Counted from the first letter of the stretch, positions 1-64,000 are shown. The stretch: DNA of 64,000 nt from Candidatus Bathyarchaeia archaeon (GCA_038727135.1 JAVYWL010000002.1:160001-224000); one strand, 5' to 3'. The notes: generated by a model from the letters alone, not told the origin. Program-made: numbers and translations.

Positions 1-13
1 AGAATTCAAATTA

Positions 14-244
14 ATGAAAGAATTTTCAACAGAAAAGTTAGACGTTTTCATTGAAAAAGCCCCACCCGAGATTGCGGGCTTATTCCTTAAAATAATGCTT
101 AGGGCCGCTGCAATCGGCCCCAAAACCAGCAAGGCTATGGAACTATCAGCAGATGAAAAACTTGAACTTGGTAAACAAATAGCCGAACTAGTCAAAGATA
201 TGGAAAAACTTTTGAAAAAAATAGAGGAGGAGAGTAATAAATGA
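14..244 (+). CDS. Hypothetical helical protein, possibly 5'-truncated by the window edge
   Basis: ORF whose stop overlaps the next start region; no motif recognised. Confidence 0.5.
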   Translation: MKEFSTEKLDVFIEKAPPEIAGLFLKIMLRAAAIGPKTSKAMELSADEKLELGKQIAELVKDMEKLLKKIEEESNK

Positions 245-609
245 TCAGCGAACCTCAAATATTGTTCACTAACTTATGGTCATCTATAAAGCAAAGAGCA
301 ATTTCAGTAATATTTCCATCATATCTGCAGCAGTTTATAGAAAAAACATCTCAATATATCTACACAAAATTAACTGGCGCTTTTGCCTTAAGATCTGAAA
401 TATTGCTGACGCAGAAAATGCTAAAACCAATCATGGAACCTGGCGATTATTATCAGAGGGTATACCTAAGGTCTCTTGTAGGTCTTCCACCAGTTCCCAA
501 AGCTAAGGCAGAAAAAGTAAGTGTAAAAAATCTTAAAGGTTGTATATCTTGGATCTCTACAAGCAAGATCGACGTGACTGAACTAATTCGAGAAATTCGG
601 GATAGCTAA
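241..609 (+). CDS. Putative antitoxin-like partner of the downstream PIN protein
   Basis: C-terminus LKG...IDVTELIREIRD resembles archaeal VapB tails; directly abuts the PIN gene. Confidence 0.5.
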   Translation: MISEPQILFTNLWSSIKQRAISVIFPSYLQQFIEKTSQYIYTKLTGAFALRSEILLTQKMLKPIMEPGDYYQRVYLRSLVGLPPVPKAKAEKVSVKNLKGCISWISTSKIDVTELIREIRDS

Positions 610-1259
610 TGGCAGGTCAGCCATCCACAAGAATCTATGTAGATACAAACATTCTTGTTTCCTATTTATTAGGCGAAAAAGACGAAAATTTCGAGCTTGC
701 AGAAAGAGTATTTCAAGATGTTGAAAATGGCAAATACACAATGTTAATTTCAAACTTCACTCTTATGGAAACCCTGCATGCATTAAGGACAATAATAACG
801 AGAAGAAAATATCAAGAACTTAAAAATGGATTGTCTCAAAGTGAGTTGATTAATATCGCAAATTCAAAAGAGTTCGCGCAAACTGTAAATGAAGAAAGCA
901 TGAAAGCCTTTAAAGTAATTGTAGACAAAATAACAAGCGATTCTCAGCATTTCGTTTTTGAACCTGACACCTTAGTCTATCCTGGAGAGATGTTCTCCAG
1001 AGGCTTGCAGATACTTTTATCAACAACGGGTTTATTTCGTGTTTTTAGATTCCGCTGCCAAAAGTGCAACGGTTACATCAAATGTTCTCGGTGCAAAGTA
1101 AATAGTGAAATAGTCTACAAAGAAATAAATGCACCAGATCTCATTCACCTTTATATAGCTGAAATACTTCAATGCGAACAATTTTTCACAATGGATAAAT
1201 ATTTTGCAAATATTCCCGAAAAGAGTCAGCGAATAAAAATTGAAGTGCTGGAAAAGTAA
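609..1259 (+). CDS. PIN-domain nuclease (VapC-like) with CxxC-x5-CxxC insertion
   Basis: IYVDTNILV, TLME, PDLIH and FFTMD PIN motifs; CQKCNGYIKCSRC insert. Confidence 0.8.
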   Translation: MAGQPSTRIYVDTNILVSYLLGEKDENFELAERVFQDVENGKYTMLISNFTLMETLHALRTIITRRKYQELKNGLSQSELINIANSKEFAQTVNEESMKAFKVIVDKITSDSQHFVFEPDTLVYPGEMFSRGLQILLSTTGLFRVFRFRCQKCNGYIKCSRCKVNSEIVYKEINAPDLIHLYIAEILQCEQFFTMDKYFANIPEKSQRIKIEVLEK

Positions 1260-1347
1260 CAACAAATCCTTTTATAAAACGTAAAGAAATAAAAGGGGGA
1301 TTTGCGGGAGATTTTAGATTCTGCTCTGTTTTCTCCAGTTTTAAGCA

Positions 1348-1369
1348 GGTTCAAATCCCACCCCCCGCA
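1348..1369 (+). repeat. attR-like tRNA-Leu 3' fragment
   Basis: GGTTCAAATCCCACCCCCCGCA = T-loop, 3' T-stem, acceptor strand CCCCCGC and discriminator A. The 5' T-stem (GCAGG) does not pair properly and no upstream cloverleaf exists. Confidence 0.7.
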
Positions 1370-1481
1370 CTTTAACAAGAACCCCCCCGCATGTCTATAG
1401 GAAGCTAGGTTCTATACTTCGAAGTTTTGGCGAAGTTTTCATTATTAAATGGCAACGGAGTCTCATTACAAACTGGAATGA

Positions 1482-1555
1482 TGGACCGGGCGGGATTTGA
1501 ACCCGCGACCTCCCGAGTGCGAGTCGGGCGTTCATACCAGCTGAACTACCGGCCC
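1482..1555 (-). tRNA. tRNA-Ala(CGC)
   Basis: Reverse complement GGGCCGGTAGTTCAGCTGG...CCCGA-CT-CGC-AC-TCGGG...GGTTCAAATCCCGCCCGGTCCA; G3:U70 pair. Confidence 0.97.
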
Positions 1556-1692
1556 AATGCAGAGGCTTCTTCATAGTGATGTGTTGGTGAACGTTTTTAT
1601 TTCTGTTTTCATTTATTGCTCTTGCCGGATGATGAAAAGGCATTAGATTGACTGTGGGATGAAATTTCAGAGTTACTCGGACGGCAACTTCC

Positions 1693-2887
1693 TTAAATTA
1701 TTGTTAGTGATTCAAGGTCTCGCGGGTAGTATGTGAGGAGTTCACAGCCATCCTTTGTCACCAGTATGGTGTCTGAGTGGCGGAATCCGGCGAATCCTGT
1801 TTCGTATATTCCCGGCTCACAACTTACTACCATTCTGGCTCTTAGCTTTTCTTTATTGCCCAAGGTCTAGCCATGGGGGTTCATGACCTTCCAGTCCTAG
1901 GCCATGTCCGGTATGATGTCTTATAAGATGGGTTAAGTTGGCTTTTTTGAATACGTTTATTGAGGCTTTGTCCACTTCGCTGCATTCAGCGCCATCCCTT
2001 ATTTTTTGGATGGCGGCTTCTTGGGCTTTTACCATAACCTGGAAGTAGCGTTTTTGTTTAGCGGAAGGTTTGCCGATAATCATTGTGCGTTCAAGTTCGC
2101 AGCTGTAACCGCCTATTTCTACGCTTGCTTCAGCTATTACGACATCTCCGCTTTTAATTCTACGCTTTGTCCCGATGGCGTGGGGTATGGCGCTCATTTC
2201 ACCGATTTGCCCTCTAAAGCCTGCTGATACTGGGAGAATATTTCTTAAAGGTTCGAAATCAGCACCTAAAGTCTTCTTCATTATGCCGGATGCATCTAGC
2301 GAGGCGGCCAGAGCCACTTCCACGTCCCACGCGCCCTCTGTAATATACTCTTGTAGTAGGGACACCGCTAGATTCGCCCACTTGGAGCTTTCTTTTATCA
2401 AGGCGATTTCGGCTGGAGACTTAATAAGCCGCATTTTTGGCACAAGATCGGCCATGTTCACAAATTTTGCCTCTGGCAGTTTTCGCGTTATGGGTGGCCC
2501 TTTGTATCCCCATATGCCGGTGGCTCCTGCTTTATTGTCTATGCCTATGCGTTTATTCGCTAATCCCATCTCTCTTAGGAATTCTGCAAAATGTTCTATT
2601 GGATGCTTTTCGCCGGGGTAGTCAAGATATGTTTTAACCTCCTCAATTAGCCTTGTTTTTAATGGAACATGATCTTTTTCTAGCAGCGGTCCCATGAAGG
2701 TTATTTTTCCGTCAAGCGGAATAACCAGCGCTGCGGGTCTCTCGGTGGATATGAAGGAGTATCCCGTCAAATAGAAGATGCTTGTGGTGTTTGTTAAGTA
2801 TAGGGCGTCAAGCCTTCTTCGCTGAAGAACTTTTCTGACGGTTTCTATGCGCTTTTTATATTCGCTTTCGCTTATAGAAAGCTCCAC
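1693..2887 (-). pseudogene. Xaa-Pro aminopeptidase (M24B), frameshifted near 1859
   Basis: ORF stops after HHTGHGLGLEGHEPPWLDLGQ. A shifted frame continues GNKEKLRARMVVSCEPGIYETGFAGFRHSDTILVTKDGCELLTYYPRDLESLTII* to 1693. Either a real lesion or an assembly error. Confidence 0.8.
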
Positions 2888-3001
2888 AAACAGTTTCTCC
2901 GTTTTGCTTTAAGACTTGTATTTTCTGGTGCGGTTAAATGCTTTTCTAAAAAGTTAGGCTTTTAAGAGCACATATCATAAAAGGATAGTTGGCGGTTAAA
3001 T

Positions 3002-3469
3002 TTGGCGAAGGCTTCTAAAAAACCGAAAGAGCTTGACCAAACGCTTTTGGAATCCACCTTAAAGGGGAAGACGCTAATTGTTTACTGGTACATGCTCCAG
3101 CAACCGGACCGCACCGTCGGTGTCCGCGAGGTACAAAGGGCCTTAAAGTTTTCCAGTCCAAGCATAGCGGTTCACCACCTTGAAAAACTGGAAGAGTTGG
3201 GCCTCGTTAGGAAAAAGCCGACAGGCGAATACACGCTTAAGGAAGAGGTTAAAATTGGAATTTTACGTTTCTTTGCTCGCATGGGACGACTCATGGTTCC
3301 TCGCTTCTTGTTCTATTCGGTTCTATTTACAACTATGTTAGCCACTTACATTGCGTTGTGCGTTTTAGGCCAAGTTTGGCCGAACCTTTATGCCGTCATG
3401 TTTGGATTTATCGCCGCCGTAGCCTTCTGGATTGAGACAATTCGCGTTTGGAGGGCGAAACCGTTTTGA
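3002..3469 (+). CDS. Winged-helix transcriptional regulator with two C-terminal TM helices
   Basis: VGVREVQRALKFSSPSIAVHHLEKL wHTH followed by hydrophobic segments. Confidence 0.8.
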   Translation: MAKASKKPKELDQTLLESTLKGKTLIVYWYMLQQPDRTVGVREVQRALKFSSPSIAVHHLEKLEELGLVRKKPTGEYTLKEEVKIGILRFFARMGRLMVPRFLFYSVLFTTMLATYIALCVLGQVWPNLYAVMFGFIAAVAFWIETIRVWRAKPF

Positions 3470-3545
3470 AAAAGCGTTCGAGAGCCGTTCTAAAATCTAG
3501 ATTTAAAAGGCTGAAAAATCTTAGCAGTCGTAAAGGCGAGGCGCT

Positions 3546-3818
3546 TTGAGGAAAGGCTTGACTTACTCCTTAATTGCGGTGATTCTCGGAGTACTGGCGA
3601 TTGTAGTTCCGCTATTTCTTGCACCAACCACAGACACGGGTTTTGGAGCCGAGCTTGTCCCTCAAACTCTCTCGGAGAGGATGAAAAGTCTTGAGGAGCG
3701 TTATGGACTCGGCGAGGCCCCAACGCAAAGCTACTTTGTCGGATTATTAACTGTGGCAATTGGCTTCTTAGCCGCTGTGGCTGCCTACTCCATTGTTAAG
3801 GCTATATTCTTTCATTAG
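3546..3818 (+). CDS. Small two-TM membrane protein
   Basis: Hydrophobic N- and C-terminal helices. Confidence 0.7.
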   Translation: MRKGLTYSLIAVILGVLAIVVPLFLAPTTDTGFGAELVPQTLSERMKSLEERYGLGEAPTQSYFVGLLTVAIGFLAAVAAYSIVKAIFFH

Positions 3819-3894
3819 TTCTTCTTGTTCCAGTTTTGGTACAATAACGTTCTAAACCATGGTATTATAGGCTAATCATCGCAACATTTTTTCG

Positions 3895-4620
3895 GTGGAA
3901 AAGATGTGGATTAGAAAGAAAGAGATATTTGCGGCAATAATCCTCGGCGCTGTTGTAGTTTTGCTCATTTGCTATCCAAGTATGATGGGTGAATTAAATG
4001 GGACATTTTATAGGGGAGGCAGTCTTTCAGAGTGGGCTTTAGCGCCGAAAAACAGCGATTCTGCTCTATCCCAGCGCTCTCAAGTCATAGCCGAAACTAT
4101 TGAAGGCGAGCTTGAAAAAGGAGCCTTTGAAAATGTTGTCAGCAGCCTACAAGCTATGACGGAGCATAAAGGTGGATATGTTAAGTCTCTACGCATGACT
4201 TACGTTGACGGGTCATGGAGTGGCCAGCTAATCTGCAAGCTGCCTCCAGAAAATGTGACATCCTTTACTTTCAAGGTTAGAGAAATCATCGAAGCAAACG
4301 GCACAGTTACATATATCAACATAAGCAAAGAAGAAATTGAACAAACCCAACAGCAGCCTCAAGAACTTGTTTACTCAACAATATACATAAACTTGAAAGA
4401 GGAAAAGCCTCAAAATGGAAATGGAATTTCAGCCTCTTTGGTACCTGTTATCGAGTTTCTCTCTAAGGGTTTGCTTTTGATCGCCCAAGGCGTCATGATT
4501 GGTCTGCCAATATGTTTCGCCTCGCTTGGTGTAATTCTGCTCGTGAGTAGGGGTCTACTGCCTATTTGGAAAAACTTGTTCAAAAAACCAAAGGTGACCA
4601 CCACAGCTTCTGCCGAATAA
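3895..4620 (+). CDS. DUF4349-like membrane-anchored protein
   Basis: N-terminal TM; GGYV motif and ferredoxin-like repeat pattern; C-terminal TM. Confidence 0.6.
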   Translation: MEKMWIRKKEIFAAIILGAVVVLLICYPSMMGELNGTFYRGGSLSEWALAPKNSDSALSQRSQVIAETIEGELEKGAFENVVSSLQAMTEHKGGYVKSLRMTYVDGSWSGQLICKLPPENVTSFTFKVREIIEANGTVTYINISKEEIEQTQQQPQELVYSTIYINLKEEKPQNGNGISASLVPVIEFLSKGLLLIAQGVMIGLPICFASLGVILLVSRGLLPIWKNLFKKPKVTTTASAE

Positions 4621-5140
4621 ACATTAAACTTTGAATTTCTTTCTTTGCTGAGTTTATGCATAATTGGAGAAACTTGTTTAGGCTTAACCCCAATTCAGCG
4701 CACTTCATTATGTTGGCTTTGTGCCATGGCATAGTCTTCGACGCATCTGTTATTTCAGCTCGGAAAGTTTTAACGGTTAACTCCTTTTTGGCTTCCATGA
4801 TTTTTTCAATTATAGTAGCCGCAGAGTCCGCAGCTATCAGCGCTTCGTCGAGCCTGCTTTTGGGTTTAAATCCAGTCCTATAATCATGCGCTTTTATCGC
4901 GTAAATCGCTCCTTTTGGGAGTCTTCCCTTCAGCTTTTCTGCGGCAACGATGCCATGTTTTTGCATATCCCCTTTAACTTCGTCGTAATCAATGTCGTAG
5001 AGCAAGCCGACAATTTTCCAAAGGCGTGTATCCTCTTTTAGTTCCTCAGCCATTTCAGCCATAATAGCGGAGACAAGCAGGGCGTGGGCACATTTGCTAG
5101 TGTTTTTGATAAGCTGTATGGCTTCCTCTTCAGATATCAC
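4580..5140 (-). CDS. HD-domain (HDIG-type) phosphohydrolase, HD motif altered to YD
   Basis: H...GLLYDIDY...HG...AIKAH...LIAAD pattern. Confidence 0.7.
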   Translation of the reverse strand: MISEEEAIQLIKNTSKCAHALLVSAIMAEMAEELKEDTRLWKIVGLLYDIDYDEVKGDMQKHGIVAAEKLKGRLPKGAIYAIKAHDYRTGFKPKSRLDEALIAADSAATIIEKIMEAKKELTVKTFRAEITDASKTMPWHKANIMKCAELGLSLNKFLQLCINSAKKEIQSLMFIRQKLWWSPLVF

Positions 5141-5146
5141 CGCCAG

Positions 5147-5956
5147 CTATCCTTCTTTTTGGCCCATTTTTGTTGGTGAGGCTTTTAGGGCTTTTCTTGC
5201 GAAGGTTATGTAACCCGTGTGTGCCGTCATAAGCGTCTGGGGTCTTGTTTTGCCTCTTTCTGTTTGCATTCCCCGCATTAAACATTCAACGGTTTCTATG
5301 TCTATGAAGCTGTTCTCCCCTAGGGCTTCCGCAGTTTTAACCGCTTGGTCTATGGTTGGGCTAAAGGAAACCAGTGTACCACAAGGTTTTAGCGCCCTAT
5401 AGGCGTGGGGGACCACAAGCCATGGCGTCGCCATATCCAGTATGACGGCGTCTACGTCGACTTCGTCTATGCCAGAAGTAATATCCTTGTTTTTAAGTTC
5501 CACAAAATCCGCTAGGCCAGCCCGCTTAATGTTTTTCTCCGCAGTTTCAAGGAATTCGCTTCTGACCTCGTAGCTGTAGACGCGGCCGTTTGGCCTTACA
5601 TAATGGGCTAGGGCCATTGCTAATGCGCCTGTTCCTGTTCCAGCCTCCACAACGCGGCTTCCGGGGCCTATTCCGCTGAAGATTATGATTAGGGCTATGT
5701 CTTTTGGATAAGTGATTTGGGTTCTTCTGACAGCCTTCATTATGTAGTCGCGAAGTAGGGGCTTTAGCGCCGTGAACTTTACGCCGAGGCTGCTTATGAC
5801 GGTTGAGCCATACTCTTTGCCTATAATGTCGTCAAATTTTATGAAGCCTTTGTGGGTGTGGAAGGTTTTGCCAGCCTCAACCTTTACGAGGTATGTTCTT
5901 CTCTGGTCCAAGTATAAGAGGACGTAGTCGCCTTCCACTATTTTTTGATTTTGCAA
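5147..5956 (-). CDS. trmI: tRNA (adenine-N1)-methyltransferase TrmI
   Basis: RRTQITYPKD, VVEAGTGTG, LDMATPW, HTGY. Confidence 0.93.
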   Translation of the reverse strand: MQNQKIVEGDYVLLYLDQRRTYLVKVEAGKTFHTHKGFIKFDDIIGKEYGSTVISSLGVKFTALKPLLRDYIMKAVRRTQITYPKDIALIIIFSGIGPGSRVVEAGTGTGALAMALAHYVRPNGRVYSYEVRSEFLETAEKNIKRAGLADFVELKNKDITSGIDEVDVDAVILDMATPWLVVPHAYRALKPCGTLVSFSPTIDQAVKTAEALGENSFIDIETVECLMRGMQTERGKTRPQTLMTAHTGYITFARKALKASPTKMGQKEG

Positions 5957-5968
5957 ACCCTTTCACGC

Positions 5969-7447
5969 TTATGGTGTGTATTTGAACGGATGTTTTGCCC
6001 TTTCCTTATTTTCTATTAGCTCGTCTATTGTTGGTCTTCCCTCTATAGCTTTTCTTATGGCGTGGCGCATAGCCTTATAATTGTTTATGTAAACACGTTG
6101 CCTATCTACTGCCGACGGGTGCACAAAAACATTCGCGATTATGATTAGGTCCTCCACGGCCTCTTTTGGAATTGTGCCGTCTGTAACGCTGTCCACGACG
6201 GCTTTTGCTACCGCTGTTTGGGCTGGTCCATAAACGAGGCTTGCTTGACGCATGCTGGTTATCGTAACTGTTGGAACGATAAGGGTTATGGGCTTGACGG
6301 TTAGATTTGGCTCCAATATAGCCAACAGTGGCTCATGCCCTGGCGTTGGGGTAGCCTTAGCCTTAACAAAGGCTGCGCCCACAGGGCCATCTTTTCTGCC
6401 GATTACTAGGTCTATGTGGGCTACCTCTGCACCCGAGCCGGCTAGTGCCTCGCCTACTCGGAGGTTAAAGTCTTTTATTATTTCTGGGGTTATGTCAACT
6501 GCCATGAAGCGTTGCTCTAGGGGTTTTTCTCCAATTTCGAAGATTACTGGTTTTGGCTCTATTTTGCCGATTTTCTCCAAGTCTAGGCGTAGTTCTTCCC
6601 GAGCCTCGTAAGTTAACTCTCCCCCGACGCTGAGGGGCTGTCTTACTGGGCCAACCTTTATTTTCATCATGTTTAGGGCGGCTTTAACTCCAACCGGTCC
6701 GCTTGCTGCTATTATGCGGGCTATTTTCTGAACTTTGTATTGGAGTTCGCGGGCTTTTTGCAGCTCGCCGTTTTTTATGTGGTTGTATATTTGGATCCAT
6801 ATGTCCGGTATGAAGTTGGCGCTTGCGAGTATGGCGCCTGAACATCCTGCAGCCAATGCTGCCACAACAACTTCGTCGTGTCCGCAAAGCACTTTGATTT
6901 TGTCTCTAGCTTTTTCCAGCACAGCCAGTATATAGCCTAGTTGCCCGCTGCTGTCTTTTAAGCCCACAATGTTTGGTATTTGAGCCAAGTCTTCAACCAT
7001 TTGCCATGTCAGTTGCACACCAGTGCACTGCGGAATGTTGTATAGTATTATGGGCATGTCAACCTTGCTTGCTATGGTGTCAAAGTGCTCGTATATTCCA
7101 CGGTCTGCTGGCTTCAAATAAAATGGTGTGACAATTAGGGCAGCGTCAGCGCCAACGTCTTTAGCGTATTTAGTCATTTCTAGGGCTTGGTCTGTTCCGC
7201 TTGCTCCTGTTCCGGCTATGACTGGAACTCGTCCATTAACCTCGTCTACAACAACTTTAATGACTTGTTTCCGCTCTTCAACTGTCATATTAATGAATTC
7301 GCCTGTTGTGCCGCATGGAACAACACCGTGGACGCCCAACTCTATGCAGCGGTTTACCAGAAATCGCAGTCTTTCCGTGTCAACGGCTTTTCCGTCGTCG
7401 GTGAAGGGCGTGACAAGAGCTGGGAAAATTCCTTCAGGCTTGAACAT
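5969..7447 (-). CDS. DapA/NAL-family pyruvate aldolase fused to a formaldehyde-activating enzyme (Fae) domain
   Basis: N-terminal ~295 aa carry GTTGE, PFY, LYNIP and GLKDSSG. C-terminal ~165 aa carry VGEAL..G.EVAHIDL.IG, GH.PLLA.L.PNL..KP, GPAQ.AVAKAV.D, VFVHP, NY.A...AI and HPF. Confidence 0.9.
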   Translation of the reverse strand: MFKPEGIFPALVTPFTDDGKAVDTERLRFLVNRCIELGVHGVVPCGTTGEFINMTVEERKQVIKVVVDEVNGRVPVIAGTGASGTDQALEMTKYAKDVGADAALIVTPFYLKPADRGIYEHFDTIASKVDMPIILYNIPQCTGVQLTWQMVEDLAQIPNIVGLKDSSGQLGYILAVLEKARDKIKVLCGHDEVVVAALAAGCSGAILASANFIPDIWIQIYNHIKNGELQKARELQYKVQKIARIIAASGPVGVKAALNMMKIKVGPVRQPLSVGGELTYEAREELRLDLEKIGKIEPKPVIFEIGEKPLEQRFMAVDITPEIIKDFNLRVGEALAGSGAEVAHIDLVIGRKDGPVGAAFVKAKATPTPGHEPLLAILEPNLTVKPITLIVPTVTITSMRQASLVYGPAQTAVAKAVVDSVTDGTIPKEAVEDLIIIANVFVHPSAVDRQRVYINNYKAMRHAIRKAIEGRPTIDELIENKERAKHPFKYTP

Positions 7448-7527
7448 GCTTTTCCTCTCGAATTACCATAAATGTTAAACAATTTAAACTTTGAACTACA
7501 AATTATAGAATCTGTGGAGGAAACAGC

Positions 7528-8811
7528 TTGAAGGCGCTGAGAGAAAAATTGCTAATCGACGATAGAAATGTGAAGGAGGTTAACGCTTTCCTTTTGCTGG
7601 AGGACAACCCACTCATTAACGGGGTCCTCGAGATAATTGATAAGCATGGCGGAGTTGAGGAAATAAACAGAAAAGCTAAGGAAAATGGCAAACTTGAAAA
7701 TCTCATGAAGCGTCTTGAAGAGAAAAAGTCGCCTTTTATAAAAGACCTTGAGTGGTTAATAAAGCAGCGGGATAAAGGCGCGTTCATAAGCATACCAGAG
7801 TACCGCAGAAAAATCCTCGGTAAAAAAGCGGACTCCATGCGTTTCGACGAGTCCTTTGCCGTGACGCTTGAAATTAGCGCATGCAACTTTTTCCCGTGGC
7901 TTATTGAAGAGGCTAAGAAGGCAATTAAGCAGCAAGACCTTATGCCAGCCCGATATATCCGAGTACGTTCAATGAAAGAGCAGGTTGAAGACGGCGACAT
8001 TCTAGCTTTTGCCGCTGCAATGCAGATTATTGGAGCATCCTATGTGCAGACGCTTGACACGAAGGGAACAATGCCGGGTCCAGATGGAAAACCAATCAAC
8101 GTCCATTTAGGCGGACTGGAGACGATAACTGGGTATTTCGGCGGCATTGGTGTTCCAAACCAGTATGCCCTAAAATGGGTTGAAGAGTATCTGCACTATT
8201 ACACGGAATATGGCGTTAAGCAAGTTTTGAACACGAATTCTGGAACTGTTCTGCTTGGCTATCTACTCCATAAACTTGGAATAGACATCGAATTCAAAAT
8301 TTCAGTTTTCCTTGGAAATGATAATCCCTACTCGATTTTATGGACGCTTATGGCCGCCAAGCTCTTCAGCCGGAAAGATGGAACAACTCCTCTCATCGGG
8401 TTTAACCTATCAAACTCTGTGGACAACCGCACCATCGAGCTTTCAGCCTACATTAGAAAAGCCTTTGGTTTTGAGGACATTGTCCGCATAGAACACCATA
8501 TAACAGAAGCCTACAAGAGCATTGTCCGACAACCCTACGACCGACTAGGCGAACTTTTGGAACTGGCAGACCATGTGAAAAACATAAGCGCCAAACACGA
8601 GGGCGGAATACCAGAAGTGGAGAAAACCCGCGAACATCCATCAGACTTGCTTGACTACTTCATACCAAAGAAGGAAATAATGGAGAAGGGGCTCATGCAA
8701 AAACTCTTAGCCAACTACCTAGACAAGCATGACGCCGTAAACAGAACAGCAAAAGCCCTAACAGAAAAAGGCTTAACATTCGTCGCCGCGCAAAACCTAC
8801 ATAAAAAATAG
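7528..8811 (+). CDS. Conserved hypothetical enzyme-like protein (427 aa)
   Basis: Long soluble ORF divergent from the aldolase-Fae gene; motif-rich (TLDTKGT, NVHLGG, ITGYFGG, EHH, SAKHEGG). Confidence 0.8.
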   Translation: MKALREKLLIDDRNVKEVNAFLLLEDNPLINGVLEIIDKHGGVEEINRKAKENGKLENLMKRLEEKKSPFIKDLEWLIKQRDKGAFISIPEYRRKILGKKADSMRFDESFAVTLEISACNFFPWLIEEAKKAIKQQDLMPARYIRVRSMKEQVEDGDILAFAAAMQIIGASYVQTLDTKGTMPGPDGKPINVHLGGLETITGYFGGIGVPNQYALKWVEEYLHYYTEYGVKQVLNTNSGTVLLGYLLHKLGIDIEFKISVFLGNDNPYSILWTLMAAKLFSRKDGTTPLIGFNLSNSVDNRTIELSAYIRKAFGFEDIVRIEHHITEAYKSIVRQPYDRLGELLELADHVKNISAKHEGGIPEVEKTREHPSDLLDYFIPKKEIMEKGLMQKLLANYLDKHDAVNRTAKALTEKGLTFVAAQNLHKK

Positions 8812-8828
8812 GTGATGGAGTGCTCTGT

Positions 8829-9596
8829 TTACCAGTAGTTTTTAGGCTTTCGAAATAGCAGGTAGGCTGTGGTGGCAAAAAAGATAACGGTTGTTACGCC
8901 CAAAACAGCGACTGTTGCTCTTGTATTATCAAGTTCAGTTTTCACTTTGCTGAGGCTTTCATATTGATTTTTAAGCTGCCAATAGGTTTGATTAAGATTC
9001 ATCAATTCGTCTATTGTAAGGTTCTTGCCAAAGCACATTTGAAAGGTCTGATTAAGCTGATTGAGAACGCCGAGAAGACTTGCGAGCCGCTCTTCTATTG
9101 CTTTTACGTAAATGTTTTGCACACGTGTCATGGTGAAACCAAGCTTATCTTGAAAAAAGTATGAATGCTCCAATCCAAGTTCATCTTTAACTGTAGCGTT
9201 ATAGACTAAGTCGATTTCTCCATAAATCACACCGCAGACATTTTCTGGTACATAAATTTGATGTTGACAAACGTACTGTTCAGCTTTATTAAGTTCAAAG
9301 CCGCTAGTTATGTTGCTGTAAATTTTGATTTTTTCTGTTCCATTTATAAAACCGTATATGGCAAAATTCATGGTTTTAACATAAACCCTCGTGACCTCGG
9401 AAGTCAAACTAAGAATAGCCGATATTAGGTCGGTGGGATTAGCCTCTGATGTTGCGTTAACCTGTACTTTCATGCCGGGAATATTAATATCGAGAAATGT
9501 TTCCATATTTATTTGATTTTGCGCTTTAACATTGCCCATGCAGATAAACAGAAGAAGCGAGCATGTTAATAATACTGTTGCTGCCTTTCCGCTCAT
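8829..9596 (-). CDS. Secreted protein with C-terminal membrane anchor
   Basis: Signal peptide, several N-x-S/T sequons, coiled coil, C-terminal TM plus basic tail. Confidence 0.75.
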   Translation of the reverse strand: MSGKAATVLLTCSLLLFICMGNVKAQNQINMETFLDINIPGMKVQVNATSEANPTDLISAILSLTSEVTRVYVKTMNFAIYGFINGTEKIKIYSNITSGFELNKAEQYVCQHQIYVPENVCGVIYGEIDLVYNATVKDELGLEHSYFFQDKLGFTMTRVQNIYVKAIEERLASLLGVLNQLNQTFQMCFGKNLTIDELMNLNQTYWQLKNQYESLSKVKTELDNTRATVAVLGVTTVIFFATTAYLLFRKPKNYW

Positions 9597-9716
9597 GTCA
9601 TTCTCACCGAATAATCCGCCTTAAACTCGATAGGTTATTTAACAATTTTAAATTCATCTTTTGTTATTTGCAGCTTTTAAATGGAACTTTTTTAAAAAAT
9701 CATGCTTATTTTCTAG

Positions 9717-9983
9717 CTATTTTATTGAGCGGATGAAGCGTTGGTACATGTATATGAAGTAGATAAGGGCGAAAAATGTTAGGATTATTTCGAAGGTGAG
9801 GATTGCCGGGTTGTTTTCAACGGCCATGAAGTAGCCGTGTTGAAGTATATCCATGAACACTAGAATTTGGAGGAATATGGCTCCTCCTAGGCAGCTTAAG
9901 CCTAGGCTGTGGATGAGTATTAGTATGCGTCGATGGATTTTCGCTGCGGCTTTCATGGCATTATCGCATGTATTAAGATTCAA
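9717..9983 (-). CDS. Small two-TM membrane protein
   Basis: Two hydrophobic helices; real start is probably the Met at ~9956. Confidence 0.65.
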   Translation of the reverse strand: MNLNTCDNAMKAAAKIHRRILILIHSLGLSCLGGAIFLQILVFMDILQHGYFMAVENNPAILTFEIILTFFALIYFIYMYQRFIRSIK

Positions 9984-10099
9984 CTTGAAAACTTATAGGT
10001 TATGAACCCTAAAACACTACAAAGCCTTATGATTAAACCTTTGAACCAGAAATATAGAAGGACTATACTGTTTGCTATTGAGTGCGCTGTAAATTCGGT

Positions 10100-11455
10100 T
10101 TAGAGTTGGTATTCTTTTCCTATCTCGGCGAGTGAAACTTTGCTTTTTGAGTCTTGCATGAACCTGGCGAAGAGTTCGGCGTTTTCTGTGTGCACCGGGA
10201 AAATTGTTTTTGCTCCGATCTCTTCAAGGATGGCCTTTAACTGTAGTGGCATTATGTGCCCTGAAACATGGACGTGGTATTGGGGTAGTCCATAGTGCCT
10301 AAGCCAGTTTACAAGCTTCTCATAGTCTATTTCCATTTCCTCGTTGAAGGGCTCTGAGGATGAGGATATGTAGCAGCTTCCGGGCTGCGGTTTTATTTCA
10401 ACAAGCTGTTCTAAATCATAAAAGGACATTGTCAAGATTATTTTGCGCTGCTGCTTCGAGACTTGTTCGCAGTCCACCACCTTGTCTTGGTACTGTTCTA
10501 ATAGTTGTTTTTCCCAGCTGCGCATCCTTTCCTTGCCTTCTGCAGATTTTTTCGATTTTCGAAAGATCAAAATGTTTTCGTCTTCTAGGCTGGGAATGTT
10601 TAGCCTCTTGTCGCTGCGGAGGGCGTCCATCAAGTAGGCTTGCCTTAGTGAAACGGTGAGGCAGCGTCTGTTTTTCTTGGCTACTCGATGGAAGGAGTTC
10701 AGCCTATCAACATCTGTGGAGGCAAATTCTGCAAGCACGATGCCGTCTGTCTGCTCCACAATCTGGTTAAGTTTTCTTTCAACTTCGCCTTCTGAAGAAA
10801 CGGTTGCCCCAGTCATGTTAGTGGCTTCGGTAATAATGGCTACTGGCTCCGCCCTTTTCGCCTCTTCAACAAAATCGCGGGTCATCTCGGGCTTTGCCCC
10901 ATGGACACGAAAATCTCCAGTATAAATGACGGCGCCGCTGGACGTGTGAATTATGAAGCCGTACGCCCCGGGAACCGAGTGGTCCACATGTATTGGCTCA
11001 ACTTGCAAGCCACCCACATTGACAGCTTTGCCTGTTCTGAAATCCTTAAAGTCTATGCCCTCCACGTTGAATTCCAGGTCTGTTTTTCGGATTTCTCCGA
11101 AGGTCTGTAGGATAATTCTTGTTGTTTCGCCGCAGTAAACTGGGATTTCCCTTTTAATGAAGGACAGATAGGCCGAATGGTCCATGTGCCCATGAGAGAT
11201 GAAAATTGCGTTAACTTCTGTTGGCTTATCGTCGAACTTGTAGACGCCGTCAATTTTTGGGAGTACGCCAAGCTCTTGCAGGCTTTTTTCGCTTTTCGGC
11301 GAAAGCAATGGTGGAGAGTAATACCGCCTTCTCAGGGCGAAGGACATGCCAAAATCAAAGAAGACTTTCACATCGCCATCTTTCAGCAGAATTTTGTTTC
11401 CACCTATCTCATTTACTCCGCCATAAAAGGTTAGGGTGGTTCTCCCTTTAACCAT
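10100..11455 (-). CDS. MBL-fold beta-CASP (RNase J-like) nuclease
   Basis: GGVNEIGGN, SHGHMDH, VDHS, YTGD, HVSGH, PVHTE. Confidence 0.88.
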   Translation of the reverse strand: MVKGRTTLTFYGGVNEIGGNKILLKDGDVKVFFDFGMSFALRRRYYSPPLLSPKSEKSLQELGVLPKIDGVYKFDDKPTEVNAIFISHGHMDHSAYLSFIKREIPVYCGETTRIILQTFGEIRKTDLEFNVEGIDFKDFRTGKAVNVGGLQVEPIHVDHSVPGAYGFIIHTSSGAVIYTGDFRVHGAKPEMTRDFVEEAKRAEPVAIITEATNMTGATVSSEGEVERKLNQIVEQTDGIVLAEFASTDVDRLNSFHRVAKKNRRCLTVSLRQAYLMDALRSDKRLNIPSLEDENILIFRKSKKSAEGKERMRSWEKQLLEQYQDKVVDCEQVSKQQRKIILTMSFYDLEQLVEIKPQPGSCYISSSSEPFNEEMEIDYEKLVNWLRHYGLPQYHVHVSGHIMPLQLKAILEEIGAKTIFPVHTENAELFARFMQDSKSKVSLAEIGKEYQL

Positions 11456-13166
11456 CTATTAACCTCAGCTCATCCGCTCTTTTACAAATATTTGATATCG
11501 CAAAAATTATGTGGGGAAACACAAAAACGCTGAAAACTTTCGTGTATTTCGCTTTTCCAGCATCCTTCACCGCTTTTACGTCTCCGCCAGCCTTTAAGTA
11601 GCCCTTAATAAAAGCTTTGGCTATAAGCTCTGCTAAATAAGAGCCCGCAAATAGTGGCATGTAATGTCCGGCATAATAAAGAAATTCGGCTATATCCCAT
11701 GCCTTGTCACCGCCTTTTGAGGCTTGCTCCAAATCTAGGAGGTAAATTTCGCCTTCTTTGCCCACCAAGATGTTTTCCGGTTTAGTGTCTCCCAAAGTCA
11801 CATTTAAAGCGTGGATACGGGCAAACGTCTCGCCAACCTTCCGCAATATTTTCAAACATTCCTCGTTAATCTCCCTTTCATTTTTCGCGTTTACGGCTTC
11901 CCTAATGATTTTTTCTAGACTTTTCCCCTCTATGTATTCCATAAAGACAAGCCTTTTATCATGATCTATAGCTAGGAGCTTTGGAACAGAAAAGCCTTTT
12001 TTATATAGGAATTGATTCGTGGCGCATTCCCTTTCAAGTCTTGTCTGCCCGAGAAGGGCGAAGGTTCTTGTTCCAAAAGCCCATATGTTTATTGGAAGCC
12101 ATTTTAAATTCGACCAGTCTTTAAAGGTTTTAACCGCAACCGTATGCTCTTGTCCGTCTGCTTGCACCTTGACTAGATATACTTCATTAAAAACGCCGCC
12201 AATCTCTTCAATGGTGACGCTCGCATCCTTGTTTACTGATAAAATCCTCTTTGCTGACTCCTCAATGCTTATTCCAGCGGCTAAAGGAGTTAACCCGTTG
12301 ACGGTTGGAACAAACAAGTATCTCTTTGAGTCTTCAATGTGATACGAGCCTTTCAACGTTTCCCAGTTAAAGTTTTTCAGTCTTTGAAGTAGGTCCTTGT
12401 TCTGCATTAAAGCCGTAAAGATTTTGGGGAAAGTCCCTAAAAGGGACATGAATAGAGTTTTCTGTGCAGTTTTTAGGATGTTTGTGAAACGAATTTTTCG
12501 GTTTTTTACAGTGTCGGCAAAATCTTTTGAAATTTTTACGTAGCCATTTGTGCGCATAACTACATTTTCTTTTTCCACAATTTCTAATGCTTGGAGGAAA
12601 CCTTCCATGGCTGTTTGCAAATTTTCCTTTTCATTATTTTCTCGTTGAAAGTCTGCCAGCATGTAACGGATTGGTGGGAAAAGCTTCGCTCTGCTGTGTA
12701 TTGCTTCGTACATAAAATATTCTGGTTTGATGTGGATTTCATAGCATAATTCTGGAAAGTCTATGACGAGGTTTTCCAAAGCCTCGAGTATAAGGCGCTT
12801 TTTTAGTTTAAGCTCTTCAGCCTTCAAATATTCACCATTCAATAGTGGCATGTATGGGAAAACAAGCTGGACGGCTAGGGCGTCGCCGAGGAAACCTCGC
12901 TCCACATCCTTTTCAAAAACCCATTTATCAACCGCATAAACGATTATCGCTTTGTCATGGAAGAATTTAACGTAATTCATTAACTTTGGCTGAAATCCGT
13001 CGATTATGAGCATAGCTTCTAATGTTGCCCTTTCTTCTAGAGTTTCAAGTGAGGCGCTGCCACATAGGCAAATGCTTGTGATTGGACGGGAGTTGGCAAC
13101 ACGTCTACAGAATGTTGTAATATGCTTTTCTATGTTTTCAGCTGGTTGTCTGCCGATTTGAGTCAA
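11448..13166 (-). CDS. Bud32/RIO-like protein kinase with N-terminal degenerate nucleotidyltransferase-like domain
   Basis: IGGVFNEVY, AVK, MEYIEG, GDTKPEN, LLDLE, WDIAEF; N-terminal ICLCGS lacks the acidic pair. Confidence 0.75.
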   Translation of the reverse strand: MTQIGRQPAENIEKHITTFCRRVANSRPITSICLCGSASLETLEERATLEAMLIIDGFQPKLMNYVKFFHDKAIIVYAVDKWVFEKDVERGFLGDALAVQLVFPYMPLLNGEYLKAEELKLKKRLILEALENLVIDFPELCYEIHIKPEYFMYEAIHSRAKLFPPIRYMLADFQRENNEKENLQTAMEGFLQALEIVEKENVVMRTNGYVKISKDFADTVKNRKIRFTNILKTAQKTLFMSLLGTFPKIFTALMQNKDLLQRLKNFNWETLKGSYHIEDSKRYLFVPTVNGLTPLAAGISIEESAKRILSVNKDASVTIEEIGGVFNEVYLVKVQADGQEHTVAVKTFKDWSNLKWLPINIWAFGTRTFALLGQTRLERECATNQFLYKKGFSVPKLLAIDHDKRLVFMEYIEGKSLEKIIREAVNAKNEREINEECLKILRKVGETFARIHALNVTLGDTKPENILVGKEGEIYLLDLEQASKGGDKAWDIAEFLYYAGHYMPLFAGSYLAELIAKAFIKGYLKAGGDVKAVKDAGKAKYTKVFSVFVFPHIIFAISNICKRADELRLIDG

Positions 13167-13343
13167 TTTTTCACCGCTGGCTCGTCAAATAGAATTATAG
13201 CTTGTGTGAAATATAATTTAAGGCCTATTTAAACGTCAATTTTGTTGTCGGTGACCAGCTGCAAAATTGATAGCCCCCTCTAGAATTTTGGCTGGCTAGG
13301 CATATCTGTACTTGAAAAATAGCCACAAATACAATGCCTCTCT

Positions 13344-14732
13344 CTAGTTTTTCTGAGCCTTGCCTAGTCTCTCAAGGATTTTACCATAAGTCCTTAGGAT
13401 TTTTAGAACTTTAACTCCCTTTTCTGGAAGGTTGTAGACGGGTATGTTGCTTTCGCCAATGACCCTATAAACAAGTTCGAAGTCTTCGCCTCCGGCTGCC
13501 ACGTCTACAACCGGCTTGTTAGGGTATTTGGCTGTAACTTCTGGAATGACTTTTGCGTCTTCCGGCTCAAAGAAGCATGACTTAAGCATGTTTATAACCA
13601 AAACTCCGTCGACGTTTTTGTCTGCTAAAACAAGTTCTAATACTTTCTCGTATCTTTCTGCTCTTGCGTCGGCTATCATGTCAATTGGATTAGTGGCGTC
13701 CACCCCCGGATAAAGGCTTTCAATCCTCCTTTTAATGTCATCTGAAAGTCTCGCAAGTTTTAGATTGTTTTTTGCAGCGGCGTCAGCTGCCAATATGGCT
13801 GGTCCGCCAACATTGCTTACTATGGCTATGTTGTCGCCGAACATTGGGGGCTGTTTTGACAGGGCTATGGCTGCATTCATAAGCTCTTCGGGGTCTTCAA
13901 CTCTTACTATTCCGGCTTTTTTGAAGGCGGCGTTGAAAATTTCGTCTGAGCCAGCCATTGAAGCCGTGTGGGACTTGGCTCTGTGGGCTGATTCTTGGGT
14001 TATTCCGCCTTTTAAGGCTAGAATCGGCTTTTTAACAACAATTTTTCTCGCTTCTTCTATGAATTTTCTGCCGTTTTTGATGCCTTCCATGTATAGGCAT
14101 ATAACCCTTGTTTCTTTGTCTTTGGCGAGATATTGTAGCAGGTCAATGTCATCCACATCTATTTTGTCTCCCATGAAGGCGAACTTGCTTATGCCGATCT
14201 TGTAGTGGCAAGCCCAGTCGAGGAGGCATGCGCCAACCCCACCGCTTTGGGAAATTACCGCTATGCTACCTCGTTTGGGCATAACGTCCTTCTCAAAAGT
14301 TGTGTTCAATCCATTAGCCGTGTTTATAACGCCCATAACGGTGTTTGGTCCCAAAATCCTAACGCCATACTCCTCCTTAAGCCCTAACAGCTTCTGTCGC
14401 TGCTCCTCCTTATACCCGCCAGTAATCATAATGAAGGCTTTAACGCCTGTTTCTGCGCATTTTTCCGCTTCAGCTATTGACTTTTCCGGCGGAAGCATAA
14501 TGACGGCGAGCTCTGGAACTTTTGGCAGCGCTTCTATATCTTGCCTCTTTTCTCTGTCGATATCTCTTATGTAGACTTCTCCTTTGAAAAACTTCTTCAT
14601 GTTGTGTATTACGCTTCTGAAAAGTTGAGGGGAACTTAAGCCCACCTTTTCCCGTAATTTACTGGAGCCTATTAGAATGACGCTTGATGGCTCGAAGATG
14701 GCGTCTACTCCGCTCATAAATTTAGCCTTCAA
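13344..14732 (-). CDS. ADP-forming acyl-CoA synthetase alpha subunit
   Basis: RILGPN, ISQSGG, SHTASMAG (phospho-His), NPIDM. Confidence 0.88.
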   Translation of the reverse strand: MKAKFMSGVDAIFEPSSVILIGSSKLREKVGLSSPQLFRSVIHNMKKFFKGEVYIRDIDREKRQDIEALPKVPELAVIMLPPEKSIAEAEKCAETGVKAFIMITGGYKEEQRQKLLGLKEEYGVRILGPNTVMGVINTANGLNTTFEKDVMPKRGSIAVISQSGGVGACLLDWACHYKIGISKFAFMGDKIDVDDIDLLQYLAKDKETRVICLYMEGIKNGRKFIEEARKIVVKKPILALKGGITQESAHRAKSHTASMAGSDEIFNAAFKKAGIVRVEDPEELMNAAIALSKQPPMFGDNIAIVSNVGGPAILAADAAAKNNLKLARLSDDIKRRIESLYPGVDATNPIDMIADARAERYEKVLELVLADKNVDGVLVINMLKSCFFEPEDAKVIPEVTAKYPNKPVVDVAAGGEDFELVYRVIGESNIPVYNLPEKGVKVLKILRTYGKILERLGKAQKN

Positions 14733-14801
14733 AGCAGCTTAATGATGGAAGGAAAGATAGTATGTGGTTCATATTCATAAATTTAACCATGTTAGCTATG
14801 G

Positions 14802-15575
14802 CTACTTTTGAGTTACCTTCATATACGCAAACATAGCGAGCGATGAGAAAATCAGCGAGTAAAGGGCTATGTCAATAATCATGTAGGGCGTAAAAGGTGG
14901 ATTCCTCAAAAGAAACGCCCTTGAGAGGTCTGCGCCGCAGCTTAGAGGGTTATAACGGGCTAACAGCGTCAACTGGGGAAGTGCCCGCTCTATAAGCCCA
15001 ATGGGATAGAAGACGGTGCTGCAGAAGAAAAGCAAGTAATAGACTACGCCTCTGGCTGTGATGTACTTCTCAAAGCTTGTTGTTGAAACGGCTAAAGCTA
15101 TGCTTAAGCCAGAAGTTCCCAAAGAAACCATAAACAAAGCCGCTAAAATTGTAAGAAACTCAAGCAATGTCGGAAAAACTCCTGTATAAAGGTATGTTAT
15201 GCCAAGCGTTGTGGCTAAAAGGGGCGCCATATAAATTACCCCTCTTAAACCTCCAGCTAAAACTCTTCCAACAGCTAGCTCCCACCGTTTTACGGGTAAG
15301 CTCAACATGTAATGAGAGATTTCGCGTCTAACCTCCATGTTTATCTCTCGACCGATCATGAAGGCTGCGGCAAAAAGCGCTGTAATCGTTAAGCCTGGGG
15401 CAAAGAAAACAAAGTAGTCTGTTATTACGTCCGGCTTAACCATTCTCGTGTAAACTATTGCCATTATGAAGAGGTCTGCGAGGTTCATGCTAACCATCCC
15501 GGCGACCCACCACTTGTAACGGAAGAAGTACTTGAAATCCCTCTCCACAATGGTTAGTATGGGTTTTATTGCCAA
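14802..15575 (-). CDS. ABC-2 type exporter permease
   Basis: Multi-TM; FFAPG, STVFYP, NPLS; TTG start at 15575 overlaps the upstream permease. Confidence 0.85.
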   Translation of the reverse strand: MAIKPILTIVERDFKYFFRYKWWVAGMVSMNLADLFIMAIVYTRMVKPDVITDYFVFFAPGLTITALFAAAFMIGREINMEVRREISHYMLSLPVKRWELAVGRVLAGGLRGVIYMAPLLATTLGITYLYTGVFPTLLEFLTILAALFMVSLGTSGLSIALAVSTTSFEKYITARGVVYYLLFFCSTVFYPIGLIERALPQLTLLARYNPLSCGADLSRAFLLRNPPFTPYMIIDIALYSLIFSSLAMFAYMKVTQK

Positions 15576-16351
15576 CCCCCACCCTCCAGTCTGCGTTCGT
15601 GCAGAACGATGCCTAGAAAAGTGAATATGGAGAAGAAGGCAACTATGCCGAAAGCCGCAAACAAGGGCGGGACAGAAGCAGCTGACTCTAGCCCGGCACC
15701 CCACCTGAAAAAGTCAGCGGCGAAAGTCAGCGGATTAACCAGAGCAATCCCTCTGTAGTATGGTGGCATATAAGCTGTTGGATAAAGCGTCGTGCTCAAC
15801 CTAACTATTAAGGCGTCAATGACGCCCATCAAAATGTCAAACCGGTCAGAAGACTTTATGCTAACAGCCAAGGTGATGCTGAAACCCGCAACGCCAAAAG
15901 CAAACAGAAAAAGGGATAGTAAAGCCACAAGAAGTTGGAAGGGGTTCGAAACTCCAATTAGGTATAGGATAAAAAGCATCATAGGTCCAACATATAAGAA
16001 GCTTCTTAAGCCACCTCCAATAGATCTTCCCAAAACAAGTTCTTTCCTTGAAACAGGAACGCTCAGCAAATATTCTATGACGCCGTGGTCTGCCTCTTCG
16101 TAAATGTCATAGCCTATGAAAACTGTTGTTGAATAAAGCATTGTTATAATTATCCCCGCGGCATAATAGTTGAAGTAGCTCCCTCCAACAGCGGCTTGGA
16201 CGTCAACTCGAAACATGTGGTTTACAACCAAACCAAAGAGGGCTATTTGTGAAACAAACCATATGGCGCGCATTATCAGCAGAAACTTGTAACGCAAAAA
16301 CATCTTTATGTCTCTTTCAGCAACAATCCAAACCTTTCGAAGGCTTATCAT
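15566..16351 (-). CDS. ABC-2 type exporter permease
   Basis: YLLSVPVSR, STTLYP, NPLT motifs. Confidence 0.87.
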   Translation of the reverse strand: MISLRKVWIVAERDIKMFLRYKFLLIMRAIWFVSQIALFGLVVNHMFRVDVQAAVGGSYFNYYAAGIIITMLYSTTVFIGYDIYEEADHGVIEYLLSVPVSRKELVLGRSIGGGLRSFLYVGPMMLFILYLIGVSNPFQLLVALLSLFLFAFGVAGFSITLAVSIKSSDRFDILMGVIDALIVRLSTTLYPTAYMPPYYRGIALVNPLTFAADFFRWGAGLESAASVPPLFAAFGIVAFFSIFTFLGIVLHERRLEGGGWQ

Positions 16352-17304
16352 TCCCTCTGAGCCTCTTCAATAGTTAAGCCAGTATAATGCGCGAAAACGT
16401 CGTCCAGCGAGGGCTCACTCATACGTATAGACCTAATCTGAACCTGCGTCTTCATAAAGAACTCGGTGATTTTAGGCAAGACCTCCTCTGCTTGGTTCAA
16501 GTAGATTTTCAAGTGATTCTGTTTTATAGCCAAAACATTGACAACTCTTGGAATCTCCTTTAATCTTTCAAGAACTTTGTCCGACACATCCCTCTCCAGG
16601 GTTATCTCTACAACGTCTCCGCCGGGTATGCTGTCCTTCAACTTTTTAGGCTCATCGCAGACAAGCAGTTTGCCCTTATGCATTATCGCCACCCTGTCCG
16701 AGAGCACGTCAGCCTCATAAAGCTCATTTGTCGCCAAAAGTATCGTGGAACCCTCGTCTCTAAGGTCCCGTAGCATGTTCCATATCCTATGCTTGCCCAC
16801 AACGTCTATTTGGGCGGTCGGTTCATCAACAATGGCAATTTTAGGTCTTTGGATTAAGATTTTGGCTATTTCCACACGTTTCCGCATGCCACCGGAAAAG
16901 GCATGCACGCTCTTGAAACGGTCGTTCCAAAGCTCAAGCTCCTCAAGAGCCCACCGCACCCTCTTCCTACGCTCGTCTGGTGGTAAGCCGCAAACTTTAG
17001 CGTGCCAGTTTAGTATGTCCCAAGGCGAGTCAACCCACAAAAGCTTAGGCTCTTGAAAAGCCATCCCCACGAGAGTTCTGGCCTTATCCGGCTCTTTAGT
17101 AACGTCGTAAGGTCCGATGTACGCTGTCCCCTCAGTTGGCTTAATAACAGTTGTAAGCATGAGCAAAGTTGTCGTCTTCCCAGCCCCATTAGGTCCGAGA
17201 ATCCCAAGGATTTCGCCCTCTTCTACCTCAAGGTTTAGATGGTCAACTGCCGTGAAATTGCCAAACTTTTTTGTGAGATTCACTATGCGGATTATCGGCG
17301 CCAT
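16348..17304 (-). CDS. ABC transporter ATP-binding protein (DrrA-like)
   Basis: GPNGAGKTT, FSGGM, IVDEPT, PSLDDVF. Confidence 0.93.
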   Translation of the reverse strand: MAPIIRIVNLTKKFGNFTAVDHLNLEVEEGEILGILGPNGAGKTTTLLMLTTVIKPTEGTAYIGPYDVTKEPDKARTLVGMAFQEPKLLWVDSPWDILNWHAKVCGLPPDERRKRVRWALEELELWNDRFKSVHAFSGGMRKRVEIAKILIQRPKIAIVDEPTAQIDVVGKHRIWNMLRDLRDEGSTILLATNELYEADVLSDRVAIMHKGKLLVCDEPKKLKDSIPGGDVVEITLERDVSDKVLERLKEIPRVVNVLAIKQNHLKIYLNQAEEVLPKITEFFMKTQVQIRSIRMSEPSLDDVFAHYTGLTIEEAQRE

Positions 17305-17347
17305 TTCCTATTCCTTGGTGAAATAAACACAGTTTGTTGGCTGTCAC

Positions 17348-18673
17348 TTAAAGATTACGTGACAGCAACTCAAAAGCATGTCTTTCGGCTTTTTCAACAA
17401 CCGTGTGCTCATCCAACGTTTTGACAATCCTATTTTCCATCAAGATTTTGCCGTCAACTATTACCGTGTCCACGTCGCTTCCCCTTGCAGAGTATACCAT
17501 GGCGGCGTAAATGTTGTGCAGAGGCTTTAGATGAGGCTTTCCCAAATCAACCAGAATTATGTCCGCTTTTTTCCCAACTTCCAATGAACCTATAATTCTT
17601 TCAAATCCTAAAGCTTTAGCCCCATTTATGGTCGCCATCTTTAAAACTTCATAAGCGGATAAAACTTCAGGCTTCTTGTAAATGAACTTTTGGAGTAGGG
17701 CCCCAAACTTCATGGTCTCAAACATGTCAAGGGAATTATTACTTGCCGGCCCATCGGTCCCCAGCGCAGTATTAACCCCTAACTCTATGAGTTCTTTGGC
17801 TTTTGCGGCGTTTAACCCAAGCTTCATGTTGGCCACCGGCACATAAACGGCGTTTACGTTGCTCCTCGCCAACATGTGCATATCCTTCTCGGTTAAGTTA
17901 ATGCAGTGGGCCGCTAGGACATGAACGCCAAAAAATCCAAGCCTTTCCAAGAATTCAACTTCGCCACAGCCATACTTTTCCTCATATTCCTTGAATAGTT
18001 CCGCCGACTCCGCCAAGTGAATATGAACGCCAACTCCGAGTTCTCGGGCTTTATCCCTAACTTCGGCAAGCAGTTCTGGGCTGCAACTGTAAGCCGCATG
18101 AGGCCCAAGCATTGTTTTCACTCTTCCATCTACATATCCATTAAAGGACTTGGCGAAGTTGACGCTCGCGTTTAGCATCTTCTCGCCTCGTGTCTTATCT
18201 CCAGCCTCAATGATGCCTTCAGCCAAAACAGCCCTTAAACCGCTTTCAGAAACCGCCCTAGCAACTGAGTCCTCATAGAAGTACATGTCTGCAAAGCATG
18301 TGGTCCCACTTTTCAGCATTTCCAAACAGCCCAAAAGGGCCCCAACATAAACATCGTCCCGCGTCAGCTTCGCCTCCAAAGGCCAAATAGTCTCCCGAAG
18401 CCACACATCCAAGGGCTTGTCTTCGGCCAACCCCCTAAAAAGAGTCATAGCCACATGAGTATGACAGTTAATCAGTCCGGGAAGCGCAACTTTACCCTTC
18501 GCGTTTAGCTTTTTATCCGCCGATATACCAACTGTCGAATCATATTTGCCAACAAAAATTATTTCCCCATTCTTTATGGCTATGGCACCATTCTCAACAG
18601 CGTCTACGCCGCCGTCCTTCATAGGTAAAACCGTGCATCCATAAATCAAGATGTCAGCCTTCACAAGCACCAC
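17348..18673 (-). CDS. Amidohydrolase, MTA/SAH/5'-deoxyadenosine deaminase family
   Basis: PGLINCHTH, PHAAY, HIHLAE, AAHC, LGTDG, GKKAD. Confidence 0.88.
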   Translation of the reverse strand: MVLVKADILIYGCTVLPMKDGGVDAVENGAIAIKNGEIIFVGKYDSTVGISADKKLNAKGKVALPGLINCHTHVAMTLFRGLAEDKPLDVWLRETIWPLEAKLTRDDVYVGALLGCLEMLKSGTTCFADMYFYEDSVARAVSESGLRAVLAEGIIEAGDKTRGEKMLNASVNFAKSFNGYVDGRVKTMLGPHAAYSCSPELLAEVRDKARELGVGVHIHLAESAELFKEYEEKYGCGEVEFLERLGFFGVHVLAAHCINLTEKDMHMLARSNVNAVYVPVANMKLGLNAAKAKELIELGVNTALGTDGPASNNSLDMFETMKFGALLQKFIYKKPEVLSAYEVLKMATINGAKALGFERIIGSLEVGKKADIILVDLGKPHLKPLHNIYAAMVYSARGSDVDTVIVDGKILMENRIVKTLDEHTVVEKAERHAFELLSRNL

Positions 18674-18767
18674 AAAAACTAGAAGAGTGTGTGAAAAATA
18701 AAAAGTGTGCTAGCTGGCTACTTGATTTTCCGGGCCTTCTCCCCTCCGCAAGCAAATTAGGCTAGTT

Positions 18768-19202
18768 TTAGAAGCTGAATCCGTGGTTATGCTTCTCTAC
18801 CCTCTTAACCAGAGAGTGCAAAGCCGGCTGCGCCAAATCTTCGCCTATAGCAGAGCCTTTTGGAACCCCGGTTGCGCCAATCTTCTTGCAAATGAAGTTA
18901 AGCGAATCCTCAGTGAAGTTCAGGAGGTTTTGTCCCTCAGCCGTAAGCTTGTAAACTTTTCTGGGGCGTTCGTTTGACATGTCCCACTCACTTTTGACAT
19001 AGCCGCTCTTTTCCAGGGCGTTCAAAAGTGGGTAAATTGTGCTTGGGCCGAAGTATACGCCGAAGTTTTTGCGGATTTTGGTTATTATCTGGTAGCCGTG
19101 CATGGGCTGAGAGCTTAGGAACTGAAGCACTATCAGGTCTAGGAGGCCCTTCATAAGTTTAACTTGGACCTCTTTTGAGCTGTTCACCACGGCTTTTCCC
19201 AT
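18768..19202 (-). CDS. PadR-family transcriptional regulator
   Basis: MHGYQI, STIYPLL..LE..G, RKVYKLT..G; probable start at ATG 19202. Confidence 0.9.
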   Translation of the reverse strand: MGKAVVNSSKEVQVKLMKGLLDLIVLQFLSSQPMHGYQIITKIRKNFGVYFGPSTIYPLLNALEKSGYVKSEWDMSNERPRKVYKLTAEGQNLLNFTEDSLNFICKKIGATGVPKGSAIGEDLAQPALHSLVKRVEKHNHGFSF

Positions 19203-19233
19203 CCTTTTCTGTATTTTTGTTAGACACGAATAC

Positions 19234-19257
19234 GATATGTCCACTTTTAGACATATC
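19234..19257. promoter_or_regulatory. Palindromic PadR-type operator GATATGTC-N8-GACATATC
   Basis: Perfect 8-bp inverted repeat between two divergent PadR genes; contains ATGT-N10-ACAT. Confidence 0.6.
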
Positions 19258-19315
19258 TCAAGACTCTATAAAGCATAAACAAAAATATAAAGGTTCACGC
19301 TTACCGAAAACATAA

Positions 19316-19344
19316 AAAAGCATAACAAAAGCATAACAAAAGCT
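19316..19344 (+). repeat. Tandem AAAAGCATAAC repeats
   Basis: About 2.5 copies of an 11-mer, with a related copy near 19269. Confidence 0.55.
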
Positions 19345-19397
19345 ATTCCAAAACATGCATAATCCATATAAACCCAACAAAGATAAGTCAAAAACAG

Positions 19398-19735
19398 AAC
19401 ACAAAAAGGCAAACAAAATGGAAGAAAACCTCAAAAAAGAAATTGTTCAACACATAACCAAAAACCTACTAGACATCCAAATAATGTGCCTAGTAAGCAA
19501 AGAACCAGCATGGGGATACAAAATAAAAAAGCAAATAGAAGCCTTCTCTGGACTAAAAATACGCCACGGAGCCCTATACCCACTACTCAAAAAACTTGAA
19601 AACAAAGGTCTAATAAAAAGCCAAAAACAACAGCAAGGAAAACGCACAAGAAAAGTATACACAATAACCGATAAAGGAAAAACATATATAAACGTATATT
19701 ATCATGTGCTGAAAGAGCAATGGGGTATTAATTAA
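19398..19735 (+). CDS. PadR-family transcriptional regulator
   Basis: AWGYKI, GALYPLLKKLE..G, RKVYTIT.KG; start taken at MEENLKK. Confidence 0.88.
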
Positions 19736-19776
19736 TTTTAAGTGATTTAAAGTGACTATACTTAAAATGAAGAATT

Positions 19777-20763
19777 ATGACTCCTAAAATTGGTAAAATA
19801 GTTGTCGCTGATCTTAAAAAGCGAAGTAAGAAAGGGTTAAGGTTGGCTAAGCAAATACTTAAAGCGGAGAAAATTGGGAATCCAACACTGCGTGAGGCGC
19901 TTGAACACTATGTTGAATATTGGAGCGACTTTGTCCACCCAGGATTATTCTCAATAGCATGTGAAGCTGTCGGAGGCAGCATCGACAACCTTCGATTAGC
20001 ACAAGCATCAATAGCCATGATGGCAGCAGCATTTGACATACATGATGACATACTAGACAAGTCTAAAGTTAAATATGGAATACCTACAGTTTACGGCAAG
20101 TTTGGTGCTGAAATTGCGCTTCTCCTAGGCGATGCACTATTAATAGAGAGTTTCAAACTTTTTATTGATTCAACAAGAATGTTGCCAAAGAAAACAATTA
20201 GGAGCGCGCTTAGCACAATTAAAAAATTAACTTTCGAGGTTGGCAACGCGCATGTTTTTGAGGTTGTCATAAAAAAAGGGAGGGAGGTTACACCGGATAA
20301 TTATATGCAGGTCATTAAGATGAAAGCGGCTGGAATTGAGTTGGACATGCACCTCGGTGCACTTTTGGGTGGAGGAACTACAAAAGATGTTAAAGTTTTG
20401 GCAAAATTGGGTAGAATAATTGGGATTTTGGGCATGCTTCGTGAAGAATTTATCGATATTTTTGAAGTAGAAGAGCTTTCTCAACGAATCGCTGTCCAGG
20501 ATTTACCATTACCTATAATATTTGCAATGCGCGATCATAAAGCAAAAATAAAGCTATCAAGCATTATTTCAAAGCCTAAAATAACGAACGAAGATGTTGA
20601 TGAACTATTAGACATAGTTTTCGAATCTGATAAAATTGTCAACTTAAAAAGAAAAATGCAATGCCTACAGAGGCAAGGATTGGAGCTTATTAAAGTAATC
20701 CACAATAATGAACCTAAAAATAAATTAGAGTCTATTTTACTTTTTATGCTTGAGGACTTGTAG
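19777..20763 (+). CDS. Polyprenyl-synthetase-fold protein with degenerate SARM and IPP site (ComQ-like prenyltransferase candidate)
   Basis: FARM DIHDDILD and ALLLGDAL kept. GKRxRP replaced by DFVHP, RRG by KYG, and SARM by LREEFID. Confidence 0.8.
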   Translation: MTPKIGKIVVADLKKRSKKGLRLAKQILKAEKIGNPTLREALEHYVEYWSDFVHPGLFSIACEAVGGSIDNLRLAQASIAMMAAAFDIHDDILDKSKVKYGIPTVYGKFGAEIALLLGDALLIESFKLFIDSTRMLPKKTIRSALSTIKKLTFEVGNAHVFEVVIKKGREVTPDNYMQVIKMKAAGIELDMHLGALLGGGTTKDVKVLAKLGRIIGILGMLREEFIDIFEVEELSQRIAVQDLPLPIIFAMRDHKAKIKLSSIISKPKITNEDVDELLDIVFESDKIVNLKRKMQCLQRQGLELIKVIHNNEPKNKLESILLFMLEDL

Positions 20764-20774
20764 TAGTAACTAAA

Positions 20775-20834
20775 TTACATACCAGCTCTAATCGGAATTT
20801 CTCTCTTTTTAGCTCTTTTTATTGCGCCTTTCAC
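20775..20834 (-). CDS. Putative 19-aa peptide MKGAIKRAKKREIPIRAGM (not in the ORF track)
   Basis: GTG start, purine-rich leader, and a TATA-like box ~37 nt upstream. Confidence 0.45.
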   Translation of the reverse strand: MKGAIKRAKKREIPIRAGM

Positions 20835-20870
20835 CCTTCATCCCTGTATTAGTGTACAACAAATCTACTA

Positions 20871-20898
20871 ATAAAACTTTCTGCGAAGAAAGTTTTAT
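20871..20898. promoter_or_regulatory. Palindromic back-to-back BRE/TATA promoter
   Basis: ATAAAACTTTCT-GCGA-AGAAAGTTTTAT; each strand reads GAAAGTTTTAT about 35 nt before a start codon. Confidence 0.65.
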
Positions 20899-20931
20899 CT
20901 TGTAGGGCTACTATTAGCGAGCTAGAAAAAG

Positions 20932-22164
20932 ATGACCATCACAAAATTGTCTAAAAAGAAAAACGCATTAACAAGATCTTCTTCGTCAGTCTTCTTGGTA
21001 ATCAATAGTTTTGTGTGGTTCACATTAACTCATGCTGCTTTTAACACAGCAGTAAATGAGGCAATTTTGTCTGAAAACGAAAAACTAAGCTTATTTACTT
21101 TCTACTATGTAGGTATTGCAGTTTCAGCAGTGGTAGGTTCAAAATTTTTCCCTCAAAAACGGGTTAAATACCTTAAATTATGGCCTTTTATTGGGGGTAT
21201 TGCCACACTTTTAATGTCTGCTTTTTTTGTTAATAACCTAGCAGTTAACATATTACTTGCCTTTTTCCTCGGTATTTCTATTGGAGTAGGGTTTCCTTCT
21301 TGCATGGGAAATTTTGCTGATTCAACATTCATCGAGGAACGAGGTTTTATAGGCGGAGTGGTATGGAGCGCCGTAGGATTCTTTGTATTACTTTTTGCCA
21401 TTTTAATAAGTATGTTTGGGCGATTGGAAATGATCATTATGTTAGCGCTGTGGCGATTCCTCGGAGGCGCTGGTTTTCTATTTATGCAACAAAAATGTGA
21501 GACATTTCACACTCGGAAATCTCTCAGTTACGCAGAGATCCTTCATAAAAAAGATACATTGCTATATTTATTTCCATGGATTCTGTTTTGTATTATAAAC
21601 TGGGCAGAAATACCGATAATAGAAAAAGCCTTTACAGCTGTAGGAATAGATTTTTCATTCGTTTTACTTGTGGAATTTGCGCTTATAGGTGTCTTTGCGC
21701 TACTGGGAGGGATTATTGCAGACGCTATAGGTAGAAAACGCGTAGTTATTGCCGGATTCATAATGTTGGGCATAGAATATGCTGCAATGAGTATATCTTT
21801 CAACTCTCCCATAACTTTATATCTATTTTTAACTTTTGACGGCTCAACATGGGGATTGTTTTTTTCAGTTTTCTTTATGACTCTTTGGGGAGATCTTGGC
21901 GAAAATTATGAAAAAGAAAAATACTACATTTTAGGCGGTCTTCCATACCTTCTTGCAGGTTTCGTGTCAGTTTTAATTGAACCCTACGTTCGCGTCATTT
22001 CTTCAGCGGCGGCATTTTCTTTTGCAAGTTTTTTCTTGTTCTTGGCTGTTGTTCCTTTAATGTTTGCTCCCGAGACTTTGCCTGAAAAAGCGCTCAAGGA
22101 GAGGGAGCTTCGGAGTTATATTGAGAAGGCTAAGCGGGTTAGGGAAAAGTTTACGAAGAGCTGA
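20932..22164 (+). CDS. MFS transporter
   Basis: About 12 TM; GIIADAIGRKR motif A; PET near the C-terminus. Confidence 0.88.
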   Translation: MTITKLSKKKNALTRSSSSVFLVINSFVWFTLTHAAFNTAVNEAILSENEKLSLFTFYYVGIAVSAVVGSKFFPQKRVKYLKLWPFIGGIATLLMSAFFVNNLAVNILLAFFLGISIGVGFPSCMGNFADSTFIEERGFIGGVVWSAVGFFVLLFAILISMFGRLEMIIMLALWRFLGGAGFLFMQQKCETFHTRKSLSYAEILHKKDTLLYLFPWILFCIINWAEIPIIEKAFTAVGIDFSFVLLVEFALIGVFALLGGIIADAIGRKRVVIAGFIMLGIEYAAMSISFNSPITLYLFLTFDGSTWGLFFSVFFMTLWGDLGENYEKEKYYILGGLPYLLAGFVSVLIEPYVRVISSAAAFSFASFFLFLAVVPLMFAPETLPEKALKERELRSYIEKAKRVREKFTKS

Positions 22165-22176
22165 TTAGCTTTTGCT

Positions 22177-23313
22177 TTGCTGGTGGGCTGTGTGTTCTTT
22201 CATGTTATGTTGACGACTGAGTGTGACTTGGAGTGTCGTTATTGTTTTGGTGAAGCCTTAGAGGATTTTTGCGGCGGTTTTGGCGGTTTTGATGTTGATT
22301 ATTCTTTGCCTAAGCGTTTAGGCTATGATGTTAGCTTGCTAGAGCGTTTTTGTGGGCTTGATTCTGATTGTGTTTTGATTTTTTATGGTGGTGAGCCTCT
22401 TTTATGCTTGGATGATGTTAAGCGTATAATGGATAGCGTTAATGCGAGGCGTTTTGCTGTTCAGACGAATGGTTTACATTTGAGCTGTTTAGAACCAGCC
22501 TATGTTAATCGTTTTAGTGTTATTTTGGTGTCTGTCGATGGGGATGAGGCCCTAACCGATTATTATCGTGGTGGGGGCGTTTACCGTCGGGTTGTGGAGA
22601 ATTTGAGGCAGATTAAGCGTAATGGCTTTAATGGTGAGGTTATTGCTCGGATGACTGTTATGGAGGAAACTGACATCTATGGGCAGGTTTTGTGGCTTCT
22701 AGGCAATGATGATTTTGCCTTTTCTTCTGTTCATTGGCAGCTTAACGCTGGTTTTTGGAACGATTTTGAGAGGCGGAATTTCAAAGAATGGGTTGAGAGA
22801 AGTTATAATCCTGGAATTCGCCGCCTCGTGAAGTTTTGGGTTGACCAGATGGAGAAGCACGGCGTTGTTTTGAGGCTTTACCCGTTTTTGGGCGTGGCGC
22901 AGTCTCTTTTGCTTGGTGAGGAAAAGTCGCCTTTAAGATGTGGCGCTGGTTGGATTAATTATGCTATTCAGACGGATGGGCATATTGTGCCTTGTCCAAG
23001 CATGTGGGGCATGCGGGACTTCTATGTTGGGCACATTAGCACTGCGCATCCATTGAGGCTTAGGAAGGTTTTTGTGGGCGAGCCTTGCACAAGCTGTGGA
23101 ATTTTCGGCGTTTGTGGCGGCAGATGCCTATACGCCAACCTCACGAGGCGCTGGAGTCCAGAAGCCTATAGGCTTGTCTGCAAAACCGTTGAGAACATGA
23201 TTAATGCCATAATGGATGAGTTGCCGAGAATTAGGGAGCTTATTAGAACTGGCAGGATAAGGGTTGAGGATTTCAACTTTTTAAAGTATGTTGGTTGTGA
23301 AATAATTCCGTAG
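22177..23313 (+). CDS. Radical SAM/SPASM protein (AF0577/TIGR04084-like)
   Basis: CDLECRYC, FYGGEP, SPASM Cys cluster, C-terminal GCEIIP. Confidence 0.85.
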   Translation: MLVGCVFFHVMLTTECDLECRYCFGEALEDFCGGFGGFDVDYSLPKRLGYDVSLLERFCGLDSDCVLIFYGGEPLLCLDDVKRIMDSVNARRFAVQTNGLHLSCLEPAYVNRFSVILVSVDGDEALTDYYRGGGVYRRVVENLRQIKRNGFNGEVIARMTVMEETDIYGQVLWLLGNDDFAFSSVHWQLNAGFWNDFERRNFKEWVERSYNPGIRRLVKFWVDQMEKHGVVLRLYPFLGVAQSLLLGEEKSPLRCGAGWINYAIQTDGHIVPCPSMWGMRDFYVGHISTAHPLRLRKVFVGEPCTSCGIFGVCGGRCLYANLTRRWSPEAYRLVCKTVENMINAIMDELPRIRELIRTGRIRVEDFNFLKYVGCEIIP

Positions 23314-23506
23314 TAGCGTATGGTCATATTTGTGGCTACTGGGATTTAACAAATATGCTAACTTCTCTAAGTTTTCCACCACAACTTTCCCATTTGGAAG
23401 GGAAAATAAGCTAAACTGCAATTTTATTTTCGCTACCTCCTTCTCCTCTAGACTTTGAGGTAAGATTTAAACCTGAAAATGCGCCTACTTCAATTGTGAG
23501 TTAAGA

Positions 23507-24214
23507 TTGCCCGCCTTCTTGGAAATTGAAGGGAGAATTGTGGAAGGAGTTTTTAGGAAGCGGCTGACCCGTTTTTCGGCACAGGTGGAGGTTGGCGGGA
23601 AAAATGTTGAGTGCTTTTTGCCTAACCCTGGAAGGCTCAGCGAGCTGCTGTTTTCTGGCGTTAGGGTTGTCTTGAAAGAGGCGGCGATCGTCGGTTTCAG
23701 GAAGACTGTTTACGACCTTGTAGGCGTTTATCATGGTGGCAAAGTGGTTTCCGTTGACGCCCGCATACCCAACAAGCTTGTTTTTAAAGCGTTGAAGAAC
23801 GGTGACTTGCCGGAGTTTCTTGGCTACATAGTTATTAAATCTGAGCACCCTTATGGGCGTGCAAAGTTCGACTTTCTCCTTGAAGGTTTAGGGCTTAAAT
23901 CATGCCTTTTGGAGGTTAAGTCTTGCACTCTTGTCCGTTACGGGATTGCAATGTTTCCAGACGCCCCAACCGAGAGAGGTACGCGACAACTTTTTGAGCT
24001 TGTTAAAGCCTTAAAGGATGGTTATAGGGCTGCTGTGCTTTTTGTTATTCAAAGAGACGATGCCTACCGGTTTACAGCGAATGATGAGACGGATCCAAAA
24101 TTTGGCAGGGCTCTTCGGGAAGCCTATAGGCAGGGGGTGGAGGTTTATGCTTACTCGGCGAGTTTTGCCGAAAATAGGGTTTGGCTTAACGGAAGGGTTA
24201 GGGTTTTGCTTTAG
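23507..24214 (+). CDS. sfsA: DNA/RNA nuclease SfsA
   Basis: PNPGRL, DFLL, EVKSCTL, FPDAPTERG. Confidence 0.9.
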   Translation: MPAFLEIEGRIVEGVFRKRLTRFSAQVEVGGKNVECFLPNPGRLSELLFSGVRVVLKEAAIVGFRKTVYDLVGVYHGGKVVSVDARIPNKLVFKALKNGDLPEFLGYIVIKSEHPYGRAKFDFLLEGLGLKSCLLEVKSCTLVRYGIAMFPDAPTERGTRQLFELVKALKDGYRAAVLFVIQRDDAYRFTANDETDPKFGRALREAYRQGVEVYAYSASFAENRVWLNGRVRVLL

Positions 24215-24264
24215 CCATGTTGATTTGAGCCGCTAAAAAGGGAAATTATAAAAATAGGTTTTGC

Positions 24265-24918
24265 ATGAGAAAATTTAACCCAAAAATGATGGAGATGGCG
24301 TTGATGGCCAAGGCTGTGCAGAGGAAGTTTGTGGCTGTTGACCCTGCCAAGTGCACGGGCTGCAGCCTATGCGAATACGTTTGTGTTTTGGAAAAGAATG
24401 AGCCTTTATGGAATCCTTTAAGGTCTAGGATCAGGGTTATACGCCTAACACCAGCCTTTAACCTGGCTTTGACATGCCGCTTCTGTGAGAACGCCCCATG
24501 TGTTAGGGCTTGTCCGAGGAAAGCCTTAACCCAGTCTGAGGAGGGCTTCATCCTTGTTGATGAAGCTAAATGTGACCGATGCGGCTGGTGTATACAGGCT
24601 TGCCCGTATGGCGGGGTTTCTCTCCACCCGGATAAAACTTCTGTTTTGGTTTGCGACCTTTGTAAAGACAAGCCAGAGGGACCCCAATGCGTGGAGTTTT
24701 GTCCAGAAGAAGCCCTGGAACTTGTGAGCGGAAATGATGTTGTAACTAAGAAGTGGCTGACTGCCATGGAAAAGATACCATCAAACATTGAGAAGCTGAC
24801 AAACCTTGTTAATAGGCGGGAGTGGGCTGTCCTATTTGAAGAAGCCGAAGACAGGGCGAAGAGGCTTTCAGAAAAGCTTGAGGCAATTAACAAAAAGTGG
24901 GGCTACAAGCTAAGGTAG
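24265..24918 (+). CDS. 4Fe-4S dicluster (DmsB/CooF-like) electron-transfer protein
   Basis: Four Cys clusters, e.g. CTGCSLCEYVC, CRFCENAPCVRACP, CDRCGWCIQACP. Confidence 0.87.
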   Translation: MRKFNPKMMEMALMAKAVQRKFVAVDPAKCTGCSLCEYVCVLEKNEPLWNPLRSRIRVIRLTPAFNLALTCRFCENAPCVRACPRKALTQSEEGFILVDEAKCDRCGWCIQACPYGGVSLHPDKTSVLVCDLCKDKPEGPQCVEFCPEEALELVSGNDVVTKKWLTAMEKIPSNIEKLTNLVNRREWAVLFEEAEDRAKRLSEKLEAINKKWGYKLR

Positions 24919-24989
24919 CAGTATAATAAATCCTTTTGGGGAATATTTATATCTCACCATATTCATATTTTTTGGTGAAGATGATATAA

Positions 24990-25232
24990 ATGGCAGAAAT
25001 CGTCGTAAAAGAAATCGACTCTCAAGGGAGAGTGTCAATTCCAGCACGCTGGCGGAAGAATTTTAAATCTCGTAAACTTGCGTTGATAAAACGGGGAAAT
25101 AGAATAGAAATAGTTTCTGTGGAAGCACTTTCACCTTCCGCATTGTTCGACTCAATAAGAGTTTCTGAAAATGTGGATTTTACTGATTCCCATGCTCTTA
25201 AGAAGGCTTTGTCGGAGCTTAATGAACGTTGA
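24990..25232 (+). CDS. vapB: AbrB/MazE-type antitoxin (VapB)
   Basis: IDSQGRVSIPARWR; overlaps the PIN gene. Confidence 0.85.
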   Translation: MAEIVVKEIDSQGRVSIPARWRKNFKSRKLALIKRGNRIEIVSVEALSPSALFDSIRVSENVDFTDSHALKKALSELNER

Positions 25233-25651
25233 AGTTTGTAGATTCAAACATTTTTCTTCACGCTTACCTGGTCCCCCGTAGAACTTTAACAAAAGATGAG
25301 CAGAGAGTTAAGGACGAAGCCAAAGCTATTGTGAGGAGGATAGAAGAGGGCGAAGAGGTCGCCATCACAGTTGTTCACCTTTCAGAAGTTGTAAATGTAG
25401 TGGAGGCGGGACTTGGCATTAAGGAATCTTTGGGCTTTTTGGCATGGGTTGTGACAAGCGAAAATGTGAAGGTGTACTCGGTTGGCGCAAAAGACTATGA
25501 GGCAGCGTTACTATTGGCGAAAGAAAAAGAGATAGGTGCCAATGATGCTTTGGCTTATTTATTCATGAAGGCTCATGGGATAAGCGAAATTTACACCTTC
25601 GACAAACACTTTAAAAAATTAGGGGACATAACAAAACTGCCAGAAATGTAG
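25229..25651 (+). CDS. vapC: VapC PIN-domain toxin
   Basis: FVDSNIF, HLSE, NDAL, IYTFDKHF. Confidence 0.9.
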   Translation: MKFVDSNIFLHAYLVPRRTLTKDEQRVKDEAKAIVRRIEEGEEVAITVVHLSEVVNVVEAGLGIKESLGFLAWVVTSENVKVYSVGAKDYEAALLLAKEKEIGANDALAYLFMKAHGISEIYTFDKHFKKLGDITKLPEM

Positions 25652-25661
25652 GTTTTTCACA

Positions 25662-26012
25662 TTAAAGTTTGCTTTCACAGTCGAAGCATAAGTCGTTTTC
25701 ACGGTTTGTCCAGAAGACTTTGCCGCATCGCTTGCATGTTGTTTTCCGCAGTAAGCCTTTTTCCTCTGTTTTTGTCGGTGTAAAGGCGAATTGTGGCTTT
25801 GGGAAGGTTATGGCTTTTTTGTGGCATAGGGGTTCGCATGCCGTGCAGCCGTTAACACATTTGTGGGGATTGGCTACGACTGCCTTACCGTCTATGAAGG
25901 CGAATACGCCGTTTGGGCAGTATTCCACACAGCGGGGCTTGCCAAAAGGCGCACAGCCATCACACTTTTCTGGAAAGACTGTCGGATACCACGGGGTGCA
26001 AGCCCTAGCCAT
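25662..26012 (-). CDS. Ferredoxin with C-terminal zinc ribbon
   Basis: CDGC...CVEYCP, CVNGCTACEPLC; tail CKRC...CFDC. Confidence 0.82.
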   Translation of the reverse strand: MARACTPWYPTVFPEKCDGCAPFGKPRCVEYCPNGVFAFIDGKAVVANPHKCVNGCTACEPLCHKKAITFPKPQFAFTPTKTEEKGLLRKTTCKRCGKVFWTNRENDLCFDCESKL

Positions 26013-26021
26013 AGGTGCTTT

Positions 26022-26216
26022 TCACCTTTTCATGCTCTTGCGGCAGTCATAGCAGTATTCCGTTTCAAAGTTTGTTAGGAAAGTTTTGCCGCAGCCCTTG
26101 CACTGCACTTCTTTAAGCATGCCCTCTTTTATTGGCTGAACAGCCTTTAGGGATTCTGCTGCCTCTTGGGCGCATGGGCAGGGGCGCTTAACTCCAAAAT
26201 CGTTTTGGCTTGTCAT
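26022..26216 (-). CDS. Small zinc-ribbon protein
   Basis: CPC, CKGC...CYDC. Confidence 0.7.
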   Translation of the reverse strand: MTSQNDFGVKRPCPCAQEAAESLKAVQPIKEGMLKEVQCKGCGKTFLTNFETEYCYDCRKSMKR

Positions 26217-26217
26217 G

Positions 26218-27276
26218 TTATAGCGACCCGCTTAAAAAGCCGTATAATAGTCCGAAGGTTACGCTTCCAGCCCAAGCAACTATCACATACGTGACTACAA
26301 CCTTCCATTTGGCTATTCTTGAAACAGCCATGGCGTTGGCAAAGTCATAGGGTTGACCCATAAGCCAGCTCAACAAAGCGCCCTTCGACATGCCCTTGCT
26401 CCATAACTCTTGTCCCAGTGCAATTTCAACAAGGGTTGGCGTATAAAGTGGACCGCCGAGGACTGACGCTATCAAAACGCCGGTAACACCTGTTAAGTAT
26501 GCTTCAACAATTTCTTCGGGGATGAACGCTGAAAGGTAGCCCACCACTATAAGCCCTATAATGAAGAATGGGAGAATTTGTTTTGCCAAGTATCCGGCGA
26601 ACTTGAGCGCTGCCCAAAGCCTTTCGTCTAGAGGCGGCTTGACAATTTCCACTTTCGCCGAAGCTGCGGCGGAATTGGCCATTTGGAAATCTTTTTCGAT
26701 GGCTTTGCCCCAAGGCGTTTTGGAAACAATTAAGCCTGCAATTAAGGCCACAGCTGCAGACACTATAATGCGTACTCCGGCTATTTCCCATGAAATCATT
26801 TCGCCAGTCATTAGAATTGTTAAGATGTTTGCCGCTGGCGCCATTAAAAGAAACGTGATTGCAGGTCCTATGCCAGCCCCAGCGTACAGGACTCCGCCGA
26901 AAAGCGGAACCATTGTGCATGAACAAACGGTCAAAAATGGCGCCATTCCAAGAGCCAAAACGTATCCAAAAACTTTTCCCCTTCCCATATATTTTGTTAT
27001 GGTCTCTTTTGGCACAAACTCGTAGATTAGTCCGGCGACACCAAACGCGAAGAGGAGGCATATCCAAGCGTGGCTGAAGTAGTCAGCAATATATAATGCT
27101 GGAATTGCCAAATATACAAGCGGAGTTTCCCATAAGCCGAGCGCGTCCAGTTTATCCTTGAACGTTTCCCTTGTAGGCTTGGCTGTGACTCGGCTATAGA
27201 TTAGGAGGCATATCACTACTATAAAGAAGGCCAATAGAATGCCCGTTCGAATAGCCCTTTTCGTCTTTTCCTCCAT
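26218..27276 (-). CDS. ArsP/DUF318-family permease
   Basis: Multi-TM; PFLTVCSC..VP and AITFLLMAP motifs; two-repeat architecture. Confidence 0.85.
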   Translation of the reverse strand: MEEKTKRAIRTGILLAFFIVVICLLIYSRVTAKPTRETFKDKLDALGLWETPLVYLAIPALYIADYFSHAWICLLFAFGVAGLIYEFVPKETITKYMGRGKVFGYVLALGMAPFLTVCSCTMVPLFGGVLYAGAGIGPAITFLLMAPAANILTILMTGEMISWEIAGVRIIVSAAVALIAGLIVSKTPWGKAIEKDFQMANSAAASAKVEIVKPPLDERLWAALKFAGYLAKQILPFFIIGLIVVGYLSAFIPEEIVEAYLTGVTGVLIASVLGGPLYTPTLVEIALGQELWSKGMSKGALLSWLMGQPYDFANAMAVSRIAKWKVVVTYVIVAWAGSVTFGLLYGFLSGSL

Positions 27277-27291
27277 ATGCTTTTTCGCCTT

Positions 27292-27564
27292 CTACTTGGC
27301 TGCTTCCATTATCAGTTTTTCAACTTCTTCTGGGCTTGGAACTCGTCCCATGGTTTTTACTGTGTTGTTTATGGCTATGGCCGGTGAGATCAGTACACCG
27401 TATTTCTGAACAGTTTCCTTTGACATTATGTTAACTTTTTCAATGTTCACCATAACGCCAGCTTGCTTGAGCTTCTCAGCTGCTTTTTCCACAGCTTTTT
27501 TTGCTGCTTGGCATCGCATGCAAGGCGGCTCGGTTCCAATAACTTCCACTTTGACTTCTTTCAT
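27292..27564 (-). CDS. Small thioredoxin-like protein (MTH895-like)
   Basis: EPPCMRC, YGV..SPA..IN, GRVP. Confidence 0.85.
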   Translation of the reverse strand: MKEVKVEVIGTEPPCMRCQAAKKAVEKAAEKLKQAGVMVNIEKVNIMSKETVQKYGVLISPAIAINNTVKTMGRVPSPEEVEKLIMEAAK

Positions 27565-27599
27565 GCTTTTTCACCTTGTAGAGTGAGGTGAGAATATAG

Positions 27600-27615
27600 C
27601 AATATTTAAATATTG
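27600..27615. promoter_or_regulatory. Palindrome CAATATTTAAATATTG (bidirectional TATA/ArsR operator)
   Basis: Perfect 16-bp palindrome in the divergent intergenic region. Confidence 0.6.
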
Positions 27616-27635
27616 TTATAGACTTTGCTTTAAAC

Positions 27636-27959
27636 GTGCATCCAACAATGAAAAACCTCGACAAGTTTAGGGCTAAAGTCTTCAATGCGCTTGCCGACCC
27701 TGTTAGGCTTAAAATTCTTGAGTTCTTGCGTGATGGCGAGCGATGTGTCTGTGAAATCGTTCCCTATGTGGGAATAGCCCAGCCGCTGGTTTCTAGGCAC
27801 TTGGCAATCTTAAAGCGATGCGGACTGGTAAAGGATAGAAAAGAGGGAAACAAGCGGTTCTACTCGGTGACTAGTTCGGCTGTTTTCAGAGTGATTGATG
27901 CTGTTGACGCAGGTTTTGTGGATGCACTTGTGAGGCATGTTGTTGAGCAAATAGTTTAG
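27636..27959 (+). CDS. ArsR/SmtB-family regulator
   Basis: ALADPVRLKIL, RCVCEI, VSRHL..LK..GLV. Confidence 0.92.
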   Translation: MHPTMKNLDKFRAKVFNALADPVRLKILEFLRDGERCVCEIVPYVGIAQPLVSRHLAILKRCGLVKDRKEGNKRFYSVTSSAVFRVIDAVDAGFVDALVRHVVEQIV

Positions 27960-27965
27960 GGAAAG

Positions 27966-28238
27966 GTGAAACGCGAAATGGTTGTGAAGGTTGAAACTTT
28001 CACGGCTGAACCGCCGTGTGCGGGCTGCCTAAAACTGCTGGAGTATGCGGATTTGATTAAGGCGAAGTATGGCGACAGAGTAGAAGTTATAAAGCATATC
28101 GGACCATGCGAGGAGTTCGGCAAATACGGCTTAACAGTGGTGCCAGCCATAGTTTTCAATGAAGGCAAAATTAAGATTATGGGAGTTTGTCCAAGCATGC
28201 AAACTATTGAAGCAGCGCTTAAAGAAATGGGGGTATAG
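27966..28238 (+). CDS. Small thioredoxin-like protein
   Basis: EPPCAGC, YG...VPA, GVCP. Confidence 0.8.
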   Translation: MKREMVVKVETFTAEPPCAGCLKLLEYADLIKAKYGDRVEVIKHIGPCEEFGKYGLTVVPAIVFNEGKIKIMGVCPSMQTIEAALKEMGV

Positions 28239-28241
28239 AAC

Positions 28242-28502
28242 ATGCCGGTAAAAGTTGAAGTTTTCACTTCTGAACCACCATGCTCCGGCGGAAGACTGCT
28301 CCTCAAACTTGTAGAGAAAATCAAAGAGGAGTACAAGGACAAAATTGAAATTGAAATCTACCGCGGAATGAATCCAAAACTGGGTGAGTATGGCATAAAC
28401 GCGAGTCCGGCCGTAGTCATCGACAGGGACATACGCATAATAGGAGTTTGCCCAAGCGAAGAAACCTTCAAAGAAGCATTAAGAGAGGCAGGTGTTCAAT
28501 AG
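28242..28502 (+). CDS. Small thioredoxin-like protein (CxxG monothiol variant)
   Basis: EPPCSGG, YG...SPA, GVCP; paralog of the previous gene. Confidence 0.8.
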   Translation: MPVKVEVFTSEPPCSGGRLLLKLVEKIKEEYKDKIEIEIYRGMNPKLGEYGINASPAVVIDRDIRIIGVCPSEETFKEALREAGVQ

Positions 28503-28843
28503 TGTCAGAGGGTGCTGTCAAACAGACTTGGCGTAGCATACCACGCGAGGAGATAAACTGGCACCCCACCGTGGATCCTGAACTTTGCATAGGATGCGGT
28601 ATATGCGTCTTAAACTGCGGGAAAAACGTTTACCAGTTCGACTACGAGAAAAATGTGGCTGTTGTTGCAAATCCAATGAACTGCATGGTGGGCTGCACAA
28701 CATGCCAAAACACCTGCCCACAACATGCGATAAGTTTTCCATCATTGTCCTACCTGCACAAATTGATAAAGAAGAACAAGGTGGTGCAACGTAGCAGAGA
28801 AGAGCTAATGGCAAACAGAGCAAAGTACGAAGCTAAAAAATAG
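28502..28843 (+). CDS. 2x[4Fe-4S] ferredoxin
   Basis: CIGCGICVLNC, CMVGCTTCQNTCP; GTG start at 28502. Confidence 0.85.
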   Translation: MSEGAVKQTWRSIPREEINWHPTVDPELCIGCGICVLNCGKNVYQFDYEKNVAVVANPMNCMVGCTTCQNTCPQHAISFPSLSYLHKLIKKNKVVQRSREELMANRAKYEAKK

Positions 28844-28857
28844 TTTGGAGATGCATT

Positions 28858-29448
28858 TTGGAGAAAAATGCTGAGGATTTAGCCGAACTCTTCTTTGCAG
28901 ATGTCATTGTCAAGAAAATTGAGATTAAGGAGATTTCGCCTTGTACCGCGGACCCTGAACGGATTAAGTTTTTGGCGCAAGCTGACAAGCCATTGGAGGA
29001 TGTTTTGCCAATCCTTTATTTGGCTATTCCAAACGCCAAATACTCCGAAAAGCTCGGCGCATTGAGCTACATGTACCAACAACACTTGATAACAATTTTC
29101 GCTAACGGCAGGATTGGCATGACCTATGTCAAAGATAGAAACGAAGCAGACCAGCTTGTCGAAGAGGCTAGGCGACTGATAAACCGCGCCTTTATATACC
29201 TAAAAACCCATGGAAAGCCGAGCCCCGAAATAATTCAAGCCAAAAAGGAGCTAACGCCAGCAAAGATTTACGATTTGTTGCCGAAGACAAACTGCAAAAT
29301 GTGCGGAGAGCAAAGCTGCTTCGCCTTTGCGGCTAAACTTTTAAATGGAGAAAAAATTTTGCAGAATTGCTCACCACTAAACTCTAGGGAATATAGCACC
29401 CTCAAGTTTCAGATAGAGAAGCTGATAAGCCCAATTAGGCTGAAGTAG
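28858..29448 (+). CDS. Fe-S-binding protein (AcsC/RnfB-like FeS motif at the C-terminus)
   Basis: LPKTNCKMCGEQSCFAFA...CSPL; N-terminal PC.AD domain. Confidence 0.8.
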   Translation: MEKNAEDLAELFFADVIVKKIEIKEISPCTADPERIKFLAQADKPLEDVLPILYLAIPNAKYSEKLGALSYMYQQHLITIFANGRIGMTYVKDRNEADQLVEEARRLINRAFIYLKTHGKPSPEIIQAKKELTPAKIYDLLPKTNCKMCGEQSCFAFAAKLLNGEKILQNCSPLNSREYSTLKFQIEKLISPIRLK

Positions 29449-29473
29449 TCTTAGCCCTTAACGTTTTCAAAAC

Positions 29474-29485
29474 ATATTTAAATAT
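29474..29485. promoter_or_regulatory. Palindrome ATATTTAAATAT upstream of the second arsR
   Basis: Same core as 27600-27615. Confidence 0.5.
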
Positions 29486-29517
29486 TTTGTTACGTAGTCA
29501 ACACAGGATTCAGAATA

Positions 29518-29904
29518 ATGTCCAAACAAAAAATTAATGAAAGGCTCATGCGGCTAGTCGTTTCTGGACTTTGTCCCCGCGAGGACCCATCAAAATATGA
29601 GAAAGAATTAAAGAAGCTTGCTGATACTGTCGCAAGCATAGACGAAGCCGAAAGGCAATGCAAGGTTTTTAAGGCTTTGGCGGACGTGCATAGGCTAAGA
29701 ATTCTAAAACTTTTAGAAGTGAGGGAAATGTGTGTCTGCGAAATTATGATTGCCCTTGGATTGACACAGCCAACGGCTTCGCATCACCTTGGAATATTGG
29801 AAAATGCTGGGCTTGTAAAGGGGAGAAAAGAGGGCAAATGGGTCTTCTACAAGACTACAAAACCAGAATTAACGCGAATTCTACAAGAATTAGATAAGGG
29901 GTAA
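29518..29904 (+). CDS. ArsR/SmtB-family regulator
   Basis: FKALADVHRLRIL, MCVCEI, ASHHL..LENAGLV. Confidence 0.92.
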   Translation: MSKQKINERLMRLVVSGLCPREDPSKYEKELKKLADTVASIDEAERQCKVFKALADVHRLRILKLLEVREMCVCEIMIALGLTQPTASHHLGILENAGLVKGRKEGKWVFYKTTKPELTRILQELDKG

Positions 29905-29909
29905 AGCAC

Positions 29910-30272
29910 CTAAATGGTCCAGTATGAGCATATAATTAGGTCTTCGCGTTTAAACTGCTCCTTTAAGAACTTTATTACGTCTTCCTCCTCTAAGTAGCGG
30001 TTTCCTTTGGCGTCCTTCCTTAGTGGGATACCTGTCTCCTTAAGCCTTTCCTCGCCTCTTGGAGAGTCTATCAAAATGTAGTAGGCTGGTCCAGATGGCA
30101 ATATAAGCCTTAAATTGGTTAGTTCTCTTTTTGGCGATAAGCCGTTCTGTTCTATGTTGTAAACTATGGCTTTCGTGTTTAGGCTTTCGGCTAAACGCCT
30201 AAACTCAGCCCAACTCCTAATTTTGACCACGCCCTCGCCAGAGCCCTCTTTTGACTGCATAACCATCTTCAC
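29910..30272 (-). CDS. Hypothetical protein
   Basis: Plausible soluble ORF with an upstream TATA-like element. Confidence 0.7.
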   Translation of the reverse strand: MKMVMQSKEGSGEGVVKIRSWAEFRRLAESLNTKAIVYNIEQNGLSPKRELTNLRLILPSGPAYYILIDSPRGEERLKETGIPLRKDAKGNRYLEEEDVIKFLKEQFKREDLIICSYWTI

Positions 30273-30315
30273 TCAATAGTTATGCATTCATATTTATATC
30301 GCGTTGCCAGCCTTT

Positions 30316-30450
30316 TTATGGGAAGAGTTCAATCTCTTTCCTAGCGCCACATTTAACACAGACAAGCTTAACATGAGACTTGCTCTCTGTTAAGCCTTCA
30401 GCCTTCCATTCGTGGTCGCATTCAGTCCTATTCTCTTTTTCTTCGTTCAT
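30316..30450 (-). CDS. Small zinc-finger protein, 44 aa (not in the ORF track)
   Basis: MNEEKENRTECDHEWKAEGLTESKSHVKLVCVKCGARKEIELFP; CxH...CxxC. Confidence 0.7.
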   Translation of the reverse strand: MNEEKENRTECDHEWKAEGLTESKSHVKLVCVKCGARKEIELFP

Positions 30451-30655
30451 GTGCGTTTCCCAATTTTAACTTCATATTCAAGAATTTAAATTTATTGTTT
30501 CAAAACTAGACCCACAAATGTAAGAGATAACCCAACATCACCATTACCAGACGAAACAACAGTGATTTTAATTCCAGAGGATGGCTTGTCAAACAGACTG
30601 GGAGGAACCAGTCTAAAAATAATAAGACGTGCAAATATGGAAATAATGGGCTGTG

Positions 30656-30916
30656 CTAAAGCTTCTTGTAGACTATGTCTTTTTCCCTCACACGTTGCAC
30701 AACTTTTAGCCCTATGCTTTGTCCAGCTTCAGCCCTCTGCACGTTTTTATGCTCGATTTGCATGGACTCCACAACCTGTTCAAAGTCTGTTGTCGGCCCC
30801 TTGATGGCTATGCGGTCTCCAACAGCTAATGGAGCCTTAAGCTCAACAACAGCCACACTAATCTTTGTGAAATAGTGGGTTACGCGTCCAACCTCAACAA
30901 GGTTTTCCTCAACCAA
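30656..30916 (-). CDS. Stand-alone EF-Tu domain II-like beta-barrel protein
   Basis: VGRVTHYF.KI.VA, VESMQIEH..V..A.AG..IGLK. Confidence 0.8.
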   Translation of the reverse strand: MVEENLVEVGRVTHYFTKISVAVVELKAPLAVGDRIAIKGPTTDFEQVVESMQIEHKNVQRAEAGQSIGLKVVQRVREKDIVYKKL

Positions 30917-30992
30917 ACACTTTCATCTCCAAGGAATATACCGTTTGATGGCAGATAAATAATTTATCAATTTGCCGTTCAGCCCTAAAGGC

Positions 30993-32900
30993 TTATTCCT
31001 CGTCGAAGCATTCTGGCGGAATATAATCCATTCCAAAATTTTCTCTTGCTTTTAGGAGGCGTTCCCGCTGCTCATTCAGTATTATGAATAGTTCTTTTGG
31101 CGTGTCTGCAACCTTCTCCCTGTAAAACTTTTCAACCCGCTCAATTTTTGCGAGGTTTTCTGGCACACGGATGGTGAACTGCCTCACATAGTCTTCCTTG
31201 CTATATTCCTTGTTCAAAACCTGTTTGAAGAGCAAACGTAAATCCTCATATTTCGGGATTAGCCCTGTCGGGGCGACTCTCGCGCCAACATCATTGTGCA
31301 CGCGTAGCTCCATCCACTTAACCCACACATGCTTGTCCCTCGGAGAATTCAGATACTCGCCTGTTTTTAGGTCTCTTAGGAAGTAGTTTACCCCGAAGAT
31401 TACAGGTGGCTTTTTAAGTCTTCTACCAAAGTTTAGGTTGTTCCTTATGTTTTGACCCATGGGTATGGAAATAAAGTCCTGTATGCTCATCATGTTTATC
31501 TCTGGTATGCCCTCTTTACCAACTATAGCGAAGGTTGTTTCTGTTTCTAGGGCTGCCCCATAACAGATGATTCCGTGCTCCCAGTTGAAACTCTGCTGAA
31601 CGGGCACGTATGCTTTGGAGTCGCGTCCCCCATACATTATACCGCCAAGCTCAACCCCAATGGGATTGTCCAACTCTGGGTCACAGTTCTCCAACGCCTT
31701 CAGAGAAACCGTGTAGCGGGCGTTCTTATGGGCGGGCGGTATAAGCTCGCCATTCTCGTCTGTTTTGCCTTCCCACCAATACCCCGTATAATTCACTCCG
31801 TCCTTCGGTAGTTCGCAGCCCATTCCAAGCCAGTAGGGTTTTCCATCTTTCACTAGAACATTTGAGAAAATGACTTCGCCGGGGGTTGTGAGCACTTTGT
31901 AGAGTACTGGGTCATCTTTGGGGTTTATGCCTTGAAGGATTCCGAAAATGCCGCACTCGGCATTTGCAGCCCTAGCCACAGAGTTAATGTTGCGGATGTA
32001 GGCGATATCATCGCCAAGTATGGTCTCCCCAGGAAGCATGGCGGTTGCTGTTTTGCCACAAGCGCTTGGAAAGGCTCCAGCAAAATACGTTTTCCTACCG
32101 CCAGGTCCATGCACTCCCATAATCATCATATGCTCTGCAAGCCATCCCTCCTGATTCGCCTTCCTTATAGCAAGGCGAAAGGCCAATTTTTTAAAGCCTA
32201 CAGAGTTCCCAGCATATTGGGTGTTAACACTGTAGATTATGTCCTCAGTGTAGTCAATGTAAACCCTTTTCTTGTCATGGTCCACGCTAACCATGTTTTC
32301 ATTAAGTCTTCCGCTGGAATGCAGCACCCTTAAAAAGTGAGTGTCAGGATAAGCCTTAGTGAAAGCTTCATAGCCAGGTCTAAAAAGGAGGTATTCTGAA
32401 TGGGCGACATACCACGAGTCTGTGCATTGCACGCCTAGAATAGTGAAGATAGAGTTTGGTGGACCAAGGCAGACAAAGCGGACAATCATCGTGCGCCCTT
32501 TCATAGAATCTTTTAACAGGCTTTTTACTTCGGCTAATCCTTCATCCCTATCAATCTGATTTAATGCCTTACTCAAGTAGTCCCCCTTTGGCACAAGATA
32601 CTTGGTGGCTTCGCGGTCCCTTCCCTGGTCATAGGGTCCATCAAAATGAACGGTGTGTCCAGGCATTGCAAGGGGTTTCTCTTCGCCAGTTTCTATCGCC
32701 ATCCGCCTAATGTAGGCTATATCCTCAGGCGAATCATCGGAAACAAAAATCTTTTCGGGGTTACAGAGCTCCGCAGCCTCAACAATAAACTGGTGAACCC
32801 TTGGAACTTTTATGGCACGGAGCTTCGCGTAATCCCCGTCGCTCAATTTTGGACTTATAGCTTGGAGACATCGGCTCACTTCGTCGATGATTTGCTGCAT
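30993..32900 (-). CDS. pckG: Phosphoenolpyruvate carboxykinase (GTP)
   Basis: YAGNSVGFKK, WLAEHM, FPSACGKT, GDDIA, HKNARY. Confidence 0.95.
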   Translation of the reverse strand: MQQIIDEVSRCLQAISPKLSDGDYAKLRAIKVPRVHQFIVEAAELCNPEKIFVSDDSPEDIAYIRRMAIETGEEKPLAMPGHTVHFDGPYDQGRDREATKYLVPKGDYLSKALNQIDRDEGLAEVKSLLKDSMKGRTMIVRFVCLGPPNSIFTILGVQCTDSWYVAHSEYLLFRPGYEAFTKAYPDTHFLRVLHSSGRLNENMVSVDHDKKRVYIDYTEDIIYSVNTQYAGNSVGFKKLAFRLAIRKANQEGWLAEHMMIMGVHGPGGRKTYFAGAFPSACGKTATAMLPGETILGDDIAYIRNINSVARAANAECGIFGILQGINPKDDPVLYKVLTTPGEVIFSNVLVKDGKPYWLGMGCELPKDGVNYTGYWWEGKTDENGELIPPAHKNARYTVSLKALENCDPELDNPIGVELGGIMYGGRDSKAYVPVQQSFNWEHGIICYGAALETETTFAIVGKEGIPEINMMSIQDFISIPMGQNIRNNLNFGRRLKKPPVIFGVNYFLRDLKTGEYLNSPRDKHVWVKWMELRVHNDVGARVAPTGLIPKYEDLRLLFKQVLNKEYSKEDYVRQFTIRVPENLAKIERVEKFYREKVADTPKELFIILNEQRERLLKARENFGMDYIPPECFDEE

Positions 32901-33019
32901 TTTGGATTCCTTAACGCATTAAACAGTGGCGTATATAAATTTTCAGCTAGATTAACGGTAAAGAAGGCAAAAAATAATCAACTTTCTTTTATTTTAATGT
33001 AAAAATTACAAAAATATTT

Positions 33020-34315
33020 CTAATTCAATAATGAGCCTTCAAGATAAGTTGAGGAGGCATCATAAATTTTAACATGCAAAACTTTGCCCAACAAGTCCCC
33101 GGCGTTTTCCACCACTATTGGCTTGTAGGCGAAGTTTCTACCCATCCACGAACCAGAAACTTTTCCATGCTCATCTATTAGGACTTCGCCCTCCCAGCCA
33201 ACCCATTCACGATTCCTCTCCAAAGCAATTTTCATTGCTAAACTGCTTAGCAAGGCGCTTCTCCGCTTTATCTCTGGAAATGGAACAGCACCTCGCATGG
33301 CTGCCGCTGGCGTTCTCGGTCTGGCAAAAAACTTCGATATATTAACTATGTCGGGCTTAACATCCTCTATCAACTGCATGGTTTTTCCAAAGGCTTTTTC
33401 ATCTTCGCCTGGAAAGCCGCAGATTACGTCTGTCGCTATCGTTATTTTTGGAAAGGCTTCTCTAAAGGCGTTTACAATCCTTTTAAAGTCAGCCACCGTG
33501 TAAAAGCGGCGCATTTTCTCTAGAACATAGTCGTCTCCGCTTTGGACAGGCAAGTGGACAAATTTGAAGACCTTCTCGCTTTTGTAGGCTTCAATCAAGT
33601 TTTCTAGAATGCCCATAGCCATATTCGGGGTCATCATTCCAACCCGCACTTTGAAGTCTCCCTCGACCGCGCACACAGCCTCAACAAGCTCAGCCAAGTT
33701 TGTGCCCATATCTCTCCCATAGCACGCGGTGTCCTGTGAAGTAAGCCAAAACTCCCGTACGCCATCAGCCAAGTCGGCTTTAACCCGTCCCACAATTTCT
33801 CCTATGCTGTAACTTCTTAGGCGCCCTCTTGCAAAGACAACACAACAGTAGGCGCATGAACCCAAACAGCCATAGCTTATTGGGATTATGCCTACAACAG
33901 GGTTTAGGCGAATCCTCGGAAGGTTTAGGCTTGGTTTAGCCCTATCTGCATTTTCTAAAGCTACAACCTTCTCGCCCCTCAAAACATCATTAACTATATC
34001 AACTATTTTTTCGCCTAAAGCTGGACCGGCAACACCGTCAAAATGTACTTCGCGGCATAGCCTATCAAAGTTGATTAGAGGTAGACAACCCACAACAAGA
34101 AGCTTCTTTCCCTTTGGCACTTTTTTCAAAATGTCGATCATGCGGTTTTCTGTTGGACCCTTGACAGCACAAGTGTTGTAAATGACTATTTCAGCATCAG
34201 CCACGCTATCGACAAGTTTGAACCCAGCCTTCGCTAGGCAACCAGCCATAACTTCGCCGTCAGCCAAATTTGTCGAACAACCGAAGCTCCTAAGGAACAC
34301 TCTTGCGGCTTCCAT
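33020..34315 (-). CDS. tRNA t6A37 methylthiotransferase (archaeal MtaB/CDKAL1-type)
   Basis: UPF0004 domain (SFGCSTN, NTC.VK), CLGSCAYC, C-terminal TRAM domain. Confidence 0.9.
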   Translation of the reverse strand: MEAARVFLRSFGCSTNLADGEVMAGCLAKAGFKLVDSVADAEIVIYNTCAVKGPTENRMIDILKKVPKGKKLLVVGCLPLINFDRLCREVHFDGVAGPALGEKIVDIVNDVLRGEKVVALENADRAKPSLNLPRIRLNPVVGIIPISYGCLGSCAYCCVVFARGRLRSYSIGEIVGRVKADLADGVREFWLTSQDTACYGRDMGTNLAELVEAVCAVEGDFKVRVGMMTPNMAMGILENLIEAYKSEKVFKFVHLPVQSGDDYVLEKMRRFYTVADFKRIVNAFREAFPKITIATDVICGFPGEDEKAFGKTMQLIEDVKPDIVNISKFFARPRTPAAAMRGAVPFPEIKRRSALLSSLAMKIALERNREWVGWEGEVLIDEHGKVSGSWMGRNFAYKPIVVENAGDLLGKVLHVKIYDASSTYLEGSLLN

Positions 34316-34427
34316 GGCAATACGTAAAATGCTTTAACAAGGAATAAAAACCTAGAGGTTCGCCACTAGGCGTATTTACAAGTTTCTGAAACAGCTATAG
34401 CATAATTTTTATAAAGAAAAGAACGAG

Positions 34428-34456
34428 CATATTTAAAACATATTTAAAACGTATTA
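34428..34456 (+). promoter_or_regulatory. 11-bp direct repeats CATATTTAAAA upstream of cdrS-ftsZ
   Basis: CATATTTAAAA-CATATTTAAAA-CGTATTA. Confidence 0.45.
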
Positions 34457-34511
34457 TGTAAAAGTATAGGTCTGAAGCTCGTTTTCTCGCTCACCGAAGG
34501 GGGAATTTAAA

Positions 34512-34667
34512 ATGAAGTTAATCACGCTCTATCTTCCCGAACCATACATTGAGGCGTTAGACCAGCTTGTGAATGAGAGGTTTTATCCAAACAGGGCTGA
34601 AGCTATTCGTGTGGCTATCCGCGACTTGATTAACAATGAGGTTTGGCGTAGAAAGAGGGTTGGTTAG
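34512..34667 (+). CDS. cdrS: Ribbon-helix-helix cell-division regulator CdrS (not in the ORF track)
   Basis: MKLITLYLPEPYIEALDQLVNERFYPNRAEAIRVAIRDLI...; stop abuts the ftsZ start. Confidence 0.85.
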   Translation: MKLITLYLPEPYIEALDQLVNERFYPNRAEAIRVAIRDLINNEVWRRKRVG

Positions 34668-35783
34668 ATGCAGCCAGCTAGCCAGCAGCAGACCTTCAAA
34701 TATTCTTGGCAGAACACTTTCCCAGAGGAAATTCGTCCCCCAAGCTTCTGCCGAATGCTTGTTTTAGGCGTTGGTGGGGCCGGGAATAATACTGTTACAA
34801 GGCTTATGGAGATGGGCATAGTTGGGGCTGAATGCATAGCCATAAACACCGACGCCCTTCACCTCAACATTTCAAAGGCTCACAGAAAAATCTTGATAGG
34901 CGAAAAGCTTACGAAGGGCTTGGGTGTTGGCGGAGACCCACAACTTGGAAGAGCCGCCATCGAAGAGTCAAGGAAAAAGATTGAAGAAATGCTCAGTGGG
35001 GCGGATATAGTCTTTATAACCGCCGGCCTTGGAGGCGGAACTGGAACAGGTGCAGCGCCAGTTATAGCCGAAATAGCCAAGAAGAAGGGTGCTTTAACGG
35101 TTGGTGTTGTGACAACGCCTTTCCGAATTGAGAAGGGACGCATAGAATATGCAGCTCAAGCTTTGACTGAGTTGCGGAGACACTGCGACACAGTTGTTGT
35201 AATAGACAATAATAAGCTGATTCACTTGGCTCCAAACCTGCCCATAAATGAGGCTTTCAAGGTTGCAGACCAAGTTTTAGCAAACATGATTAAGGGCATT
35301 GTGGAAACCATTTCAGCTCCAAGCTTAATAAACCTGGACTTTGCAGACTTCAAAACCATTGTTAAGCGGGGAGGCTTAGCCGTCATAGGCGTAGGCGAAT
35401 CAGACGCCCCAAACCGCGCTGAAGAGGCTGTGCGAAACGCCTTAAGAAACCCGCTCCTCGACGTGGACTATGCAGGCGCGAAGGGCGCCCTAATCCATGT
35501 TTCAGGAGACGCCCAAATGACAATTGAGGAGGCAAACCGCGTTGGAGAAATAGTCACAGAAATGATGGACGACGACGCACTGGTCATCTGGGGAGCAAGA
35601 GTAAACCCCGAAATGGACGGAAAGCTAAAAGTAACCCTCGTGCTAACAGGAGTGAATTCGCCATACACCCCAAGCGGACTTGGAGCAATAGCACCACAAC
35701 TCTTCAACCTAGAGCCATATGCCGAACCAGAAAAACCCCTAGGCATAAAACTGAATTTGTACCAAATGGAACAAGACTCATAA
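34668..35783 (+). CDS. ftsZ: Cell division protein FtsZ
   Basis: GVGGAGNN, INTD, GLGGGTGTG, INLDFAD. Confidence 0.97.
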   Translation: MQPASQQQTFKYSWQNTFPEEIRPPSFCRMLVLGVGGAGNNTVTRLMEMGIVGAECIAINTDALHLNISKAHRKILIGEKLTKGLGVGGDPQLGRAAIEESRKKIEEMLSGADIVFITAGLGGGTGTGAAPVIAEIAKKKGALTVGVVTTPFRIEKGRIEYAAQALTELRRHCDTVVVIDNNKLIHLAPNLPINEAFKVADQVLANMIKGIVETISAPSLINLDFADFKTIVKRGGLAVIGVGESDAPNRAEEAVRNALRNPLLDVDYAGAKGALIHVSGDAQMTIEEANRVGEIVTEMMDDDALVIWGARVNPEMDGKLKVTLVLTGVNSPYTPSGLGAIAPQLFNLEPYAEPEKPLGIKLNLYQMEQDS

Positions 35784-35945
35784 GTTCCTTCAACATCCCC
35801 CATTTTATACAAACAACTTTCTGTTAGGAGACACTAACAGAACCCACTGCTTACACGATTGTAAATGGCATTGGAACCAAAAACATCGTTCTTTTCAACA
35901 CTATTCTCATTTAAGTAGGAGGGCTGGCGGCTTAAACATTCTTTT

Positions 35946-36827
35946 TCATACATGGTTCTCTGGGTAAAGCATGGTTAAAAGGTGGCCTATTGCTATTTCA
36001 ACATCCTGAACATATTTATTCGCTTCTTGAGCACTTATGTCTATCTCCTTTGGTCGATGGATGAGTTTGTTCCTTATCTCGGCGCCTTTTTGAAGTTCCT
36101 TTAGCTTTGGAGATTTTTGTCCAGTAAAAGATTCTAGAATTGAACCGTATAGTTTATGTAGTGGGGGTGATGGGATCTCAATAAGCAATGCCTCTACTTC
36201 TGGCTTTTTTCTGATTAAGAACTCTTTAATGGCTAATTCTGCAGCAATTGTCGCCTCTATCCACTTGTAACGAGGATTATCTTCATTTTTAGCTCTATGT
36301 AAGTGCCGTAATGCCAAAAATGGCTGAAAATCATTATCCAAATACTCTTGGATGATTTTAGCATTATCTTCATTTAAAGGTGTAACGTTTTTTATGTCTA
36401 CAACTAATTTTGTTAACATGGGAAAATGTTTCCATTCCAACCTGTCTTTTGACCAGTAATAACCCTTAACTGAAAACAGATTCTCATCCAACTCTGTTTG
36501 ATTTAAGCAGTATTTAATTAGATTAAGCACTTTTCGAGTCGCTAAAGAAATAATGGATGTTATCTCTGAAATTTGGGTTTGAATATCTTCAGGCAATTTT
36601 CTTATGTCAACAGAATCTCTATTTAGAACCTCCCTTAGATCTTCAGAGATATCAGCCTCATGAAAAGATTCAATTATCTTCTCTGTTGGATTTATTTCAA
36701 CTATAACTGGCGGTTTATCTTTTAGAGCTACTTTAAACCTAATTCTGTTTTCCTTTAAGTTAGAAGCAATTTCGCCAATTAAGGCATAACAACCTTTGAT
36801 ATAAATAAACATAGGCCTATAGTTCAA
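35946..36827 (-). CDS. AT-rich hypothetical protein with C-terminal HEPN-like (ApeA-type) domain
   Basis: EATIAAE...RNKLIH (Rx4H); lower GC than its neighbours. Confidence 0.6.
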   Translation of the reverse strand: MNYRPMFIYIKGCYALIGEIASNLKENRIRFKVALKDKPPVIVEINPTEKIIESFHEADISEDLREVLNRDSVDIRKLPEDIQTQISEITSIISLATRKVLNLIKYCLNQTELDENLFSVKGYYWSKDRLEWKHFPMLTKLVVDIKNVTPLNEDNAKIIQEYLDNDFQPFLALRHLHRAKNEDNPRYKWIEATIAAELAIKEFLIRKKPEVEALLIEIPSPPLHKLYGSILESFTGQKSPKLKELQKGAEIRNKLIHRPKEIDISAQEANKYVQDVEIAIGHLLTMLYPENHV

Positions 36828-37044
36828 GTATTTTAGTGTAGATGATATTAAAAGTATTGGAAGCGTGCCAAAAAACTCGCATTGGAGATTTACATGATTT
36901 TATGTATTTTCTGTTAGTAACGTCTAATCGAAGTAATTTTCATAATAGCGAGATTTCCACAGGAATAGGCTTTTCTTGGGCAAATGGTTTATGTAGGGAA
37001 ACTTCCAGCATTCACGTAGATGAATATGGAAGGTTAAGGGTGAA

Positions 37045-37866
37045 ATGCCTTTAGGTGTAGGGCTTATTGGATGCGGCGCCATTGGGACGGTGCTGGCGCA
37101 AGCCATAGATAGGGGGCAAGCTGGAGACACGTGCCTACTCATGGTTTTTGACAGGAATATTGAAAGAGCTGAAAATTTGGTGCAAAGGTTGAAAAGCAAG
37201 CCTAGAGTCGCAAAAAGCTTTAAGGAGCTTCTAGAATGCGATGATGTTAAGCTTGTTGTTGAGGCTGCCTCCCAAGAGGCTGTGAAAGCTTACGCCGTTG
37301 ACGTTCTGAAGGCTGGAAAAGACTTAATGATCATGAGTGTGGGCGCCCTAGTTGATTCTGGACTGCTAAGTGAAATCAGCCGAACCGCCAGGGAAAACGG
37401 AGGGAAAGTCTATATTCCATCTGGCGCTGTAGCTGGACTGGACGGTTTGAAGGCTTCAGCAATAGGTAAAATTGAAAGCGTAACCCTAACAACGAGAAAG
37501 CCTGTTGAAGGCTTAATGGACAACCCATATTTCATGGAGAAGACCGGCGGAAAGGTTGAAAAGTCAACACTAGTATATGAGGGGCCAGCCAGAGAGGCGT
37601 GCAGGCTTTTTCCAGCTAATGTTAATGTGGCGGCAACCCTCAGCTTGGCTGGCATAGGCGCTGAAAAAACGGTTGTGCGGGTTGTGGCTGACCCAACTAT
37701 CAGTCGAAACATCCACGAGATTGAAGTTAAGGGTGATTTTGGTGAGTTGCGGGTTCATGTAGAAAATGTGCCTTCTGCCGAAAATCCAAAAACAAGTTTT
37801 TTGGCGGCTCTTTCAGCCATCGCAACATTGAAGAGGTTAACAGAATCCATCGTTGTTGGAGCATGA
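37045..37866 (+). CDS. nadX: L-aspartate dehydrogenase
   Basis: GCGAIG, VEAAS, MSVGAL, PSGA..GLD, FPANVNVAA, NPKTS. Confidence 0.93.
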   Translation: MPLGVGLIGCGAIGTVLAQAIDRGQAGDTCLLMVFDRNIERAENLVQRLKSKPRVAKSFKELLECDDVKLVVEAASQEAVKAYAVDVLKAGKDLMIMSVGALVDSGLLSEISRTARENGGKVYIPSGAVAGLDGLKASAIGKIESVTLTTRKPVEGLMDNPYFMEKTGGKVEKSTLVYEGPAREACRLFPANVNVAATLSLAGIGAEKTVVRVVADPTISRNIHEIEVKGDFGELRVHVENVPSAENPKTSFLAALSAIATLKRLTESIVVGA

Positions 37867-38526
37867 ACCGCGATTTTTCCTAAAATACTTGGTTTTTAAG
37901 GCTAGAATTTCCCTTTTCAGCCTTGTTCCCAAAGGTATGGCTTTGCCGAAGGGTTCGCACAGCCCTTTGCTTATTGCTTTAACAACCTCCTCACAGTTGA
38001 GTTCAGCGTCCACCAGAGTGTATGCCAAGCCTATTTCTGGGGCGTAGTGGGCGTCACTGCCGCCAACCTGCGGAACCCCAAGGTTTTTGGCCATTTCCAA
38101 CGCTTGCTTTGTGGAACGTTTGAAGGGGAAAGCCGAAGCATTCACGACCTCTACAGCATCAAATTTCTTGTCCGCTTTCCGTCTAAGACTTGCCTTGAAA
38201 AAGGCTTTTGGGTGGCATGCAATAGCTAACCCGCCGAGGCTATGGATTCTTTCTATGGTTTCTTCTGCTGTTAGTTTTTTGGGGACAATCTCTTGGATGT
38301 TCAGCCCGATTATGTGGCCTTCTAGGCTTGAGACCTCTATGCCTGGTATAATTAGCAGGTCTGCCACTTTTTTTGCTAGTTTTAACGCTCCGTCAACTGT
38401 GTCGTGGTCTGTTATGGCTATTCCGTTTAATTCAGCCCTTTTGGCGTAAATGGCAAGCTCCTTTGGTTTTATTAGTCCATCATAGGAGTAGTATGTGTGG
38501 ACGTGGAGGTCTACTTTAATTTTCAG
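37837..38526 (-). CDS. PHP-domain phosphoesterase (probable CTG start)
   Basis: The frame extends upstream of the track ORF to KVDLHVHT.YS.DG and AITDHD; also GIE, CHP, GSDAH. Confidence 0.85.
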   Translation of the reverse strand: MKIKVDLHVHTYYSYDGLIKPKELAIYAKRAELNGIAITDHDTVDGALKLAKKVADLLIIPGIEVSSLEGHIIGLNIQEIVPKKLTAEETIERIHSLGGLAIACHPKAFFKASLRRKADKKFDAVEVVNASAFPFKRSTKQALEMAKNLGVPQVGGSDAHYAPEIGLAYTLVDAELNCEEVVKAISKGLCEPFGKAIPLGTRLKREILALKTKYFRKNRGSCSNNDGFC

Positions 38527-38532
38527 AGGTTT

Positions 38533-40227
38533 TCACTTCGCCATTGCCTTTCTAACTTTCTCCAACATTTCGTCAAGCTTTTTCTCGTCAGCCTCTATTT
38601 TGCGGAAAAGCGGCTTAGCCTCGGCTATTTTGTGACCCGCTGGCAAGGGCTTTAGGGCTTCATCCCACCTTTGCTCGTGAACGCTTCCCGGCAAGCTCAA
38701 GGTTTTCCAAAGCTCCTCCGCAGTGAAAGGAATTATTGGGGCTGAAGTTATGGCCAACGCCTTAACTAGTTGGGCAGCCACGTAAATCACGGTTGCGGCC
38801 TTGGCTCTGTCGCTTTTAATTAGGTTCCACGGCTCCTTATCGTTCAAATACTGGTTTCCAAGGCGGCTTATGCCTATAACGCCGTTTGCGGCTGACTGGA
38901 GTCGGCAAGCCTCAAAATCAGCGGCGATTTCGCTAACCTTCTCTTTTAGGGCTTCTAAAACCTTTTTGTCGTCAACGTCTAGTTGGGCTGGTTCTGGAAC
39001 TTGGCTGTTAAACTGCCTATTAATGAAGGATAATGTGCGGTGGATGAAGTTGCCGAAGGTATCGTTTAAGTCAGCATTAATTTTTTCAGCGAAGATTTCC
39101 CAAGAGAAGTTTGAGTCTTTTGTTTCCGGTCTTGTGGCTATTAGGAAATAGCGCCAATAATCAGCTGGGAAAAGCTCCAAGGCTTCGTCAATCCATATGC
39201 CTATCCTAAGGCTTTTTGAGGCTTTTTCGCCCTTAAACTGGAGGAATTCTGTGGCGGAAACGTTCCATGGCAGATTATAATCTTCATGGGAAGCCATCAA
39301 TAGTGCTGGAAAAATTATTGTGTGGAAGGGGATATTGTCCTTCCCAATGAAGTAGAGAGTCTTCGCATTTTTGTCGAACCAGTAGTCTTTCCATCCTTCG
39401 GGTTTTCCACGGTTTTTGAAATACTCTATTGTGGCTGAAACATAGCCTAAAACGGCTTCAACCCAAACATAAATGGTCTTTCCCTCAGCCTCTGGAAATG
39501 GCGCTGGAATCCCCCAGCTGACGTCCCTTGTCACGGCTCTGGGCTTTAATCCTTCCTTTATCAGGTTTAGGCTGAAGTTTTTGGCGTTTGTTGGCAACTG
39601 TCTATTTTCACTTATGTATTTGGCTAGTTTTTCCGAGAACTTTCCAAGGTCAAAGTACCAATGCTTTGTGGCTTTAATGACGGGTTTGCCCTTGCAGATC
39701 ACACAATACGGCTCGATGAGAGCTGTTGGCTCAAGGAGTCTTCCGCAGTTGTCGCATTGGTCTCCGCGGGCTGGTTCATGCCCACAGTAGGGGCATTTTC
39801 CCTCAACAAAGCGGTCTGGAAGAAAACGCTTACATTTTTCGCAGTAAAGCATCCCGGTTTCCTTCGTGAATATGTAGCCGTTCCTGTAAATCTTCATCAA
39901 ATGTTGTTGGACAAACTCCTTGTGCACCGGGCTTTCGGTCCGCGTGTAATTGTCGAAGGATATTCCCCACCTTTTGAAAAGTTCCACAACCCTAGCGTGA
40001 TTTTTATCTGTCAGCTCTTTCGGTTTTACACCAAGCCTTATGGCTTCAACCTCAATGGGGGTTCCATGCTCGTCGGAACCGCTCACCATGACAACATCTT
40101 CGCCCTTAAGCCTATAATAGCGAGCGACAACATCCGCTGAAAGAACAGAACCCACCAAGTTGCCAATGTGCGGCGTCACATTTATGTAGGGCCAAGCCGA
40201 GGTAACCAAAACCTTTCCGAGCGCCAC
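38533..40227 (-). CDS. metG: Methionine--tRNA ligase (no C-terminal OB domain)
   Basis: HIGN, GSDEHG, zinc knuckles, YVW.EA, KASKS. Confidence 0.95.
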   Translation of the reverse strand: MALGKVLVTSAWPYINVTPHIGNLVGSVLSADVVARYYRLKGEDVVMVSGSDEHGTPIEVEAIRLGVKPKELTDKNHARVVELFKRWGISFDNYTRTESPVHKEFVQQHLMKIYRNGYIFTKETGMLYCEKCKRFLPDRFVEGKCPYCGHEPARGDQCDNCGRLLEPTALIEPYCVICKGKPVIKATKHWYFDLGKFSEKLAKYISENRQLPTNAKNFSLNLIKEGLKPRAVTRDVSWGIPAPFPEAEGKTIYVWVEAVLGYVSATIEYFKNRGKPEGWKDYWFDKNAKTLYFIGKDNIPFHTIIFPALLMASHEDYNLPWNVSATEFLQFKGEKASKSLRIGIWIDEALELFPADYWRYFLIATRPETKDSNFSWEIFAEKINADLNDTFGNFIHRTLSFINRQFNSQVPEPAQLDVDDKKVLEALKEKVSEIAADFEACRLQSAANGVIGISRLGNQYLNDKEPWNLIKSDRAKAATVIYVAAQLVKALAITSAPIIPFTAEELWKTLSLPGSVHEQRWDEALKPLPAGHKIAEAKPLFRKIEADEKKLDEMLEKVRKAMAK

Positions 40228-40306
40228 GCACCTCCAACATCAAACTGCTATAAAGTAGAGTAGGGGTTCATGCTTAAAAATTAAATGGAAAAACAGGGGT
40301 TTAGGG

Positions 40307-40915
40307 CTATTTTGATTTTTCTTCCTTCTCTTCCTCTTCAACCCATATGGCTCTGGGTCTTCTTGTAGAGAAGAATATGACCGCGGCAACGATTATGGTG
40401 CAGACAATTACCAGAACCGTTAGTACAGTCAGCAACGTGAGAAGCTTGTCCATGTTCTCCAACAATGTATACGTGTAGGATGTTTCAATAATAGATAGCG
40501 GGATGGCGTTACGAAATTCAGGCGTATACACAACGGATCCAATGGCATATGTAACGACAACTTTAATGTTTCCGCTGTCAGCTCTACCATCTGTTGGAAT
40601 TTCAATATCAGATATTGTCGTATTCCAGTAATGGTCCTTAGATAACACAGCGTTTTGTGCATCTACGGTATAGTTTCCACCCCAGACAAGGCTGTACCAT
40701 GGGAGATAAACTGTAACGTTTTTCAGAACGATCTCGTCTGGTCCCTTATTGTATACCCAGAGTTTTAGGGTTATGGTTTCGCCGGGCATATACTGGAGCT
40801 TGTCCGTATAACCGTAGACTTCAACGTTGGCAATGCATTCTGCCTTCTGAATTAGCATCGGCATCAGTGTTGCTATCATAATTATTGTTAGAGGAAACAG
40901 TATTTTCTTTTCCAA
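40307..40915 (-). CDS. Secreted Ig-like protein with C-terminal TM anchor
   Basis: Signal peptide, TDK.QY.PGE motif, sequons, C-terminal TM. Confidence 0.72.
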   Translation of the reverse strand: MEKKILFPLTIIMIATLMPMLIQKAECIANVEVYGYTDKLQYMPGETITLKLWVYNKGPDEIVLKNVTVYLPWYSLVWGGNYTVDAQNAVLSKDHYWNTTISDIEIPTDGRADSGNIKVVVTYAIGSVVYTPEFRNAIPLSIIETSYTYTLLENMDKLLTLLTVLTVLVIVCTIIVAAVIFFSTRRPRAIWVEEEEKEEKSK

Positions 40916-40984
40916 ATAACCACCGATATGGGTATACGTGGCTGATTGCTTTTAAAACTTGCTAAGTTTTCATCCTTATTCTCG

Positions 40985-42208
40985 CTATTTTGTAGCAGTC
41001 CTATGCTCCACAAAAGCTCTGATTTGCATGATAGATGCGTCTGACTTTATTCCCTTTGGGTTAAAATGGGTTAACGAAGCCTTAAAGCCCTTTTCTCTTA
41101 AGGTTCTAATGAAAACTTTGACGGACGGTACCGGCATGCCCATTTTACTACAGATTTTGTCTAAAACGTAATATGTTGCTGGAGCCGAACACTCATTCTC
41201 AATCAGTAGCAAGATTTTCCTAATCCTAGTTTTCAATTTGAGATTCCTTTTTTCAGCTTCTTTCTCCATTAAAATACAGAAGCTTTTATCGGCTGTATTT
41301 CCAAGCCATAATGGTCCAGCATAATCCATTTTCGAGCCACATTGTGGGCATTTTCCGATGTTTCCAAATGCAACATTTTTGTTTAGGGTTTCCCTATAGA
41401 GGCAGTTGAAGCAGTGGAGGATGTATCCCATGTTTTTGAGGCTTTTGTCTGTGTTTTTTGCGCCGTGAATTAGGACTGCGTAAACGCGTATGTAGTGGTC
41501 TGTGCTGTGGCTGAAAAGCACTTTTATGCCCATCTCATGTTTTGCTGCTGTTGTGGCTAAGCAGCCTATCAATAGCCTAACAGCCAGCTCGTGGCAGTAT
41601 TCCGTTCTGAGGGGTTTCCCGCCGTATTTCCGTAGGCAGGCTTTTGGGTGTACTCCGCATAGGGGGGCCATGTCTGTGGCTGTTAAAGCCAGTAAACCGC
41701 CGTCTCGGGTGGCGCGTATGGCAGAATCCAAGAAGGGCACAGGAGAACCGAAGGGATCTATGTCTATGACGTCGAAGCGTTTCCTTGGCGCGGCATAACG
41801 AGCTAATAGAAGATTAGCATCCTCATTTTTAACGGTCACAATTTTCTCCAGTCTGTTCATTTTCACGTTATATTTTGCAAGCTGGTAAGCCTTCTCGTTG
41901 ATGTCGTTAACCACAACTTTTTTTACGCCATCCACTTCTTTTGCGAATCTTATGCCCCTTATGCCGCATCCCGCCAGTGGCTCACAAATGGAGATTTCAT
42001 GTTTCACCATTTTTTGGTAGGCTTGAACAGCTAGAACAGCTAAGTCTCGGTTTAGCTCCATGACCGGATTGTAGAAGACCGGAGCCTTTGAAGGCGCATA
42101 CTCGCCCGGCTTTTCAATAAAGGCTGAAAGCTTCGGCACAAGCGCCTTAACTTCGCCTTCTTGGACAATTTCTGTTGGAAAATCTATTTTCGGCTTTCCA
42201 CAGCTCAT
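40985..42208 (-). CDS. trm1: tRNA (guanine-26-N2)-dimethyltransferase Trm1
   Basis: VFYNP.M..NRD, GIRGIR, DIDPFGSP, TATD, GPLW.G. Confidence 0.95.
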   Translation of the reverse strand: MSCGKPKIDFPTEIVQEGEVKALVPKLSAFIEKPGEYAPSKAPVFYNPVMELNRDLAVLAVQAYQKMVKHEISICEPLAGCGIRGIRFAKEVDGVKKVVVNDINEKAYQLAKYNVKMNRLEKIVTVKNEDANLLLARYAAPRKRFDVIDIDPFGSPVPFLDSAIRATRDGGLLALTATDMAPLCGVHPKACLRKYGGKPLRTEYCHELAVRLLIGCLATTAAKHEMGIKVLFSHSTDHYIRVYAVLIHGAKNTDKSLKNMGYILHCFNCLYRETLNKNVAFGNIGKCPQCGSKMDYAGPLWLGNTADKSFCILMEKEAEKRNLKLKTRIRKILLLIENECSAPATYYVLDKICSKMGMPVPSVKVFIRTLREKGFKASLTHFNPKGIKSDASIMQIRAFVEHRTATK

Positions 42209-42320
42209 TTCTAACTGGATAAACCTAACAGCCCATATTAGACTTCTGGTTTATGCCTGCGCCCAAAACGTTTTAGCTGTGAATGGATGTTATGATGAAT
42301 AAACAGCAAGGTGAGGTTGA

Positions 42321-43172
42321 TTGAAGGCGTTTATATCCGTTGATTTGGAAGGCATGCCCTACATTGTCACGCCAGGCCACTTGGGTTTAAAAGGAACATT
42401 ATATGAAGAGGCTAGGAAAATAGCCACAAAGGTTACCCTTATAGTCGCCGATGAACTACACAAAAATGGCTTCGAAGAAATTGTTGTGGCAGACAGCCAT
42501 GGTCCAATGGTTAACCTCCATGTGGAAGACTTGCCGGAATACATGGAGATTGTTAGGGGTTTTCCCCGCCCGTTAAGCATGGTTGCCGGCGTTGAAGAAT
42601 GCGACGCCGCTGTTTTTCTTGGGTATCACGCCAAGTTTGGAACAGCGAAATCCTCCTTCGACCACACATATAGCGGCGGGAGCATACGGAAGGTTGAGGT
42701 TAACGGCGTCGAAGTAAGCGAATTCCTCCTGAATGCTTATGTTGCCGGGGAGTTGGGCGTTCCAGTAATAATGGTTGCTGGCGAAGCCCAGCTCATAAAA
42801 GACGATGTTAAAAGGTTTGCTTCATGGGCTGAAACAGTCAGCCTAAAAGACTCTTTGAGCAGAGTTTCCGCCAAAAGCCCAAGCATGACAAGAATTGAGA
42901 AAGAGTTAAGAGAGGCTGCCAAAAGAGCGGCGTCGAATTTTAAGCCTTACGCAGTTGACATGCTACTAACTGCAAAAAAGCCCGTTAACATGCGGATAAC
43001 CTTCCTAGTAAGCCACTTTGCAGACGTCGCTGAACTTTTGCCGACCGCCAAAAGGGTTGACGGCTTAACAGTGGAATACACAGCGCAAAGCATGGTTGAA
43101 GCCTACAAAACTTTTGAATTACTTGCACTTGCAGCAAGCGGAATGTCCGCAATCCTAACACAATTATCATAA
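42321..43172 (+). CDS. M55 D-aminopeptidase (DppA family)
   Basis: ISVDLEG, DSHG, GYHA, HTY, E...N. Confidence 0.92.
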   Translation: MKAFISVDLEGMPYIVTPGHLGLKGTLYEEARKIATKVTLIVADELHKNGFEEIVVADSHGPMVNLHVEDLPEYMEIVRGFPRPLSMVAGVEECDAAVFLGYHAKFGTAKSSFDHTYSGGSIRKVEVNGVEVSEFLLNAYVAGELGVPVIMVAGEAQLIKDDVKRFASWAETVSLKDSLSRVSAKSPSMTRIEKELREAAKRAASNFKPYAVDMLLTAKKPVNMRITFLVSHFADVAELLPTAKRVDGLTVEYTAQSMVEAYKTFELLALAASGMSAILTQLS

Positions 43173-43185
43173 AGGTTGACTAAAA

Positions 43186-43746
43186 TTGCCTAAACGGGTT
43201 CTCCTAATAACTGGAAGCCCGGGCGTTGGAAAAACAACATTATTACTTAAGGTCGTTGAGACTTTAAGGGCTAGAGGCTACAGCGTCGGCGGAATGGTAA
43301 GCCGCGAGGTTCGCTCATGTGGAACACGCGTTGGCTTTGAAATTCTAGATTTAGCTGACAATAACAGACGTGGCTGGCTTGCCCATGTACAGCAGAAAAT
43401 AGGTCCACAAGTGGGCAAATACCGCGTAAATTTGGAAGACTTGAACGGTGTGGGTGTTGAGGCAATTTTAAGGGCGGTTAGGGAATGCGACGTCATAGCT
43501 ATAGACGAGATAGGCCCCATGGAGCTCTTCTCAGAAAATTTTAGGCAGGCAGTTGCAAAGGCTTTGGAAAGCGGCAAACTCGTTATAGCTGTTGTCCACT
43601 GGAAAGCACGCGACAAACTGATAGATGACGCAAAGGCTCGGAAGGACGCCGAAATATTCAGTGTCACCTTTGGAAATAGGGACGAACTGCACAAAGTGAT
43701 TGTGCAAAAAGCCGAAGAATTCTTAAAGGGGGGAGTGAGGCGCTAA
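43186..43746 (+). CDS. Nucleoside-triphosphatase (THEP1 family)
   Basis: TGSPGVGKTT, RVGF, VGKY.V, IDEIGPME. Confidence 0.92.
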   Translation: MPKRVLLITGSPGVGKTTLLLKVVETLRARGYSVGGMVSREVRSCGTRVGFEILDLADNNRRGWLAHVQQKIGPQVGKYRVNLEDLNGVGVEAILRAVRECDVIAIDEIGPMELFSENFRQAVAKALESGKLVIAVVHWKARDKLIDDAKARKDAEIFSVTFGNRDELHKVIVQKAEEFLKGGVRR

Positions 43747-43801
43747 AGCTTTAACCATCCCCCGAGCTTATATTGGATGTAGCGTTTGAAGGAATCCTCC
43801 A

Positions 43802-44464
43802 ATGTTGGTTGCTGGTGTTGATGATGCCGGACGCGGCTCCGTCATAGGACCGCTGGTAATAGCTGGAATCCTAATAGATGAGGGAGACATTCCAAAACTT
43901 GTCCAGCTGGGCGTTAAAGACTCAAAACTTCTCTCGCCCAACAGAAGGGAAACGCTTGCCGTTGAAATTAAGAGCATAGCCAAAAAACACGCCGTTGTGA
44001 AGCTTTCACCATCAGAGATTGACAAGGTTGTGGAGGGGGGCAGAAAACTTTTTAGGCTTAATAGGCTGGAGGCACAGGCAATGGCGAAGGTCATAGAGCT
44101 TCTTAAGCCGGACATCGCCTACGTGGACGCCTCAGACGTTCTGGAGGAACGCTTTAAACAACAGATTCTGGAATACCTACCCTTCAAAGTTGAGATAGTC
44201 TCGGAGCATAAGGCTGACCGTAAATATCCCGTTGTTTCAGCCGCTTCAATAATAGCAAAAGTTGAAAGGGACCGCGAAATAGCAGAGCTGAAAGCCAAGT
44301 ATGGTGACTTCGGATGTGGCTACCCAACAGACCCGAAAACTTTAGCTTTTCTCCGCCGATGCCTAGAAAACTTTAAGGAGTACCCCGATTTTGTCAGAAG
44401 GTCTTGGAAACCAGCCAAAAAGATTAAGCGGGAAAACGACGCGCAGCAGACAAGGCTTGCTTAA
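43802..44464 (+). CDS. rnhB: Ribonuclease HII
   Basis: GVDDAGRG, DSK, HKAD, AASIIAKV.RD, GYP.D. Confidence 0.95.
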   Translation: MLVAGVDDAGRGSVIGPLVIAGILIDEGDIPKLVQLGVKDSKLLSPNRRETLAVEIKSIAKKHAVVKLSPSEIDKVVEGGRKLFRLNRLEAQAMAKVIELLKPDIAYVDASDVLEERFKQQILEYLPFKVEIVSEHKADRKYPVVSAASIIAKVERDREIAELKAKYGDFGCGYPTDPKTLAFLRRCLENFKEYPDFVRRSWKPAKKIKRENDAQQTRLA

Positions 44465-45405
44465 AGCTTGCACAAGTCTTCTGGACTTTTAATTTTTGAA
44501 ATTTCCTCGCTTTTGATGCATGAAATGTCCTCGTCCAGCCGGGGCTTCTGTCCATCTGTCACAAGGACCGGGTGGGCTTGAACAACCCTGCTTAGGCTTA
44601 AAATCTCTTCAACCCTGCGGTTTAATGCTTCCTCCCTGCCGTCTGCAACTCCGCCGATAATCTTCATGTTCTCCTCTGGAACAGTTATGACAAAGTCGAA
44701 GGGCGCCTTCCTAACGGCTACGATATTGTAGCCTGCAAGCTTTCTAAAAATCCTTTGAAGAAGCCTATTTCTGGTTATTATCCGTCTGGCTCTTGCCATA
44801 AGGGTTTTCCGCTGGCTCTTGGGAGCTTCAAAAATGTTAACCGGCTTTGCAACTGGAACGCCCAATGTGCAGAGAAGGTTGTAAGCCACTGTAACTGAGG
44901 CTTTAGCCATGCCCCGCTCATAGCCGTAAAGCGTCCGCCTTGAAATGCCAATTTTCTCGGCAACCTCGCCGACGGATAAGCCCAACTCTTGCCTACGCCT
45001 CTTAATGGCTTCTCCGTCAATTTCTACATAGTAGCCTCCGGGACCAGCCTGAATCAGCGGATAGATGCCCTTCAAAACGATGTTTTTGAAAGTTTTCGGA
45101 GTGATAGCCAAAACATTGTATCTCGAATAAACAGTGTCGTCCTCTAGCGGCTTTTCACGAGTTTTCTCGCTGATGAAGAGGGATGCAGCGGAGACATGCT
45201 CTGAAATTATCCTTAACTCTAGGGAGTCGTACGGGGAGACACATCCAATGTCTGGTTGGACTTTTATGAAAATTAGGGATTCTTCCTTTCTTGCTGCTAT
45301 ATCGAAGCAGCTTGGTCTTGAACAGCACCTCTGGGAGACGGTGAAGCCGCCCTCCCTCAGTATGGCTTCTGCAGCCTTAACTTTCCCCATCTCCCTATAA
45401 GTCAT
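44461..45405 (-). CDS. Archaeal Cro/C1 HTH regulator (COG1395-like)
   Basis: FDIAAR; central HTH LSVGEVAEKIGISRRTLYGYE; APFD. Confidence 0.85.
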   Translation of the reverse strand: MTYREMGKVKAAEAILREGGFTVSQRCCSRPSCFDIAARKEESLIFIKVQPDIGCVSPYDSLELRIISEHVSAASLFISEKTREKPLEDDTVYSRYNVLAITPKTFKNIVLKGIYPLIQAGPGGYYVEIDGEAIKRRRQELGLSVGEVAEKIGISRRTLYGYERGMAKASVTVAYNLLCTLGVPVAKPVNIFEAPKSQRKTLMARARRIITRNRLLQRIFRKLAGYNIVAVRKAPFDFVITVPEENMKIIGGVADGREEALNRRVEEILSLSRVVQAHPVLVTDGQKPRLDEDISCIKSEEISKIKSPEDLCKL

Positions 45406-45469
45406 CGGCTATTCACAAAAGAATTCACGTCGCTCTGAAATATAAAGGATATGCGCCTTTGCTTTCGCT

Positions 45470-46159
45470 TTACCTTTTAGCCACGATCATGGCGTGAGCC
45501 TTATCGTAAGGTTCCAAGTGAACAACATCCTCTATGTTGAAGCCTCTTTCTTCAAGGACGCGAACTTCCCGTTTATAGATTTCAGAGGGCTCCTTTGTGA
45601 CGTCTATGCTTTGGGCTTTCACGGCGAGCATTATCCACCCCGGCTTTTTAAGGAAGAGGTCGGCGTTGTCAGCCAAAATTTTTGCCTGCTCAGGCTGGGC
45701 TATGTCGCAGTATATGTCGTCAACCTTCCCGCGAATAAACATGGCGTATTTTTCTGGAAAGCGTGCATCTTCAAGTATGGGTAGCATGTTAACTCTGTAG
45801 GCGCAGACGTTGTTAACCAGCTCCCTTATGGCTCTCGCTGCAAACTCGACACAGTACACATATCCCTTCTCGCCGACTATGTCGGAGACATGGCTGGCTG
45901 TTGTTCCAGAAGCCGCACCCAAATATAGCACTTGATGGTTGGGTTTTATTGGAACTGCTTTGATTCCTTTGAGGATGGCGGCTGCAAGCTTGCTTCTGAA
46001 CGGGTCCCAAAGGCGGTATTCGGCGCCTTCAAAGCGTATGAGCCGCTCGCCGTAAACGGTTCTTCCGGGCGCTAGGTTTCGCGTTGCAAGTTTTTGGCTT
46101 CCATCCTCCAAGGTAGCTATAAATACTTGGGGAAATTGAGGGTGGGGTTTAACGTGCAT
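45470..46159 (-). CDS. flpA: Fibrillarin-like rRNA/tRNA 2'-O-methyltransferase
   Basis: VYGE, WDPFRSKL, LYLGAASGTT.SH, DIAQP.Q. Confidence 0.95.
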   Translation of the reverse strand: MHVKPHPQFPQVFIATLEDGSQKLATRNLAPGRTVYGERLIRFEGAEYRLWDPFRSKLAAAILKGIKAVPIKPNHQVLYLGAASGTTASHVSDIVGEKGYVYCVEFAARAIRELVNNVCAYRVNMLPILEDARFPEKYAMFIRGKVDDIYCDIAQPEQAKILADNADLFLKKPGWIMLAVKAQSIDVTKEPSEIYKREVRVLEERGFNIEDVVHLEPYDKAHAMIVAKR

Positions 46160-47369
46160 GCCTACCCTTTCTCCACCTTTCTTTGACTTTTGGCTTTTTC
46201 TCCGGCACCTTTGGAGGTTCAGCGTATTTTTGGCGTATTTCCTCAACCCTCTTTTCCAAGTCAGCCCTCAACTCTTCGCCAATGTATCTTCCGCCGAAGG
46301 CGTCGGTTCTAGCGGCTATGGCAAGCTTGCCGGCCAAGGCACGGGCTATTTTGCCCCTCTGCCACTTTTTGGCTTCATGCAGAAAGGCGTGCTGAAAGAT
46401 TATTCCATGTTTTGGAGGCTTGGTTCCAGTTTTAAGCGAGCGGAAAAGCGCCTTTTCAGCGCCTAAGACTTGTAGTGTGCTTGCTGGCATCTTAGCCAAG
46501 TTTGTCAATCCGCCAGCCAAAGCGATGAGACGAGCACCCAGAAGCGCTCCGGTTAAGGCTTTAATGTTGGGGGCAACCTCCTCCATGGCTGAGTCTATGT
46601 AGTCTTCCAGCTTCTGCCTAAGCTCATAAAGGTTCAACACCGTCTTGCCTAAGGCTTGAATTTGGGCTAAGTCAACCTCTGCCAAGTCTGCGCCCATCGA
46701 GGTTTGGGCTGACTTTGCTATCTGCTCAGCCTTCGACTTCGGCAAGCCCTCCTTCTCAAGCCTTTCAGCTGTGAAGTTTTCCCTAATTCCAAGGTTCACG
46801 ACGAGGCGGGCGTAGGTTTCATGCTTCTCTAGTAGGCGGTCAAGCTCTGGAAAGTGAATTCCATACCACTCCCGCACACGGCTCATGAAAAGATTTATTG
46901 TCTTATCCAGATCGTCAAGAGTCTGAATAGCCTGAGCAATTATCAAGTCCCTCTTCTCAACAGCCCTCTTAACCCGTAGTTTGGCGATTTCCATTGTCAC
47001 GCTGTGCGTCCAAACACGGAACTCCTCATAATCCTTAACAAAGCCTGTTTCTATGGCGAATCCTTCTACATTAGAGCGGAGCATTTCGCCAGCTTCAGAA
47101 ACCTTCGAAACCTCAACCTCAACGCCAAACTTTTCCTTAACGTCCACCGCCAGAAGGGGGTTCTCAAAAACAAAAGTGCTGTAGCCCAAGCCTTTCAGAT
47201 GGTTTATGAGGTCGGCAACCTCTTTTACAGCCTTTCCAGACTCTATCTCAACTATCGTTTTCGCAGCTTCATCAGGCTTTTTGCTAAAAAGCGAATGAGC
47301 CACAAGCCTATTACCCTCGTCGAAGGCTAAAACCCCAAACAAAGACTGAATTACTGCCGCCTTCATCAT
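46149..47369 (-). CDS. nop5: Box C/D RNP protein Nop5
   Basis: REWYG.HFPEL, APN, PAST.QVLGAEKALF, PKHG. Confidence 0.95.
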   Translation of the reverse strand: MMKAAVIQSLFGVLAFDEGNRLVAHSLFSKKPDEAAKTIVEIESGKAVKEVADLINHLKGLGYSTFVFENPLLAVDVKEKFGVEVEVSKVSEAGEMLRSNVEGFAIETGFVKDYEEFRVWTHSVTMEIAKLRVKRAVEKRDLIIAQAIQTLDDLDKTINLFMSRVREWYGIHFPELDRLLEKHETYARLVVNLGIRENFTAERLEKEGLPKSKAEQIAKSAQTSMGADLAEVDLAQIQALGKTVLNLYELRQKLEDYIDSAMEEVAPNIKALTGALLGARLIALAGGLTNLAKMPASTLQVLGAEKALFRSLKTGTKPPKHGIIFQHAFLHEAKKWQRGKIARALAGKLAIAARTDAFGGRYIGEELRADLEKRVEEIRQKYAEPPKVPEKKPKVKERWRKGRHAR

Positions 47370-47439
47370 CCAACCTCAGAGTCTAAAATACTATTCTATT
47401 AGGCTTGGATAGATAAAGGATTCTGAAGAGAAATCCGTT

Positions 47440-47712
47440 TCACTTCTTGACACGGCGAATTTCGAAGACAACAGGGTTTTCTGGGTCGGGGCAAGCGTTG
47501 TATATGATGTCCTTATCTTCAGCCCATGGAAACTCCACGCCATAGCGCATGGCATAAACCTTTGGAAGCAAAACCATTAATGCGCTGTAGCATATCTCGC
47601 CCTTAATGGATTTCCCGTCAAAGACTATTTTATCGCCAACTTTGTGCCCAAAGGCGCATTTCCCCTTTTGACTTTTAACAGCAACTTCAATAACAGACAT
47701 AAGGCTATTCAC
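47440..47712 (-). CDS. TIGR04076-like small Cys protein
   Basis: GKC..GHKVGD, IC..AL, CPD. Confidence 0.75.
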   Translation of the reverse strand: MNSLMSVIEVAVKSQKGKCAFGHKVGDKIVFDGKSIKGEICYSALMVLLPKVYAMRYGVEFPWAEDKDIIYNACPDPENPVVFEIRRVKK

Positions 47713-47818
47713 CTCGACATTAAGTGGTTGTCTATCCCCATTTTAGGCTTTTGTTGTTTGAAACTAAACTTTATCTCTTTAAAACGCAATCACTTTAGAA
47801 GCAAGCGGTGAAAACCTG

Positions 47819-48742
47819 GTGGGAAACGAAGATTTAAAGGTTAACCTCGCTGGCTTATGCCTCAAGAACCCCACGATGTTGGCTTCTGGAATTTTGGGGT
47901 ATTCAGCGCAAACCCTTGAAGGCATCGTTAAGGGCGGAGCTGCTGCGGTGGTAACAAAATCCGTGGGGTTAAGGGCTAGAAAAGGCTATGCAAATCCAAC
48001 AGTTGTCCAAACTAATTGCGGCTTGATAAACGCTGTGGGGCTTCCTAACCCCGGGATAGAAGAATTCACAAAGGATATTCAAGAAGCAAAGAACCTTCTG
48101 GAAGTGCCTTTAATAGTGAGTGTTTATGGGTTTTCAGCAGAAGAATACTCCGTAGTCGCAGAGAAAGCCGTGGAGGCTGGCGCTGATGCTGTTGAGCTTA
48201 ACGTCTCATGTCCCCACGTCAAGGAGACTGGAGCCGAAATAGGACAGAAGCCAGAAGTTTTAGCCGAAGTTGTTAAGAAGGTCAAAGGCGCCATTGACAA
48301 GCCAGTTTTTGTCAAACTTTCGCCAAACGTTACAGACATTGGGGAAGTCGCCGAGGCAGCCGTTAAGGCTGGCGCAGACGCTATAACAGCCATAAACACG
48401 GTGAAAGCCATGGCAATAGACGTTGAAACCACAAAACCGATTTTAAGCAATAGGAAGGGCGGACTATCCGGACCAGCCATAAGGCCTGTGGCTGTTAGAT
48501 GCGTTTACGAAATCTATGAACGAGGTGTTAAAGCACCCATAATTGGATGTGGCGGCATAACCAGCTGGCGGGACGCTGTGGAGTTTATGCTGGCTGGAGC
48601 CACAGCCATCCAAATTGGAACAGCCATAGCCACTAAAGGACCAAGCGTTTTCAAGGCGGTGGCAAGAGGGATGCGGGCTTACTTGAAAAGGAGGGGCTTT
48701 AGGAGCGTGACTGAAATTGTCGGCTTGGCTCACAAAAGCTAA
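47819..48742 (+). CDS. pyrD: Dihydroorotate dehydrogenase B catalytic subunit
   Basis: NP.MLASG, NAVGL.NPG, ELNVSCP, KLSPN, INT, GGLSG. Confidence 0.95.
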   Translation: MGNEDLKVNLAGLCLKNPTMLASGILGYSAQTLEGIVKGGAAAVVTKSVGLRARKGYANPTVVQTNCGLINAVGLPNPGIEEFTKDIQEAKNLLEVPLIVSVYGFSAEEYSVVAEKAVEAGADAVELNVSCPHVKETGAEIGQKPEVLAEVVKKVKGAIDKPVFVKLSPNVTDIGEVAEAAVKAGADAITAINTVKAMAIDVETTKPILSNRKGGLSGPAIRPVAVRCVYEIYERGVKAPIIGCGGITSWRDAVEFMLAGATAIQIGTAIATKGPSVFKAVARGMRAYLKRRGFRSVTEIVGLAHKS

Positions 48743-49544
48743 CAAGCTAAGAACTACACGCCTTCTAAGCATTAAAGCGGAAAGCCCAACAGTTAAAACC
48801 TTCACTTTTAAGGATGGGTTGTGCACAAAAGCCAAGCCCGGACAGTTCCTAATGCTTTGGATTCCCGGAGTGGACGAAATCCCACTCAGCATTTTCGACA
48901 CAAACGAAAGGGAAGGAGTGGTCTCCGTAGCCGTTAAAAGGGTCGGCGAGGCAACACAAGCGCTCCATGACAAAAAGGTGGGCGATATAATAGGCGTCCG
49001 CGGACCCTTTGGAAACAGCTTCACGCTAAGCACTGGCAGAATCCTCATGGTTGGAGGCGGAATAGGCATAGCACCACTATCGTTTCTAGCCAAGAAACTG
49101 GCATCTTCTAAAAAGGCAAAAATTACAATGGTTATGGGTGCAAAGACAAAGAGCGAACTTCTATTCTTGGAAGAGTTGAAGGAAGTATGCGGTGAGGCAA
49201 ACGTCCTGACAGCAACAGAGGACGGAAGCTACGGCGTGAAGGATGTGGCTTCAAACTTTGCCGAAAAAGTTTTGACCATGGAAAAATTTGACATGGTCTA
49301 CACCTGTGGTCCAGAACAAATGATTCGAAAAGTTTTTGACCAATGCGAAAAGCATAACGCTTTCATGGAGGCAAGCCTAGAACGCCTAATGCGCTGCGCC
49401 ATAGGCATATGTGGAAGCTGCATTATTGGCAGATTCCGAGTCTGCAGAGACGGACCAATATTCAACACGGAACAACTAAGAACAGTTAAAGATGAGTTTG
49501 GAGTTTGGAAGCGCGACTTTAACGGGAGAAGGATACCAGTATAG
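48717..49544 (+). CDS. pyrK: Dihydroorotate dehydrogenase electron-transfer subunit
   Basis: PGQF, RGPFG, GGGIG, CGP, MRCAIGICGSC...VCRDGP. Confidence 0.94.
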   Translation: MSAWLTKANKLRTTRLLSIKAESPTVKTFTFKDGLCTKAKPGQFLMLWIPGVDEIPLSIFDTNEREGVVSVAVKRVGEATQALHDKKVGDIIGVRGPFGNSFTLSTGRILMVGGGIGIAPLSFLAKKLASSKKAKITMVMGAKTKSELLFLEELKEVCGEANVLTATEDGSYGVKDVASNFAEKVLTMEKFDMVYTCGPEQMIRKVFDQCEKHNAFMEASLERLMRCAIGICGSCIIGRFRVCRDGPIFNTEQLRTVKDEFGVWKRDFNGRRIPV

Positions 49545-49562
49545 AGTAGCAGAAGGCTTAAG

Positions 49563-50102
49563 ATGCCAATTACGCCCCTCCACGCAACAGCCCTATTCTT
49601 CCTATACTTTAGGGATAGAAGGCGCATCGACCCTTTGGCATTGGCGGTTTCAACAACCTTCATAGACCTTGAACCCTTCTACTACATTCTCTTAGGCGAG
49701 TCCCTAGACCATCGGGTTTGGCACGGCTTCACATTGGCGCTAACCTTGTATCCTATCCTGGTGACCATTGGAGTTTACGTGGCGGAAAGCCTTTTTGAAA
49801 ACAAGTTATTGACGGCCTACAAGTGGTTGGAGCTTAATCCTGTTAAGGCGAAATATCCGCTACTCAACATTTATCTGTTAAGTCTTTTTGGCGGGTTCAG
49901 CCACATATTCCTAGACATGTTCACCCATCATGAAATGTTTTGGGTTTTATACCCGTTTGCCAATGGCAATCCTCTCTACAATTGGCAAGCCGCAATAATC
50001 GTAGAAGCCACAGTAATCATGTTATCCATTTATTCGCTGTGGTGTTGGCTGAAAAGTATAGGAGGGGCTACGCGTATTGGCTTTTCTCACAACCAAAAAT
50101 AG
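49563..50102 (+). CDS. Membrane-bound metal-dependent hydrolase-like protein (DUF4184/YdjM-like)
   Basis: MP.TPLH, DLE, H...H, SHIFLD...H, P motifs. Confidence 0.7.
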   Translation: MPITPLHATALFFLYFRDRRRIDPLALAVSTTFIDLEPFYYILLGESLDHRVWHGFTLALTLYPILVTIGVYVAESLFENKLLTAYKWLELNPVKAKYPLLNIYLLSLFGGFSHIFLDMFTHHEMFWVLYPFANGNPLYNWQAAIIVEATVIMLSIYSLWCWLKSIGGATRIGFSHNQK

Positions 50103-50228
50103 ATAGAGAGGGTACCCAATTTAGGCTTCTGCCCAGCCCTAAATTTGATTGTCAGAGACGCCTAATTCAAAAAGGTTATATTTGGCTTGGGCTATTTTGT
50201 TGTGTTTGCGGGTGCGCTGTGATGAAAG

Positions 50229-53200
50229 GTGACCGCCAAATTCCAAGCTAGTTTTGAAAAAACGTTGAGCATGGACTACCGCCCGCTTGAAATTGAAAGA
50301 GAAATCCGCGAGTTCTGGGAGAAAAACCGCATAAGACAAAAACTCATGGAGTACCGCGAGAAAAACAACGTGGGCGTTTCCGGATGGGTTGAGGGACCAC
50401 CAACACTGAACGGCATACCCCACGTGGGACACGCCAGAGGACGTGTAATGAAAGACTTACGTTTCAGATGGAAGACTATGCAAGGCTATTTTATGCCTTT
50501 CTGGGCGGGTTGGGACTGCCAAGGCTTGCCAGTGGAGCTTGAAGTTGAAAAATTGTTAGGCGTCAAAAACAAACGCGAACTCCTAGAGCGTGTTGGCGAA
50601 GAACGCTTCATAGAAGAGTGCAAGAAAACCATAATGCGTTATCATAAAGAGTGGGTTGAAGCTGACCGAAAACTCGGCATATTCATAGACCAAGAAAAAG
50701 CCTACTGGACCTATTTAGACAGCTACATAGAACGGGAGTGGCAGTACCTCAAGCGAGCTTGGGAGCAAGGCTTGCTTGAAGAGGGCTACTATGTTGTTGC
50801 CTACTGCCCCGGATGCCAAACAAGCCTAAGCAGCGCCGAGGTTGGCTACGAAGGCTCATATGTTGAGGTTGAGGACCCGTCCCTTTACTTCAAGTTTAGG
50901 GTGGCGGGAAGCCAAAACGAGTACTTCCTAATATGGACGACCATGCCCTTCACAGTGGTCACAGACCTGATGCTGGCAGTCCACCCAGAAGCCGAGTATG
51001 CAAAAGTCCAGGTTGGCGATGAAAAGTGGATAATGGTGAGGCAGCGTGTCGAACCAGTAATGCAGGAGCTTGGCATAAAAGAATATGCAATAACCGAAAC
51101 AGTTTCGGGCAAAAGCCTTGAAGGCGTAAAGTACGATTACCCGTTTAAGGATTTGATTCCCAAGCAGGCGGAGCTGGATAGTCATCCCCTTGTACATAGG
51201 GTTGTATGCGAAGACTTTGTAGACGTAAACACAGCAACTGGTGTTGTGCACCTCTCGCCTGGAAACGGTGAGGAAGACTTTTTTGCAGCACAAAAGCGTA
51301 GGGTTCCAGTTTTCGCCCCCTTTGACGACGAGGTTAAGTTTACTGAGGAGGCTGGAGCCTTCAGCGGAGTTTTTGCGAGAGACGCAGACGCCATGGTTGT
51401 TGAAGAACTCCGCAAAAGAGGCTTGCTGGTTGAGGTTAAGACGATAAGACATGAGTATCCAACTTGTTGGCGCTCCCACCACAAGCTGGTTTGGCTTGCA
51501 AGAAGGGAATACTTCCTAAGAACGGATAGGATAAACGACAAGGTTTTGGAGGCAGCGGAGAAAGTCGAATATTTCTTCGAAGCTCCGAAGAACCGCTTCC
51601 TATCCTTCTTGAAAGAAGGCAAACCATGGTGCATCTCAAGGGAACGCGTCTGGGGCGCCCCACTGCCCATATGGGTCTGCGAAAAATGCGGAACAAAAAC
51701 CCTAGTGGCAAGCAAGAAAGAGCTGATTGAAAAAGCCATAGAAAAACCCCCGCCAAACTTTGAGCTCCACAAGCCATGGATAGACCGCTTAAAGATAAAA
51801 TGCGAAAAATGCGGAGGCACAATGCACAGAGAACCCTACGTTCTAGACACTTGGCACAACAGCGGAGCCTCGCCGTACGCAAGATTCACAGATGAAGAGT
51901 TTAGCAAATACGTGCCAGTAGATTTCCTAACAGAGGGCATAGACCAAACAAGGGGTTGGGCAAACTCGCTTCTACTAGAACACGTAATACTGACGGGGAG
52001 GGCTGAAGCCCCCTACAAGGCTTTCCTATTCCAAGGCTTAACCCAAGACGCTAAAGGAAGAAAAATGAGCAAAAGCCTCGGAAACATAATCGAAGTGAAC
52101 AAACTCTTGGAAAAGGCTTCAGCCGACGTCTGCCGGTTCTACCTCCTACGAAAATGCTCACCAATAGAGTTCATGAACTTCGACATAAACGAGATGAACA
52201 GACGACCATACCAGGTGCTGGCAACACTATACCACCTTAACAGGTTCTTTGTGCAAAACGCCGAATACGACAACTTCAACCCGCAAAGGCATACACTTGA
52301 ATGGGCAAAAACCAACAGCTTACTTAAAAAGCCAGACCTATGGCTACTATCAAAACTTCAAGAAGTAATTGGCAACTACACTGCAAAGCTGGAAAAATGC
52401 GAATTCAACTTAGCACTAGCGGAACTTGAAGAGTTCGTTGTTGAAACAGTAAGCCGCCTATACGTGCCAATGATCAGAAGAGAACTATGGACAGACGACC
52501 CAGAAACCCTAAACCGAAGACTAGCCATATACGCAACCCTATGGCACGTGCTAAAAACAGCCATAGCCCTCTTCAACCCCGTCACACCATTCCTAAGCGA
52601 AGCCCTATACCAGAAAATCTACAGACGCCTAGACCCGACACTACCAGAATCAGTAAACTTTGAAGAATGGCCAAAACCAAAAGAAGAATTACGCAACAAG
52701 GCCCTTGAAGAAGACTTTGAAATCCTAATGAAATGTGTCTCGCTGGTTTATTCCGCGCGGCAATCAGCAAAAATAAAGCGTAGGTGGCCCCTCAGAAAAG
52801 TTGTCATTGTAGCGCCAGAAAAAGCGTGTAAATCCATAAAAAGCCTAAACGAAGTTTTCCTCGAACTTGCAAATGTCAAAGAAGCTGAATATCACGAAGA
52901 AACACCTGAATACGTTAAAACCGAGGCTGAAAAATGGGTTTCAACCACAGAAAAAGACATAAGCGTATACCTTGACACCCACCGCGACGAGAAGCTTTTA
53001 GGCGAGGGACTAATGCGGGACATAGCCAGAAGAGTCCAATCCCTAAGAAAGGAGCTTGGCTACATGCCAACAGACATACTAAACACAGTCCAAATAGCCG
53101 GACTCGACGAGGAAAGCATAAAGCTATTAGAGCCATATTTAGGCGAAATGGCAGAACTAGTCCGAGCCAAAAAAGTTCAGCTGCACACAAGCCGAGAAGC

Positions 53201-53261
53201 CAGGGCAGAATGGTATAAATATCCATTAGACGAAAAAGAAATTTACATCGCAATAACTTAA
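50229..53261 (+). CDS. ileS: Isoleucine--tRNA ligase
   Basis: EGPP, HVGH, GWDCQGLPVE, WTT.P, WCISR.R.WG, DQTRGW, KMSKS. Confidence 0.97.
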   Translation: MTAKFQASFEKTLSMDYRPLEIEREIREFWEKNRIRQKLMEYREKNNVGVSGWVEGPPTLNGIPHVGHARGRVMKDLRFRWKTMQGYFMPFWAGWDCQGLPVELEVEKLLGVKNKRELLERVGEERFIEECKKTIMRYHKEWVEADRKLGIFIDQEKAYWTYLDSYIEREWQYLKRAWEQGLLEEGYYVVAYCPGCQTSLSSAEVGYEGSYVEVEDPSLYFKFRVAGSQNEYFLIWTTMPFTVVTDLMLAVHPEAEYAKVQVGDEKWIMVRQRVEPVMQELGIKEYAITETVSGKSLEGVKYDYPFKDLIPKQAELDSHPLVHRVVCEDFVDVNTATGVVHLSPGNGEEDFFAAQKRRVPVFAPFDDEVKFTEEAGAFSGVFARDADAMVVEELRKRGLLVEVKTIRHEYPTCWRSHHKLVWLARREYFLRTDRINDKVLEAAEKVEYFFEAPKNRFLSFLKEGKPWCISRERVWGAPLPIWVCEKCGTKTLVASKKELIEKAIEKPPPNFELHKPWIDRLKIKCEKCGGTMHREPYVLDTWHNSGASPYARFTDEEFSKYVPVDFLTEGIDQTRGWANSLLLEHVILTGRAEAPYKAFLFQGLTQDAKGRKMSKSLGNIIEVNKLLEKASADVCRFYLLRKCSPIEFMNFDINEMNRRPYQVLATLYHLNRFFVQNAEYDNFNPQRHTLEWAKTNSLLKKPDLWLLSKLQEVIGNYTAKLEKCEFNLALAELEEFVVETVSRLYVPMIRRELWTDDPETLNRRLAIYATLWHVLKTAIALFNPVTPFLSEALYQKIYRRLDPTLPESVNFEEWPKPKEELRNKALEEDFEILMKCVSLVYSARQSAKIKRRWPLRKVVIVAPEKACKSIKSLNEVFLELANVKEAEYHEETPEYVKTEAEKWVSTTEKDISVYLDTHRDEKLLGEGLMRDIARRVQSLRKELGYMPTDILNTVQIAGLDEESIKLLEPYLGEMAELVRAKKVQLHTSREARAEWYKYPLDEKEIYIAIT

Positions 53262-53279
53262 AATTATGCGACTTAGAAG

Positions 53280-53726
53280 ATGGAGAAAGAAGAAATTATT
53301 GAAAGAGCAGTTGCAAGATTTAGGGAAGGCTACCTCTGCTCAGAGGCAATCCTGAAAACCTTTGCAGAAGCCTACGGAATAAAATGTGAGCAAATACCAA
53401 AAATTGCCACGGGATTCGGCGCCGGAATAGGTAGAGCTGGCTCACTATGTGGAGCCCTAACGGGAGCAATAATGGCATTAAGCCTAAAATATGGAAGAAA
53501 AACGTTAAATGAAAAAGAAACCTACGAGAAATGCCTAGCCAAAAGCTTACAATTTTACAGAAAATTTGAAGAAAAATTTGGAACAGTGTTCTGTCGAGAC
53601 CTAACCCAATGCGATCTAACAACGGTTGAGGGAAGACAAAAATTCAGGGAGCAACAACTAAAAGAGAAAAAATGCATAAAATATGTAGAAAGCTCCATGA
53701 GAATACTGCTGGACGTAACAGAATAG
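53280..53726 (+). CDS. C_GCAxxG_C_C family redox protein
   Basis: CSE, GFGAG, CGALTG, C..L, C. Confidence 0.88.
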   Translation: MEKEEIIERAVARFREGYLCSEAILKTFAEAYGIKCEQIPKIATGFGAGIGRAGSLCGALTGAIMALSLKYGRKTLNEKETYEKCLAKSLQFYRKFEEKFGTVFCRDLTQCDLTTVEGRQKFREQQLKEKKCIKYVESSMRILLDVTE

Positions 53727-53739
53727 CTGGTGAAATAGC

Positions 53740-54132
53740 ATGAATAAGAAAGAAAAAATAAAAATCACCTTTGAATTCGGAATATCCGTTATATGCGAAA
53801 TAAGTTTTGACGAAAACCCTAAAACAGCCGAGGCTTTAATGAGGGCTTTACCCTTCGAATCGAGAGCCGAATTTTGGGGAAAAGAAATCTACTTCGAAGT
53901 CCCATTTCAAGTCGTTCCAGAAAAAGCGAAAGCCATAGTCGATTATGGTGATGTAGCCTACTGGCCTGAAGGGCCAGCCTTATGCCTCTTCTTCGGCCCG
54001 ACCTTATCAAGCCCATCACCAAACATAATAAAACCCTATAGCCCAGTAAACGTAATAGGAAAAATCCTCGAAGACCCAAAAATCCTAGAAAAAGTCAGCG
54101 AAGGCGAAAAACTAAAAGTTGAGAAGCTCTAA
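53740..54132 (+). CDS. Cyclophilin-like fold protein
   Basis: P.TA....ALP, WG.EIYF, GDVAYWP.G.ALCLFFG.T. Confidence 0.85.
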   Translation: MNKKEKIKITFEFGISVICEISFDENPKTAEALMRALPFESRAEFWGKEIYFEVPFQVVPEKAKAIVDYGDVAYWPEGPALCLFFGPTLSSPSPNIIKPYSPVNVIGKILEDPKILEKVSEGEKLKVEKL

Positions 54133-54199
54133 GTCTCTGCTCATAAAACAATCGAAAGCCCTAAATCTATAAACTTCTCATCTCACCCAGAAACAAGCA

Positions 54200-54273
54200 G
54201 GGCCGGTAGTTCAGCTGGTATGAACGCCCGACTTGCACTCGGGAGGTCGCGGGTTCAAATCCCGCCCGGTCCA
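54200..54273 (+). tRNA. tRNA-Ala(TGC)
   Basis: GGGCCGGTAG...CCCGA-CT-TGC-AC-TCGGG...GGTTCAAATCCCGCCCGGTCCA. Confidence 0.97.
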
Positions 54274-54283
54274 TCATTCCCTA

Positions 54284-54796
54284 TCAAGCTTTTAGTTGGT
54301 TTAGCACAGTTTCTAGGGTCCTCAAGGCGTCTTCGATTTTGTTTTGAATCTTGTGAAGCCTCTCTTGAAGTTCGATTTTTTCTCGCCTTTCCCTTTCGAT
54401 TTCAGCTTTTAGCTTTTCAATCTCTTCTTTTGATGGTGAGACCTCAGCTTCTTTTACTATGAATGTTAGAGCTTTTTCACCTTTAAGAAGCATTTCGTAG
54501 GTTTCTCTTACAAGCTTTCCAGCCTCGGTCTTTCCGGTTAGGTGCGCCCTTACCGTCTGTTCACCTCTGCCAAGTTCGTCAGCTATTCTTGTGACCGTCA
54601 TCCCGGCTTTTTCTCTTGCAAGGGCACCAGCGGCAACAGCCAAAGAGTCTATCCACGTGATTCTATCCTTCGGGTCTGCGCTTCGCATTTTTTCGATGAC
54701 ATCTTTCCTAGACACCGTTCCTAGGAGGAGAACTGCCTCAAGCTTTTGGATGTCTTCCCTTCCCAGGGGTTTTAAGGGAACTTCTATTTCGTTCAT
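54284..54796 (-). CDS. HTH regulator associated with KaiC-domain proteins (COG1318-like), coiled-coil tail
   Basis: [18 protein letters not shown]....IA.ELGR.E.T.R.HL...T.AG. Confidence 0.85.
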
Positions 54797-55554
54797 ATGC
54801 TTTCACTTCCTTCAATAAATCCTCTAGGCGTAATCCTTACAGTCTTGTCTGGATAGACAATTATACCTTTGCTTGTTATGTCGAAGGGGTGCCTCCTCAT
54901 AGAGTGCCCTGTTCCACGCATCTTCCAAACAATTATTGAACGTTTAAGCTCACCTTGAAACTCGTCTAAATCTAGCCTTATAATTCCGTCAGCGGCATGC
55001 TCAACACCCGGTCCGCCGAACCCACGGTCTGTCACACTCACTTGGGAAATGAGAAAACCTGTGCATCCTAAACCGGCGAGAACCTTTTTAATGAGCATTA
55101 ATGTTGAACGTGCCAGCATGGGCTTGGTCATATAAAGCGTTGAAACAGAGTCTATAACGACCCTCTGCGCATTTAAATCGGTAATTGCTTGGCGAATAAC
55201 ATCCAAAAAGCTTGGAACATCATCTGGGTCCTTAACGACGTAGCGTTCCCTCTTAGCTGACTCGCCAACCCCAGAGGTGAAAGCATCCACTATTGCAAAC
55301 TTCCCGTCCTGCTCATATTTTCTAGGCTCCCAACCAAAACGATCCATGTTAATCCTAACCTGAACAGGATGCTCCTCCAAAGTTACAAGAACGCCGGGCT
55401 CATCCAATCTAAAGCCAGCATAAAGAAACTGTTGACCAAAAATAGATTTGCCAGTGCCAGGCCCACCAGACAGTAGGACAATGTTCCGTCTCGGTATCCC
55501 GCCGTACAGTATCTCATTCATCCCCGGAATGCCCACATCAACACGGTCACTCAT
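54793..55554 (-). CDS. Single-domain KaiC-like ATPase (PH0284-like)
   Basis: [28 protein letters not shown]; ATG at 55554 with a GGAGG RBS. Confidence 0.9.
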
Positions 55555-55662
55555 AAAGAAACCTCCGAGAAACACGTTTATCGCTTTATTAACTGTTATA
55601 AATAAATTTTTACCCGTTAAACCGAGAGTAAAAATTTTAAAACTGCACTCTTGAAGTATTTG

Positions 55663-55733
55663 TCGGCGATGAGGATATGCTCCTCCTCTCATCAACTGAT
55701 AGAAGATGAAGAGGGGGCATACTCCTGAGCCGA
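55663..55733 (+). ncRNA. Box C/D-like (K-turn) small RNA candidate
   Basis: TCGGC/GCCGA terminal stem; C-like ATGAGGA, D' CTGA, C' ATGAAGA, D CTGA; TTTTAAA about 25 nt upstream. Confidence 0.65.
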
Positions 55734-55760
55734 GACCAGAGACTTATGGCTAAAAAGGGT

Positions 55761-56702
55761 TTAAAGGATTATCTGAATTATTATTAGAGCAATTATTAGC
55801 GCTGCAAGTACTTCCATAGCCTTTTTGTTGAATTTTGTGGCATCCTCGATTTTCTTGGCATCTACAAGCTTCATAATGTAAACGGATACTGAAAGATTGT
55901 AAAGGAATATGACGTAAACTGACATCATCATTCTATCTGCAAAGGTTAAATAGCCTATTGGCGGCAAACCGCTGAGGAGGGATAAGTGGAAGGCCGTAGC
56001 CGACATAAGGGTTGTTACACCCAAGCCTATTCTCTGACCGAAGTTTTGGGGTGATATGAAGAACGTGAGAAGAGATATCGTTGTTATGACGATTATGGGT
56101 AGTACGCTTTTCACAAAGGATGACAGCATTGGGCGTCTTAATTGAATGTTAAAAATGAATCTTGAAAAAATCTCGCCGCCGTATGAGTGTTCAGTTTCTG
56201 TGGCGTTATACCCGCCTATCTCCCATCCTGCGACATTAATGGCCTCATCAACTGTCGAGTTCTGGTCTGCAATATAGCGTAGGCTTGACACGTCAAGCTC
56301 TTTATGTTCCAGTTCTATAGTGAGCGTGTGAGTTTCAAATGGGTAGTCGGTGAAGTCAAAAGTTTTTATGAAATCTCCTTTGATGCGGTATTCAACATAA
56401 CCGCGTGTTTCGTCCTCCTCTATCGGGGTGAAAGGCCCAAGCGGACCGTTTACAAACTCGAATTTCTTTACATCTGACAAACTAATTTCAGAAGAGTTAA
56501 ACTTGAACCACAAATAGAAGTCTAGGCGGTAGCTGCTCGCGGCTAAATCTACCTTTTCAACATTCACAAGCCAAACTCCAACATAAACCTTTGTTGGCTC
56601 CGTGTTTGACTCAAGGCTTTCAGCCATCGTTCGTGGGGTTGGCATCAACATCAGTGACAAGGCGAAAGCAAATATCAGCATGAGTAAATAACGCCTCTTC
56701 AA
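55761..56702 (-). CDS. Pentameric ligand-gated ion channel (GLIC/ELIC-like)
   Basis: Signal peptide; P.KV.VG, DFYLW, Pro-loop FTDYPFE, GW, pre-M1 L.R, M1 Pro, M2 RIGLGVTTL, LP..GYLT..D; 4 TM. Confidence 0.85.
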   Translation of the reverse strand: MKRRYLLMLIFAFALSLMLMPTPRTMAESLESNTEPTKVYVGVWLVNVEKVDLAASSYRLDFYLWFKFNSSEISLSDVKKFEFVNGPLGPFTPIEEDETRGYVEYRIKGDFIKTFDFTDYPFETHTLTIELEHKELDVSSLRYIADQNSTVDEAINVAGWEIGGYNATETEHSYGGEIFSRFIFNIQLRRPMLSSFVKSVLPIIVITTISLLTFFISPQNFGQRIGLGVTTLMSATAFHLSLLSGLPPIGYLTFADRMMMSVYVIFLYNLSVSVYIMKLVDAKKIEDATKFNKKAMEVLAALIIALIIIQIIL

Positions 56703-56902
56703 AGCGCCTCACCAGCAGAGTTTCAATTCGAATGCCGAGTTTGATATATAAGCGTTAAGGGCGGCAAAACATCAATTTTAGCATGATTTTTATTGCTAAT
56801 AAGTATGTTTGGCTATTCCTACGGATACATTTTAAGGATTCGCTACCTTTATTTATATAAGAGGGCATTGAATAGGTTGAAGAAATACAGGAGAGCAATC
56901 CC

Positions 56903-57454
56903 ATGTCGAAAAAGGCTCCATCAAAGGACGACGCGCTTGAAGCATTAGACTTCATAATTAACGTTTTAAGGGAGCATGAGAAGGATTTAGACCGCCTCAT
57001 AAACGAGTTAGGCAAAATAACCGAGAGGCTCGGAGAGGCTGGCGAACTAAGCGGTAAAATAGAAAACGTTGAGGAACGACTCACAAATCTTCAGAATGAA
57101 ATATCCAATCTTATCTCTTACCTCTCAACATCTCACGAAACTCCGAGAACAGCCATTACTACAGCCCCAGTTCAAAAACCTCAAGTTTTCGCCGCTGAAG
57201 TTCGGGGTCCGCCAGTCATTTTACGCTGCAAACAATGGGAGGACTTTCAAACCCTAGCCCGTCAAGCCCAAGCACTTTCATTCCTATATAAGGAGGCGGA
57301 GAAAACGTTCCAAGCAGATGCCCTGAAAAATAACCAAATCATAACTTATAGCGGGGAACTCCCAAAACCCACAACTCTCCTGAAGAGTTGGCTTTCTAAG
57401 CAGCTGGATGTTCCTGAAGATAAGATTCTTGAGGGGATATTAGCCGTCGGCTAA
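56903..57454 (+). CDS. Hypothetical coiled-coil protein
   Basis: N-terminal heptad coiled coil plus a globular C-terminus. Confidence 0.75.
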   Translation: MSKKAPSKDDALEALDFIINVLREHEKDLDRLINELGKITERLGEAGELSGKIENVEERLTNLQNEISNLISYLSTSHETPRTAITTAPVQKPQVFAAEVRGPPVILRCKQWEDFQTLARQAQALSFLYKEAEKTFQADALKNNQIITYSGELPKPTTLLKSWLSKQLDVPEDKILEGILAVG

Positions 57455-57697
57455 GCTTCTGTTTTGGAAGTTTGTATGTTTGTGTTATGTAGTAATGTTT
57501 TTATATTTGCATGAGTATTAAGTCTTACGATGCAGTATGGGGCGGAGGTTGAAGGCTGAACAGGGGCAGCCAAAATCGGTTTTTCCGTTTTCGAAGCCTT
57601 CTCCTTTCTCCTCGATGACGGAAATGGCTGCTCGTTCAGCCAAAAAACAATGAGAGCCCCCAAAGCCAAACCATAAAATTATGGAGGCATAATAAGC

Positions 57698-57844
57698 GTG
57701 GATGAAGGCAGAAAAGCCATAGAGAGGCTTCATGAAGAGTTTGTGAGGTTTGAGAAGGCCATGGAGGAACTACGCTTCTTAAAGATGGTGGCTCAGGACC
57801 TTAAAAGCTTTAGGAAGATGCTAAGTTTTAGGAGATACGATTAA
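57698..57844 (+). CDS. Possible 48-aa helical protein (not in the ORF track)
   Basis: GGAGG 10 nt before GTG; MDEGRKAIERLHEEFVRFEKAMEELRFLKMVAQDLKSFRKMLSFRRYD. Confidence 0.4.
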   Translation: MDEGRKAIERLHEEFVRFEKAMEELRFLKMVAQDLKSFRKMLSFRRYD

Positions 57845-57902
57845 GCATTATCCAAGAAGTAAAGCCTTTAAGTATTGTTGTTACTATCATTTTGGACGGG
57901 AC

Positions 57903-59327
57903 ATGGAATCTAAGTATGGAGAAATTTTCTTCTTTAACACTTTGACACGGAAAAAGGAGAAGTTTGTTCCTTTAGAGGAGGGCAAAGTTCGGATTTACAC
58001 TTGTGGTCCCACGGTTTGGGATTTTGCCCATATCGGAAACTTTAGGACCTTTGTTTTTCAAGACATTTTAAGGAGATGGTTAGAGTATCGCGGTTTTAAG
58101 GTAATACAGGTCATGAACATCACCGATGTTGATGATAAGACAATTAAGGGGGCTAGGAAGCGGAACATTCCTTTAAGAGAGTATACAGACTACTATATCA
58201 AGGCGTTTTTTGAGGATATTGAGGCATTAAACCTTGAAAAGGCTGAGTATTATCCTAGGGCTACTGAGCATATTCCAGAAATGGTTGATTTGATTAAGAG
58301 GCTTATGGAGAAGGGCTATGCCTATAGGGGAGAGGATGGCTCCATTTATTATGACATTTCAAAGTTTAAGGATTATGGGAAACTTTCAAAGTTGAAAATT
58401 GAAGAGTTGAAGCCGGGCGCAAGAGTGAAAGTTGATGAATATGGGAAGGAGGAAGCTCGCGACTTCGCTCTTTGGAAGGCTTGGGACGAAGAGGATGGCG
58501 ACGTTTTTTGGGAGACGGAAATTGGCAAGGGAAGACCCGGATGGCATATCGAATGCTCAACCATGGCAATGAAATATTTGGGTGAAACCATAGACATTCA
58601 CAGCGGCGGCGTTGACCTCATTTTCCCGCATCACGAGAATGAGATTGCTCAAAGTGAGGCTGCTACTGGCAAGCCCTTTGCCCGTTATTGGCTTCACTCT
58701 GAGCACTTGCTCGTCGAGGGTAGGCGTATGGCTAAGAGATATGGCAACTTTTACACTCTGAGGGATTTGGTGGCAAAGGGTTATGACCCTTTGGCTATAC
58801 GTTATTTGCTTATGTCCACTCATTATAGACAACAGTTAAATTTCACCTTCGAAGGGCTTGAGGCTGCAAAGGGTGCTGTTGACCGCTTAAGAACTTTTAT
58901 GCGAAGGCTTTTGGAGGCTGATGGTGAAGGTTGCGGAGAAAAAGTGAGAAGTTTGATGGTTGAAGTGCAGAGGCGTTTTGAGGAGGCTATGGATGACGAC
59001 TTAAATATAAGTGTAGCTTTGGCTGCCCTTTTCGACTTCATTAGGGATGTAAACAAGCTTATGGACGAGAACAAAATAAGCAGGCAAGAGGCTGAAGAAG
59101 TATATAATTTGATGATGAATTTTGACAAGGTTTTAGGCGTTATAGGCGAAGTTAAAGCCGAAGAAAAGTTGCCGCCAGAGGCTGAAGAACTAATTAGAAG
59201 GCGGGAGGAAGCAAGAAAAGCCAAGGACTGGGCGACCGCTGATAAGATTAGGGAGCAGCTTAGAGCTATGGGCATTATATTGGAGGATACGCCTCAAGGA
59301 GTGAAGTGGCGAATAGAAAAACGTTAG
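57903..59327 (+). CDS. cysS: Cysteine--tRNA ligase
   Basis: CGPTV, HIGN, NITDVDDK, DFALWK, GRPGWHIEC, FPHHENE; KMSKS appears as RMAKR. Confidence 0.97.
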   Translation: MESKYGEIFFFNTLTRKKEKFVPLEEGKVRIYTCGPTVWDFAHIGNFRTFVFQDILRRWLEYRGFKVIQVMNITDVDDKTIKGARKRNIPLREYTDYYIKAFFEDIEALNLEKAEYYPRATEHIPEMVDLIKRLMEKGYAYRGEDGSIYYDISKFKDYGKLSKLKIEELKPGARVKVDEYGKEEARDFALWKAWDEEDGDVFWETEIGKGRPGWHIECSTMAMKYLGETIDIHSGGVDLIFPHHENEIAQSEAATGKPFARYWLHSEHLLVEGRRMAKRYGNFYTLRDLVAKGYDPLAIRYLLMSTHYRQQLNFTFEGLEAAKGAVDRLRTFMRRLLEADGEGCGEKVRSLMVEVQRRFEEAMDDDLNISVALAALFDFIRDVNKLMDENKISRQEAEEVYNLMMNFDKVLGVIGEVKAEEKLPPEAEELIRRREEARKAKDWATADKIREQLRAMGIILEDTPQGVKWRIEKR

Positions 59328-60130
59328 CGTAACTCTTTTCCATGCATATTCCATTCTATTGTTGCATATTTTTCTATGCAGAGTTTTTCAGTTAGCTTTT
59401 TTTCATAATTTGTTAAATCATCTTTTTCAAGCGTTGCCTTTAGCGCCTTTTGGAAGCCTTCAATTAGGGCTTCGTGCACTGTAGTGAGCGGAATTTCTCT
59501 TCCAAGCTCCGCCTTTATAGATGTTATCTTGTTTTTTGCTATGCTTACAACTTCCATGCATGTTTTTGCCCATGGAACCCTTATGAATGTGAACATCTTT
59601 TCGAGGTTAACGTCTACAAGTATTGTGCCATGTTGCAGGACTACGTCGGATTTGTGGCACTGGGCGCTTCCAGAAATTTTCTTCCCATTTATTGTTAGGT
59701 TTGGGCATGCCCTTGCATCGCCCTCATTAAAATCTGCTTTCAGCCCTAAAATTTTTAGGGCTTCAACTATGCCGGCGTAAATTTTTGCATAAACCTCTGT
59801 TATGTCCTTGGCGCCTAAATCCTCTTTGCTTGCGACTACACTGTAGGTTATTTCGCCTTCTGCGTCATGGTAGACTGTGCCTCCGCCAGTTACCCGCCTA
59901 ACAACGTCCACGCCATACCTTTGACAATTTTCGAGATAAACTTCATTTTCTATTTTTTGAAATCGCCCAATAGACACTGCCGAAGGTTTCCAACGGTAAA
60001 ACCTTACAGTGTTAGGCGCCAACCCTTTTGTTCTCGCCTCCAATATGGCTTCGTCTACTGCCATGTTCATGTAGGCGTTATGGGTTTGAAACTTTAGCAG
60101 TCTCCAATCAGCCATTTTGGAAGGCTCCAC
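59324..60130 (-). CDS. Lipoate-protein ligase A family
   Basis: NMAVDE, SIGRFQ, RR.TGGG.VYHD, KKISGSAQ, QHGT. Confidence 0.92.
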   Translation of the reverse strand: MEPSKMADWRLLKFQTHNAYMNMAVDEAILEARTKGLAPNTVRFYRWKPSAVSIGRFQKIENEVYLENCQRYGVDVVRRVTGGGTVYHDAEGEITYSVVASKEDLGAKDITEVYAKIYAGIVEALKILGLKADFNEGDARACPNLTINGKKISGSAQCHKSDVVLQHGTILVDVNLEKMFTFIRVPWAKTCMEVVSIAKNKITSIKAELGREIPLTTVHEALIEGFQKALKATLEKDDLTNYEKKLTEKLCIEKYATIEWNMHGKELR

Positions 60131-60290
60131 GCATCTGCATCAACTTATGTGTTTCATGTTTTAGAAAATTTCTGTTTTGGAGCTTTTCTAAGCCAATACA
60201 AGCCTCCCCTTTCTAGTTTTGATGGTTTCTGTCTCGTTCAGTTTAAATATTAGATGTGTGATTACACGTAGCGAGAGGAAAACGTAGGCT

Positions 60291-60731
60291 ATGGGTTCAA
60301 AGTCTCCGAGGGGCGAGTTCGCCGCAAGAAAACTCGCAGAGAAAAGGAAGAAGTTCCGTTGGAGTAGCATGTACTATAAAAGGCGCATGCTGGGCTTAGA
60401 TGTGAAGGCTGACCCCCTTGAAGGCGCACCAATGGCGAGGGGCATAGTTCTTGAAAAGGTTGGCGTGGAAAGCAAACAGCCCAACAGCGCCATAAGAAAA
60501 TGCGTCCGAGTCCAGCTAATCAAGAACGGAAAGGTTATTACGGCTTTTCTGCCCGGAGACGGAGCCCTAAATGTTGTTGACGAACACGACGAGGTAATAG
60601 TTGAGGGTATTGGTGGGTCCCGTGGGAGAAGTATGGGCGACATCCCAGGCGTCCGCTGGAAGGTCATAATGGTTAATGGTGTTTCCCTAAAAGAGCTTGT
60701 GCTTGGTAGGAAACAGAAGCCAATGCGGTGA
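60291..60731 (+). CDS. rps12: 30S ribosomal protein S12 (uS12)
   Basis: [22 protein letters not shown]. Confidence 0.98.
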
Positions 60732-60737
60732 TAAAGG

Positions 60738-61367
60738 TTGAGCAAGGAGCAAAAAGCAAAAGAGACAGAGCAGCAGAAAAAGGCCGAACGAAAGGCTGAG
60801 GAGAAGGAGATAAAGCTTTTCGGAAAATGGAGCTTCAAAGAGGTTGAAGTTAGAGACCCCGGCTTGAAGAGATACATATCTCTAAAACCAGTTGTTATCC
60901 CCCACAGCATGGGACGCCACGAGCACAAACGTTTTGGAAAGGCAAACGTGAACATTGTGGAGAGGCTTGTAAACAATCTTATGCGTCCAGGAAAGAACGC
61001 GGGTAAAAAGGCAAAAGCCATAAACATTGTTAAGCATGCCTTTGAAATTATCCACTTGCGGACCGGGAAAAATCCAATAGAGGTTCTTGTTAGGGCTGTT
61101 GAGAACTCCGCGCCATGCGAAGACACCACGAGAATCGCCTACGGTGGCATAGTCTACCACTTGTCTGTTGACATCTCACCCCAAAGAAGAGTTGACCTCG
61201 CTCTAAGGTACATATGCGAGGGAGCGCGGCAAGCTGCTATGCACAATCCCCGCTCAATTGAAGAGTGCCTGGCAGAAGAGCTTATTTTGGCGGCAAACAA
61301 CGACATGAAAAGCTATGCGGTTTCAAAGCGCCACGAGCTTGAAAGAATAGCTATGGCTTCAAGATAG
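60738..61367 (+). CDS. rps7: 30S ribosomal protein S7 (uS7)
   Basis: [28 protein letters not shown]. Confidence 0.98.
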
Positions 61368-61379
61368 CCTCATCAAGCC

Positions 61380-62555
61380 CTATTTTGTGTGAATTTCAAC
61401 AACGTCTCCATCTTCAAGGGTAAATGTGGCCCCAACCCTTTGGGGACTGAAGACGAGGCGTTTAGCCCAAACCCTTGCATAGGCAAAATTCTCGCTCAAG
61501 TCGCTGTGGATATTTCTGGCTAAATCATACACTATTGAGCCCCTCTTCATGACAAAGGGCTTTTCAGAAGCACCTTTTTTAGCCGGCTCCTTTGTGTATA
61601 CACGAATTAGGTCCAAAGTTTTGAATAGCGCCTCGCCTATCTCTTTTATGCCGGTTCCTGTCTTGCATGAAATGGCAATTATCGGAAGTTGTCCGCCAAC
61701 ATACTCCTCTAAAATTTTAAGGTTCGCTTCTGCGTTTTCCACGTCAACCTTGTTTGCAACAATTATGGCTGGCTTGTAAACCGTGCTTTCGAAGATAGCA
61801 TCTTCAACGTCGTCCAGTGTTGCCTCGCCATAAATTTTGACAACAGCGTCTGTAACCCTATAGCTTCTCAGAAGTCCCTCAACATCCTTAAAATTGCAAT
61901 CTAGAAGCTTTCCAAAAACGATTATGCGTAAGCCGGCGCCCATATACTTCCTTTCAATTTCAACTCGTGCTTTCGGCTTGCTAACAAGTATCCGCGTCTT
62001 CTCCAGTTCGTTGAGAATTGTGGAGAGCTGCCAAACAGGGTCTTGTGTTAAATCCACTATTAGGATTAAGCCGTCGGCATTTCTAGCCAAGGCAAGGGTT
62101 TGAAGACCCCATGCTCTCCCGTCCGCTGCGCCTTCCATTAGAGCTGGAGCCTCAACAAGCTGAAATTGAATATCCTCGTAGGGAAGCATTCCGGGAACAG
62201 GCTCTTTAGTGGTGTATGGAGCTGGTGAAACCTCAACTTTTGCGTTCGTGGCAGAAACGAGAAGACTGCTTTTCCCAACGTTTGTCAAACCCAAAATAAC
62301 TATTTGGGCTGCACCCTCCTTTTCTATGAAGAATTTTGGTCCTCCCCTGCCAGCCTTTCGCCGCTTTCCCTCCTCAAGCTCTCTCCGCAGAACAGCCATC
62401 TGCTTCTTAACTTGGGCGCATAACTTGGCTGTTCCCTTGTGCTTTGGAACAAGGCTTAGAAACTCTTGCATAAGCTGAAGTTTCTCCCTTGGGTTTCGTG
62501 CAGCTGAAACCTCAGCCCATTTTCGTTTGGCTTCCGCTGGCAGGTTTGTAGGCAT
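61380..62555 (-). CDS. DRG/Rbg-family GTPase with TGS domain
   Basis: MPTNLP, PKHKGT, G.TNVGKSS, YTT..PVPG, NKVD, C-terminal TGS. Confidence 0.9.
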   Translation of the reverse strand: MPTNLPAEAKRKWAEVSAARNPREKLQLMQEFLSLVPKHKGTAKLCAQVKKQMAVLRRELEEGKRRKAGRGGPKFFIEKEGAAQIVILGLTNVGKSSLLVSATNAKVEVSPAPYTTKEPVPGMLPYEDIQFQLVEAPALMEGAADGRAWGLQTLALARNADGLILIVDLTQDPVWQLSTILNELEKTRILVSKPKARVEIERKYMGAGLRIIVFGKLLDCNFKDVEGLLRSYRVTDAVVKIYGEATLDDVEDAIFESTVYKPAIIVANKVDVENAEANLKILEEYVGGQLPIIAISCKTGTGIKEIGEALFKTLDLIRVYTKEPAKKGASEKPFVMKRGSIVYDLARNIHSDLSENFAYARVWAKRLVFSPQRVGATFTLEDGDVVEIHTK

Positions 62556-62615
62556 AAGCCGTACGCGTCCCAAAACTTTATTCAAGGCGAATGCTAATAT
62601 CCGTTTCGAAAGGAC

Positions 62616-62963
62616 ATGCCAAACGGCGACCTACTTTTCAAAGCTAAAATAGTGCAGCTTATCATCGCGGGACAGGTTGACGAAGCTCTATCTATGCTAA
62701 GTCACCACTATGGCGTTGATTCTCCACATTTAAAGGTTGGAATGCCTAAGGGACACAGTGGCAAAGCTGGATGCTATGTTCCCAAAACAGAAACCATTCA
62801 TATTATCAACCATGAAAAGATTAGAGATTCCTTTATCATCCTCCACGAGTTTTACCATCACCTCCGAACCCTCGGCGGAAAACATAAAGGAACGGAGAAA
62901 AACGCGGACAAATTCGCAAAAGATTTCATAGAAGCCTACAGAAATTTTGCAAATGTCCAATAA
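62616..62963 (+). CDS. Small zincin-like protein
   Basis: GCY, ILHEFYHH, E..AD.FA. Confidence 0.7.
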   Translation: MPNGDLLFKAKIVQLIIAGQVDEALSMLSHHYGVDSPHLKVGMPKGHSGKAGCYVPKTETIHIINHEKIRDSFIILHEFYHHLRTLGGKHKGTEKNADKFAKDFIEAYRNFANVQ

Positions 62964-63075
62964 TTCACGCTTCAAACGTTTTTATCATAAACTTAAAATA
63001 ATTGAATGAACAGTTGTGTAAACGAATCCACTAAAAATAGGGAAAATTTAGAGTTTAAAGTATGGAGGAAAAGGG

Positions 63076-64000
63076 ATGAGCAGACCGGAAAAACCCCACC
63101 TAAACCTGGTGATTATGGGGCATGTTGACCATGGAAAGTCAACAACAACGGGTCACATGCTCTACCTAGCGGGCGTTGTTGACGAGAGAACAGTGAAGCA
63201 ATACGAAGAAGAAGCCAGAAAACTCGGAAAGGAAACTTTCAAGTTTGCATGGATTCTCGACAACCTCAAGGAGGAGCGGGAAAGAGGGCTAACAATAGAC
63301 TTGCGGTTCCTGAAATTTGAAACCAAAAAATACTACTTCACAATCATCGACGCGCCTGGCCACAGAGACTTCGTTAAAAACATGATTACAGGCGCAAGTC
63401 AAGCCGATGGCGCCATCCTCTTCGTCTCAGCGAAAAGAGGGGAATTCGAAGCTGGCATAGGTCCCGGTGGACAAACACGAGAGCACGCCTTTTTGGCTTT
63501 CACTTTGGGCGTTAACCAGCTTGTTGTAGCCATCAACAAGATGGACGACCCCACGGTTAACTGGAGCCAGGAACGCTATAACGAGGTCAAAAACGAAGTT
63601 GCCAGGATGCTCAAAATGGTTGGCTACAAGGTTGAGAAGATTCCATTTGTGCCAACTTCTGGATGGACAGGCGACAACCTTGTCAAGCCCAGCGACAAAA
63701 TGCCATGGTATAAGGGACCAACCCTGTTAGAGGCATTAGACGTCTTTGAAGTCCCGCCAAAACCACTTGACAAGCCGCTACGAATTCCGATTCAAGACGT
63801 TTACAGCATAACGGGCGTAGGCACGGTGCCCGTTGGCAGAGTTGAAACAGGAGTTCTTAAGGAAGGCGACACAGTCATATTCATGCCAGCCAACAAGCAA
63901 GGCGAAGTTAAGTCAATAGAAATGCACCATACAAGAATCCCAAGGGCTGAACCGGGCGACAACATAGGTTTCAACGTCAGAGGCATAGCCAAAACAGACA
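63076..64000 (+). CDS. tuf: Elongation factor 1-alpha (runs off the window end; absent from the ORF track)
   Basis: [54 protein letters not shown]. Confidence 0.97.

Follow-up and report, generated by a model that had tools for sequence, protein, structure and literature searches.

Bacillus ComQ adopts an isoprenyl-synthase fold with a pseudo-SARM and prenylates the small adjacent peptide ComX. A short prenylated C-terminal tail behind a Lys/Arg-rich stretch is also typical of eukaryotic polybasic-plus-prenyl C-termini and of fungal a-factor-type lipopeptide pheromones. The latter are exported by a dedicated transporter and encoded by multi-allelic loci; in these systems, the acceptor is the Cys of a CaaX box and the enzymes are alpha/beta heterodimeric prenyltransferases. 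According to the available part of a 2026 review (PMC13290415), every IDS-fold peptide prenyltransferase that has been characterised is of bacterial origin and modifies Trp. StheX from Sphaerobacter is described in the accessible preprint text as prenylated on its penultimate Trp (bioRxiv 10.64898/2026.08.29.745113), the terminal Trp of PalX is prenylated by PalQ (PMC10853753, PMC13290415), and enzymes of the PalQ and ChrPC P domain type share a Gln just before the SARM, which was proposed to recognise Trp (PMC13290415). The comQ locus shows strong allelic diversity, pherotypes having been described (PMC4408185), and the available part of a 2014 census placed comQXPA-like loci in Firmicutes only (PMC4008528). 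Our search of the literature returned no case of an archaeal IDS-fold peptide prenyltransferase and no description of the locus reported here.

The locus lies at 18768..22164 of a 64,000-nt stretch of DNA from a Candidatus Bathyarchaeia archaeon (GCA_038727135.1 JAVYWL010000002.1:160001-224000), hereafter the window. It was compared with 94 related Bathyarchaeia loci, providing 94 members of the enzyme family, and 842 kb were scanned for background motif matches, while the presence and absence of genes was recorded in 61 genomes of one Bathyarchaeia order. The gene content read by a first-pass annotation of the window, namely two divergent PadR genes, an isoprenyl-synthase-fold protein, a tiny convergent ORF and an MFS gene, was confirmed throughout. 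Instead of ComP and ComA, the histidine kinase and response regulator of comQXPA, the locus features a PadR pair and an MFS protein, and Pfam and NCBIfam scans detected no kinase or receiver domain among the eight genes at 17.3-24.9 kb. In further contrast to the ComQ and StheQ systems, peptide and enzyme genes converge here and the host is an archaeon.

The enzyme, termed IDSp (19777..20763, plus strand), matched PF00348 with 82 bits. Its AlphaFold2 model (pLDDT 93) displayed the all-alpha trans-IDS fold and was closest to the GGPPS of Pyrococcus horikoshii, 1wy0 (TM 0.83), with Foldseek returning IDS structures at TM 0.7-0.83 and Ord1 at TM 0.68-0.69. Alignment with 1wy0 (E 6e-17) revealed that the FARM, DDILD (residues 90-94), is kept, while GKRVRP is replaced by SDFVHP, RRG by KYG and DDVLD by EEFID at the SARM position (residues 223-227). 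Across the family, DDxxD at the FARM is found in 94/94 members with D90, D91 and D94 invariant, whereas GGKRWRP has turned into W-x-D-F/V-x-H-P, with the Lys of the IPP site exchanged for Asp, Asn or Glu in 86/94, one Arg for Phe or Val and another for His in 80/94. The RRG motif reads K-x-x and its second Arg is gone in all 94 members, the C-terminal ERK has become EDL, and six residues are deleted after the SARM compared to canonical GGPPS; IDSp retains the KT motif Lys. Judging from these alignments, IDSp lacks every basic IPP-binding residue of a chain-elongating trans-IDS. The first-pass annotation had likewise listed GKRxR and RR as lost and the first DDxxD as kept, but its claim that the second DDxxD is lost proved overstated, as the SARM position is occupied by [D/E] (88/94), [D/E] (94/94) and, after two variable residues, Asp (94/94), with Asn at the first place in just four members, and the EExxD of the window is DDxxD in many orthologs.

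An IdsA model scored IDSp at 110 bits against a cut-off of 468, and a separate canonical GGPPS (221 bits) is encoded elsewhere in the genome in one copy. On the basis of sequence and modelled fold, we regard IDSp as a GGPPS paralog closest to the canonical archaeal GGPPS (IdsA, 1wy0), which has the same FARM and from which it differs in lacking GKRxR, RR and the basic residues at the C-terminus and in the deletion after the SARM. The earlier label of a ComQ-like enzyme had to be abandoned: the family shares the trans-IDS fold and the conserved FARM with ComQ and StheQ, yet the pseudo-SARM NDxxx of those enzymes, described in the available preprint text as being without a second metal site (bioRxiv 10.64898/2026.08.29.745113), contrasts with an acidic SARM in IDSp. 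Likewise, the residue directly before the SARM is Arg in 90/94 members (Gly in two, Lys in two) and no conserved Gln as in PalQ and ChrPC is present. The lack of these two marks of Trp-peptide prenyltransferases, the ND pseudo-SARM and the preceding Gln, speaks against a prenylation reading. As the nearest relatives by sequence and fold are archaeal GGPPS and not ComQ or Ord1, the enzyme has an origin independent of ComQ.

The mini-precursor gene (20775..20834, minus strand) consists of 19 codons with a GTG start and encodes a head rich in Lys and Arg, then Pro-Ile-Arg and an Ala-Gly-Met tail; its stop codon is located 11 nt past the enzyme stop at 20761-20763, as had been noted before. The suggestion to search relatives for a syntenic small ORF was rewarded, since an equivalent ORF was found at the same place in 88/94 loci. 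A strict pattern matched the minus strand in 73/94 loci and the plus strand in 1/94, where shuffled sequences lead one to expect 0.55/94, and an ATG-only pattern gave 53 matches at the expected place and 11 elsewhere (842 kb). The ORFs also carry a coding signature, with Pro encoded by four codons and Arg by six, including AGA and CGA, an entropy of 1.05/0.96/1.61 at codon positions 1/2/3, and 76/41/188 differences at these positions between close ORF pairs. Upstream of the ORFs, a TATA-like box, a palindrome, an SD-like GGAG/GAGG and the start codon follow one another. The small ORF occurs far beyond chance and is a real, previously unannotated gene.

The family peptides comprise 12-21 residues: the head is rich in Lys and Arg, a nearly constant Pro-x-Arg comes next, and the tail of 2-9 residues is hypervariable. 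Trp is present in the tails of 55/88 peptides, at the penultimate position in 38 and at the last in nine, and accounts for 18% of all tail residues. The caveat raised earlier, that the peptide contains neither Trp nor Cys, therefore applies to the window's own clade, where Trp tails occur in 4/23 peptides and the window's own tail is AGM, but not to the family. Tails without any aromatic residue were observed in 14/88 peptides, AGM included, and 12 of these 14 also lack a nucleophilic side chain; Thr, Ser or Cys is found in the non-aromatic tails TLPL, TTPII, LSI and LCL, and Cys in only 2/88 tails overall. Because of these 14 tails, the acceptor of a prenyl group cannot be Trp in all alleles. 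In three loci (L035, L036, L058) no such ORF was detected although enzyme and MFS are retained, and a fourth (L063) contains a mere remnant without a start codon. The window's copy could itself be damaged, as its start codon is GTG and an ATG located 10 nt upstream lies in another frame. The non-aromatic tails, the three loci without the ORF and a possibly damaged window copy are observations that weigh against prenylation of the peptide.

A small precursor gene adjoining the enzyme gene, a variable C-terminal region and, in the 55 Trp-containing tails though not in the window's own, a Trp near the C-terminus are features in common with ComX and StheX, although the StheX precursor is given as 69 residues in the available preprint text (bioRxiv 10.64898/2026.08.29.745113). 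With PalQ/PalX and the ChrPC P domain, the locus would have in common that a ribosomal peptide is modified by an enzyme of the IDS superfamily, and the nine peptides with a last-position Trp recall PalX; however, the leader of PalX is of the NHLP type, while the present peptides have a plain polybasic head. The resemblance to a-factor and CaaX systems lies in the Lys/Arg-rich stretch before a short tail, the transporter and the multi-allelic locus, and ends at the rarity of Cys and the IDS fold of the enzyme.

PadR1 (18768..19244, minus strand; PF03551, 70 bits, cut-off 27) is conserved, with a median identity of 70.5% to its relatives (n=43). Translation of PadR1 probably begins at Met 19202 in reality, since the homologous ORFs are shorter and the operator described below would then lie just upstream of the gene. 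PadR2 (19355..19735, plus strand; PF03551, 76 bits, cut-off 27) terminates at the left border of the variable cassette and shows a median identity of 55% (n=44); a shorter version with a start at 19418 is possible. A 23-bp palindrome of the GTATnnnTGTnnnACAnnnATAC type, predicted to be an operator, is located in the divergent PadR1/PadR2 promoter (19211..19233) and again between the TATA-like box and the start codon of the peptide gene (20846..20868), the latter being the best PWM match with 27.6 bits. These are the only two matches above 12 bits in the 64-kb window. Among relatives, a match was found in the PadR1-PadR2 intergenic region of 31/40 loci having the pair and in the enzyme-MFS gap of 89/94 loci, up to 61 of which had supplied the sites of the PWM, while just 13 matches occurred elsewhere in 842 kb. 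Next to the second operator, a putative bidirectional promoter core (20870..20899) was read by eye as two outward-facing TATA-like boxes of the TTTTAT type, which form the inverted repeat AAAACTTTCT/AGAAAGTTTT at 20874-20897; also by eye, TTTTAAG/CTTAAGTA appeared conserved upstream of the peptide ORFs and, in the window's clade, GTTTTATC about 33 nt before the MFS starts. As the same palindrome is present at both promoters, one PadR protein probably represses both, in line with the co-regulation that the earlier annotation had proposed to look for. Its further idea that PadR senses the product does not hold for PadR2 as a specificity-matched sensor, as PadR2 tracks PadR1 (Spearman 0.79) and does not co-vary with the cassette (0.21).

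The MFS gene (20932..22164, plus strand) encodes a divergent 12-helix protein; its transmembrane part falls within the variable cassette, and the last ~50 residues are conserved. The window copy reached 24.7 bits with MFS_1, below the cut-off of 33.4, but 18/18 aligned homologs matched the model (best E 1.5e-20), and a motif-A-like D-x-x-G-R-K-R with invariant D264, G267, R268 and K269 was identified. The structural model (pLDDT 87) exhibited a 12-helix MFS fold with TM 0.64-0.73 to VMAT2, SV2A and sialin. The gene lies downstream on the same strand in 86/89 loci with room for it, and we propose that its product is the exporter, or the specificity partner, of a modified peptide.

Enzyme, peptide gene, bidirectional promoter and approximately the first 360 MFS codons constitute a hypervariable AT-rich cassette (19738..22008), whose GC content of 36.5%, compared to 44.0% and 45.8% in the flanks, agrees with the AT-rich core seen in the first-pass annotation. 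In relatives with flanks 84-88% identical in DNA, the proteins are only 35-42% (IDSp) and 39-46% (MFS) identical. Comparison by blastn with five relatives (L107, L079, L099, L123, L109) revealed flanks aligning at 70-88% identity, depending on the relative, and sharp edges, as alignment is lost or nearly lost between about 19707-19737 and 21831-22015. Metagenome contigs connect about 19656-19690 with 22048-22063, and a fall in depth from hundreds to 7-23 was seen. Pairwise identities of IDSp correlate with those of the MFS protein at 0.62, compared to 0.20 with the downstream radical SAM protein, and the peptide diversifies together with enzyme and MFS, which is the co-variation that the earlier annotation had asked about. 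These comparisons indicate that close relatives swap enzyme, peptide and the transmembrane portion of the MFS protein as one unit. Since they are exchanged as one co-adapted allele, this fits a recognition function, be it as a signal resembling a pherotype or as a lipopeptide weapon that has its matched exporter, and strong allelic diversity is a trait common to this cassette and the ComQ/ComX locus.

By analogy to ComQ/ComX, we consider peptide prenylation and export, of independent origin, as the main reading of the locus and assign it a probability of about 55%. Counting in its favour are the syntenic small ORF with its coding signature, the frequent Trp at tail positions that are prenylated in StheX and PalX, the motif pattern of the enzyme, the exchange of the cassette, the recurring operator and a geranylgeranyl reductase family gene found in the operon of 9/94 loci. 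The precursor (19 residues, 12-21 in relatives) would be made from its own promoter, and IDSp would bind and ionise an allylic prenyl diphosphate via its two acidic Mg2+ motifs. The former IPP pocket, changed from basic to acidic and hydrophobic, may take up the peptide, the near-invariant Arg probably serving to anchor it. The prenyl group would be transferred onto the short C-terminal tail, where the acceptor would be a penultimate or terminal Trp for most alleles and a residue other than Trp for Trp-less alleles such as that of the window. The MFS protein would then export or flip the product, so that the locus would represent a ribosomal lipopeptide pathway under PadR control via the common palindrome.

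PadR and MFS genes are a common pairing for small-molecule efflux. This pairing would also suit a different scenario, in which IDSp acts as a terpene synthase of the IDS type or prenylates a small non-peptide acceptor, the MFS protein exports and PadR senses a lipid, and the peptide serves otherwise, for example in regulation. Both acidic motifs are kept and the IPP site alone is lost, which is the signature described for the harlequin-bug IDS-type terpene synthase MhTPS, where FARM and SARM are kept and SDAW replaces KKxR (available text of PMC6140472); IDSp has W-S-D-F at the matching place, and this shared signature speaks against the prenylation reading. The non-aromatic tails and the three to four loci without an ORF agree with such a scenario as well, and the gene of the geranylgeranyl reductase family (TIGR02032, 168 bits), inserted in the operon at two different positions in 9/94 loci, would suit a free terpenoid equally well. 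We nevertheless consider it unlikely, as it assigns no role to a peptide gene held at the exact spot in 88/94 loci and leaves the Trp-enriched hypervariable tail, the same recombining cassette and the same operator unexplained. The insect enzymes are eukaryotic, and the available text of PMC6140472 associates no peptide gene, transporter or cassette polymorphism with them.

A TIGR04084 radical SAM/SPASM gene (22177..23313, plus strand; 308 bits, cut-off 225) follows in the conserved flank. As this gene comes after the MFS gene in 60/78 loci, with a gap of about 3 to 30 nt (20 loci), the adjacency recurs in a second chromosomal context beside LeuRS, and a weak match (84 bits) to peptide maturases such as PapB was obtained, the peptide might be matured by this enzyme, for example by a Trp cross-link, with IDSp being incidental. 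We regard this as improbable: among the 61 genomes, 21 encode both IDSp and the radical SAM protein, 10 IDSp only (several of them 96-100% complete), 14 the radical SAM protein only and 16 neither, which rules out an obligate partner of precursor and enzyme. The gene is moreover located outside the cassette and evolves like the flanks (median identity 65.5% vs 38%; Spearman 0.20), and the family also occurs in Sulfolobus acidocaldarius, used as a control. An accessory role on the conserved peptide head may be envisaged. Finally, that IDSp acts as a non-catalytic or modulatory subunit altering isoprenoid chain length together with the single canonical GGPPS or a second IDSp copy (present at the locus in L038, L039 and L075 in tandem and in L102 after the MFS gene), akin to small subunits found in heteromeric prenyl diphosphate synthases and in agreement with the lost IPP-binding residues, is very improbable, as the invariance of three FARM Asp and the last SARM Asp in 94/94 members argues for catalysis, allele swapping and linkage to MFS and peptide do not fit a housekeeping lipid function, and the gene was not found in 30/61 genomes of the order.

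Building on the prenylation reading, we tentatively envisage a Bathyarchaeia pherotype system, a possible but doubtful extension, in which a neofunctionalised GGPPS attaches a geranylgeranyl or farnesyl group to the peptide, the geranylgeranyl reductase saturates the chain in some alleles, and a matched MFS protein with a co-evolving transmembrane domain releases the product as a strain-specific signal or kin-discrimination cue. If true, Archaea would thereby have their first ribosomal peptide prenylation and their first peptide-based system of cell-cell recognition, evolved independently of ComQXPA, and the Trp-less alleles would add an acceptor chemistry new for IDS-fold transferases. The IDSp locus offers a concrete and widely distributed candidate, present in 31/61 genomes of one Bathyarchaeia order, and its 88 natural enzyme-peptide-transporter triplets can be used to derive specificity rules. 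The locus is also a clear case of cassette-type allelic exchange in an uncultured archaeal lineage, which points to interactions of a social or antagonistic kind that metagenomes otherwise leave hidden, and genes of 12-21 codons, overlooked by gene callers, can form the centre of a system.

A profile scan of the genes in 17.3-24.9 kb placed, from left to right, an amidohydrolase (17348-18673, minus strand), PadR1 (18768-19244, minus), PadR2 (19355-19735, plus), the polyprenyl-synthase paralog IDSp (19777-20763, plus), an MFS gene (20932-22164, plus) and a TIGR04084 radical SAM/SPASM gene, rSAM (22177-23313, plus), with sfsA and a ferredoxin-like gene further right, and every item listed in the first-pass annotation was found in the sequence. 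The source genome (1.55 Mb, 94.7% complete) carries a second PF00348 gene on contig 1, which with 221 bits compared to 82 for IDSp is its canonical GGPPS. Source records assign relatives of the window's proteins to Bathyarchaeia or Bathyarchaeota, one locus with the cassette (L085) coming from a Candidatus Bathyarchaeum record, and the nine sequencing runs found to carry the stretch, from four studies, are all DNA and all hot-spring metagenomes. PADLOC returned only weak wHTH and viperin-like matches for the PadRs and rSAM and none for IDSp and MFS, and a defence-island reading was dropped. Two adjacent small ORFs of 80 and 140 codons at 24990-25651 resemble, by eye, an AbrB/SpoVT-type antitoxin and a PIN-domain toxin.

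Comparison with related loci revealed a sharply bounded variable segment. Median identities to the window's proteins were 67% for the amidohydrolase (n = 24), 70.5% for PadR1 (n = 43), 55% for PadR2 (n = 44) and 65.5% for rSAM (n = 55), as opposed to 38% for both IDSp (n = 93) and MFS (n = 82), and this mismatch was largest in the closest relatives: in locus L107, identity to the window is 81-94% for the flanking proteins but 36% for IDSp and 39% for MFS, and in L079 the flanks reach 79-91%, IDSp 42% and MFS 46%. In DNA alignments, L107 shares 84% identity with the window over 16983-19737 and 88% over 22009-24728, with no alignment over 19738-22008, and L079, L099, L123 and L109 lose their alignment at these same points. 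This cassette, comprising IDSp, the 19-codon peptide gene, its promoter and the transmembrane part of MFS, has 36.5% GC compared to 44-46% in the flanks and coincides with the AT-rich core reported in the first-pass annotation. Its right edge lies within the MFS gene, about 155 nt before the stop, so that the C-terminal ~50 residues of MFS are conserved with the flank. Summed contig depths in four hot-spring runs were 150-1500 on 19300-19687 and 22016-22200 and 7-23 between, single metagenome contigs link 19656-19690 to 22048-22063, and one contig of 2621 nt holds ~2.4 kb of unlike sequence between both sides; as contigs at 85% likeness may be those of other organisms, these joints only agree with the DNA alignments.

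rSAM identity reaches 80% or more in 35 locus pairs, and in the 25 of these whose enzymes differ most, IDSp identity is 28-47%. Pairwise identities were correlated between IDSp and MFS (Spearman 0.62, n = 81), PadR1 and PadR2 (0.79, n = 41) and PadR1 and rSAM (0.59, n = 22), compared to 0.20 for IDSp and rSAM (n = 56), 0.21 for IDSp and PadR2 (n = 45) and 0.12 for IDSp and PadR1 (n = 44), values for which permutation counts overstate significance because the loci are kin. The divergence of IDSp and MFS, the shared edges and the correlated identities against conserved flanks show the variable unit (IDSp, the peptide and the membrane-spanning part of MFS) behaving as a single co-adapted allele, with PadR1, PadR2 and rSAM behaving as flanks.

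The 19-codon ORF lies at 20775-20834 on the minus strand with a GTG start and a stop 11 nt past that of IDSp, as first described. To judge it we used loci from sampled genomes (20) and from a collection of species-representative genomes (79), which after removal of identical enzymes gave 94 loci including the window. The stretch from the IDSp stop to the MFS start was searched with a strict pattern, requiring P-[IVLMTA]-R, then 2-12 residues ahead of a stop codon, and three or more Lys/Arg among the 10 residues preceding this motif. Of the 94 loci, 73 matched it on the minus strand and one on the plus strand, compared to a mean of 0.55 of 94 in shuffled sequences (20 shuffles each). A looser pattern retrieved 82 loci, and the other 12 were inspected by eye: six carry L-V-R, P-F-R, S-V-R, V-V-R or L-D-R replacing P-x-R, L063 retains a remnant without a start codon, L035, L036 and L058 showed no peptide ORF between intact IDSp and MFS genes, and L126 and L051 showed neither a peptide ORF nor a downstream MFS. 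The prediction that relatives would hold a small ORF at the syntenic position was therefore borne out in 88 of 94 loci. Restricted to ATG starts, the pattern gave 53 matches at the expected place and 11 elsewhere in 842 kb (six frames).

Codon usage at the fixed residues is mixed (Pro: CCA 42, CCT 18, CCG 13, CCC 9; Arg: CGA 30, AGA 28, AGG 9, CGG 6, CGC 5, CGT 4). The three codon positions have mean entropies of 1.05, 0.96 and 1.61 bits, and close gene pairs differ at 76, 41 and 188 sites, respectively, figures in which only the other codons count because Pro and Arg positions 1 and 2 are set by the selection pattern. Such a pattern marks a coding sequence rather than a DNA or RNA motif. By eye, the region upstream of the ORFs shows a TATA-like element (TTTTAAG or CTTAAGTA), then a palindrome, then a purine run of the GGAG/GAGG type ahead of the start codon, which among the 82 pattern-found ORFs is ATG in 66, GTG in 10, TTG in five and unassigned in one. 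In the window, an ATG-AAG matching the usual start in relatives (20835-20846, its ATG 10 nt upstream of the GTG) lies one base out of frame, so that the ORF must begin at GTG; this could reflect a true frameshift, an error of sequencing within a G run, or authentic initiation at GTG as in the nine other GTG-started ORFs of the 82. A 27-codon plus-strand ORF at 20822-20905 was set aside, having no counterpart among the relatives. In L041, a 1-kb insertion with a 148-codon ORF parts the peptide gene from the MFS gene (IDSp-MFS gap, L041:1573-2613).

The encoded peptides measure 12-21 residues (median 16) and combine a basic head (32% Lys, 18% Arg) with a hypervariable tail of 2-9 residues after the Arg, most commonly four, rich in Trp (18%), Gly (12%), Leu (11%) and Phe (10%). 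Trp occurs in 55 of 88 tails, the last one being penultimate in 38 and C-terminal in nine; an aromatic residue is present in 74 tails and Cys in two. Most of the 14 non-aromatic tails, the window's AGM included, belong to a clade with enzymes at least 45% identical to that of the window, in which Trp occurs in 4 and Pro in 14 of 23 tails, compared to Trp in 51 of 65 tails beyond it. According to the accessible parts of the StheQ preprint (10.64898/2026.08.29.745113) and of PMC10853753, StheQ and PalQ prenylate a Trp at or adjoining the C-terminus.

With every named IDS model, the score of IDSp stays far below the threshold (IdsA: 110 bits compared to 468). Its AlphaFold2 model (pLDDT 93, pTM 0.91) adopts a trans-IDS fold, with the GGPPS of P. 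horikoshii as nearest structure (1wy0, TM 0.83) and the indole prenyltransferase Ord1 at rank 29 (TM 0.68), and a protein Atlas search yielded no clusters other than polyprenyl synthetases of Bathyarchaeota. When 94 non-identical family members are aligned with the canonical GGPPS of this genome, the first acidic motif (FARM, DDxxD) is invariant (94/94) and the KT Lys is retained in 93. The second (SARM), which the first-pass annotation had considered lost, is in fact kept as [D/E]-[D/E]-x-x-D (88, 94 and 94 of 94, respectively), reading EEFID in the window and DDxxD in many orthologs. The conservation of FARM, SARM and the KT Lys places the allylic-diphosphate/metal site under strong constraint. 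The reported loss of the IPP-binding motifs held throughout, as all basic IPP-binding residues of chain-elongating enzymes are gone: GGKRWRP of GGPPS is replaced by W-x-[DNE]-[FV]-x-H-P (Trp in 90, Asp/Asn/Glu in 86 and His in 80 of 94) and RRG by K-x-x (Lys in 94), SARM is followed by a six-residue deletion after which the next Lys becomes Cys or Asp, and the C-terminal ERK becomes EDL. This replacement excludes IDSp from the elongating IDS, and the second-substrate pocket has shifted from basic to acidic and hydrophobic. The enzyme columns most associated with tail Trp were Y45F, Q76 and A84G (phi ~0.8) and F86A (0.6), A84G and F86A lying just upstream of FARM; they track two deep clades, inseparable from shared ancestry, and were not taken as evidence. 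Four loci contain a second IDSp copy: L038 (6064-7143 and 7130-8137), L039 and L075, where the two copies are in tandem (their ends overlapping in L038 and L039), and L102, where the additional copy comes after MFS. The first copies of L038 and L039 carry a basic C-terminal extension of ~25 residues, and a single peptide gene was observed, following the second IDSp.

Taken together, the best-supported model, to which we assign a probability of roughly 0.55, is that the peptide would be prenylated by IDSp and the product then exported by MFS. The main rival, that IDSp is a terpene synthase or small-molecule prenyltransferase and the peptide has another role, appears considerably less probable. 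The IDSp sequence cannot separate the two, being compatible with a transferase for a non-IPP acceptor and equally with an IDS-type terpene synthase; in the accessible part of PMC6140472, the harlequin-bug enzymes of the latter type retain both acidic motifs, with SDAW replacing KKxR. The position of the peptide, its Trp enrichment and its co-diversification nevertheless favour peptide prenylation.

A further proposal is maturation of the peptide by rSAM. Of 89 loci with room for it, 86 have MFS downstream of IDSp in the same orientation, and rSAM follows MFS in 60 of 78. Among 61 genomes of the order, 21 hold both IDSp and TIGR04084, 10 IDSp only, 14 rSAM only and 16 neither; the ten IDSp-only genomes are 59-100% complete, four of them at 96-100%, absence from the incomplete ones being no proof. 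These 10 and 14 genomes, together with the IDSp-rSAM Spearman of 0.20, led us to reject rSAM as an obligate partner, and its action on the peptide is unlikely. TIGR04084 (AF0577-type) proteins were also found in Sulfolobus acidocaldarius in a control search. Less likely still is that IDSp serves as a subunit of a heteromeric IDS, against which the motif conservation in the 94-member alignment argues.

Within the operon, 9 of 94 loci include a gene of the geranylgeranyl reductase family (TIGR02032, 168 bits compared to a cut-off of 159), placed immediately upstream of IDSp in L107 (2851-3903), L070, L068, L034 and L108 and after MFS in L065, L059, L049 and L048. These reductases are of two sequence types at two different positions, and that of L107 falls within the stretch without DNA likeness to the window; their recruitment provides an independent tie of the operon to a C20-type prenyl chain. 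Between MFS and rSAM, L072 (6624-7610) and L129 (5936-6634) hold an extra ORF with a common N-terminal sequence, acetyltransferase-like by eye. By record title, the contigs of L070, L108 and L126 belong to bacterial bins (Caldiserica, Acidoferrum, Actinomycetota); mis-binning is likely, because L070 and L108 have a full archaeal-type neighborhood.

In 42 of 87 loci a divergent PadR pair lies upstream of IDSp, and in five more only one of the two PadRs is present. In L033 the cassette lies elsewhere, adjoining a small wHTH gene and LeuRS; of five genomes with the cassette elsewhere, four hold the divergent PadR1/PadR2 pair at another site, and in the fifth (G139) a PadR1 match lies at a contig end with no adjoining PadR2 listed. 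A position matrix derived from the palindromes that precede the peptide ORFs in 61 loci gave only two matches above 12 bits in the window, at 20846-20868, between the TATA-like box and the start of the peptide gene, and at 19211-19233, at the 5' end of PadR1. The operator recurs in the enzyme-MFS gap of 89 of 94 loci, up to 61 of them loci of training sites, and in the PadR1-PadR2 intergenic region of 31 of 40 loci, none in the training set, with only 13 matches elsewhere in 842 kb. The simplest reading is that one PadR protein may regulate itself and also control the two divergent promoters of the peptide gene and MFS. A role for PadR2 as an allele-specific receptor was rejected, since it goes with the conserved flank (alignment edges; IDSp-PadR2 Spearman 0.21).

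The locus is proposed to work like ComQ/ComX, StheQ/StheX and PalQ/PalX, but it does not belong to their family: by the pseudo-SARM and upstream-Gln tests in the accessible parts of the StheQ preprint (10.64898/2026.08.29.745113) and of PMC13290415, IDSp falls outside it, so that the initial likening to ComQ does not extend to membership. Unlike comQXPA, the locus holds no ComP or ComA among the genes scanned in 17.3-24.9 kb. As the nearest relatives of IDSp by sequence and structure are archaeal GGPPS, an independent recruitment is indicated. The literature searched, comprising few subscription journals and no supplements, held no account of the locus or of archaeal peptide prenylation by an IDS fold, and the only archaeal lipidation in the accessible part of a 2026 review is attachment of archaeol to a lipobox Cys (PMC13290415). 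Overall, the first-pass interpretation is supported in its architecture and key prediction and corrected for SARM and family membership, and it is extended by the polymorphism of the cassette, the common operator, the family of Trp-rich tails and the recruited reductase. For these archaea, the product may be a strain-specific signal or, alternatively, a lipopeptide weapon paired with its own matching exporter; the polymorphism of the cassette fits both.
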